Assembly: GCA_048882505.1 (NCBI GenBank)
Contig: JBHLRO010000002.1
Location: 210,001 to 242,000 of the forward strand
From: Candidatus Thorarchaeota archaeon
GTDB taxonomy: Archaea > Asgardarchaeota > Heimdallarchaeia > Hodarchaeales > Hodarchaeaceae
DNA: 32,000 bases
Direction: 5' to 3'
A program made the translations under genes and the position numbers. Shown one piece after another: positions 1-32,000 of the stretch; positions within the stretch are counted from its first letter, which is position 1, and the number at the start of each line of letters is the position of its first letter. The notes under the pieces are model-generated. The model made no database searches. It saw only the letters and a program-made list of their open reading frames with translations, and was not told where the DNA came from.

Positions 1-45
1 TTGCGAGAATATGATCGCCAAGAACTTATTGCGAACATACTTTAA
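1..45 (+). CDS. Possible 3' end of an upstream gene (partial, ...LREYDRQELIANIL*)
   Basis: Frame 1 is open from base 1 to TAA at 43-45. Only 14 codons are visible. Confidence 0.3.
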   Translation: MREYDRQELIANIL

Positions 46-160
46 AAAACACTCTCCGCACCTCTGTCCAAATGTTTCTTGGGTGAAATTTTGATTCCCT
101 AAGTTTTGGAAGTCTACATCGTTCGTTCTTAACGTTAGTATCAGGAAATTGGTTTTTAAA

Positions 161-1579
161 ATGGATTTAGAAGAATTTCGTAAGAATGGTCATATGCTAG
201 TTGATTGGATGACTGATTATTTAGGGACAGTTGAACAATATCCAGTGAAATCACAGGTTAAACCTCGTGAGATCTATAATCAGATCCCAGATGAACCACC
301 AACCGTGGGTGAGGATTTCAATCACATATTCAGTGAATTCGAAAACAAAATCATTCCTGGAATTACTCACTGGCAACATCCCTGTTTTTTCGCATATTTT
401 CCTGCAAATAGTAGCCGACCATCTATTTTGGCTGAAATGTTGACAGCTACTCTTGCTGCACAGTGTATGATTTGGGATACCTCCCCTGCAGCCGCAGAGC
501 TAGAAGAAAAGATGATGAATTGGTTGAGGGATATGATTGGATTACCCAAGTCCTTTTCTGGGGTAATTCAAGATACAGCATCGACTGCAACTCTCTGCTC
601 ACTTTTGACGGCAAGAGAGAAGGCTACTCACTATGAGGTCAATGCTACTGGATTGTATAGCAAAAGAGCTTTTACAATATATTGTTCAAGTGAAACACAC
701 TCGAGTATTGAGAAAGACGTCAAGATCGTTGGGTTAGGAAAGAACAATTTAAGGAAGGTTTCCGTGGATCAGAATTATGCCCTACGACCTGATAAACTAG
801 AAGAAATCATTAAAAGGGATCTTAATGATGGATTTACTCCACTGGCCGTTGTGGCTACGATCGGAACGACTGGATCTACCGCGATTGATCCAATAAAGCA
901 TATCGGGGAAATTTGTAGAAAGTATAAGATATGGCTTCATGTGGACGCAGCTTTGGCAGGAACCGCCCTACTTCTCCCTGAAAAGCGGTGGATGATTGAG
1001 GGGATAGAATATGTTGACACATTCACATTCAATCCTCATAAGTGGATGTTTACAAATTTTGACTGCAACGCTTACTTCATAAAGGATTCCGAGGCTCTTG
1101 TACGGACATTTGAGATCACTCCCGAATATCTTAAGACGCAGGCCAGAAATGTGAATAACTATCGAGATTGGGGGGTTCCACTTGGCCGAAGATTTCGGGC
1201 ATTGAAGTTATGGTTTGTTATCAGGCATTTTGGTGTTTCTGGATTGCAAGAAAAAATCCGATATCATTTAGATATGACAGACATGCTGAGAAAAAAAATC
1301 GAACAAGCAGATGATTTTGAATTATTAGCACCAGTTCCGTTGAATACAATTTGTTTCAGATATAAGCCCTCATCCATTAGGGATATGGAGAAACTCAATA
1401 GAATGAATGAGGAATTGCTTGTAAGAACGAATCAAACGGGAAAACTCTATCTAACTCATACGAAACTGAATGGAAACTATAGTCTACGATTCGTAGTAGG
1501 CCAAACCGATACTCAAGAGAGACATGTCAACCAGGCATGGGAAATAATTCAAGATTTAGCCAAAAAAATAAACTTTTAA
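161..1579 (+). CDS. PLP-dependent group II amino-acid decarboxylase (aromatic-L-amino-acid/DOPA decarboxylase-like)
   Basis: Motifs ITHWQHPCFFAYFP, HVDAA, NPHKW (PLP lysine) and LGRRFRALKLWF are typical of the DDC/HDC family. The ORF track starts at TTG 149; ATG 161 is preferred. Confidence 0.92.
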   Translation: MDLEEFRKNGHMLVDWMTDYLGTVEQYPVKSQVKPREIYNQIPDEPPTVGEDFNHIFSEFENKIIPGITHWQHPCFFAYFPANSSRPSILAEMLTATLAAQCMIWDTSPAAAELEEKMMNWLRDMIGLPKSFSGVIQDTASTATLCSLLTAREKATHYEVNATGLYSKRAFTIYCSSETHSSIEKDVKIVGLGKNNLRKVSVDQNYALRPDKLEEIIKRDLNDGFTPLAVVATIGTTGSTAIDPIKHIGEICRKYKIWLHVDAALAGTALLLPEKRWMIEGIEYVDTFTFNPHKWMFTNFDCNAYFIKDSEALVRTFEITPEYLKTQARNVNNYRDWGVPLGRRFRALKLWFVIRHFGVSGLQEKIRYHLDMTDMLRKKIEQADDFELLAPVPLNTICFRYKPSSIRDMEKLNRMNEELLVRTNQTGKLYLTHTKLNGNYSLRFVVGQTDTQERHVNQAWEIIQDLAKKINF

Positions 1580-1617
1580 ATGGGAAAGCTAGCATTTCAG
1601 AGAGGAAACGGCATCTT

Positions 1618-3543
1618 ATGTATACTATTCGGAAAAAAGACGGGTGGGGTCGCATAGGCATGCTAGAAACCAACCATGGCAAGATGATGACCCCAGTGTT
1701 ACTTCCAGTCATCAATCCTAATCGTCAAATGGTTTCTCCTCAAGAAATGGTTCGGCTAGGTGCGGAAGCATTTATCACTAACGCATATCTCTTGTTCCGT
1801 AACGCTGACAACCGAGAAAGTGTCCTTCAATCAGGATTACATAAATATCTAGAGTTTTCGGGCCCCATAATGACTGATTCGGGGGCATTTCAACTAATGC
1901 AATACGGGGATGTCGAAGTATCCAACCTTGAGATTATACAATTTCAGGAACAAATAGGAAGCGACATCGGGGTATTTTTGGACGTTCCGGTCAAAACTGA
2001 GAAGTATGAGGACCATAAAGCAGCATTGGAAAAGACTGTTAAGAGAGCTGAAGAAAATTTAAAGCTTAGAAGCTCCGATAATCCAATTCTATGGGCGGGT
2101 CCTATTCAAGGGGGGATACATTTGGATTTAATTGAATCATCATGTGAAATGATGCGCAAACATCCTTTTCATATTCACCCTCTTGGATCAGTTGTTCCAC
2201 TCCTTGAGAAATATGATTATGAAAACGTCATTCGAATGCTTTTGACAATCAAACAGCATCTTCCCACCAATAGACCGATTCATCTGTTTGGGGCAGGACA
2301 TCCCATGATTTTTGCGATTGCGGTACTTCTTGGTGTTGATGTTTTCGATTCTGCCGCCTATATGCTTTATGCCCAGAAAAATCGATATATCACGGTAACT
2401 GGTACTGAATACTTGGAAAATCTGGAGTATTTCCCTTGCTCATGTGAGGTGTGTGTAAATTTTGTACCTGTGGAATTACGTCACCTCGATTTGGAAACCC
2501 GTACAATTCTGTTAGCCAAACATAACTTGATTGTGAGCCTGGAAGAAATTCGGAGAATTAGACAAGCGATCACAGAGGGGCGATTATATGAACTAGCGCT
2601 GGTCCGCGCAGCGGCTCATCCTTCATTGATGAAAAATATCAACCTTCTTTTTGGCAAATCAACATCAAAACTCGTCGAACCCTTTGAAACAGCTTCAAAG
2701 ACTAGAGCATTACTGATCACTCATCCAATCTTGATTAATCAGCCTCTGTTACTTCGTTATCGCCGAAGAATAATGGAACGGTTCTTTTCTTGGAGTTCTC
2801 AGTTGGTTATTACCCGGGAGTATCAAAAATTACATTCCTCGCAATCTTATCAAGTTATACGCCTGTCTCCCGTCTTTGGGATTATTCCTGATGAGTTACT
2901 GGGAGTGTATCCCCTGGTACAACACGAAAGGATTCCAATGGATTTTTCTTCAGAGATTATTGAATATATCCAGATTTTTCTTAACCAATTTAAATCTAAA
3001 TTCAAAAAAATATTGGTTCATCCATTAATCTCCCTTGAAAACGAACTTCTTCAAGGTTTTGATCTTTTTGAACGCCCAAGGGCCTCGACCAAGCTGGATG
3101 ACGATTATATCGTGAAGGCAATGGTTGATTATCAATTCGGAGCTGGTTCTCATGAATTACTTGATAATATTCGCCTTACGATCGAAAGATCGCAAAAAAC
3201 AGGAGTATTACGGCGTTTTAGCGAAGGTGATGATCTCTTAGGAACTTTTAGGGCCTCCGACTTCATTATTGTGCCATCCCCTAGGTTTGCCGAGATGCTA
3301 TACAATTCCCTTCCTAGACCCCAATTGTGCGTCGAGGCAAGTGATGAAGCAGTGCCATTTGTCAAACAGAATAAAGATCTATTGGCAAGGTTCGTTATTA
3401 AAGCGGATCCTATGATTCGATGTGGCGAGGAGGTTCTTGTCGTGGATAAACAAGGTTCGTTTCTGAATTATGGAAAAAGTGTCCTTTCCGTTCCTGAAAT
3501 GCTGGATTTTGACCGTGGAGTAGCCGTGCGAGTTCGAGGTTAG
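1618..3543 (+). CDS. tgtA: Archaeosine tRNA-guanine(15) transglycosylase (ArcTGT) with C-terminal PUA domain
   Basis: Motifs GRIG..T..G...TP, MTDSGAFQ, PIHLFGAGHP, DVFDSAAY and zinc site PCSCEVC..H, plus a C-terminal PUA-like region (IRCGEEVLVV...RGVAVRVR). In-frame ATG at 1618; the ORF track start at 1537 overlaps the previous gene. Confidence 0.95.
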   Translation: MYTIRKKDGWGRIGMLETNHGKMMTPVLLPVINPNRQMVSPQEMVRLGAEAFITNAYLLFRNADNRESVLQSGLHKYLEFSGPIMTDSGAFQLMQYGDVEVSNLEIIQFQEQIGSDIGVFLDVPVKTEKYEDHKAALEKTVKRAEENLKLRSSDNPILWAGPIQGGIHLDLIESSCEMMRKHPFHIHPLGSVVPLLEKYDYENVIRMLLTIKQHLPTNRPIHLFGAGHPMIFAIAVLLGVDVFDSAAYMLYAQKNRYITVTGTEYLENLEYFPCSCEVCVNFVPVELRHLDLETRTILLAKHNLIVSLEEIRRIRQAITEGRLYELALVRAAAHPSLMKNINLLFGKSTSKLVEPFETASKTRALLITHPILINQPLLLRYRRRIMERFFSWSSQLVITREYQKLHSSQSYQVIRLSPVFGIIPDELLGVYPLVQHERIPMDFSSEIIEYIQIFLNQFKSKFKKILVHPLISLENELLQGFDLFERPRASTKLDDDYIVKAMVDYQFGAGSHELLDNIRLTIERSQKTGVLRRFSEGDDLLGTFRASDFIIVPSPRFAEMLYNSLPRPQLCVEASDEAVPFVKQNKDLLARFVIKADPMIRCGEEVLVVDKQGSFLNYGKSVLSVPEMLDFDRGVAVRVRG

Positions 3544-3576
3544 AAAAACTTATCTAGAATTGATATTGATACCAGA

Positions 3577-4524
3577 GTGGGTACGGCTGTGTCTCACAAA
3601 AGAACTCGAAAAACATTATTTGAGCTGGCCAATCAGCCAGAGCTCTGGATATTTTCCAATGTCTTGACAGAACCTTGGGTAGACGTATCTGACCTTGATG
3701 TTTCGACCTTTGAAAAAACGGTCGAGATTCCGATTACGCTACCCAACGGGATTTGTATCTTCAAACTGGAATCGGATGGACCCCTCGGACAGATTATCTC
3801 CATGTGTGTAGCACATGGGTCCCAAATCCGTTTGTTTCATTTAATTGATAGCAGTGAATTCCCCCACTTTAGAGAGCGAGTTTTAAAATATGTAAAAGAT
3901 ATTCTTCCCGATTATTTTGACTTTTATAGCTACATGCGATCTTATTACGCACGAAAGTTCCGTGATTTTGGTCTAACGGATGTTCTTGGAGTAGATACCG
4001 AGATTAAGGATTTAACGGAATATGGAACGAAATCAAGGATTCTTCAACGAATTTCTGATCCTATCGAAGGTTATGAAATCCCTCAATACTGGCGAGTGCT
4101 TGATACATTAGGTACTAATGTGTCTGATCGCCCCTCTGATCAAAAAAGGTTGGTTGTGTCTCTCCAAGTCAAAGCATGTGATATTCTGGCTAAACACGCA
4201 GTGATCGATACCTTAAGATGCACGATCATCGCCCTAAAACATTATGCGGATCTACTCGATGAATTGCAGTCTGAGTCCAAACGAGACCCGTGGAGTGACC
4301 ATCGTACAATAGCAGAAGGGCTTTTCAAATTGGGGAATTTTCAAGATGCAGCCGTTTTTTATAGCAAATGTCTTTCTCAGCCCTCATTTGATAACCAAGA
4401 CCAACTACAAGAGCAGATTCTAAAAGCGTTAAAGGCTTCAATCGACCAACTAGGCAGTCGTGAGTTTTTAGAATATGCCCTAATGGCAGCGAAAATCGCG
4501 CGTTCCCGTCAACTCGAAAGATAG
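3577..4524 (+). CDS. Hypothetical protein with a C-terminal TPR-like helical segment
   Basis: 315-aa ORF. The segment HRTIAEGLFKLGNFQDAAVFYSKCL fits a TPR consensus. No family recognised. Confidence 0.65.
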   Translation: MGTAVSHKRTRKTLFELANQPELWIFSNVLTEPWVDVSDLDVSTFEKTVEIPITLPNGICIFKLESDGPLGQIISMCVAHGSQIRLFHLIDSSEFPHFRERVLKYVKDILPDYFDFYSYMRSYYARKFRDFGLTDVLGVDTEIKDLTEYGTKSRILQRISDPIEGYEIPQYWRVLDTLGTNVSDRPSDQKRLVVSLQVKACDILAKHAVIDTLRCTIIALKHYADLLDELQSESKRDPWSDHRTIAEGLFKLGNFQDAAVFYSKCLSQPSFDNQDQLQEQILKALKASIDQLGSREFLEYALMAAKIARSRQLER

Positions 4525-5234
4525 GTTTGGAATAGATTCACGTTCAAAACTGCGGTGCCATAGAATATCTCACCGTACTTGCAGCCGATTAATGAGCCGA
4601 AATAGCGGCCCATGCCCTCAATCCAGTCCAAAATAGGTGGATTATAGGAGGGATGAGCTCGAAACTGGCTTTTGTACTGTAATAGAGCTTTCCGTTTTTT
4701 TTCAAATTGATTCGAAATGTCTACAATAAACTGAAGGGGGAAAAATCCTTCGCTCTTGATTTCTCGAGCAGTGTAATAGTAAAAGCTCCGAGATATATGC
4801 CAGGGCGGTAGTCCCTCAAAGCGATGTTCCCATTTTGACAGGCGACTATAGAATATTGCTGCGTCAAAAATTAATTGGCTTTGATAGTGGTCTGGCGAGG
4901 CATTAGGAGTGGCTCCCTGCATTCCAATTACGATTCGAGGTTTGGCTTGACGGAATATTTTTGCCAGAGCTATACGGGCCTTAATGGAATCCATAAGTGT
5001 CCGATTAGGCAAATCAAGTAGAACTCGTTCGATTCCTAATGTTTTGGCAGATTGAAGTGATTCTTCAATTCGAATTGTGGGGTCATCATTGAAAGGCGTG
5101 GGCTCCCCATCTGTAAGGTCAATGATTCCGCAGCGATATCCCTCCTCCGATAGGAGTGCTAGAGTGCCGCCACATCCAATTTCAGCGTCATCGGGATGAG
5201 GAGAAACCGCTATTACATCATAATGCTCCGTCAT
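4509..5234 (-). CDS. PIG-L/LmbE family N-acetylglucosaminyl deacetylase (BshB1-like)
   Basis: Motifs SPHPDDAEIGCGG, DLTDGE, SPDH and KRKALLQYKSQF. An AAGGTGA ribosome-binding-like site lies upstream of the ATG. Confidence 0.9.
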   Translation of the reverse strand: MTEHYDVIAVSPHPDDAEIGCGGTLALLSEEGYRCGIIDLTDGEPTPFNDDPTIRIEESLQSAKTLGIERVLLDLPNRTLMDSIKARIALAKIFRQAKPRIVIGMQGATPNASPDHYQSQLIFDAAIFYSRLSKWEHRFEGLPPWHISRSFYYYTAREIKSEGFFPLQFIVDISNQFEKKRKALLQYKSQFRAHPSYNPPILDWIEGMGRYFGSLIGCKYGEIFYGTAVLNVNLFQTYLSS

Positions 5235-5454
5235 CTGTGTTTTTCACCTTCACTTGTACCTAAGATCCTCTAATTTTGTTTTATTGTCGGTTTTGTGAGC
5301 GTTCCCTAATCTTTAAAAAAAAGCAAGCAGCTTTTAAGATAGACACATCGGAAATTTGGAACCACACTGGTAGCACGTTCTCGAGCAGATCTGTCATCGT
5401 GACAGTCACGATTCTCATTATAAACGCATTATACAGCAATACGAGGAACTGATA

Positions 5455-6156
5455 TTGAGCCAAGAAGAGGTTGTCTTTGAAGAGAGCAAACAAGGAATTA
5501 AGATCGTCTTTTGGGGTGCAACCATGGCTGGGAAGACGACGGCGCTCTCACTTTTCCACGCCATAAAAAAGAGAGAAGATCCCGAGAGTGTCTATAATTT
5601 CCTCAAACTTGAAGACAAGGCTACGGAGCGCACGATTGGATTCGATCAAGCCACCTTCGGTTTGGGCACAGGTACGGGACGAGAATTTAAATATCATCTC
5701 TTTACGACTCCTGGACAAGATCGTTTCAAAAGCATGCGTAAAATCGTTGTGAATGGTCTTCATGGCATTATAATTGTGTTAGATTCAGAATCTGCGCGGT
5801 GGGAGGAGAACAAGACTTCGCTTACAGAATTGTTTGAGATCTTGGAAGATAAACTGGTCAATGGGGAAGTTAAGTTACAGATAATGTTAAATAAGATGGA
5901 TTTACCTGTTGACACGCGTATTTCGGCGGCAGATGTTGGGCGTTTGATGGTGGAGGCAGGGGTCTCGGACAAGTTACGAGACACTTTTGCCAGTGTACAT
6001 GAAGTTTCATGCCTAGAGGCTTTACATTCATTGAAGGAAACATGGAGTAGTGGAAACTGGAACCCGAAATCTCGACCTCAGCCGGTACAACGAATCATCA
6101 TGCCCATCCAGCAAGTAATTAGGGACATTTTGATAGAGGAACTTCGAAAGAATTAA
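5455..6156 (+). CDS. Small Ras-superfamily GTPase, MglA-like
   Basis: G1 GATMAGKTT, switch I TERTIGFD (MglA has TDRTLFFD), G3 FTTPGQ (MglA-type TxPGQ rather than DxxGQ) and G4 NKMD. TTG start. Confidence 0.9.
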   Translation: MSQEEVVFEESKQGIKIVFWGATMAGKTTALSLFHAIKKREDPESVYNFLKLEDKATERTIGFDQATFGLGTGTGREFKYHLFTTPGQDRFKSMRKIVVNGLHGIIIVLDSESARWEENKTSLTELFEILEDKLVNGEVKLQIMLNKMDLPVDTRISAADVGRLMVEAGVSDKLRDTFASVHEVSCLEALHSLKETWSSGNWNPKSRPQPVQRIIMPIQQVIRDILIEELRKN

Positions 6157-6338
6157 GGTTCGTTAAGAGAGGGGTGACTGTGGGGTCATTCATGGTGTTC
6201 TCTCTAAACGATAAGGGATCTAGTTTGATATACAAGTATTGGAGGGATTTTTTAGTTTTTACTTCTTGGGATCGTCTTGAAGAGGGATTTCATTCCCTTG
6301 AGATTGAACACACGGAAACATACTAGAAGCTCCAGCAT

Positions 6339-6566
6339 TTACAACTTAGATTTCCCAGGTTTCGCCTCAAAGTCTTCCAAGCTTCAATATTGGGAACCCA
6401 CACAATGGCCATGGGTCATGCGGTGTTCCTCGAGTTGGGTATCTGTCCACGCCCCATATTTCGTTTCGGCCTGTGCTAAGACCTGTTCGAGGGTGATCGC
6501 TTGGCCCTTGTATAGTTTCGGCCAGAGCTTAGTAAAAACTGAATATCCCGCATTTCTTAGTTCCAC
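6339..6566 (-). CDS. Small hypothetical protein: 60 aa if TGA 6384-6386 is a stop, 75 aa if it is read through as selenocysteine
   Basis: GTG start at 6566. After ...THGHCVGSQY there is a TGA, then AGC TTG GAA GAC TTT GAG GCG AAA CCT GGG AAA TCT AAG TTG TAA (SLEDFEAKPGKSKL*). A TATA-like TTGTATAAAA lies about 45-55 nt upstream on the minus strand. Confidence 0.55.
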
Positions 6567-6628
6567 GTCCCAAAATTCTACTAGTAATAAAAATGGAGAT
6601 GTTCAATCATTTTTATACAATAAAAAAG

Positions 6629-7588
6629 CTATGGCATCCAATCACGTAATCGAGGGAGCCCGATAGTGGTGTAATCGTGTTTGATTTGTTTTATATTCTT
6701 AAAGATCTGAGATCTCATTTCTTCTAACTGCAAAGTACTCATAATCTTTCCTAACGTTGGTTTGACGTTTTTCAATCCTGCAGTAATTCGACTGTACTCA
6801 GGTATTTGTTTTTCTGTTAATAATTCGTTCTTGTAGATTGAATGTTCTGCAGATAAACCCCCTGATAAAATCTTAAAGCCGTCTTCCTCTGAAAGTGTCG
6901 TTTTTGATTTACACAAATTTTCTAATAGATCAAAGATTTCCTTATTTGGATGCATTATATTCCTCGTTACAACACCTCGCATATACATCTGGGTTGTTTC
7001 TCGTTCTAAAAGAAATGTAAACGGGATTTTAGTCATATACTCTGTCATTTCTAATTTTTGGGAGCTAATTGTTGAACTAGATTGATCCTGAGCTCGAATA
7101 AAGGCCTCACTGGGTAAAACAATCCCACAAATTTCTCGAAAATCGGTGATGATTTTTCCTACAGAGATAGAAAATTGAGTATAATAAACGCCAACACCAA
7201 CAACTAGGATAAAGGCTTCGCCAGTTGTTTCTTCCGTTCCTGTGAGAGTAATATCTGGGATTAATAAGACGGAATCTCTTCTCAATTCGGTCACAGGCTG
7301 ATTTAAATAAAATCCCTTAAAATTCGTATCAATCAATTGATTCCAGGAGGGGAAAAACCAAATTTCTTTTAGAATACCCAATTGACTTTCTTCTTGTAGC
7401 TGAATTTGACTCAAATCACTCTCAGAGCTGGCTTGCTCCCTGATTTCTTGTTCTCGGGCTGCGATTTGCTGTTCAATCCGTTCCTTTTCGGTTTCCAATC
7501 TTAGGAGTTCAGTTTCTAGTGCTTTCAGTCGTCGTTGAATACTTTTCAATCGCTGCTTATCGTGTTCTTGTTGTTCAATCAATTTCAT
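6629..7588 (-). CDS. Hypothetical protein with an N-terminal coiled coil and an unrecognised globular domain
   Basis: Long ORF with heptads in LKSIQRRLKALETELLRLETEKERIEQQI. ATG 7588 follows GAGTGAAGG; the ORF track start is 7606. Confidence 0.75.
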   Translation of the reverse strand: MKLIEQQEHDKQRLKSIQRRLKALETELLRLETEKERIEQQIAAREQEIREQASSESDLSQIQLQEESQLGILKEIWFFPSWNQLIDTNFKGFYLNQPVTELRRDSVLLIPDITLTGTEETTGEAFILVVGVGVYYTQFSISVGKIITDFREICGIVLPSEAFIRAQDQSSSTISSQKLEMTEYMTKIPFTFLLERETTQMYMRGVVTRNIMHPNKEIFDLLENLCKSKTTLSEEDGFKILSGGLSAEHSIYKNELLTEKQIPEYSRITAGLKNVKPTLGKIMSTLQLEEMRSQIFKNIKQIKHDYTTIGLPRLRDWMP

Positions 7589-7645
7589 GTGTTTGCCTTC
7601 ACTCATTGCTGAATAATATTGGTGAATTACTTGCTTTAAATGTAA

Positions 7646-7664
7646 CCATCATTATATAATATGG
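7646..7664 (-). promoter_or_regulatory. AT-rich near-palindrome CCATC-ATTATATAAT-ATGG, a likely TATA region for the 6629-7588 gene
   Basis: Perfect 10-bp palindrome ATTATATAAT at 7651-7660, flanked by CCAT/ATGG, upstream of the minus-strand gene. Confidence 0.35.
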
Positions 7665-7793
7665 AAAGACCATGGGTTTTTGTTCAAACACCGTATGCTT
7701 TTCCAATGTTGAAATCCAAGACTGGATAGGGAGACGTCTTTTAGGTAAGAATGTCTCATTGAAACTCGATAAGATCTTGGTACGTAACGAGCC

Positions 7794-8090
7794 TTAGATG
7801 CCAAAATCGATAGGCATAATCCTCATTGAACTAAGATCCCCATATTGGATTGCTTGAAGATAAATCTCTCTGTTCTTGAATCCTTTGAGGTTACTTCTCT
7901 TAACAAGGTCCTTTGTTTCATAATATTCTGCTTTGAAATCCTCAAAACATAGAAAAAGGCATGGTACAAATGATGGATACCAGTGTAGAACCTTTAATCG
8001 TCTTGAAGGATGATTTTGTTCACTGAGGATTGAGTACACCGAAATTCCATAGTCAGAAGGCTGTTTAATGTATGAACGAGGGACATGCAA
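7794..8090 (-). CDS. Possible small hypothetical protein (98 aa)
   Basis: Fills the gap before hutU without overlapping a real gene. TTG start, no recognisable motif. Confidence 0.35.
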   Translation of the reverse strand: MHVPRSYIKQPSDYGISVYSILSEQNHPSRRLKVLHWYPSFVPCLFLCFEDFKAEYYETKDLVKRSNLKGFKNREIYLQAIQYGDLSSMRIMPIDFGI

Positions 8091-8171
8091 ATGGAACTAT
8101 CATTTTAAATTCAGAAATTAAACCTGAAGAATTAAAGCCTACGATTCCCTTGGTCGTTAGGTGGTTAGTAT

Positions 8172-10058
8172 ATGAAACAGACTCGCTTGAACGAGATTAT
8201 GGAGGGAAAATTTAGGTTACCTGAGCATGAAAGGCTGCGTATGGATTTAAAACCTGAAAAAATACCTCCATTACCAAGTGGAGCGAATGCACTTACCCCT
8301 AGTACAAAAGCGGGGTGGCAGACCGAGGGCATCATCAGAGCAATTTTGTCTAATCTGCATAATGGCAAAGATTGGGAGACGTTTTTCATTTATGGAGGGA
8401 GTGGGAAGGCGATGCGCAATTGGAAGGCATTTTATGATACTATTGAGCTTTTAAAGAACTTAGAACAAAATGAGACTCTATTTATGCAGTCTGGGGTGCC
8501 CTATGGCAAAACCATCACCCATCCTTTAGCACCAAGATGTGTAATCACCAATTCAGTCATTGTGCCCAACTGGATCCAATCTTTCCAAGAGTTTGTAGAC
8601 GCGGGTTTGACCGTTTACGGTCAGATGACGGCAGGAAGCTGGATTTTCATTGGCCTTCAGGGAATTATACAAGGAACATATGAGACACTGGTTGCGGCCA
8701 TCAATAAAGCTGAAGAAAGACCGTCTTATACCACTCTCTCGCCGTTTGAACAAAAATTGGTTGTAACAGCAGGATTGGGACTTATGGGAGGAGCTCAACC
8801 TTTAGCTATTAAGATGGCGGGGAAGGTCGCATTGATTGCGGAAATCGATCCATCAAATTTGGATAGGATTTATGGCCAAGGACGTGACAAGGGAACCCCT
8901 TACCTTGACATAAAAACGACTTCCATTCCTGAAAGCGTCAAACTTGCGCAAGAATATGCTGAGAAAGATAAATCCATATCCATCGGCGTTTTATGCAACG
9001 CCGTGGACTTGCTAGAGTATTTGATTTCAGAGAACATCACGCCTCACGTACTGACGGATCAGACCTCTGCTCACGATATGTTAAATGGATATATTCCTAC
9101 TGAGATGTCCTTCGAAGAAGCAATTGAACTACGCAAATCAGATCCGACTCATTACAAGAGCTTGGCTTATAAGACTGTAAAACGTCATGTACGCGCGATG
9201 TTGACTCTGCAAAAGCGGGGAGCGGAAACATTTGACTATGGGAATAACATTCGTGCCCAAGCGCATACTGCCGGACTTGATGACGCGTTTGGGTTTGCAG
9301 GATTCGTTGTTAATTACATTCGTCCTTTGTTTTGTGAAGGAAAAGGGCCGTTCAGATGGGCCGCGTTGTCAAATGACCCAGAGGACATTCGTATTACAGA
9401 TATTTATGCGAAGAAATTATTTCACGATGACCCAATGCTAATAAACTGGATAAATTTAGCTTCCAAGTACATTCCATTTGAGGGTGGGCTTCCTGCTAGA
9501 GTTTTTTGGGCAGGCTACAAGGGCAGGGCTGCGTTTGGGATGCTTCTGAACAAACTGTATGCAGACGGGTTGATTAAGGCCCCAGTTATCATTGGTCGTG
9601 ATCATTTAGATGGAGGATCAGTGGCAAGTCCTTATCGCGAGACAGAGGGAATGAAAGACGGATCTGACGCCATTGGAGATTATCCAGTTCTTAATCTTCT
9701 CGGAAATTCCTTGTGTGGCGCTACATGGACAAGTTATCATGGTGGAGGTGGTGTAGGAGTGGGATACTCACTTCACGCTGGCCAGGTCTGCGTAGCGGAT
9801 GGCACCCATATCTCTCAGGAACGGATATTCAGGGTTCTGACATGGGATCCTATGTCTGCCATCTTAAGACACGCGGCTGCGGGGTACTCTAAATCTATCA
9901 AGTTAGCAGAAGCCCACAACATTCTGATACCTGGAATAAGCGAACAACGGGATGCATCCTATCAGAAATTGTACCTAGAATTGATTCACCTTGTGGAAGA
10001 TCGAACAGACATCGATCTATATCCACCCCTGGAAAAACACGAAATACAATTAATTTGA
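8172..10058 (+). CDS. hutU: Urocanate hydratase
   Basis: Motifs GQMTAGSWIFIGLQGIIQGTYET, GLGLMGGAQP, DQTSAHD, GKGPFRW and GRDHLDGGSVASPYRETEGMKDGSDA. Carries N- and C-terminal extensions relative to typical ~550-aa HutU. Confidence 0.96.
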   Translation: MKQTRLNEIMEGKFRLPEHERLRMDLKPEKIPPLPSGANALTPSTKAGWQTEGIIRAILSNLHNGKDWETFFIYGGSGKAMRNWKAFYDTIELLKNLEQNETLFMQSGVPYGKTITHPLAPRCVITNSVIVPNWIQSFQEFVDAGLTVYGQMTAGSWIFIGLQGIIQGTYETLVAAINKAEERPSYTTLSPFEQKLVVTAGLGLMGGAQPLAIKMAGKVALIAEIDPSNLDRIYGQGRDKGTPYLDIKTTSIPESVKLAQEYAEKDKSISIGVLCNAVDLLEYLISENITPHVLTDQTSAHDMLNGYIPTEMSFEEAIELRKSDPTHYKSLAYKTVKRHVRAMLTLQKRGAETFDYGNNIRAQAHTAGLDDAFGFAGFVVNYIRPLFCEGKGPFRWAALSNDPEDIRITDIYAKKLFHDDPMLINWINLASKYIPFEGGLPARVFWAGYKGRAAFGMLLNKLYADGLIKAPVIIGRDHLDGGSVASPYRETEGMKDGSDAIGDYPVLNLLGNSLCGATWTSYHGGGGVGVGYSLHAGQVCVADGTHISQERIFRVLTWDPMSAILRHAAAGYSKSIKLAEAHNILIPGISEQRDASYQKLYLELIHLVEDRTDIDLYPPLEKHEIQLI

Positions 10059-10115
10059 AATGGATCCCAATTTATCCGCGTAACTATATCCTTATTCGCG
10101 TGAGTTAGAATTTCA

Positions 10116-13100
10116 GTGAATCACCAATTAAAAAGGCCCGAATTCTCGGAGGAAGAGGCCCAGGCGATTGTCAAGAAGCTGTACGGAGTTGACGGAATTG
10201 CACAAGAATTTCCCAGTGAACGTGACCAAAATTTTTATCTGGGGGCATTTGATGGGTCTGAATTTGTTTTAAAGATTGCTAGTACACTTGAGAAGAGGGA
10301 AATACTTGATTTTCAAAATCAGGCCATGATTCATCTGTCTTCTGTCACTCCTGGGATCGCTCCACGGGTAATTTCGACCAAGAATAATAATCTGCTTGGG
10401 ACGTATAAAAAGGGAGAAGAATCCTATTTCGTAAGATTGCTTACATGTCTTCCTGGAGAGATTCTTGCAAGAATAAATCCTCACCATGAAGAGCTTGTTG
10501 CGAATTTCGGCCGCTTTATTGGAGAACTAACAAAAGGTTTGTCAAATTTTTCGCATCCTTCATCAGACCGTGAGTTTCACTGGGATTTAAAACACGCTCA
10601 CACTGTGATTGAAAGATATAAAGAATATATTCAACTTCCTGAAAGAAAGGCGCTTTTGGAATATTTCTTGACCTTGTTTGAAAGGAATACGAAATCAAAG
10701 GTAAACAAGTTACGGAAGAGCGTGATCCATAACGATGCCAACGATTTCAATATTATTGTGAATTATCGCCCCGCCCCGTTTAGCTACGACTTTGGTATTA
10801 TAGACTTTGGAGACATGGTAAAGAGTTGTACCGTTTTTGATTTGGCAGTTGCTATTGCATATTTGATACTTGGAAAAAAAAATCCAATTGCTATTGCTTC
10901 AATAGCCGTTACAGGCTTCCATTCCGTGTTTCCACTGACTGAACTGGAATTGGAATGCTTATTTATATTTATTTGTCTCCGTCTTTGTCTAAGTGTGACT
11001 ATATCGGCATATCAGCAAAATATGGATCCCGATAATGAATATCTGACCATATCAGAAGATTTGGCCTGGAAAACATTATATCAGCTGAAAGAGATTCATC
11101 CCGAATTTGCCCACATATCCTTTCGCATTGCGTGTAAAATGATTCCCTCTCTGAAAACAGAAAGTATAAGCCAATGGCTATCCAGAACTTCACACACTTC
11201 TATTATAGAATACAACTTTTCAAATCAGCCGCACATCGTCTTTGATCTCAGTGTGAATAGTTTAGAATTCAACTCATTTTACGAACTTCAGAGTAAGGAC
11301 TGTTTAGAGCGTCTTATATTTGACAGAATGAAAGAAGCAAATACCAATATCGGTATTGGGAGACATAATGAGCCGCGTCTTTATTACACCATTGATCCCC
11401 CTAGTTTTGCTGAGGCTCCAACAATACATTTGGGGTACGATTTATTCCTAATACACCGCCTACCGATTTTCAGTCCAGCCGATGGTCAAGTTTACTGGAA
11501 CCAAACTCATAACTTGACTGATTTTAATTCCATACTTATCCTCAAGCATGTTCTAAACAAGGGAGAGTTAGAATATTTCACTATTTACAGAAATTTAGAG
11601 GCTGATTCGATAAAAAACCTCAAAATAAGGGATGAAATCAGCCAAGGGGAACATTTGGGTTATGTGGGGAACCTAAAGGGTGAAACCCCCCTTTATTTCC
11701 TTCATTTTCAGCTGTCAACTTGTTTATTCGGAGAACCCAATAAGTTACCCTTCGTAATTCCAGTAAATCAAAAAAAAGTCTGGTTATCAGTGTGTCTCGA
11801 CCCTAATTTTTTCCTGCAGATTCCTAATGAGTCGTTTCCCCAAGATACCCTGTCTGTAGAAGAAATTCTTATGTTAAGGAGGCAACTAATAGGATCATCT
11901 TTGAGTATCTCGTACATTAACCCCTTAAACATTGTACGGGGGTATGGACAATATCTATATGACCAAAATGCCCGGCCTTACCTTGATGCGGTGAATAATG
12001 TCCCACATGTTGGACACAATCATCCCAAAGTTGTGGATGCTTTACATCGCCAGTCAATCGCGTTAAACACTAACACACGTTATCTGCATGAAAACCTAGT
12101 AAGATATGCTCAACGATTGTGTGCAACATTCCCCGATCCTCTCAAAGTGTGTTTTTTTGTCAATAGCGGCAGTGAAGCGAATGAATTAGCCTTGCGGCTA
12201 GCTAGGACGTACACAAAACAGCATGACATAATCGTGGTCGATCATGCCTATCACGGTAATACTGGGGAGTTGATCAGTATCAGTCCCTACAAATATGATG
12301 GCCCCGGAGGTAAAGGCCCCCCTCCGTACGTACATAAGGTGAGTATGCCCGATATCTTTCGCGGAATACACAAAGCCAGTGATCCCGAGGCATCCAAGAA
12401 ATATGCTGCCGAAGTGGAGCAAATATTGGTAAGCTTGCAGGAAGCTGGAAGAGGCCCAGCGGCCTTTATTTGTGAGTCGTTACCTGGAGTCGGAGGGCAG
12501 ATTGTGTTTCCCAAGGGGTATTTAGAAGAGGTTTATAAGCACACCAGAGGTTTTGGTGGTGTTTGTATTGCAGATGAGGTGCAGGTGGGATTTGGTAGAG
12601 TAGGCAGTCATTTCTGGGGGTTTGAGCTCCAGAATGTGGTACCTGATATTGTAACCCTGGGAAAACCAATGGGAAATGGACATCCTTTAGGTGCTGTTGT
12701 GACAACATCAGGAATAGCAAGGGCATTTAATAATGGAATGGAATACTTTACAACCACAGGAGGCAATCCCGTCTCCTGTGCCGTTGGATTAGCTGTTCTT
12801 GATGTCATCCAAGAGGAAAATCTTCAAAAAAATGCACTCGAAATCGGAAACTATCTCAAGAAGGAGCTTCTGCAATTAAAGGAGAGATTTCCCATAATTG
12901 GCAATGTCCGCGGAGAGGGACTCTTTCTTGGAGTTGAATTGGTTCTAAATCCAGAAAAATTGGATCCAGCGCCGCTAAAAACCCAGTACGTTGTAGAAAG
13001 GATGAAAGAAGAAGGCATATTACTAAGTTTCGATGGACCTTTATTTAATGTGATTAAAATCAAACCTCCTTTGATATTCACAAAGGACAACGCCGTTTAC

Positions 13101-13151
13101 CTTATAAAAAGGCTTGAACAAGTTCTTACAGAAGATTATTTACAGGTTTAG
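10116..13151 (+). CDS. Fusion of an APH/hydroxylysine-kinase-like domain, a degenerate M23-like domain and a class III PLP aminotransferase/phospho-lyase
   Basis: Kinase motifs IHNDANDFN and IIDFGD. M23-like HLGYD and FLHFQL. Class III PLP motifs [34 protein letters not shown] and TLGKPMGNG. Confidence 0.9.
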
Positions 13152-13178
13152 CTATTTGCCATCCAAAAGAAGAAATTT

Positions 13179-13613
13179 TTAGGACTGGGAGGACATATCT
13201 ATCGTTAATCTGTCTTTCCAGAACTTAAGCTTAATCTGGAGATTCTTAATGTCCTCCATCCCAAGAACCTGATTGGTTCGCTTTATCACGGAGAGTTTTT
13301 GCTTTATTCTTGATACCAGCATCGGGTTATCTTGCTTTTGAGGTTTTTCTTGTTCCAAACGTCTTCTAATCTCTCCATACTTTTCACCTAACCGCTGGAC
13401 ATACGTATCAATATCTTTATGCACATCAGCGGCGAAATGAACCTGTGATAGATCCAATTCTAGATTTTTTAGCGTCTCGTAAACATATAAAGCCTTAACT
13501 AGAACTCTTTCTCGCTTAGTTGTCCGGTTCGATCTTTCAATCGCCAGTTCCAAGTAGCGTGCGAGTTCTCCTAACTTGTATCCGATAATAAAGGCGACAT
13601 CGTTACGGATCAA
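13179..13613 (-). CDS. Hypothetical helical protein (144 aa)
   Basis: Clean ORF convergent with the fusion gene, with amphipathic helical composition. TTG start. Confidence 0.65.
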   Translation of the reverse strand: MIRNDVAFIIGYKLGELARYLELAIERSNRTTKRERVLVKALYVYETLKNLELDLSQVHFAADVHKDIDTYVQRLGEKYGEIRRRLEQEKPQKQDNPMLVSRIKQKLSVIKRTNQVLGMEDIKNLQIKLKFWKDRLTIDMSSQS

Positions 13614-14111
13614 TGCCCATTAGCTCGTTTTTTGTTAGTCAGGATTGTGGGCAAATAAGGTATCCAATTAAATAAATAGTACTGGCCTGGGAAAAGTTCT
13701 AGGCAAGATATCAACTTAAGATCAAAAACATCGAGCTTCATTTCCCTCGAATTTGGCATGGAACGGGTCGGTTTAGTAGTTCTAGAATCCCCCGCCTTCC
13801 TTTCAAATTTTCGGATGCTGCGTAATTGAGCTCCATTTTCCGTTTATAAATATGTTCTGCGTCAATTTTCTAATAATGACATAAATAATCCTAACTATCC
13901 CCCATAACTTATGGATCCAAAAATTAGGAATACAACTCTCTTTATCATAAGACAAACTCTGGGTTTGTGAAAATTAAAGTTATACACCTCATTAACCTTA
14001 ATAATTTTTATCCGTTGATCCTTAATAGCGACTACCAAATGCAATAAAACTCATAAATTTGTCTTAGAACACCGAACTGCTTATTATAAACGATATGAGG
14101 AGTCAATTGCC

Positions 14112-15602
14112 GTGGAAAAGCCAACCGTTACATTAGATGGAGAATCACTCTCTATTCCAGATATGATTTTGATAACTCGAGATAATTGCGCAGTAGAGAT
14201 AGCACCCAAGAGCGTTCCAAGAATAGAACGGGCCGCAAATATCGTTCAAACTGTTTTGAGACAGAATAGGCGAATATATGGTGTTACAACGGGATTCGGA
14301 CATCTTCAGGAAGTACAGGTTTCTCCTGATAATGTAGTTCAACTTCAAGAAAACCTTGTTCTTAGTCACTCAGCAGGGGTAGGATTGGAACTACCCTCAG
14401 AAGTGGTTCGGGGAATGATGGTATTACAAATCAATAAACTTGTACGTGGACATTCTGGGGTACAATTGGAAGTGGTCGAGCTCCTTGTGGACCTTTTAAA
14501 CCACAATATTGTGCCCGTAGTTCCATCTCAGGGAAGTCTTGGGGCAAGTGGGGATCTTGCGCCGTTGGCACATCTTTCGCAGGTTTTGATTGGCAAAGGA
14601 TGGGTGGATTTTGGTGGGCAACGGATTACTGGTGGAGCGGCTCTAAAAAAGGTAGGGCTTGCGTCTCTTCGATTGGGAGCTAAAGATGGACTAGCTTTAC
14701 TTAATGGAACACAAGCAATGACAGCAATCGCCGCATTAGCAATTGCAGATGCCAAATATCTAGTTAGGATTGCCAATCTAGTAACTGCGATGAGTATGGA
14801 GGTACACCGGGCCAATATCGATGCGCTTAATCCTTTGATACATCAAGCTCGTCCACATCGGGGTCAGATAGATGTAGCGAAGGAATTGTTGGATATTTTG
14901 GATGGAAGTAAGAGCGTTCGGGATCACATACCTCACCAAGATCCATATTCCTTACGTTGTGTCCCCGCTGTCCACGGCGCCATTTTAGATGCAGTTCGAT
15001 ATGCAGAAAACGTGGTTGAAGTAGAAATGAATTCTTCCACTGATAATCCCCTGATTTTCTCGGTTGACCAGATTTACTCTGGAGGAAATTTTCATGGTCA
15101 TCCTGTTGCGATCGTAATGGATTTCTTGGGGCTAGCCATGACAGGGATTGGAACGATCTCAGAACGACGGGTTGAACGCCTGTTAAATCCAAGTCTTAGT
15201 GGTTTGCCTGCTTTTCTCGCCCCTGCTGCAGGGCCTAATTCTGGTTTAATGATCGCCCAATATACTTCGGCTTCATTGGTCGCTGAAAACAACCATCTCG
15301 CCTCTCCTGCCTCTGTTGATTCAATTCCGGTTTCTGCCAACCAAGAGGATTTTGTTTCCATGGGTACATCCGCGGCATCAAAAACTCGAATAATTATTCA
15401 GAATTTGCACAACATTCTTGCGATAGAATTACTATGTGCGGCGCAAGCTATAGATCTAGCCCAGATTAAAGACTTTCTCGCGCCTAAAACGAAGAAAGCC
15501 TTCTCCACAATCCGTGAGGTAGTTTCCTCTTTAACCCATGATCGAGAATTGGCTCCAGACATTTCCCAATGTGTTCGACTGATCCAGGATCGAAAGTTGT
15601 AA
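14112..15602 (+). CDS. hutH: Histidine ammonia-lyase
   Basis: MIO-forming GASGDLAPL, plus YGVTTGFG, ALLNGTQ, QDPYSLRC, GGNFHG and SANQEDFVSMG. GAGGAG upstream of the GTG. Confidence 0.96.
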   Translation: MEKPTVTLDGESLSIPDMILITRDNCAVEIAPKSVPRIERAANIVQTVLRQNRRIYGVTTGFGHLQEVQVSPDNVVQLQENLVLSHSAGVGLELPSEVVRGMMVLQINKLVRGHSGVQLEVVELLVDLLNHNIVPVVPSQGSLGASGDLAPLAHLSQVLIGKGWVDFGGQRITGGAALKKVGLASLRLGAKDGLALLNGTQAMTAIAALAIADAKYLVRIANLVTAMSMEVHRANIDALNPLIHQARPHRGQIDVAKELLDILDGSKSVRDHIPHQDPYSLRCVPAVHGAILDAVRYAENVVEVEMNSSTDNPLIFSVDQIYSGGNFHGHPVAIVMDFLGLAMTGIGTISERRVERLLNPSLSGLPAFLAPAAGPNSGLMIAQYTSASLVAENNHLASPASVDSIPVSANQEDFVSMGTSAASKTRIIIQNLHNILAIELLCAAQAIDLAQIKDFLAPKTKKAFSTIREVVSSLTHDRELAPDISQCVRLIQDRKL

Positions 15603-15635
15603 ATAAGATCCAGTCAGATTTTAGGGTTGAACAAA

Positions 15636-16817
15636 CTAACTGAAATAATAATAGAGGCCCGAAATGGCATAGATCGCGGTTCCTTTCCAGAGTACCGACT
15701 CGTCTACCTGAAATTGAGGATGATGGTGCGGATGGATGATGCCTGTTTCCTCATTGTAGATCCCAAGAGTGAAAAAAACTCCTTTGGTTCTTTGTAGATA
15801 AAATCCGAAATCCTCGCCAATCATACTTGAGGGAGCTGGTTTAACTTCATCTAGATCATGGAGTATCGTGATGATCTTCTTTGTGGTGTATTTGTCATTA
15901 ATCAAGGCTGGATAACCTAGGGGATCAATATTAACCAATCCCTTGCAACGCCACGCTTGTGAATATCCAACGACCACCTCCTGGAGGCGATCCAAAATAC
16001 GTGAGCGAACTTTGGGATTCAGTGTTCGAAGTGTTCCATTTAGGATTCCAACCGTTGGGATAATATTGTGGGCATTACTCCCTACTATCCGCGGAATTGT
16101 TAACACAACTGGTTCAAAGGGGTCTATCTCACGTGAAATTACCTTTTGGAGTGCATTATATATATCGAAAAGCACAGGAATCGGATCGATGGTTTCATGA
16201 GGCATTGCGGCATGTCCTCCGATCCCAGAAACTATAATTGTGAAACGATCTGAGGAAGCAAATAAAGCTCCGTCCGTTCTAGTAGCAATTTCGCCAGAGG
16301 ATGATGCTTGCCAGACATGAAGACCAAAAATCGCGTCCACGTCGTCAAGCTGCCCCTCTTCTACAATTTTTTTTGCCCCCGCCTTGCCTTCTTCCCCGGG
16401 TTGAAATATTAGCTTTAGAGGGCCTGGTAAAATCTCTCGGTACTTGAAAAGAATTTTGGCCGCACCCAATAACATCGCTGTATGAGCATCATGTCCACAG
16501 GCATGCATCTTTCCAGGTATTTTACTTCGGTATGGGATATCATTCTCCTCGGTGATATTTAGCGCGTCGATATCAGCCCGCAAAGCCACAGTTTTTCCTT
16601 GAGAATCATTATTAAGGATTCCCAGGATCCCAGTACCCGCAGTTCTTTCCGTATCAAAACCAAGGTTCTTTAGTTCATTTTCAATGTAATCTGCAGTTTT
16701 ATGTTCTTCGTATGCTGTTTCTGGGTGCATGTGGAGATAACGACGCGTTTGGACTATGTACTCCTCCAGGTCTCTGGCCTCGTCGATTATCTGATGCTTT
16801 AAATCTCGGAATATCAA
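15636..16817 (-). CDS. M20 family amidohydrolase (M20D/IAA-amino acid hydrolase-like)
   Basis: Motifs LHMHPE, ALRADIDAL, MHACGHD, IFQPGEEG, GGHAAMPH, GEDF and HHP.FQVDE. Confidence 0.92.
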   Translation of the reverse strand: MIFRDLKHQIIDEARDLEEYIVQTRRYLHMHPETAYEEHKTADYIENELKNLGFDTERTAGTGILGILNNDSQGKTVALRADIDALNITEENDIPYRSKIPGKMHACGHDAHTAMLLGAAKILFKYREILPGPLKLIFQPGEEGKAGAKKIVEEGQLDDVDAIFGLHVWQASSSGEIATRTDGALFASSDRFTIIVSGIGGHAAMPHETIDPIPVLFDIYNALQKVISREIDPFEPVVLTIPRIVGSNAHNIIPTVGILNGTLRTLNPKVRSRILDRLQEVVVGYSQAWRCKGLVNIDPLGYPALINDKYTTKKIITILHDLDEVKPAPSSMIGEDFGFYLQRTKGVFFTLGIYNEETGIIHPHHHPQFQVDESVLWKGTAIYAISGLYYYFS

Positions 16818-16874
16818 ATGCCAAACCTCCTCGAATTCAATCTATGGTCAGGCTTCATAAATAACCCCTTAAAA

Positions 16875-16890
16875 GATGGTTTTAACCATC
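16875..16890. promoter_or_regulatory. Perfect 7-bp inverted repeat GATGGTT-TT-AACCATC in the divergent M20 / glnA-like intergenic region (candidate operator)
   Basis: Read directly from the sequence. It sits between divergent starts at 16817 and 16928. Confidence 0.45.
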
Positions 16891-16927
16891 CCTGTAAGTT
16901 AGTAAATCGGATAAGGAAGCCTGATCC

Positions 16928-18256
16928 ATGCTTATTAATGAAGTTGAGGAAGTATTGGAAGGAGAAAAGGTTGAAGAAATTGCGTTACAATTCACTGATC
17001 TAGTGGGCACCCTTCATACGCTTTGGGTTCCCGTTAAGCATTTTTCGATTATCATTGAGGAAGGAATGCATACGGATGGTAGTTCATTAGGAGTGGTTGA
17101 TGTCAGTAAGAGTGACGTTAAGTTAATACCAGATCCTAGTAGTTTTATCGTGCTCCCACACGGTTTGTTCCCACAACGGGTCGCAAGAGTAGTTTGTGAT
17201 TTATATGAGCCAGATTCCAATAAACCATTCGAGCTAGATCCCCGTTTTATTTTGAAAAAAGGTTTACAGAACATTCAAGATACATTAGGGGCTAATGTCG
17301 TTGGTTATATGTCAAGTGAAATCGAGTTCTTCCTGTTTGAGAGGAAAGAACACGATAAAATCAAACTGATCGATGAGGCTGGGTATCTAGCTTCTCCCCC
17401 AGCAGATCGTGGTGCAGAACTTCGCCTTGAAATGACTAAACAATTTAACCATATAGGAATCGCGATTGAAAAACATCACCACGAAGTTCCTCATGGAAAA
17501 AGCGAGTTCAATCTGGCCTATGATCAAGCATTACGAATGGCAGATACTATTTATCTTGTTAAATTTCTAACAAAAATAATTGCTGCCAAAAAAGGACTCA
17601 TAGCATCTTTTATGCCCAAACCGTTCTACGGAGAATACGGAGCAGGATTGCATACACATATTAATTTACGGGATGATAAAAACGAGGTAAATCTTTTCGC
17701 GGATTCTACTCAATCCCATGGGTTAAGTGGCATGGCGTTAGGATTCATGGCAGGAATTCTTACTCATGCAAAAGGTTTGGCAGGCATAACAAACCCGTCG
17801 GTTAATTCTTACAAACGGCTTGTACCAGGATGGGAAGCCCCTGTTTACATTTCATGGGCCAATTACAACCGTTCGACACTAATAAGAATCCCACCTGGAA
17901 AAAAGAAAGCTGCACGGTTGGAATATCGTCCCACTGATGGGTCCTGCAATTTTTATTTATCTTATGCTGCCCTGTTCGCAGCAGGACTAGATGGTATCAA
18001 AAAGAAACTAATCCCCCCTCCCGCTGTTGAAGAGGATATCTATAAGATGAGTCCCAATGAGCGTACGGAAAGAGGAATTGAGACACTTCCAGGAAATTTC
18101 GGAGAGGCACTTTACCACCTTCAAAAAGATCAGTATCTTGAAGAATCACTGGGTTCGAATTTTTATCAGAAATATCTCGATATTAAAACTCGTGAATGGC
18201 ACGATTTCAACGTTTATGTCCATGAATGGGAAAGAAAGAGATATATAGATGTTTAA
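16928..18256 (+). CDS. glnA: Glutamine synthetase type I-like gamma-glutamyl ligase
   Basis: Motifs QFTDLVG, TDGSS, EIEFF, HHEV..GKSEF, FMPKP, GLHTH, NSYKRLVPGWEAP, NRS.LIRIP and RLEYR. Confidence 0.88.
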   Translation: MLINEVEEVLEGEKVEEIALQFTDLVGTLHTLWVPVKHFSIIIEEGMHTDGSSLGVVDVSKSDVKLIPDPSSFIVLPHGLFPQRVARVVCDLYEPDSNKPFELDPRFILKKGLQNIQDTLGANVVGYMSSEIEFFLFERKEHDKIKLIDEAGYLASPPADRGAELRLEMTKQFNHIGIAIEKHHHEVPHGKSEFNLAYDQALRMADTIYLVKFLTKIIAAKKGLIASFMPKPFYGEYGAGLHTHINLRDDKNEVNLFADSTQSHGLSGMALGFMAGILTHAKGLAGITNPSVNSYKRLVPGWEAPVYISWANYNRSTLIRIPPGKKKAARLEYRPTDGSCNFYLSYAALFAAGLDGIKKKLIPPPAVEEDIYKMSPNERTERGIETLPGNFGEALYHLQKDQYLEESLGSNFYQKYLDIKTREWHDFNVYVHEWERKRYIDV

Positions 18257-18285
18257 GATCATCAATAGAAATAAAGGTGGTATAA

Positions 18286-19560
18286 ATGGTTTTAGAGGCA
18301 GATTTCGCCATAATCAATGCGAATGAACTGGTAACCCTTAAAGGATCAAGTGAGGCTCCTCAGATTAAAGTACAAATGAGAGAATTGGGAATCATTCGTA
18401 ATGGTGCCGTAGCGGTAAGAAACGGGAGGATTGTTGCCGTTGGAAAGACACAGGATGTTTTAAATAACCTTAAGAAAGGATTTGAAGTCGTAAATGCCGC
18501 AGGAAAACTTGTGACTCCCGGATTAATCGATCCTCATGTTCATCTGGTGTTTGCTGGCACCAGAGAAGATGAACTTGAAAAGATGGCTGTATTAGGTGTT
18601 CCTTACCTGGAGATTAAAGCTCAAGGAGGAGGGATGAATAAATCGTTAAAAGAAACTGCAGCGACTGGTTTTAAAACACAGATTGGAATAACCTCCAAAA
18701 TACTGGACACGATGCTTATTCATGGAACAACCACCATTGAAGCGAAAAGCGGATATGAAATGACTTTCGACGGGGAGATCAAACAGCTCGAAATAATCAA
18801 CACTCTTAATAAACTCCATCCTCTTGACCTTGTTCCAACTTTTCTAGCACAGGGGATACCACCGGAATTTGAAGAGCGGGTGGATGACTTAGTCGATGAA
18901 ATTGTCGAAAAATGGATCCCTGAGATCTCCAAACGAAAATTAGCGCAATATATCGACGTATTTTGCGAAAGAGGTTACTATAACCTTGAACAAAGTCGTC
19001 GAATTTTGGAAACTGGTAGAAAATATGGATTGAAATTAAGAAACCATTGCGATTGGTTGGCTCATAGTGGGGGAGCTAAGTTGGCTGCGGATCTAGGAGA
19101 CGTAACCTCCGCAGATCATCTGATATTCACCCCAATGCACGAAGTGGAAGCTCTAAAGGATCAAGGTACTATTATCATCTTCCTTCCAACTTCGCCATTC
19201 TGTTATGTAGGAACTTACGCGGACGCCCGTGCAATAATTGATCGAGGATTGCCCGTAGCGATAGCCACCGATGTAAGTGCGGCTAACCGCTGTGAATCCA
19301 TGCAGATGATGATGACCCTTGCAGTCCTGAAAATGAAGATGACGGCGGCTGAAGCACTCACAGCTGCAACTATCAATGCAGCTCATTCTATCGATCGTGC
19401 CCATGACATAGGAAGCCTTGAACAGGGAAAAAAAGCGGATATTGTGATTTTTAATGCACCAAACCATAAGTTCTTTCCTTACAATTATGGGATCAATCTA
19501 GCTGAGAAAGTGTTCAAAAATGGCTGTTTGGTGGTTGAAAACGGCAATCTGAGTTACTAA
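18286..19560 (+). CDS. hutI: Imidazolonepropionase-like amidohydrolase (divergent)
   Basis: Motifs PGLIDPHVHLVFAG.R..E, YLEI...GGG, TTIEAKSGY, IDVFCE, SADHL, IATD and GSLEQGKKAD. Clusters with hutU and hutH. Confidence 0.85.
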   Translation: MVLEADFAIINANELVTLKGSSEAPQIKVQMRELGIIRNGAVAVRNGRIVAVGKTQDVLNNLKKGFEVVNAAGKLVTPGLIDPHVHLVFAGTREDELEKMAVLGVPYLEIKAQGGGMNKSLKETAATGFKTQIGITSKILDTMLIHGTTTIEAKSGYEMTFDGEIKQLEIINTLNKLHPLDLVPTFLAQGIPPEFEERVDDLVDEIVEKWIPEISKRKLAQYIDVFCERGYYNLEQSRRILETGRKYGLKLRNHCDWLAHSGGAKLAADLGDVTSADHLIFTPMHEVEALKDQGTIIIFLPTSPFCYVGTYADARAIIDRGLPVAIATDVSAANRCESMQMMMTLAVLKMKMTAAEALTAATINAAHSIDRAHDIGSLEQGKKADIVIFNAPNHKFFPYNYGINLAEKVFKNGCLVVENGNLSY

Positions 19561-19740
19561 TACGCCATTCGTTCCTATTCACCAGATGACGTTCTTTTAC
19601 TTGGTAATACCAAATTTCCCGTCTTATATCGTTTTGAGTTATTCTTATAAAGCGACGGATGGATTGAACGGGTAACATCCTGCGTTAACCCAGTTTATAA
19701 CAAATCATTCCCGAGTAAATCTATAGCAGGCGAAAATAGC

Positions 19741-20460
19741 GTGTCGGTCTTTACAAAACGGTTGAGTAAATGGTTTAAAAAACCTGAAGAACCTACTGAG
19801 AAAGAACTTCTCGTAAATTTCATTCATGACTTAGAATCTGTATTAGAGTCGATGGAAGGAATGGCTGGTGATCTTTCGGGAGGAATGTCAGAACAAGTTG
19901 TCCAGAAACGCTCATTGACATCCAAACTACTAGCATCTTTGCCTCGTTTTCTTCAACCCAGAGATATCCAGAAACAAAACGAAAAGATTAAGGAAATTAA
20001 TGAAACAAAACGAAAAATGCAGCTACTTCGTGGAACGTTGGGAGAAATCAGCGAATCAATCGAAACCATGGATTTAAGAGCGAGCCCTCCGGAACAAACG
20101 GGTGTTGGCGCAAGGATTTATGAAATTGCATATCCTGGGGAGGTAATTTCCTCTAAAAATGTGGGAACTCTAGAAGAACGCCTCCAAATGCTTGAAAACT
20201 CCTTCTTAACTTCTATGGATAGAATGAATGAACAGATGACACAGATATCCCAGAATCTAGGTACCCTAGCTCGGCGTTTAGATGAACAGGGAGTTAAAAT
20301 CGATAAAATCGATACAAAAATTAACGAAGTAGATTCTAAATTGCAGAAAGTTCAATCGACATTAGGGAAAATTTCGAGAAAACTGACTCAGAACCGTACA
20401 TTACTGGCTCTGTTGGCGGGGTCAGTAATTGCCCTTGTAATTGTCATTGTTGTACTCTAG
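19741..20460 (+). CDS. Tail-anchored SNARE-like protein (Q-SNARE motif plus C-terminal transmembrane helix)
   Basis: Central Q183 (DEQG). Hydrophobic residues at SNARE layer spacing: M159, M162, M166, I169, L173, L176, L180, then I187, I190, I194, V197, L201, V204, L208, I211. Terminal 19-aa hydrophobic LLALLAGSVIALVIVIVVL and no N-terminal signal peptide. Confidence 0.8.
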   Translation: MSVFTKRLSKWFKKPEEPTEKELLVNFIHDLESVLESMEGMAGDLSGGMSEQVVQKRSLTSKLLASLPRFLQPRDIQKQNEKIKEINETKRKMQLLRGTLGEISESIETMDLRASPPEQTGVGARIYEIAYPGEVISSKNVGTLEERLQMLENSFLTSMDRMNEQMTQISQNLGTLARRLDEQGVKIDKIDTKINEVDSKLQKVQSTLGKISRKLTQNRTLLALLAGSVIALVIVIVVL

Positions 20461-20569
20461 AATCCAACTTCGGTTCCCGATTTCTGTGCATCCTTAAATC
20501 AATAGGCAAAAGAATTTAAAGGGCACAGGCCCAAATGAGATTAATTGAGATTAAAGGGTGAATTCTGTT

Positions 20570-21037
20570 TTGCAGAAGAATGAAATCAACGCAGAACTGT
20601 CCCGGCTACTTAAAAGTGATACATCGATCAAGGTGACATTGCTTGGGGATCGTACAGGTCTTACTATTGCGCGTGCATCACGTCTACTCGTTTCCGAAAC
20701 AATGGGAGCATTTGATCTAGAGAGTATTGGTGCAATTGCTTCAGCGGTCTTCTGTGGTGCAGCAGAACAAGGTAGCGCGCTGGCGCTAGGAAATCTGGCC
20801 GTTATGCTTGCTGAATTCACCGATGGTAAAATACTGACCGCCCAGTCAGGGGATAGGGGGATTCTAGTCGTGGTAGCCGAGCCTGATGCCCAGTTAGGCC
20901 TGGTACGCGTTCGTATGAAGGAAACATCAGAGGCCTTGGCCATGTTAATGGGAAAATTAACGGAACCAGCGGTAAAAATTAAGAAACCAGAATCTCAATC
21001 CATAATGGCTGCGTTAAAAGAGCTGGAAAACTTCTAG
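20570..21037 (+). CDS. Roadblock/LC7 (MglB-like) domain protein
   Basis: Roadblock pattern DRTGLTIA...SIGAIASAVF...LAEFTDGKIL...GILVVVAEPDAQLGLVR, followed by a C-terminal tail helix. GGGTGA at about 20556-20561 looks like the RBS, favouring TTG 20570 over GTG 20558. Confidence 0.9.
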   Translation: MQKNEINAELSRLLKSDTSIKVTLLGDRTGLTIARASRLLVSETMGAFDLESIGAIASAVFCGAAEQGSALALGNLAVMLAEFTDGKILTAQSGDRGILVVVAEPDAQLGLVRVRMKETSEALAMLMGKLTEPAVKIKKPESQSIMAALKELENF

Positions 21038-21160
21038 TAAACGCCTTCTGAAACCACTTCTTGTTTCTTCTGTGTTTTGTCATTCTTTTAGAGGATCCAC
21101 TAGCCAACCAGAATTAACTAAAAGGATCTGGAAAAATTTATTTTTCTTCCTTCCAAAAAT

Positions 21161-21802
21161 GTGACACGGGTCATATTTATGCGTTTTTCGCAGTTAAACG
21201 ACATAATGCTAAAACTCACAGATCCCGTGACTGTGAGTGTTCTTAATATCTTGTTAAACCAGAAGGAAATTATTGACGAACAGATCGTAAACCTTCTGAA
21301 TGAAGAGATCGAAGAAAAACCGAAAGTTCCTTCATCCCAACCCGATGATGCGGCAAATGAGAGTTCCCGTATCGCCTTAAAGGAAGTAAGAAGATCGTTG
21401 TACAAATTGAATGAAAGGTCTTTGGCCCGTTATAGGCGGGTACGCGATAAGGAAACCGGCTATTTTGTGTACTATTGGTCTCCTATCTGGGAGCGAATAC
21501 GAGATCTGATCATAAGTCGTCGTAAACTTAGTCTAAAGAAACTACGTCAACGATTAGATTATGAACAGAGAAATCTCCTTTATGCTTGCCAGGAGGGACA
21601 TTCCCCCGTAACGTTTTCGGATGCCTTTGAAATGGGGTTCATATGCGCCTCGTGTGGAGACGAATTGGCACAGAAAGATAACCAGACCACCATTGACTTC
21701 CTACAGAAGAAGATTAAGGTATTAGAAGGGGAGCTAAATCGGGGGCTGGAGGAGCTAAAAAACCTGCCGGATATCAGGAAAGAAGTGAAGAATACAAACT
21801 AA
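21161..21802 (+). CDS. tfe: Transcription factor E (TFIIE-alpha homolog)
   Basis: Winged helix EVRRSLYKL...RVRDKETGYFVYYW and zinc ribbon YACQEGH...AFEMGFICASCG. The start may be ATG 21179. Confidence 0.93.
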   Translation: MTRVIFMRFSQLNDIMLKLTDPVTVSVLNILLNQKEIIDEQIVNLLNEEIEEKPKVPSSQPDDAANESSRIALKEVRRSLYKLNERSLARYRRVRDKETGYFVYYWSPIWERIRDLIISRRKLSLKKLRQRLDYEQRNLLYACQEGHSPVTFSDAFEMGFICASCGDELAQKDNQTTIDFLQKKIKVLEGELNRGLEELKNLPDIRKEVKNTN

Positions 21803-21951
21803 AAGCAACTACTTCGAAGCTAGCATTAATAATTGCTAAAGAACAGGCAATTTAACCTATCTCGACGGAAAGAAATGGGAGGAGATGCCAAATTACTTAT
21901 AAGATAGTTCCATGAGAAGAATTTGGTACATCTATACCCTCCACCTTCTTT

Positions 21952-22698
21952 TCAGGCGTGTTGGTTAACAGAGTCTCCATTTTCTACCAGATATGATTCT
22001 AATATCCACTGAGATGCTTGTTCCAAGGAATCAAAAATCTTGGTTGGACGAGAGAACTGTTGGAATATCTCCCGGGAAATCAAACCCGTCGTGAGGCCAA
22101 TAGTGGTTAATCCAGCAGCCGTTCCCGCCAGGATATCTGCTGGCATGTCTCCAATCAGTACAGAATAAGAAGCTGGAACAGAACATCCTTCAAGAGCAAG
22201 AAAAACTCCCTCGGGGTCAGGTTTCAAGTTCTGCACATCGTCACGAGATATGATCCCCTCCTTCGAAAAATATTGTATTAAATCATGTGTTTCCAGTGTA
22301 TTTAGGAGGATTTTACGTGGAGCGAGGGTATAGATGCCTAATTTGAATCCTCCCTCGTTTTGAAGTCTTTTTAGTGTTGATCGTACATCAGAAAACAAGG
22401 GAGCAGATTTATAAACATCTCTCGCCTGAACTGCGCATTTCATGGCAAATCGTAAAGATCGATATCTTGATAGGCCTGCCTTTCTGCCAATATTCCAGAA
22501 TAGCCTGAGAATTAATGCAGCTCCATTTGATTGCGATCTAGAGTGGAATTCAGCGATTAGGTCTGTACCTAGTCGGTTTATAGTTGATTCTGAAACTATT
22601 ATCCCGTGTTGGTTCAGATTAGTAATTACCATTTCGTAGAAACTGCCCATAGTATCCACAAGTGTACCATCGAAATCAAAAATGACCGCTCGATCCAA
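21952..22698 (-). CDS. HAD-superfamily hydrolase (phosphoglycolate phosphatase-like)
   Basis: Motif I DFDGTLVD, plus KPDP and IGDMPAD. Confidence 0.92.
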   Translation of the reverse strand: MDRAVIFDFDGTLVDTMGSFYEMVITNLNQHGIIVSESTINRLGTDLIAEFHSRSQSNGAALILRLFWNIGRKAGLSRYRSLRFAMKCAVQARDVYKSAPLFSDVRSTLKRLQNEGGFKLGIYTLAPRKILLNTLETHDLIQYFSKEGIISRDDVQNLKPDPEGVFLALEGCSVPASYSVLIGDMPADILAGTAAGLTTIGLTTGLISREIFQQFSRPTKIFDSLEQASQWILESYLVENGDSVNQHA

Positions 22699-22942
22699 CT
22701 GATTTCCTTGAGTTTCGATGTATTCTTTGATTTCAGTTCATCTCCTCTATAAATGGAGGCCTCATCTTGCTCTCAAGAACATTGTTTTTCAAGATTCTTA
22801 TATCCAAAAAAAAAATTTAAATTCGGGGCTCTTTTCGGTATCTTCGTAATTTATGGGGAATCTGTACTCATGATTCCATGTCTTGATAGCTTCAAGGATT
22901 CGTCACTTAAGCTAGATAAAAGATCTCAACACCGAGCGAACC

Positions 22943-23902
22943 ATGATGGCTAAAGCGTTTGAAGTTCAAGATCTTCGTGATTTAAAAGCCGAGATCATGC
23001 AACTTCGTTCCCGAAAATCCCAACTACTTGATCAACTTCGGAAATTAGAGCGAGAAAGAAATCAAAATCGAGCGGCGAGAGATGAGTTAAATCAGGTTGC
23101 CTCTGAAAACTTTTCCCAAGTTAAAGAACTTAAGACCTTGCGTGATAAAAACAATCGTGCTATCCAAGAGCTTAAAGCTGTCAGACGTAGTGTTTTAGAA
23201 GAGATGCGATCTTTAATTGGTAATGTAAAGGTAATTCAAGAAGAAATTCAATCTATGGAAATCTCGGAAAAAGATATTAGACATTCTCACAGTATCCGGA
23301 AAAGAATAGATAATCTGGATTGGCGAATTCAAACAACCCCGGGAATGGGAATCGCGGAAGAAAGACAGTTGACAGAGGAGGTCAACAAGTTGATGGATCA
23401 ACTGGGGGATATTTCCGTTTCAACCGAAAAACTAAAGGCCAGAAAAGAACTCAATCGAGAGATAAACAACCTCCGTGGATTTCTAGATCATAGCTGGCGT
23501 GATTTTCAGGAACTCGTTGAGAAGAGCCAAAAGGCACATCAGCAGCTTACAGAATTGTACGATTCGGGGAAACGCGCGAAAGACGAGGCCGACCGGCGAC
23601 ACAAGGAGTTTTTAGATCGTACAGAAGAGCTGCGAGAACTACGTGAGGAATTTAGAAATATTAACAAGATATTGAGAGAAAAATCCAGCATTTTCAAAGA
23701 ACAACGCCGCATTCAGCGCGAGCAGGTTCAGCTGGAACGTGATCGGGCAACCGCGGAAATGCTGGAGGAACAAAGTGAAAAAATAAAGGAACGATTGAGT
23801 CAAAAGAAGAAGAAAACCCTTTCAATTGAAGAAATGAGAATCATGATGACTCAAACCCCTGATTTCCTTGATTTGTCTCTTTCAGATGAGGAAGAGGAGT
23901 AA
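22943..23902 (+). CDS. Archaeal long coiled-coil protein (COG1340-like)
   Basis: Continuous heptad pattern with the family-typical LDWRIQTT....EERQL interruption and an acidic C-terminus. No TM segment. Confidence 0.8.
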   Translation: MMAKAFEVQDLRDLKAEIMQLRSRKSQLLDQLRKLERERNQNRAARDELNQVASENFSQVKELKTLRDKNNRAIQELKAVRRSVLEEMRSLIGNVKVIQEEIQSMEISEKDIRHSHSIRKRIDNLDWRIQTTPGMGIAEERQLTEEVNKLMDQLGDISVSTEKLKARKELNREINNLRGFLDHSWRDFQELVEKSQKAHQQLTELYDSGKRAKDEADRRHKEFLDRTEELRELREEFRNINKILREKSSIFKEQRRIQREQVQLERDRATAEMLEEQSEKIKERLSQKKKKTLSIEEMRIMMTQTPDFLDLSLSDEEEE

Positions 23903-23952
23903 GATTTTTGCTTTTGGGCTGGTTCAGGGGATTTCCCCAAGTTTTGAGACGA

Positions 23953-23994
23953 ACTAGTATCAACTCAATCTAGTCAATACGAGTTTATACTAGT
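23953..23994. promoter_or_regulatory. Long inverted repeat ACTAGTATCAACTC-N14-GAGTTTATACTAGT next to a TATA-like AATATATAA (23997-24005), upstream of the regulator-grpE-dnaK-dnaJ operon
   Basis: 13 of 14 positions are complementary, and there are three CTAGT(N0-2)CAA sub-repeats. Confidence 0.6.
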
Positions 23995-24065
23995 GCAATA
24001 TATAACTGAATAGCAAATCGGCAAGTACTCGAGATAAATCGATTTTTACGACGAGTGGTGCCGCT

Positions 24066-24791
24066 ATGATGGATGAAGAAGACTTTTTCTGGCTGATTGG
24101 GAATAAAACGCGGCGAGCTATTCTACGTTCAGTCACACAAGAACCGAAATATCTCTTCCAGCTAGCCCAAGAACTCAATAGATCAAGTCAGACATTACAA
24201 AAGCATCTTCATCTTTTATTGGATCATGAGTGGCTAGAATGCGAGACGGTTGAGGGACCTCATGGTCCCGCTAGAAAACTCTATAGAATTGCCAAGAATA
24301 TAACTGTTCGGATTACTTTAACCCGCCATTCGTTTAAATTTGATGTTTTGGATATTACACTAGGATCCCAACCGATGAAGAGCCATGCAGAAACTCTGAG
24401 TCGAGATCTTACGTTGAGTTTAGAGGAGGCGCTTGAAACGGAGGATTCCGACTTCGATCAGCAAATCCAAACCCTAGATGCGGCTCTTAATCAAGCCCAG
24501 GAGATTGAAAACTTTCTTCTGAGTAGAAAACTCTCGATAGCAGGAGATCTAAACGAAACAATTTCGATGAAATTAGAAGGGGATGCACATCGAAAAGACC
24601 GAGAATTAGCTTACACGATTTTTTCTCGTAGTGAACCAATTACACTTGAGCTAGTTCAGAAAGAGGTTAAATCCAAACGAGAGGACCTCCTTATTTCGCT
24701 ACGTCGACTTCAGGAAAAGGACCTTCTTCCTAGGAAAGGTCTTATTCTTCTTAATAAGCTTGAAACCGCCATAAACAGCAAAAAAGGGTGA
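24066..24791 (+). CDS. ArsR-type wHTH transcriptional regulator, Phr/HSR1-like archaeal heat-shock regulator
   Basis: IGNKTRRAIL...LAQEL...TLQKHL..L...GPARKLYRI resembles Pyrococcus Phr (LGNETRRRIL...GRPRKYY, recalled from memory). First gene of the chaperone operon. Confidence 0.8.
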   Translation: MMDEEDFFWLIGNKTRRAILRSVTQEPKYLFQLAQELNRSSQTLQKHLHLLLDHEWLECETVEGPHGPARKLYRIAKNITVRITLTRHSFKFDVLDITLGSQPMKSHAETLSRDLTLSLEEALETEDSDFDQQIQTLDAALNQAQEIENFLLSRKLSIAGDLNETISMKLEGDAHRKDRELAYTIFSRSEPITLELVQKEVKSKREDLLISLRRLQEKDLLPRKGLILLNKLETAINSKKG

Positions 24792-24801
24792 ATCGATAAC
24801 A

Positions 24802-25422
24802 ATGGGCGAGAAAAAAACCAAGACTCCTAATAACAGTGAAAACGATTATTTGGACATTGACGAGCAAATTGAACAAACTGAAGCCACACCAAGCCAGGAG
24901 ACGTCGAAAAGCGCAGAGCGTCCCAGCGAACCACTCTTGGCTGAGATTAAAGAGCTCTATGAGAAGCTCGAAGAGAAAGATGATGAGTACAACAAGCTTC
25001 ATCGGCGTTATCTTCGCGCGCTCGCGGATTACGAGAATTTGAAAAAACGCTCTCAGGCCGAGCAGGCTCGACTTCTGAAGCAAGCCAACGAAAACTTGCT
25101 CTTGAAGCTGTTAAATATTGCCCATAGTTTCCAAAAAGCTGAGACGAGTTGGGTTAAAGATCAACTTGATCTAAATGAAATCTTAACTGGTTTTCAAGCG
25201 ATTCATAAGCAGTTCCAGAGTCTTCTAAAAAATGAGGGTGTTAAACCGATCCAAGCCCTTGGTGAGAAGTTCGATCCTAATCTCCATGAAGTTGTTTCGG
25301 TACGTTCCTCTTCCGAAGAGGAAGACACTATTTTAGAGGAAATAGAAACTGGGTATATGATAAACTCTTCGCTACTACGGCCTGCTAAAGTTATTATTGC
25401 AAAACAAACCCAAGAACCATAA
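24802..25422 (+). CDS. grpE: Nucleotide exchange factor GrpE
   Basis: Motifs RALADYENLKKR, GEKFDPNLHEVV and GYMINSSLLRPAKV. Confidence 0.96.
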   Translation: MGEKKTKTPNNSENDYLDIDEQIEQTEATPSQETSKSAERPSEPLLAEIKELYEKLEEKDDEYNKLHRRYLRALADYENLKKRSQAEQARLLKQANENLLLKLLNIAHSFQKAETSWVKDQLDLNEILTGFQAIHKQFQSLLKNEGVKPIQALGEKFDPNLHEVVSVRSSSEEEDTILEEIETGYMINSSLLRPAKVIIAKQTQEP

Positions 25423-25427
25423 TGAGA

Positions 25428-25433
25428 AGGTGA
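25428..25433 (+). promoter_or_regulatory. Archaeal Shine-Dalgarno-like AGGTGA before dnaK (representative example)
   Basis: AGGTGA lies 7 nt before GTG 25441. Similar (A/G)GTGA motifs precede grpE, dnaJ, RaSEA, the PIG-L gene and the roadblock gene. Confidence 0.65.
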
Positions 25434-25440
25434 ACTTTAA

Positions 25441-27303
25441 GTGACACGACCTATCGGTATAGATCTAGGGACAACATTCTCCGCCATTGCTACGATGGAA
25501 GGCGGAAAACCTGTTATTATTCCCAATGCAGAAGGACAAAGGACAACTCCAAGCGTAGTGACCATTTCTAAAGATGGTGAACGCGTTGTTGGAGTATTGG
25601 CTAAACGCCAGGCTATTTCAAAGCCCGAACGAACAATACGATCAATCAAACGTGAAATGGGAACCAAATTTGCCGTAGATATTGACGGAAAAACCTACAA
25701 ACCCCCTGAAATTAGTGCCATGATTCTTCAAAAACTTAAGCGCGATGCCGAGGCATATCTAGGGGAAACAATCGAAAAGGCAGTAATTACAGTCCCAGCA
25801 TACTTCTCTGACTCCCAACGGCAGGCAACTAAGGATGCAGGTCGAATTGCAGGGCTAGATGTGATGCGGATCATTAATGAACCGACCAGTGCATCACTGG
25901 CGTACGGTTTAGATAAAGAAGAGGAACAGACTATCCTGGTTTTCGATCTAGGAGGAGGAACCTTTGATGTCTCGATTCTCGAACTATCTGAAGGAGTTTT
26001 CGAGGTCAAAGCTACCTCTGGTAACAATCGATTAGGGGGGGATGATATGGATCAACGGATTATGGATTGGATTGTAGAGGAATTCCGTAAGGATTCGGGA
26101 CTCGATTTATCCAAGGATCCAATGGCTATGCAGCGTCTAAAAGATGCGTCAGAACAGGCCAAAATCGAATTGTCTCAGAAAACAAGTGCGGAAATCAACT
26201 TACCTTATATCTATGCGGATAGTTCGGGTCCTAAGCATCTAAATCTCACTCTTACGCGAGCAAAATTTGAGATTATGGTTGCAGATTTAATAGAAGCAGC
26301 AATGGGACCAACCCGACAAGCACTTTCAGATGCGAAGCTGCAGACCTCTGATATTGACAAGATTCTCCTTGTGGGTGGATCTACCCGTGTCCCAGCTGTC
26401 CAATCTGCTATACGTTCATATTTCGGAAAAGAGCCTACCAAAGAAATCAATCCAGATGAATGCGTTGCCTTGGGCGCCGCGGTTCAAGCGGCAATTCTGC
26501 TTGGAGACGTCGAAGATGTCCTACTTCTTGATGTTACTCCTTTATCACTTGGAATAGAAACCTTAGGCGGTGTTTTTACCAAGTTAATTGACAGGAACAC
26601 CACAATTCCCACCAAAAAGAGTCAAATTTTTTCTACTGCAGCTGAAAACCAGCCTAGTGTAGAAATCCACGTATTACAGGGAGAACGCAAGATGGCTGCG
26701 GATAATATTACTTTGGGGCGATTTCAACTCGTGGGAATCCCACCTGCTCCGAGGGGTATCCCTCAAATTGAAGTGACCTTCGATATGGATGCTAATGGAA
26801 TTGCCCATGTGTCAGCGAAAGATCTGGGAACAGGAAATGAACAGAGAGTCACAATTAAAAGCGATAGCGGGCTTAGCTCCGCTGACCTCCAACGGATGGT
26901 AGATGAGGCATCGAAATACGAGACCGAAGATACAGAGCGACTCCAAGCAGCTGAAAATCGAAATAAGGCCGACTCGCTGGTTTATCAAACTGAGAAGCTT
27001 CTCAAAGACCTGGGAGAAGCTGTTGACAGTGGTTTACGTTCCCAGGCCGAGAAGCAAATCGAAGCAACAAAAACCGCGTTACAGGGACAAGATGCTGCTG
27101 CTATTAAACAACAAGCAGAAGAGCTGGAAAAAGTAACCCATCAGCTGGCACAACAGATGTATGCTCAACAAGCGCAGGCACAGGGAGCAACCGGTGCAGG
27201 TTTCCAAGGAACACCTGGTTCAGGGTTTCAGGGAGCATCTACGGGTGCTGATGAATCGGAAGTGGTAGATGTCGACTACGAAATTGTGGATGAGGATAAA
27301 TAA
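25441..27303 (+). CDS. dnaK: Chaperone DnaK (Hsp70)
   Basis: Motifs [38 protein letters not shown] and [14 protein letters not shown] start. Confidence 0.98.
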
Positions 27304-27373
27304 TAACCCTCGAAAGAGGACAGATATCTTCCCTATTTCTATAAAGGGTCATAATATCATCAAAGTGACATAG

Positions 27374-28522
27374 ATGAGCGAACACAAGCGGGATTACTAT
27401 GAAGTCTTGGGAGTTTCCCAGGATGCGGACCTGAAGACAATTAAGAAGGCATTTCGTAAGCTGGCGAGAAAATATCACCCTGACATGAAACCTGATGACC
27501 CTGATGCGGAAAATAAGTTCAAAGAAGCCGCAGAGGCCTTCGAAGTACTCTCTGACGATGAAAACCGAGCTCGTTATGATCGGTATGGTCACTCAGGAAT
27601 TTCTGGGACACCTTTTACCGATTTTTCAGGTATGGGCTTTGAGGATTTATTCCGAGGTTTTGGTATCTTTGAGGATCTCTTTGGTGGTTTTGGAGGAGGG
27701 ACACGGGCACGAACCTCCCAACCACGACCTCAACGTGGCGCAGATGTTCGTCTTAATCTAGAAATTTCATTTGAAGAAGCAATGGAAGGAATAACTAAGA
27801 AAATAAAGGTACCTAATTGGGCACAATGTCCAACTTGTCACGGAACCAAAGTAAAACCAGGTAAATCATTGTCCACCTGTTCTACCTGTCAGGGAATTGG
27901 GGAAATCCGTCAAGTTCAGCGATCTGCCTTTGGCCAAATAGTAAATATTTCCACGTGCCCCCGTTGCCGAGGAGAAGGTCAAACCGTCCCTCGTGGCGCT
28001 GAATGTGAAATGTGCGATGGTGTTGGGAAGGTTAAGCAATTCAGAACGGTTGAGGCCAATATTCCTGCTGGCGTTGACTCAGGTATGCGTGTGATAATCC
28101 GTGGAGAAGGTCGGCCTGGCGAATTAGGGGGTCCTCCTGGTGATCTATACTTGGTTGTATCAGTAGATCCTCATCCTTTTTTCAAGAGGAACGGAGCTGA
28201 CATCCTACTTGAATATCCCATAAGTTTCATTGATGCCATCCTAGGCGCAAAACTCACTGTTCCCTCTATTAACGGAATAGAGAAAATTACAGTAACTCCT
28301 GGGACTGAGAGTGGGGAGATCATCACCATAAAGAAGAAGGGGGCACCTATACCTAATAGCTCTCAGAGGGGAGATTTTTATGTTGGATTAAAGGTAAAAA
28401 TCCCTCCAAAGCTGAAAAAGCCTGTCAAACAGGCTCTCCAACGTATGCGAGAAGAAATTGATGACAGGTATGTTTTCCATGATGCCAAGGAACTCCAAAA
28501 GTTTCTTACTTCAAGAACGTAA
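27374..28522 (+). CDS. dnaJ: Chaperone DnaJ (type I)
   Basis: J domain with HPD, G/F region, and four zinc motifs (CPTCHG, CSTCQG, CPRCRG, CEMCDG). Confidence 0.98.
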   Translation: MSEHKRDYYEVLGVSQDADLKTIKKAFRKLARKYHPDMKPDDPDAENKFKEAAEAFEVLSDDENRARYDRYGHSGISGTPFTDFSGMGFEDLFRGFGIFEDLFGGFGGGTRARTSQPRPQRGADVRLNLEISFEEAMEGITKKIKVPNWAQCPTCHGTKVKPGKSLSTCSTCQGIGEIRQVQRSAFGQIVNISTCPRCRGEGQTVPRGAECEMCDGVGKVKQFRTVEANIPAGVDSGMRVIIRGEGRPGELGGPPGDLYLVVSVDPHPFFKRNGADILLEYPISFIDAILGAKLTVPSINGIEKITVTPGTESGEIITIKKKGAPIPNSSQRGDFYVGLKVKIPPKLKKPVKQALQRMREEIDDRYVFHDAKELQKFLTSRT

Positions 28523-28533
28523 GGGTGAGAAGG

Positions 28534-29640
28534 CTAGTCTTCCAAGGGATATGACCTCCGTAGCTGCGAAAGGTTTCGTGAGCGGAAAATTTCGATTGGC
28601 GTGCGCACTAAACGCATCCACTTGTAATAACAGGCACAAATTTCAGAAAGTTCAGAAAGATTCTGGGGGATACTTTCGGGAGCTGTCATTCTATTAATCT
28701 CCTCATGTACCTGTTTATCGCATTTTCCACAGTTGTGGGCTCCTCTCGGTTTTCCTGCAGCGACTGGGTCACAGATGATGGGAAGTGATGGGTAGAGGGA
28801 ACGAATTTCCCGGACAATGAAAAGAACTGACCATAACCAAGGTGGTTGGTATCGGTCCTGTCTGTAGAGGAAATCTACCAAAGTCCCACTTTGAACGGTG
28901 CACGGACTAAAAGAAATGATATCAGTCCCGATTTTGGCTGCGTCGATGGCCGTTTGGATAGCATCGCTGATAGTATCGGCCTCAGTAACAAAGGGGGGTT
29001 TTATAAGTATATAGGTCTTGACTCGAATCCCTAAGGGGCGAAGTAGCTGCACGCTTTGCTTATACACATCCAAGGAGGTGCCCTTGTTGTGGCAATCCCG
29101 AATAATCGCATCGTTTGAACTTTCCAACCCAATACCGATTTCAAGCTCTTTAGGAGACAATTGCTCTGCAGTTTCCTTAATGAGGTCAAAATAGGAGAGA
29201 GTATATTCGGATTTGCTTTCTACACTCAATTTGAATACATTCGGAGTTTCTTGAATAAGCCTAATAAGCTGGTCACGAAGTTTTTTGGGGACATCCCATT
29301 GATCAAAGAAACTTCCAGAGTTGTAGATTTTCAGATGAATAGGTTTTTTCTCGTGATTTTCTAAAAGCTGATCTCTTATATTGCTCAATATTCGCTCTGA
29401 GGGGATAGGTTGATCACGTGAGGAATCATTGACATATCCACACATTGAACATCCGCCGTTTCCAGATAAAGCCCAGCTACATCCCCTTGTGGGGATTACG
29501 ACCGTCAACGTGTTAAAATTGAGACCTTTTTCGAATTTCGACCATAGCTTTTGATGAGCCTCTTCTTTTTGGAAAGCAAGATATTCATGTCTAAGTTTCG
29601 TTATCGTTGAAGCTAAATGGGAGTTTAAAGACGGAGACAT
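28534..29640 (-). CDS. Archaeosine biosynthesis radical SAM enzyme RaSEA
   Basis: TRGCSW......CSMCGY extended radical-SAM cysteine motif, KIYNSGSFFD, EIGIGLES, YILIKPPF, PPWLWS and PRGAHNCGKC. Adjacent to arcS. Confidence 0.92.
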   Translation of the reverse strand: MSPSLNSHLASTITKLRHEYLAFQKEEAHQKLWSKFEKGLNFNTLTVVIPTRGCSWALSGNGGCSMCGYVNDSSRDQPIPSERILSNIRDQLLENHEKKPIHLKIYNSGSFFDQWDVPKKLRDQLIRLIQETPNVFKLSVESKSEYTLSYFDLIKETAEQLSPKELEIGIGLESSNDAIIRDCHNKGTSLDVYKQSVQLLRPLGIRVKTYILIKPPFVTEADTISDAIQTAIDAAKIGTDIISFSPCTVQSGTLVDFLYRQDRYQPPWLWSVLFIVREIRSLYPSLPIICDPVAAGKPRGAHNCGKCDKQVHEEINRMTAPESIPQNLSELSEICACYYKWMRLVRTPIEIFRSRNLSQLRRSYPLED

Positions 29641-29641
29641 T

Positions 29642-31561
29642 TTAATTCACTTTCTGTCGTATTTTTATTCCTTTTCCCCGATTCATTTCGACCAAAAGGT
29701 GTCCTGAAAGATATGATGTTCCTATTGCTATTAGCTCTCCTTCCTTGTTCAGAACCAATACTTCGTCATTGGGGCGGATCGCATTATTGGCGTGAGTTAT
29801 ACCGAGAGCAAAAATTGTGGAGCCCTGGATTTCTTCACCATCAAAGACAACAATATTCTCAGTGTGGTTTATTATTCGTTGCCCAGCAGCGAGAGATAAT
29901 GTCAATAATCCTGTTTCGGGCCGAAACGTAACAAGATGCTTTCCCTCTATCGTTACCCGTAATCCATGATCCACATGGCCCGATATTCTTGCGTGATCGG
30001 GAAGTAATAATTCTCCTGTTCCTTTTCCAAATTGAAAATCAGTGATTGTTCTGAGGAATAAGAGACGGCTGGAGGATGTTTCCTTCACAGTAATCCCTCC
30101 AAAAGCGGCCCTTAAGAGAGAGCTGAACTGTTGAAGACTTTTAGGGGACGTTAGAGTGCCGACATCGGGGTCGGCCAGTTGAATAGTCCGATCTTCTTGT
30201 TCACAAGCTTCAGCTAAGATTTCACGATCGGTTCCCCTTACAAAACCGACAAGGGGAAGAGATGGATCAAGTTTCGATAAAAGGTTCCGAATATCTTCGG
30301 TTATATGATTTTTCTCTTCAATTGTCCAATAATCGGTCACAGGTATGTCATAATGTCCCGCGGGATATGTATATTCTAGTTCTCGGGGCACCACTCCTAA
30401 AGGACTGGTCAAAATTATTTGTTGGATCAAATGGCGTCTGCGTTTTAGGGCCCGTTTTATTATGCCCTTAAATTTGGCATGCGATTTTGATAAAGAATAT
30501 GGCTTTTTGGCGGAACACGGGAGAAATATTATTCCCTCTGTCATAGGCGAGGGAAAATAACGTGAACGTATCCGTTCCCGAAAGGAGGAGACTTCGGGTC
30601 TAGTGAAGTCTGTTTCATCGGTACACAATAGTCGTTGGTTTCGATATAATGGTGTTCCCTCTAACGGGATATCCTGGTCAATTCGACGCAGAATAGCTTT
30701 AAGAGGTGGATAAGAATTTGCAAAAACCCTTACCAAATCCCGTAAGGTTCCTTCCATGAGTGCTTTTTTTGTCTGGTCTAGAGTATCAATGAATTTGATG
30801 AAAGAAAGATTATGCTCAAATGTTACACTAGATTGATAGGATTTGGCGGCTGAAATCAATTCCAACTGCAAAAAGTCGAAAATATCAACTCCGAGGTACA
30901 CCAATATGGGGATGTATGTGATTGGAATACCAGGAGCATACAATAATCGTCGTGGAGATATCCATGACCTAATTCGATGAACATATTTGATAAATAATTT
31001 GGGATCTGAGACAACAGCTGAAAGATCCCCTAAGCTGATCCCCACAATCGATTTGGCCGTCAATTTTGGAAGGTCATTCTCAAGAATTTCTTTTCTAAGT
31101 GGCACATTTAGGAATAATTGCAAGTTATTGGAAGGATTTTGCTCTTCAAGACTGTTAAGAACTGTAACATATTCACTAAATCGATCGAGATAGATAGTAG
31201 GTAAATCCCAGGGGATTAAATGAAAGGACTGATAGGAAGTGGATTTTTGGACAGTATTTTCAGGAAAAAGATCCGTAATCTGTCTGATATCATGTAATGA
31301 CTTTCCCTGAACCTGCAGCGAGGGATATACATAACAATCTGGAAACTTAGGATAATCTATTGCGTTTTGTAAGTTTGTATTGTCCGAATGATAGGATTCG
31401 CTTGTATTGAGGGTCGGAATTCGTGTGAATCCAAGAAAATCGGGTTGTGATGTTGGAAATACTGATGGACAGAGATTAACGAAGGTTGGTGTTACTAGGT
31501 TCCATTCTTTCCAAATGCCTGTTCTTCCCTGACCATCACATCTGTTGATTTCAAAGTTCAT
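29642..31561 (-). CDS. arcS: Archaeosine synthase alpha subunit ArcS (TgtA2) with PUA domain
   Basis: Degenerate TGT-like N-terminus (LVYLGVDIFD), FLPCSAKKPYSLSKSH, TSPLGVVPRELE..YP..YDIPVT, and a C-terminal PUA domain (AIRPNDEVLV). Confidence 0.92.
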   Translation of the reverse strand: MNFEINRCDGQGRTGIWKEWNLVTPTFVNLCPSVFPTSQPDFLGFTRIPTLNTSESYHSDNTNLQNAIDYPKFPDCYVYPSLQVQGKSLHDIRQITDLFPENTVQKSTSYQSFHLIPWDLPTIYLDRFSEYVTVLNSLEEQNPSNNLQLFLNVPLRKEILENDLPKLTAKSIVGISLGDLSAVVSDPKLFIKYVHRIRSWISPRRLLYAPGIPITYIPILVYLGVDIFDFLQLELISAAKSYQSSVTFEHNLSFIKFIDTLDQTKKALMEGTLRDLVRVFANSYPPLKAILRRIDQDIPLEGTPLYRNQRLLCTDETDFTRPEVSSFRERIRSRYFPSPMTEGIIFLPCSAKKPYSLSKSHAKFKGIIKRALKRRRHLIQQIILTSPLGVVPRELEYTYPAGHYDIPVTDYWTIEEKNHITEDIRNLLSKLDPSLPLVGFVRGTDREILAEACEQEDRTIQLADPDVGTLTSPKSLQQFSSLLRAAFGGITVKETSSSRLLFLRTITDFQFGKGTGELLLPDHARISGHVDHGLRVTIEGKHLVTFRPETGLLTLSLAAGQRIINHTENIVVFDGEEIQGSTIFALGITHANNAIRPNDEVLVLNKEGELIAIGTSYLSGHLLVEMNRGKGIKIRQKVN

Positions 31562-31820
31562 TGAAAGTTCGTTCTCTTTGGTGTAATTTCATTCAATAGA
31601 ATTCGACTTACGATGGATTTTTTATTTTCGCCTCATATTTTTCGGAAAACTAGTTAATCTGGATGAACTGAGAAGTAACTAGGATCTGATAACTCCAACA
31701 TGATATGGCGGTTAATGAGGTAAACTCCCCCGCTTTTAATCCAATCCTTGTTGTCACCCAATTCTATCAAAACAAAAGCTGAATAGAAAACTAGGTTACC
31801 ATAGAAGAAGAGAAATAGCT

Positions 31821-32000
31821 TTGAACACGATTATTGACGATAACGCCCTATTAGGGTATTTTCGACCTCGTGGAAAAATAGTTTGCATCGGAGATATCCC
31901 CTCTGCTATGGATATCATCCGAGAGTACTTGGATGTAAGAGAAGAGGCACGCTTGCCGCTATTACACCTAACCTCTCATCCTGTCTCGGATGACTTATGT
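31821..32000 (+). CDS. Partial hypothetical protein running off the window end (MNTIIDDNALLGYFRPRGKIVCIGDIPSAMDIIREY...)
   Basis: TTG at 31821 opens 60 stop-free codons to the window end, divergent from arcS. Confidence 0.5.
   Translation, partial: MNTIIDDNALLGYFRPRGKIVCIGDIPSAMDIIREYLDVREEARLPLLHLTSHPVSDDLC

Follow-up and report, generated by a model that had tools for sequence, protein, structure and literature searches.

A putative HPS1-type prototypic SNARE with a 16-layer motif and a tail anchor encoded in a Heimdallarchaeial genome

The window analyzed here, a stretch of 32,000 nucleotides of archaeal genomic DNA, contains an open reading frame at 19741-20460 on the forward strand (239 codons and a stop codon, by translation of the window) that encodes a small tail-anchored protein with a SNARE-type motif. 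In three orthologous loci, the aligned position is occupied by a TTG or ATG start codon, and the sequence upstream of it is not conserved; since these loci share the aligned start and conservation begins there, the start position of the reading frame is supported. The SNARE gene is followed by a gene for a Roadblock/LC7 protein and by tfe (Table 1), and further downstream by genes for an HAD hydrolase and a DUF7121 protein, a wHTH-grpE unit, and a long reading frame that we take to be dnaK. The SNARE-Roadblock-tfe run is retained within the family to which the window belongs but not beyond it: the Roadblock orthologue is located on other contigs in three other SNARE-bearing families, and distant SNARE loci contain no Roadblock gene. 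Thus, the run looks like local synteny rather than a functional unit.

Upstream of the SNARE gene, histidine-utilization-type and nitrogen genes are found at 8172-10058, 14112-15602, 15636-16817, 16928-18256, and 18286-19560. This cluster, parts of which are syntenic in relatives, includes an aromatic/histidine ammonia-lyase, an M20 peptidase, a glutamine synthetase, and an imidazolonepropionase-like amidohydrolase; the reading frame at 8172-10058 is urocanase-like by eye, and a urocanase gene lies near an orthologous locus. Moreover, a small GTPase of the Arf/Ras type (233 aa; 5455-6156, forward strand; Pfam Arf E-value 1e-8) is encoded tail-to-tail with the window's copy of a gene referred to here as X.

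Table 1. Positions of the SNARE gene, its parts, and neighboring genes, in window coordinates unless another locus is named
Feature	Position	Strand	Remark
SNARE gene (HPS1 orthologue)	19741..20460	+	239 aa; GTG start; TAA/TAG-type stop at 20458-20460
Basic tip, residues 1-19, K-W-F-K-K motif	19741-19797	+	precedes the N-terminal helical region; conserved
N-terminal helical region, residues ~20-109	19798..20067	+	AlphaFold2 model, two long helices (20-54 and 74-109)
Y-E-x-A-Y-P-G-E linker motif, residues 127-134	20119..20142	+	connects the N-terminal region to the SNARE motif
SNARE motif, residues 159-211, layers -7 to +8	20215..20373	+	layer residues and conservation in 37 homologues
Zero-layer glutamine Q183, CAG	20287..20289	+	Q in 35/37 homologues
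Short basic linker SRKLTQNRT, residues 212-220	20374..20400	+	sequence read
C-terminal TM anchor, residues 221-239	20401..20457	+	19 hydrophobic residues up to the stop codon; tail-anchor filter passed
Roadblock/LC7 (MglB-like) gene	20558-21037	+	downstream of the SNARE gene
tfe (TFIIE alpha)	21161-21802	+	after the Roadblock/LC7 gene
Protein X family copy	6629-7606	-	12 kb upstream of the SNARE gene; paralogue in the window
Other X members	L012:2389-3426:+, L010:3771-4811:-, G000:C12:45912-46946		

The protein consists of a basic N-terminal tip, a helical region, a linker motif, the SNARE motif, and a C-terminal membrane anchor. A preliminary description of this DNA had claimed a short basic linker and a transmembrane helix of 19 residues ending at the stop codon in a protein devoid of a signal peptide, and all these elements were found again; neither a signal peptide nor a second hydrophobic segment is present in the 239 residues. 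The overall architecture claimed there (a tail anchor, a 16-layer motif, and a central glutamine) is thus borne out. A helical region is also predicted at the N-terminus, for which the AlphaFold2 model computed from an alignment of 37 sequences gives a block pLDDT of 75-86 over residues 21-100. The N-terminal part of the proteins related to HPS1, which are introduced below, has been described as a likely three-helix bundle (bioRxiv 10.1101/810531; bioRxiv 10.64898/2026.10.19.760048). Fold searches of the PDB and AlphaFold-SwissProt with the full-length monomer model (mean pLDDT 67.8) retrieved generic helical bundles only, none of them significant, and thereby speak neither for nor against an Habc-like N-terminal domain.

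Several stretches outside the SNARE motif are under strong conservation. L8, W11, E20, and K21 are invariant among close homologues, as are K214, L215, T216, Q217, N218, and T220 in the basic linker preceding the anchor. The basic tip, with L8, W11, K13, and K14, is strongly conserved although it lies outside the SNARE motif. In the linker motif, 24 close homologues show no variation at Y127, E128, P132, G133, or E134, and distant ones mostly retain P-G-E; residues 127-134 are of low confidence in the AlphaFold2 model. Both the basic tip and the Y-E-x-A-Y-P-G-E motif could be putative binding sites.

Regarding the SNARE motif itself, the register proposed in the preliminary description was reproduced by script. 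The codon at 20287-20289, claimed to encode the central Q183, is CAG; the residues at -24, -21, -17, -14, -10, -7, and -3 are M, M, M, I, L, L, and L, and those at +4, +7, +11, +14, +18, +21, +25, and +28 are I, I, I, V, L, V, L, and I, as had been read. Within the real sequence, register 183 alone has hydrophobic residues in all 15 layers. When residues 136-216 were shuffled 100,000 times, a Q- or R-centred register with 15/15 layers was never generated, and one shuffle gave at least 13. The sequence shows an uninterrupted coiled coil of eight heptads with one polar core residue, and the heptad motif of ~53 residues with 16 layers and a central polar layer by which the eukaryotic SNARE superfamily is recognized is present in the window protein.

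This pattern has been maintained during the divergence of the family. All 16 layers are kept in 37 homologues with identities down to 26%, the non-zero layers being hydrophobic throughout and the zero layer being Q in 35 and H in two. Moreover, the spacing between the motif and the TM helix varies by no more than one residue across homologues, distant ones included, so that both features whose conservation the preliminary description had proposed to check, the central glutamine and the TM spacing, are retained. The two homologues with a histidine zero layer are P0075 and P0086, with EEHG and GDHG at this position, respectively; a polar layer with His in place of Gln goes unmentioned in the available portion of the published description of the family.

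The preliminary description had also pointed out that SNARE-like proteins were already reported from Heimdallarchaeota, and the window protein is orthologous to a member of exactly that family. Neveu et al. (2019) named HPS1 (PWI47941.1) and HPS2 (OLS22354.1) the 'Heimdallarchaeota prototypic SNAREs', assigned the SNARE motif of HPS1 to residues 159-211, and showed that this motif enters complexes with neuronal SNAREs (bioRxiv 10.1101/810531). More recently, Bentahar et al. (2026) found HPS1 to be a tetramer by SEC-MALS and determined its crystal structure at 2.4 Å, a homotetramer whose helices run parallel in a four-helix bundle of 16 layers, with four Q183 side chains around water in layer 0; syntaxin 6 served as the search model in molecular replacement, and the core volumes of the structure are like those of eukaryotic SNARE bundles (bioRxiv 10.64898/2026.10.19.760048). 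In the same work, an F155W variant was used for detection, full-length HPS1 was targeted to the ER in human cells, and ~50 family members were reported, restricted to Heimdallarchaeia, generally one per genome, and placed outside the Qa, Qb, Qc, and R groups in the tree (bioRxiv 10.64898/2026.10.19.760048).

A search of 5.8 billion proteins with the window protein gave 67 full-length homologues (E-values 1e-64 to 1e-142) of ~239 aa, nearly all of 238-240 aa, and those with a name all come from MAGs of Heimdallarchaeota, Hodarchaeales, or 'Promethearchaeota'. An exhaustive profile-free search added ~20 clusters of equal length and 26-40% identity. One homologue, P0038, shares 67% identity with the window protein and differs little from the HPS1 sequence in the supplement of bioRxiv 10.1101/810531, according to a by-eye comparison of the first ~85 residues. 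Since the window protein aligns collinearly with HPS1 as printed, has this identity of 67% to the near copy P0038, and carries the published landmarks F155, motif 159-211, and Q183 at the same residues, it is, judging from its sequence, an orthologue of HPS1 within the 'Hod' clade of the Heimdallarchaeial prototypic SNARE family.

The similarity to HPS1, which comes from Heimdallarchaeota B3-JM-08, extends over the whole chain. Both proteins have 239 residues and are collinear from residue 1, they hardly differ in the linker and TM anchor, and 14 of the 16 core layers are the same, the other two being conservative changes (M162/I and V204/I). Likewise, both genes occur as a single copy per genome within the same 'Hod' clade. 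They differ in their species of origin and in sequence, with a whole-protein identity of ~67% as estimated via P0038 and an identity of ~70% in the motif, a hand count from machine-read, imperfect supplement text. Furthermore, whereas the HPS1 tetramer has been measured experimentally, that of the window protein is a prediction. HPS2, from Heimdallarchaeota LC_2, and the other SNAREs of the Heimdall and Kari clades share the architecture, the LDEQG core, the tail anchor, and the single copy per genome, but they are only 26-40% identical to the window protein (26-30% over the full length for members of the HPS2-like clade, with E-values of 1e-17 to 1e-21).

The genome from which the window derives (94.6% complete) encodes a single SNARE gene. 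In a six-frame scan of its 4.3 Mb with PF05739, the reading frame at 19741 reached 26.1 bits and the next one 12.3, and the same scan gave nothing above the cut-off in 14 control genomes. An R-layer or other Q-layer partner, which the preliminary description had suggested seeking in the rest of the genome, failed to appear: among tail-anchored reading frames, PF05739 matches, and family-profile matches over the whole genome, no partner SNARE was detected, the other tail-anchored reading frames having at most 12 of 15 layers and the next real-looking candidate 10 of 15. Homomeric assembly is therefore expected. As for accessory machinery, three full-length genes of the ArsA/Get3 family are present. 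The search for a Sec1/Munc18 homologue gave no match in this genome, the control genomes offering no positive control for it, and the alpha-SNAP model gave only weak TPR-like matches that also occur in control genomes.

Among 400 genomes of the phylum, strong family matches were found in 36 genomes besides that of the window, all in five families of its class. Expressed by family, the SNARE is present in 19/21, 2/2, 1/1, 3/3, and 11/12 genomes, and in 0/31 and 0/12 genomes of two other families of the class, while outside the class no match to the SNARE family was obtained other than one weak coiled-coil match. The window gene thus shows both the single copy and the restriction to Heimdallarchaeia that characterize the HPS family. 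A tandem duplicate of the SNARE gene occurs at G078:C473:2993-4458 (reverse strand), in a genome of a neighboring family; SNARE duplications have been reported in two genomes (bioRxiv 10.64898/2026.10.19.760048).

Modeling of a homotetramer, another check proposed beforehand, gave a prediction that stood clear of its controls. Four copies of residues 150-216 had a prediction score of 0.79, the best control having 0.11. In a calibration on two copies, the mark reached by the four-copy prediction was attained for 21 of 30 proteins whose solved structures are pairs of one chain and for none of 23 whose structures are single chains. The runs agreed in at least 98% of the contacts with a partner pLDDT of at least 86, and the contacts are parallel and in register (183:183, 187:187, 197:197, 204:204, and 211:211). 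Since the number of chains was fixed at four, other oligomers are compatible with this result, and the model may have memorized solved SNARE bundles; hence, the prediction indicates likeness to a SNARE bundle rather than proof of one. Taken jointly, membership of the window protein in the HPS family and its assembly into such a bundle are very likely.

A mechanism can be outlined on this basis. The protein, which is tail-anchored and faces the cytosol, would be inserted into the membrane post-translationally, probably by an ArsA/Get3-type ATPase. Zippering of four copies would begin at their N-terminal end and proceed to the anchors in the membrane, while the N-terminal helical region would probably regulate the availability of the motif. 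In trans, with the copies located in two apposed membranes, zippering would pull the bilayers together and drive homotypic tethering or fusion. In cis, within one membrane, the bundle would be an inert end state whose opening would depend on an unfoldase, archaeal Cdc48 for instance. The fusion step itself, by an HPS-type homotetramer, is plausible, if a little short of probable.

The main alternative concerns function only and is compatible with membership in the HPS family. Accordingly, the protein would have a true SNARE fold and a job at the plasma membrane, in the forming, fusing, or resealing of protrusions, in extracellular-vesicle release or uptake, or in contacts between cells; or else its stable tetramer in cis would serve as a scaffold for a membrane domain. 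In culture, the Hodarchaeales, the order of the window protein's nearest named relatives, showed no endomembrane system and only infrequent vesicle-like structures, yet they make protrusions and membrane vesicles, whereas a Heimdallarchaeion rich in internal vesicles has no SNAREs. SNARE presence and internal vesicles are thus not coupled so far. In addition, the HPS1 homotetramer is extremely stable, with a Tm above 90 °C, mouse NSF does not take HPS complexes apart, there is no known SM protein, and one SNARE per genome leaves no room for a compartment-specific code. The facts on mouse NSF, the Hodarchaeales, and the vesicle-rich Heimdallarchaeion make a plasma-membrane or scaffold role a serious alternative. 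However, parallel zippering towards a C-terminal anchor is precisely the geometry that drives fusion in eukaryotes, and a plasma-membrane or scaffold role is considered somewhat unlikely.

The relationship to eukaryotic SNAREs has to be weighed against a simpler explanation, namely that the protein is a generic tail-anchored coiled coil that resembles SNAREs by convergence only, as any long heptad repeat beside a TM helix would. Scoring against SNARE profiles, as previously recommended, was carried out with Pfam and had a mixed outcome: the SNARE models do match, but every score remains under its curated cut-off, these being 26.8 bits for PF05739 (SNARE), 27.1 for PF12352 (V-SNARE_C), and 26.4 for PF00957 (Synaptobrevin). 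PF05739 gave 22.3 bits with the full protein and 25.2 bits with the motif (E-values 1.6e-5 to 1.4e-4), in addition to the value of the genome scan, with model positions 3-53 aligned to residues 187-237, i.e., from just past Q183 into the TM helix. PF12352 gave 22-25 bits and PF00957 16.7 bits. Unrelated coiled coils such as DUF7310, DUF1664, Snapin, FlaC, reovirus sigma-1, and designed coiled coils score similarly, many of their models at similar E-values, so that general-purpose sequence statistics do not separate the window protein from other coiled coils.

Comparisons with the PDB lead in the same direction and also beyond it. A sequence search with the window protein produced only marginal matches to coiled coils and SNAP-25, and the fold searches with the monomer model, already mentioned, are likewise what convergence would predict. 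Profiles of the motif and family match syntaxin 6 (7e-5), SNAP-25 (1e-4), syntaxin 7, syntaxin 1, syntaxin 13, and SNAP-29, with designed coiled coils and reovirus sigma-1 also among the top matches of the family profile. In the pairwise alignment, however, LDEQG falls on the LDEQG of the SNAP-25 N-terminal motif and Q183 on its zero-layer glutamine, presumably Q53, in agreement with the resemblance to syntaxin and SNAP-25 cores claimed in the preliminary description. This register, the exactly 16 layers with one central polar layer, the fixed distance to the TM helix, and the position of the reading frame as the sole PF05739 outlier in the whole genome all argue against mere convergence. The structural and biochemical behavior of HPS1 does so as well, given the success of a syntaxin 6 search model, the SNARE-like core volumes, and its entry into neuronal SNARE complexes. 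Therefore, convergence is very unlikely, and the sequence likeness of the window protein to SNAREs may be regarded as real but weak.

The automatically assigned JGI names of several homologues and weak FlaC_arch Pfam matches in 11-14 members suggest a part of the archaellum similar to FlaC or an SMC/RecN-type 'chromosome segregation ATPase'. Such an identity is contradicted by the domain content and is so improbable that it can be set aside: there is no ATPase domain, the FlaC matches are short, coiled-coil, and far below the cut-off, the neighboring genes belong to neither the archaellum nor SMC systems, and a tail anchor with a central Gln is foreign to those families.

Compared with eukaryotic SNAREs, the window protein shows a combination of shared and distinctive traits. 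The closest eukaryotic Q-SNAREs by sequence are syntaxin 6 (Qc) and the SNAP-25 N-terminal motif (Qb). A 16-layer motif with a central Gln is common to the Q-SNAREs, the syntaxins also resembling the window protein in the short basic linker and in the TM anchor at the C-terminus, and a parallel four-helix bundle is common to eukaryotic SNAREs and the HPS1 orthologue. Unlike eukaryotic SNARE complexes, that of HPS1 is a homotetramer with four Gln and no Arg. Moreover, in contrast to the situation of eukaryotic Q-SNAREs, no SM protein was found in the window genome and there is no known alpha-SNAP or NSF partner specific to it. The label 'Q-SNARE-like' used in the preliminary description is apt as regards the central Gln and the 16 layers but does not extend to any eukaryotic Q subtype: the weak Pfam matches of the family are scattered over the SNARE, V-SNARE_C, Synaptobrevin, and Sec20 models and the published tree places it outside all four groups, so that no Qa, Qb, Qc, or R assignment can be made.

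SNARE-type coiled coils also occur in other prokaryotes, namely the Legionellales SNAREs and chlamydial IncA, whose membrane topologies are other than that of the HPS family. These proteins come from intracellular pathogens, and they are thought to have been taken from, or to be mimics of, host SNAREs (bioRxiv 10.1101/810531). The HPS family, unlike these bacterial effectors, shows vertical inheritance within one archaeal class.

A further element of interest is the gene for protein X. X is an Asgard protein family of ~325-345 aa with no Pfam family. The model of the window copy (pLDDT 83.9) shows an N-terminal helix of 74 residues and a beta-rich domain, and searches of Pfam, the PDB (Foldseek), AFDB clusters, VIA-align wide, and the ESM Atlas retrieved only its own uncharacterized relatives or matches to the N-terminal helix. 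Thus, the whole-chain model corresponds to no recognized fold, and a new fold is not claimed. In the Heimdall and Kari clades the SNARE gene adjoins the gene for this protein (~345 aa there), unlike in the window. In two sister families, X and the SNARE are encoded on one contig in 13 of the 13 genomes where both were found, at a distance of no more than 310 bp in 12 of them and of 2.75 kb in the remaining one, and the pair is adjacent at two more metagenome loci. The arrangement is not uniform, with X upstream on the same strand, divergent, or downstream on the same strand, and the flanking genes vary by locus. In the genus to which the window belongs, X has expanded to 2-5 copies, and the 12-kb spacing between X and the SNARE gene is also found in another genome of the genus.

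X is far wider in distribution than the SNARE, being found in 30 of 31 genomes of a SNARE-less sister family and in 101 of 135 genomes of another class. Its presence in SNARE-less lineages implies that X is not strictly SNARE-dependent, and strict co-occurrence of the two was rejected. Gene neighbors of HPS genes are not mentioned by Neveu et al. or Bentahar et al. (bioRxiv 10.1101/810531; bioRxiv 10.64898/2026.10.19.760048). That X is a dedicated, previously undescribed partner of the Heimdall SNARE, with a direct functional link, is unlikely. Should X bind the SNARE, whether to chaperone it, to regulate it, or to act as an adaptor for its disassembly, this would give archaeal SNAREs their first accessory factor.

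In summary, the feature is real and was read correctly in the preliminary description, but the family is already published and structurally characterized, and the window does not contain a new kind of system; for this reason, its interest as a new finding is low. The window adds one more well-conserved orthologue of HPS1 and gives independent support to several published points, namely the single copy per genome, the lack of a partner SNARE, and the restriction to some Heimdallarchaeial families. It may also offer a useful, though doubtful, new lead in the conserved X gene beside the SNARE gene in sister clades, as a candidate SNARE-binding factor. To our knowledge, no archaeal proteins other than the Heimdall SNAREs are candidates for the ancestry of the membrane-fusion machinery of eukaryotes, and the HPS family bears directly on the origin of endomembranes.

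Follow-up and report, generated by a model that had tools for sequence, protein, structure and literature searches.

The coupling of SNARE fusion machinery to small-GTPase control is a question in eukaryogenesis. To our knowledge, the Heimdall SNAREs are the only archaeal SNARE candidates, and we know of no partner for them. The window (the whole 32,000-nt stretch of DNA analysed here, which belongs to a genome of the Asgard order Hodarchaeales) raises the question of whether a regulator of GTPases encoded next to a SNARE-like gene could be such a partner, as its ORF list contains three consecutive genes on the + strand at 19741-21802 for a SNARE-like protein, a roadblock protein, and transcription factor E (TFE). 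An earlier note on this DNA proposed that the run could be a minimal module for proto-trafficking, made up of a SNARE and a GTPase regulator, at a conserved housekeeping locus. The ORF coordinates confirm that the genes are consecutive and co-oriented, with longest ORFs of 239 aa (19741-20460), 159 aa (20558-21037), and 213 aa (21161-21802) separated by gaps of 97 and 123 nt, or of 109 and 141 nt when the starts shared with relatives (TTG 20570 and ATG 21179) are used. The three gene identities given in the note were likewise correct, as judged by Pfam and NCBIfam matches, fold match, and heptad layers. The module itself, however, is supported only weakly, and our preferred reading, to which we assign a probability of about 0.68, is that the three genes are separate and owe their proximity to inherited gene order, with no dedicated module, and that the roadblock protein is likely a regulator of a small GTPase. 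If a Hodarchaeales SNARE-roadblock pair were genuine, it would be the first testable regulatory link, but the neighbourhood alone cannot carry such a claim as it is lineage-restricted, lies within general synteny, and is probably not an operon.

The SNARE-like gene (19741..20460, + strand) begins with GTG and encodes a tail-anchored protein with a SNARE motif at residues 150-216 (20188..20388, + strand). The motif has 16 heptad layers, comprising M159, M162, M166, I169, L173, L176, and L180 (layers -7 to -1), Q183 (layer 0), and I187, I190, I194, V197, L201, V204, L208, and I211 (layers +1 to +8). All layers except layer 0 are M, I, L, or V, and at layer 0, 17 of the 19 SNARE family members have Q and the other two have H. 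A short basic linker (SRKLTQNRT) directly precedes the transmembrane anchor at residues 221-239 (LLALLAGSVIALVIVIVVL, 20401..20457, + strand), which is the top 19-residue Kyte-Doolittle window of the protein (mean 3.24) and lies at its extreme C-terminus, giving a tail-anchored topology. The matches to Pfam SNARE (PF05739, 22.3 bits) and V-SNARE_C (PF12352, 22.0 bits) are under the gathering cut-offs of 26.8 and 27.1, respectively, and each SNARE model matches 9 of the 19 family members at E ≤ 0.01, with generic coiled-coil families matching equally often. A PDB search with the single sequence returned weak coiled-coil matches only. The family profile matched syntaxin-6 (2nps_D, E 3.5e-4), syntaxin-7, syntaxin-1, and SNAP-25/29, with designed coiled coils scoring higher.

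Two prototypic SNAREs have been described from Heimdallarchaeota, HPS1 (PWI47941.1, B3-JM-08) and HPS2 (OLS22354.1, LC_2) (Neveu et al., 10.1101/810531; Bentahar et al., 10.64898/2026.10.19.760048). The window's protein shares with them an N-terminal helical region, a 16-layer motif, a short basic linker, a C-terminal transmembrane segment, and presence as a single copy, being the sole SNARE of its genome. Its numbering agrees with that published for HPS1 in the motif limits (150-216), F155, and Q183 (10.64898/2026.10.19.760048; 10.1101/810531), and the best natural PDB match of its profile, syntaxin-6 (2NPS chain D), is the chain that was used to phase HPS1. Its 67 relatives (55-94% identity, nearly all 239 aa) come from Hodarchaeales/Heimdallarchaeota MAGs. 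Judged by these close relatives and the shared numbering, rather than by direct alignment to HPS1, the gene is HPS1's orthologue in Hodarchaeales and one more member of the ‘Hod’ clade without substantive difference from HPS1 and HPS2. By homology with the solved HPS1 motif, the only one for which a parallel four-helix bundle has been demonstrated (10.64898/2026.10.19.760048), the protein should form such a bundle with a glutamine 0-layer, and the C-terminal helix should anchor the bundle in the membrane. The sole new element is the analysis of the neighbourhood, since neither HPS paper mentions gene neighbours.

The second gene (20558..21037, + strand) encodes a Roadblock/LC7 (MglB-like) protein of 159 aa from GTG 20558, or of 155 aa from the start conserved in relatives (TTG 20570), as identified by Pfam, AF2 fold, and phylogenetic tree. 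It matches Robl_LC7 with 31.2 bits (cut-off 23) at residues 12-107, covering the whole model, and its AF2 model (pLDDT 84) has an alpha-beta-alpha fold with the elements H-E-E-H-H-E-E-E-H. The model has 146 PDB matches at E ≤ 1e-3, the top ones being MK-D1 Roadblock3 (9jue), MglB (6hjm, 6izw, and 1j3w), the Thor roadblock (7f8m), and LAMTOR2 (5x6v_B), with TM by target of 0.8-0.9 for the Asgard roadblocks and MglB, and the earlier note was right to see in it a GTPase-platform fold of the MglB/LAMTOR type. The best structural matches are the Asgard roadblocks MK-D1 Roadblock3 (9JUE; E 5e-10, TM by target 0.89-0.93), MK-D1 RB (7YH1), and Thor-RB (7F8M), stand-alone single-domain proteins from other Asgard classes that are homodimers in crystals. 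MglB of Myxococcus xanthus and Thermus thermophilus (6HJM, 6IZW, 3T1Q, and 1J3W), the regulator of the small GTPase MglA, has the same fold (TM by target 0.80-0.86, rmsd about 2 Å; 151 aligned columns with chain 6izw_B), with an identity of only 18-26% and a score of 23.6 bits against the NCBIfam MglB equivalog (cut-off 200). As in MglB, a short, conserved C-terminal helix comes after a flexible linker. Eukaryotic longin R-SNAREs (Ykt6, Sec22b, and VAMP7) and Ragulator LAMTOR2/3 likewise tie a roadblock/longin-type fold to membrane traffic. The window's protein is, however, a roadblock and not a longin by Pfam and fold ranking, and whereas longin SNAREs carry their regulatory domain in the same chain, N-terminal to the SNARE motif, the roadblock is encoded by its own gene, which follows the transmembrane-encoding end of the SNARE gene.

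Within the genus, the roadblock protein is 80-99% identical, compared to 67-96% for TFE and 55-94% for the SNARE family (as sampled), and this very strong constraint points to an important role. Its C-terminus reads ALKELENF, a tail that is found family-wide and is kept as ALKELExF in every one of the 34 family members, those of SNARE-less families among them. The protein most likely works as a dimer, either as a platform for a small GTPase or as its GAP/GEF-like regulator, and it would act through its roadblock face and the conserved ALKELExF tail, much as the C-terminal helix of MglB acts on MglA.

The tree places the SNARE-adjacent roadblocks in one clade (17 genus rows, G070, and G069; support 97/92) that is nested among Hodarchaeales copies. 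Families f3-f6 have one roadblock co-orthologue each. The window's gene is an order-specific paralogue that arose within Hodarchaeales from a class-wide MglB-like roadblock, and it is a fast-diverged copy that is now strongly constrained. Families lacking a SNARE have the class-wide gene too: of the 83 genomes of the class, 79 carry a member of the roadblock family, including 29 of 31 in f4 and 12 of 12 in f7, both SNARE-less, and 37 carry the SNARE. Identity of the window's roadblock is 36-40% to the proteins of f4 and f7 and 26-36% to those of the SNARE-bearing families f5 and f6. The two genes do not co-occur phyletically, as the paralogue is limited to one order and the SNARE is found in at least five families.

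The parent copy of this paralogue lies in a roadblock-GTPase-roadblock cluster (contig C18 of the same genome), 16 nt upstream of a small Arf/Ras-like GTPase gene (G000:C18:14598-15194) that is a candidate partner, and the pairing is retained in families f1 and f2. This resembles the position of mglB beside mglA, unlike the SNARE-adjacent copy in the window, which adjoins no GTPase gene. It also differs from strain MK-D1, in which GTPase genes are generally outside operons with roadblock genes (Tran et al. 2024, PMC10933270). The window itself contains a small Arf/Ras-like GTPase gene at 5455..6156 (+ strand; Arf 35 bits, Ras 33 bits), 13.6 kb upstream, which we consider a second candidate partner. 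An ORF of 129 aa at 6277-6666 was considered as a roadblock/longin gene beside this GTPase and was rejected, as it has no Pfam match and its composition is not protein-like. With the two candidate GTPases named and the order-specific, highly constrained roadblock paralogue defined, the search has been narrowed, and the candidates are testable as Hodarchaeales strains are now in culture.

The third gene (21161..21802, + strand) encodes transcription factor E alpha of 213 aa from GTG 21161, or of 207 aa from the start conserved in relatives (ATG 21179), which begins M-x-FSQLNDI in these relatives. The winged-helix domain matches TFIIE_alpha with 39.8 bits (cut-off 22.9), the NCBIfam TFE-alpha match has an E-value of 6e-40, and residues 62-194, the winged-helix and zinc-ribbon region, match PRK06266 (136 bits, cut-off 180) and TIGR00373 (103 bits, cut-off 149.5). 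Such sub-equivalog scores are usual for Asgard sequences. As is typical of archaeal TFE-alpha, the gene has a single match in its genome (as in almost all genomes of the class), and it encodes the cell's single general transcription factor E. Unlike archaeal TFE-alpha, it carries an acidic insertion within the N-terminal 60 residues.

The distribution of gene order bears on the question as well. In the 20 loci of the genus, the genes hyp315, PIG-L, GTPase, hutU, hutH, (M20, GS), and hutI precede the SNARE gene, and those for roadblock, TFE, HAD, DUF7121, HTH, grpE, dnaK, and dnaJ follow it, with the entire run from hyp315 to dnaJ kept wherever the contig reaches. Because the whole block of about 20 kb, from the hut genes to grpE-dnaK-dnaJ, is syntenic in about 20 species, the trio is no better conserved than its flanks. 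Beyond the genus, the order SNARE-roadblock is kept in two more Hodarchaeales lineages, one in which a Ski2-like helicase gene follows and tfe is missing (G070 type) and one in which 680 nt separate the two genes (P0071 type), and it is broken in at least four. In the P0069 type, roadblock and tfe remain together but lie on the strand opposite to the SNARE gene, from which 3.3 kb with three genes separate them; in G069, the three genes are each on a different contig; and in two other lineages with tandem SNARE genes (L103/L105 and L106), no roadblock gene was found within 4 kb of the SNARE. The SNARE-bearing families f3, f5, and f6 lack the adjacency, and neither roadblock nor tfe was found near the SNARE in f5 and f6. 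As an internal control, the roadblock-tfe pair (genus and P0069 type) is retained about as often as the SNARE-roadblock pair (genus, G070, and P0071 types) despite tfe being a general factor, and the SNARE-roadblock adjacency does not exceed background synteny. Hence the conserved housekeeping locus of the earlier note amounts to one genus-level block, outside which most relatives lack the adjacency; this is largely the outcome that the note itself had named as speaking against its module.

The spacers contain promoter-like elements. A BRE/TATA-like box, aaaagaatttaaag, lies between the SNARE and roadblock genes (20508..20521, + strand) and is a putative roadblock promoter by motif conservation. 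The motif GAAAAAGAATTTAWA is kept in this spacer in nearly all members of the genus, with a weaker form in a locus of family f2 (L022), and the roadblock start is 50-85 nt downstream of it, after a conserved leader and the Shine-Dalgarno sequence AGGTGA. The roadblock gene appears to have its own promoter, and the conserved box suggests separate promoters for the two genes, which also weighs against a proto-trafficking module. After the roadblock stop, a T-rich stretch, cttgtttcttctgtgttttgtcattctttt (21059..21089, + strand), may be an archaeal oligo-T termination signal, and T-runs of up to T8 are found in the same spacer of relatives (L019-L021). Farther downstream is a TATA-like box, aaaatttattttt (21133..21145, + strand), 34-46 nt upstream of ATG 21179, which may be a tfe promoter and is conserved in some relatives, although not all. 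The SNARE-roadblock spacer is 109-456 nt and the roadblock-tfe spacer 44-141 nt, the latter always being the shorter. In some species, one transcript may cover both roadblock and tfe. A scan for sigma-70 promoters and hairpin terminators, which is ill-suited to archaea, showed no excess over shuffled sequences.

From these distributions, the ancestral order in Hodarchaeales was probably SNARE-roadblock-tfe, which would have persisted in one genus within the 20-kb block and eroded differently in other lineages. Several observations count against reading the adjacency as inherited order, and most of them would fit a true functional pair, in which the roadblock dimer binds the SNARE or recruits a small GTPase to the SNARE membrane, with tfe as a bystander. 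The SNARE-roadblock order survives in three lineages (the genus with about 20 species, the G070 type, and the P0071 type) between which the SNARE is only ~37-40% identical and whose flanks differ on both sides (hutI and tfe in one, genes for a zinc-ribbon protein and a helicase in another), thereby outlasting many neutral pairs. Moreover, a roadblock gene beside the genome's only SNARE gene is unlikely a priori, as the genome has 12 Robl_LC7 matches and the prior for a roadblock as downstream neighbour of any given gene is ~0.3%, a post hoc figure that assumes, by our own estimate, roughly 4,000 genes in 4.3 Mb. The roadblock clade also arose inside a SNARE-bearing order and is strongly constrained, and roadblock and longin folds are related and regulate eukaryotic SNAREs and GTPases (PMC10933270). 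Apart from the P0069 type, every lineage observed to lack the adjacency has a tandem duplicate of the SNARE, which could hint at compensation rather than drift. Binding would be expected at the N-terminal helical domain of the SNARE, its conserved YE-x-x-YPGE linker, or its motif, and the pair would represent an early form, acting in trans, of longin-SNARE or Rab-GEF/SNARE coupling. We nevertheless consider such a pair unlikely. The adjacency is absent from three SNARE-bearing families and lost in at least four Hodarchaeales lineages, within the genus the neighbouring genes are conserved alike, roadblock-tfe is kept about equally often, and a conserved promoter-like box intervenes. The roadblock tail and fold are common to orthologues from families without SNARE, which tells against the proposed module as well, and a roadblock gene placed after the transmembrane segment would presumably not give the longin-SNARE topology by simple fusion. 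Prediction of a complex between the roadblock and SNARE residues 1-216, each entered as an alignment, gave a score of 0.00, which means “no answer” and counts neither for nor against. In its most specific and rather improbable form, the order-specific roadblock would have been co-opted for the SNARE, docking as a dimer on its N-terminal domain or YE-x-x-YPGE linker, with the ALKELExF tail bringing an Arf/Ras-like GTPase to the same membrane. If true, the lineage closest to eukaryotes would have an archaeal equivalent, acting in trans, of longin-SNARE or GTPase-tether-SNARE coupling.

The GTPase at 5455-6156 could also be cognate to the roadblock within a wider neighbourhood, an ancestral GTPase-SNARE-roadblock cluster having been split by insertion of hut genes. 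The gene belongs to the same genus-wide syntenic block, where the order GTPase-hutU-hutH-hutI-SNARE-roadblock is kept, and in G069 its orthologue (E 3.8e-64) lies 2 kb downstream of the roadblock orthologue, in a run of roadblock, gelsolin-domain protein, Ras-family GTPase, and Arf-like GTPase genes; the parent roadblock adjoins a GTPase as well. Such linkage is nonetheless doubtful, since the genome has ~62 Arf/Ras-like GTPase matches, one per 70 kb, so that one within 15 kb is expected in about a third of places by our estimate, and loci of the G070 and P0069 types have no GTPase beside SNARE or roadblock within the DNA covered. Least probable of all, and very unlikely in our view, is a roadblock-tfe operon tied to transcription or growth control, as roadblocks feed eukaryotic TORC1, with the SNARE as bystander. 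In its favour are the consistently shorter spacer, which is just 44 nt and without a TATA-like box in L005 and L006, and the persistence of roadblock-tfe in the P0069 type after separation from the SNARE. Against it, the gene after roadblock encodes a helicase in the G070 type and a gelsolin-domain protein in G069, the spacer contains T-runs and TATA-like boxes in most species, and in closed genomes of the SNARE-less family f4 (G006 and G007), 67-74 kb separate tfe from the best roadblock match. Inherited order of three separate genes thus remains our preferred reading, under which the roadblock would probably not be coupled to the SNARE.

An Rfam search of 19000-22500 found no match in the intergenic spacers and sub-threshold C/D-box matches inside hutI only, and the public sequences listed for 19600-21900 or 19741-21037 are DNA or metagenome contigs from three studies, with no RNA run among them. 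No description of the SNARE-roadblock neighbourhood was found in the literature searched, and two supplementary files of the Hodarchaeales cultivation preprint (10.1101/2025.02.26.640444) do not mention roadblock, SNARE, MglB, or “factor E”.

A different gene recurs next to the SNARE in other families. In f5 and f6, the neighbour is an unannotated gene, here termed cl1, for which no Pfam match was found, an ESM Atlas feature search stayed below 0.9, the Atlas structural TM was at most 0.27, and Foldseek against the PDB returned nothing at E ≤ 1e-3. In VIA-align, the N-terminal helical hairpin alone was matched (Z ≤ 8.6). The absence of a fold match does not make the cl1 fold new. Co-occurrence of cl1 with the SNARE was considered and rejected, as the gene is present in the SNARE-less family f4 (30/31) and absent from the SNARE-bearing family f3. 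Its position next to the SNARE in 12 of the 13 resolvable loci marks cl1 as another gene that recurs beside the SNARE, in families of the Kari and Heimdall types.

The SNARE-like gene (19741-20460, + strand, 239 aa), a roadblock gene (longest ORF 20558-21037, + strand, 159 aa), and tfe (longest ORF 21161-21802, + strand, 213 aa) are consecutive, with gaps of 97 and 123 nt between the longest ORFs, and the ORF listing over 19741-21802 bears out the coordinates and the co-oriented arrangement described in an earlier note. Comparison with relatives, backed by Shine-Dalgarno sequences of the AGGTGA/GGGTGA type or by a conserved N-terminus, points to TTG 20570 and ATG 21179 as the likely starts of the roadblock gene and tfe, respectively, which widens the gaps to 109 and 141 nt. 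The component genes are all of known families. We consider that they are three separate genes held together by inherited gene order and not a dedicated module, with a probability of roughly 0.7.

The SNARE-like protein belongs to the already known, published Heimdall SNARE family. As a single sequence, it matched the Pfam families PF05739 (22.3 bits) and PF12352 (22.0 bits) only below threshold. Its heptad pattern is perfect (16 of 16 layers hydrophobic from M159 to I211, with Q183 at layer 0), and after the motif come a basic linker and, at 221-239, a hydrophobic helix that ends the protein. The family profile matched syntaxin-6, syntaxin-7, syntaxin-1, and SNAP-25/29 in the PDB. Close relatives number 67, come from Hodarchaeales/Heimdallarchaeota MAGs, and with few exceptions are 239 aa long; distant members share 27-40% identity. 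The published HPS1 (PWI47941.1) has its motif at 150-216, F155, and a 0-layer Q183 (10.64898/2026.10.19.760048; 10.1101/810531), a residue numbering identical to that of the window protein, and its crystallized motif is a homotetrameric four-helix bundle (10.64898/2026.10.19.760048). Neighboring genes are unmentioned in both papers (10.1101/810531; 10.64898/2026.10.19.760048). Amongst 19 Hodarchaeales loci (L005-L023; start at 19741 in the window), the SNARE gene begins with TTG or GTG in 14 and with ATG in 5, and a GGAG-type Shine-Dalgarno sequence lies upstream in many of them.

Within the genus, the order SNARE, roadblock, tfe is present at every locus with enough DNA; where the locus is split, or where SNARE went unmatched (two genus genomes), a contig ends at the roadblock or the SNARE gene. 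The window's own assembly is a 4.3-Mb Hodarchaeales genome. In 17-kb stretches from 20 genus genomes, the entire gene run around the trio is kept, from hyp315, PIG-L, a small GTPase, hutU, hutH, (M20, GS), and hutI to SNARE, and onward through roadblock, tfe, HAD, DUF7121, HTH, grpE, dnaK, and dnaJ. Because the whole run is kept, conservation of the trio within the genus is background synteny and is not specific to these three genes.

Outside the genus, the G070 type (family f2) retains the order SNARE, roadblock, but with a Ski2-like helicase as the next gene, and its upstream gene differs too; in the P0071 type, a soil metagenome lineage, 680 nt separate the SNARE gene from a roadblock gene at the contig end. 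In the P0069 type, roadblock and tfe remain paired but are encoded on the strand opposite SNARE, with 3.3 kb and three genes intervening, and the SNARE gene is still flanked by hutI and GS. The three genes lie on separate contigs in G069 (also f2), where a tandem SNARE duplicate is followed by nuoJ. No roadblock gene was found within 4 kb of SNARE in two further tandem-SNARE lineages, and neither roadblock nor tfe is near SNARE in families f5 and f6. The simplest history would be an ancestral Hodarchaeales order of SNARE, roadblock, and tfe that is now eroding.

The roadblock protein matched Pfam Robl_LC7 with 31.2 bits (cut-off 23), and its AF2 model (pLDDT 84) matched MK-D1 Roadblock3, MglB, a Thor roadblock, and LAMTOR2 (TM by target 0.8-0.9); it adds a new, lineage-specific member to the MglB-like roadblocks. 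Profile matches identify the third protein as TFE-alpha, the sole copy in the genome. There are 12 Robl_LC7 matches in the assembly, and in a tree covering the closest of these, 17 genus rows, G070, and G069 form the SNARE-adjacent clade (support 97/92), whose sister group is a third paralogue confined to the genus. The two clades nest with a conservative copy (G000:C18:14090-14581), f7 copies, and second f2 copies, and families f3, f4, f5, and f6 have one co-orthologue each. Identity to the window roadblock is 36-40% in the SNARE-less families f4 and f7 and 26-36% in the SNARE-bearing f5 and f6. The tree and identities therefore indicate that the SNARE-adjacent roadblock is a duplicate specific to the order, and that the class-wide gene from which it derives does not track SNARE. 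SNARE itself was found in 37 of 83 species-level genomes of the class: 19/21 in the window's genus plus the window's assembly, 2/2 in f2, 1/1 in f3, 3/3 in f5, 11/12 in f6, 0/31 in f4, and 0/12 in f7. In the SNARE tree, a Hod clade stands apart from one made up of f3, f5, and f6 (support 99), and only some members of the Hod clade have SNARE next to roadblock.

The SNARE-adjacent roadblock probably derives from a cluster at G000:C18:14090-16272 (L074:5090-7272), where the conservative roadblock gene (164 aa) is separated by 16 nt from a downstream Arf/Ras-like GTPase gene (199 aa), and another roadblock gene (134 aa) comes next; f1 (the window's genus) and f2 both keep the pairing of the first roadblock with the GTPase. 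After a variable linker, the tail ALKELExF (21011-21034 in the window) ends all 34 aligned roadblocks, from SNARE-bearing and SNARE-less families alike, and is probably a docking peptide. Over 151 columns, the model can be aligned with chain 6izw_B, MglB in the MglA-MglB complex, and the tail may be compared with the C-terminal helix of MglB, which we take to be bound to MglA in that structure. The conserved partner of this roadblock family would thus be a small GTPase, not SNARE.

The proposal in the earlier note of a minimal proto-trafficking module at a conserved housekeeping locus failed on conservation and co-occurrence, as conservation in the genus is background synteny, the SNARE-roadblock order is broken in several lineages outside, and the class-wide roadblock gene's presence does not track SNARE. 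A genuine SNARE-roadblock pairing is unlikely; the SNARE-roadblock adjacency survives in the genus and two lineages, about equal to the survival of roadblock-tfe in the genus and the P0069 type. Since tfe encodes a general factor, the latter pair provides a built-in control, which cautions against taking adjacency as a sign of function. A wider GTPase-SNARE-roadblock neighborhood is just as doubtful: an Arf/Ras-like GTPase (5455-6156) is part of the genus-wide block, and in G069 its orthologue, 2 kb away from the roadblock orthologue, ends a co-oriented run (L054:4042-7357, G069:C333) of that roadblock, a 376-aa gelsolin-repeat protein, a Ras-family GTPase (167 bits), and this Arf-like GTPase, but proximity alone is weak evidence because the window's assembly has ~62 such GTPase genes. 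The genes of this run are of eukaryotic-signature type, with a Swi5/Mnd1-like gene divergent upstream. A roadblock-tfe unit is very improbable.

Between roadblock and tfe, the spacer of 44-141 nt is rich in T, with T8 as the longest run, and most species have TATA-like boxes there; L005 and L006 have just 44 nt and no box, and roadblock and tfe may be co-transcribed in some species. In the closed genomes G006 and G007 (f4), the best roadblock match lies 67-74 kb from tfe. The SNARE-roadblock spacer spans 109-456 nt, and in nearly all genus members a conserved BRE/TATA-like GAAAAAGAATTTAWA box, still recognizable at the f2 locus, lies 50-85 nt before the start of the roadblock gene and precedes a conserved leader (GTGAATAGAAAGT...AGGTGA), from which we infer a putative promoter of the roadblock gene's own. 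A leader of ~50 nt, GTGATATAAGTGGAAGAGTGAATAGAAAGTCATG.GGA.TTAGGTGAA, is kept in this spacer in most genus members (L005-L023; for example L007, within the 125-nt stretch that leads up to the roadblock start, which is at ~2334 on the gene's strand), and G000 and G061 have a shorter, different one instead. No Rfam family matched the roadblock leader.

An unannotated protein of ~350 aa, 'cl1', directly adjoins SNARE in 12 of 13 resolvable f5/f6 loci, in three relative orientations (L037:6799-7860, +, and 12 further loci, L038-L050). It carries the motifs IPSW, GFYLNRPV, GPG..YTEFS, and RGV.SRN.FHPNK and a C-terminal DW.P; it had no Pfam match, and no fold in the PDB or the Atlas convincingly matched its AF2 model (pLDDT 83.7). 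The co-occurrence is not strict because cl1 is also found in 30 of 31 genomes of SNARE-less f4; it is absent from f7. The window has a paralogue (6629-7606, - strand), and a closer copy is at G000:C12:45912-46946. Three or more lineages have tandem SNARE duplicates (G069/P0072 type, GCA_048940615.1, and GCA_048938655.1), at L035 (2981-3697 and 3760-4470, -), L103 (3227-3982 and 4001-4699, +), L106 (3264-3929 and 3956-4714, +; upstream copy shorter, 217 aa as called), and L102 (1-375 and 362-1129, +), with no roadblock next door at these four loci. Inside hutI, a snoPyro_CD C/D-box sRNA-like match (19305-19355, + strand; 22.4 bits against a gathering threshold of 45, E 0.16) is probably due to chance. 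Within the histidine-utilization block, a 1011-aa ORF (10116-13151, + strand) combines phosphotransferase (APH), peptidase M23, and class-III aminotransferase domains.
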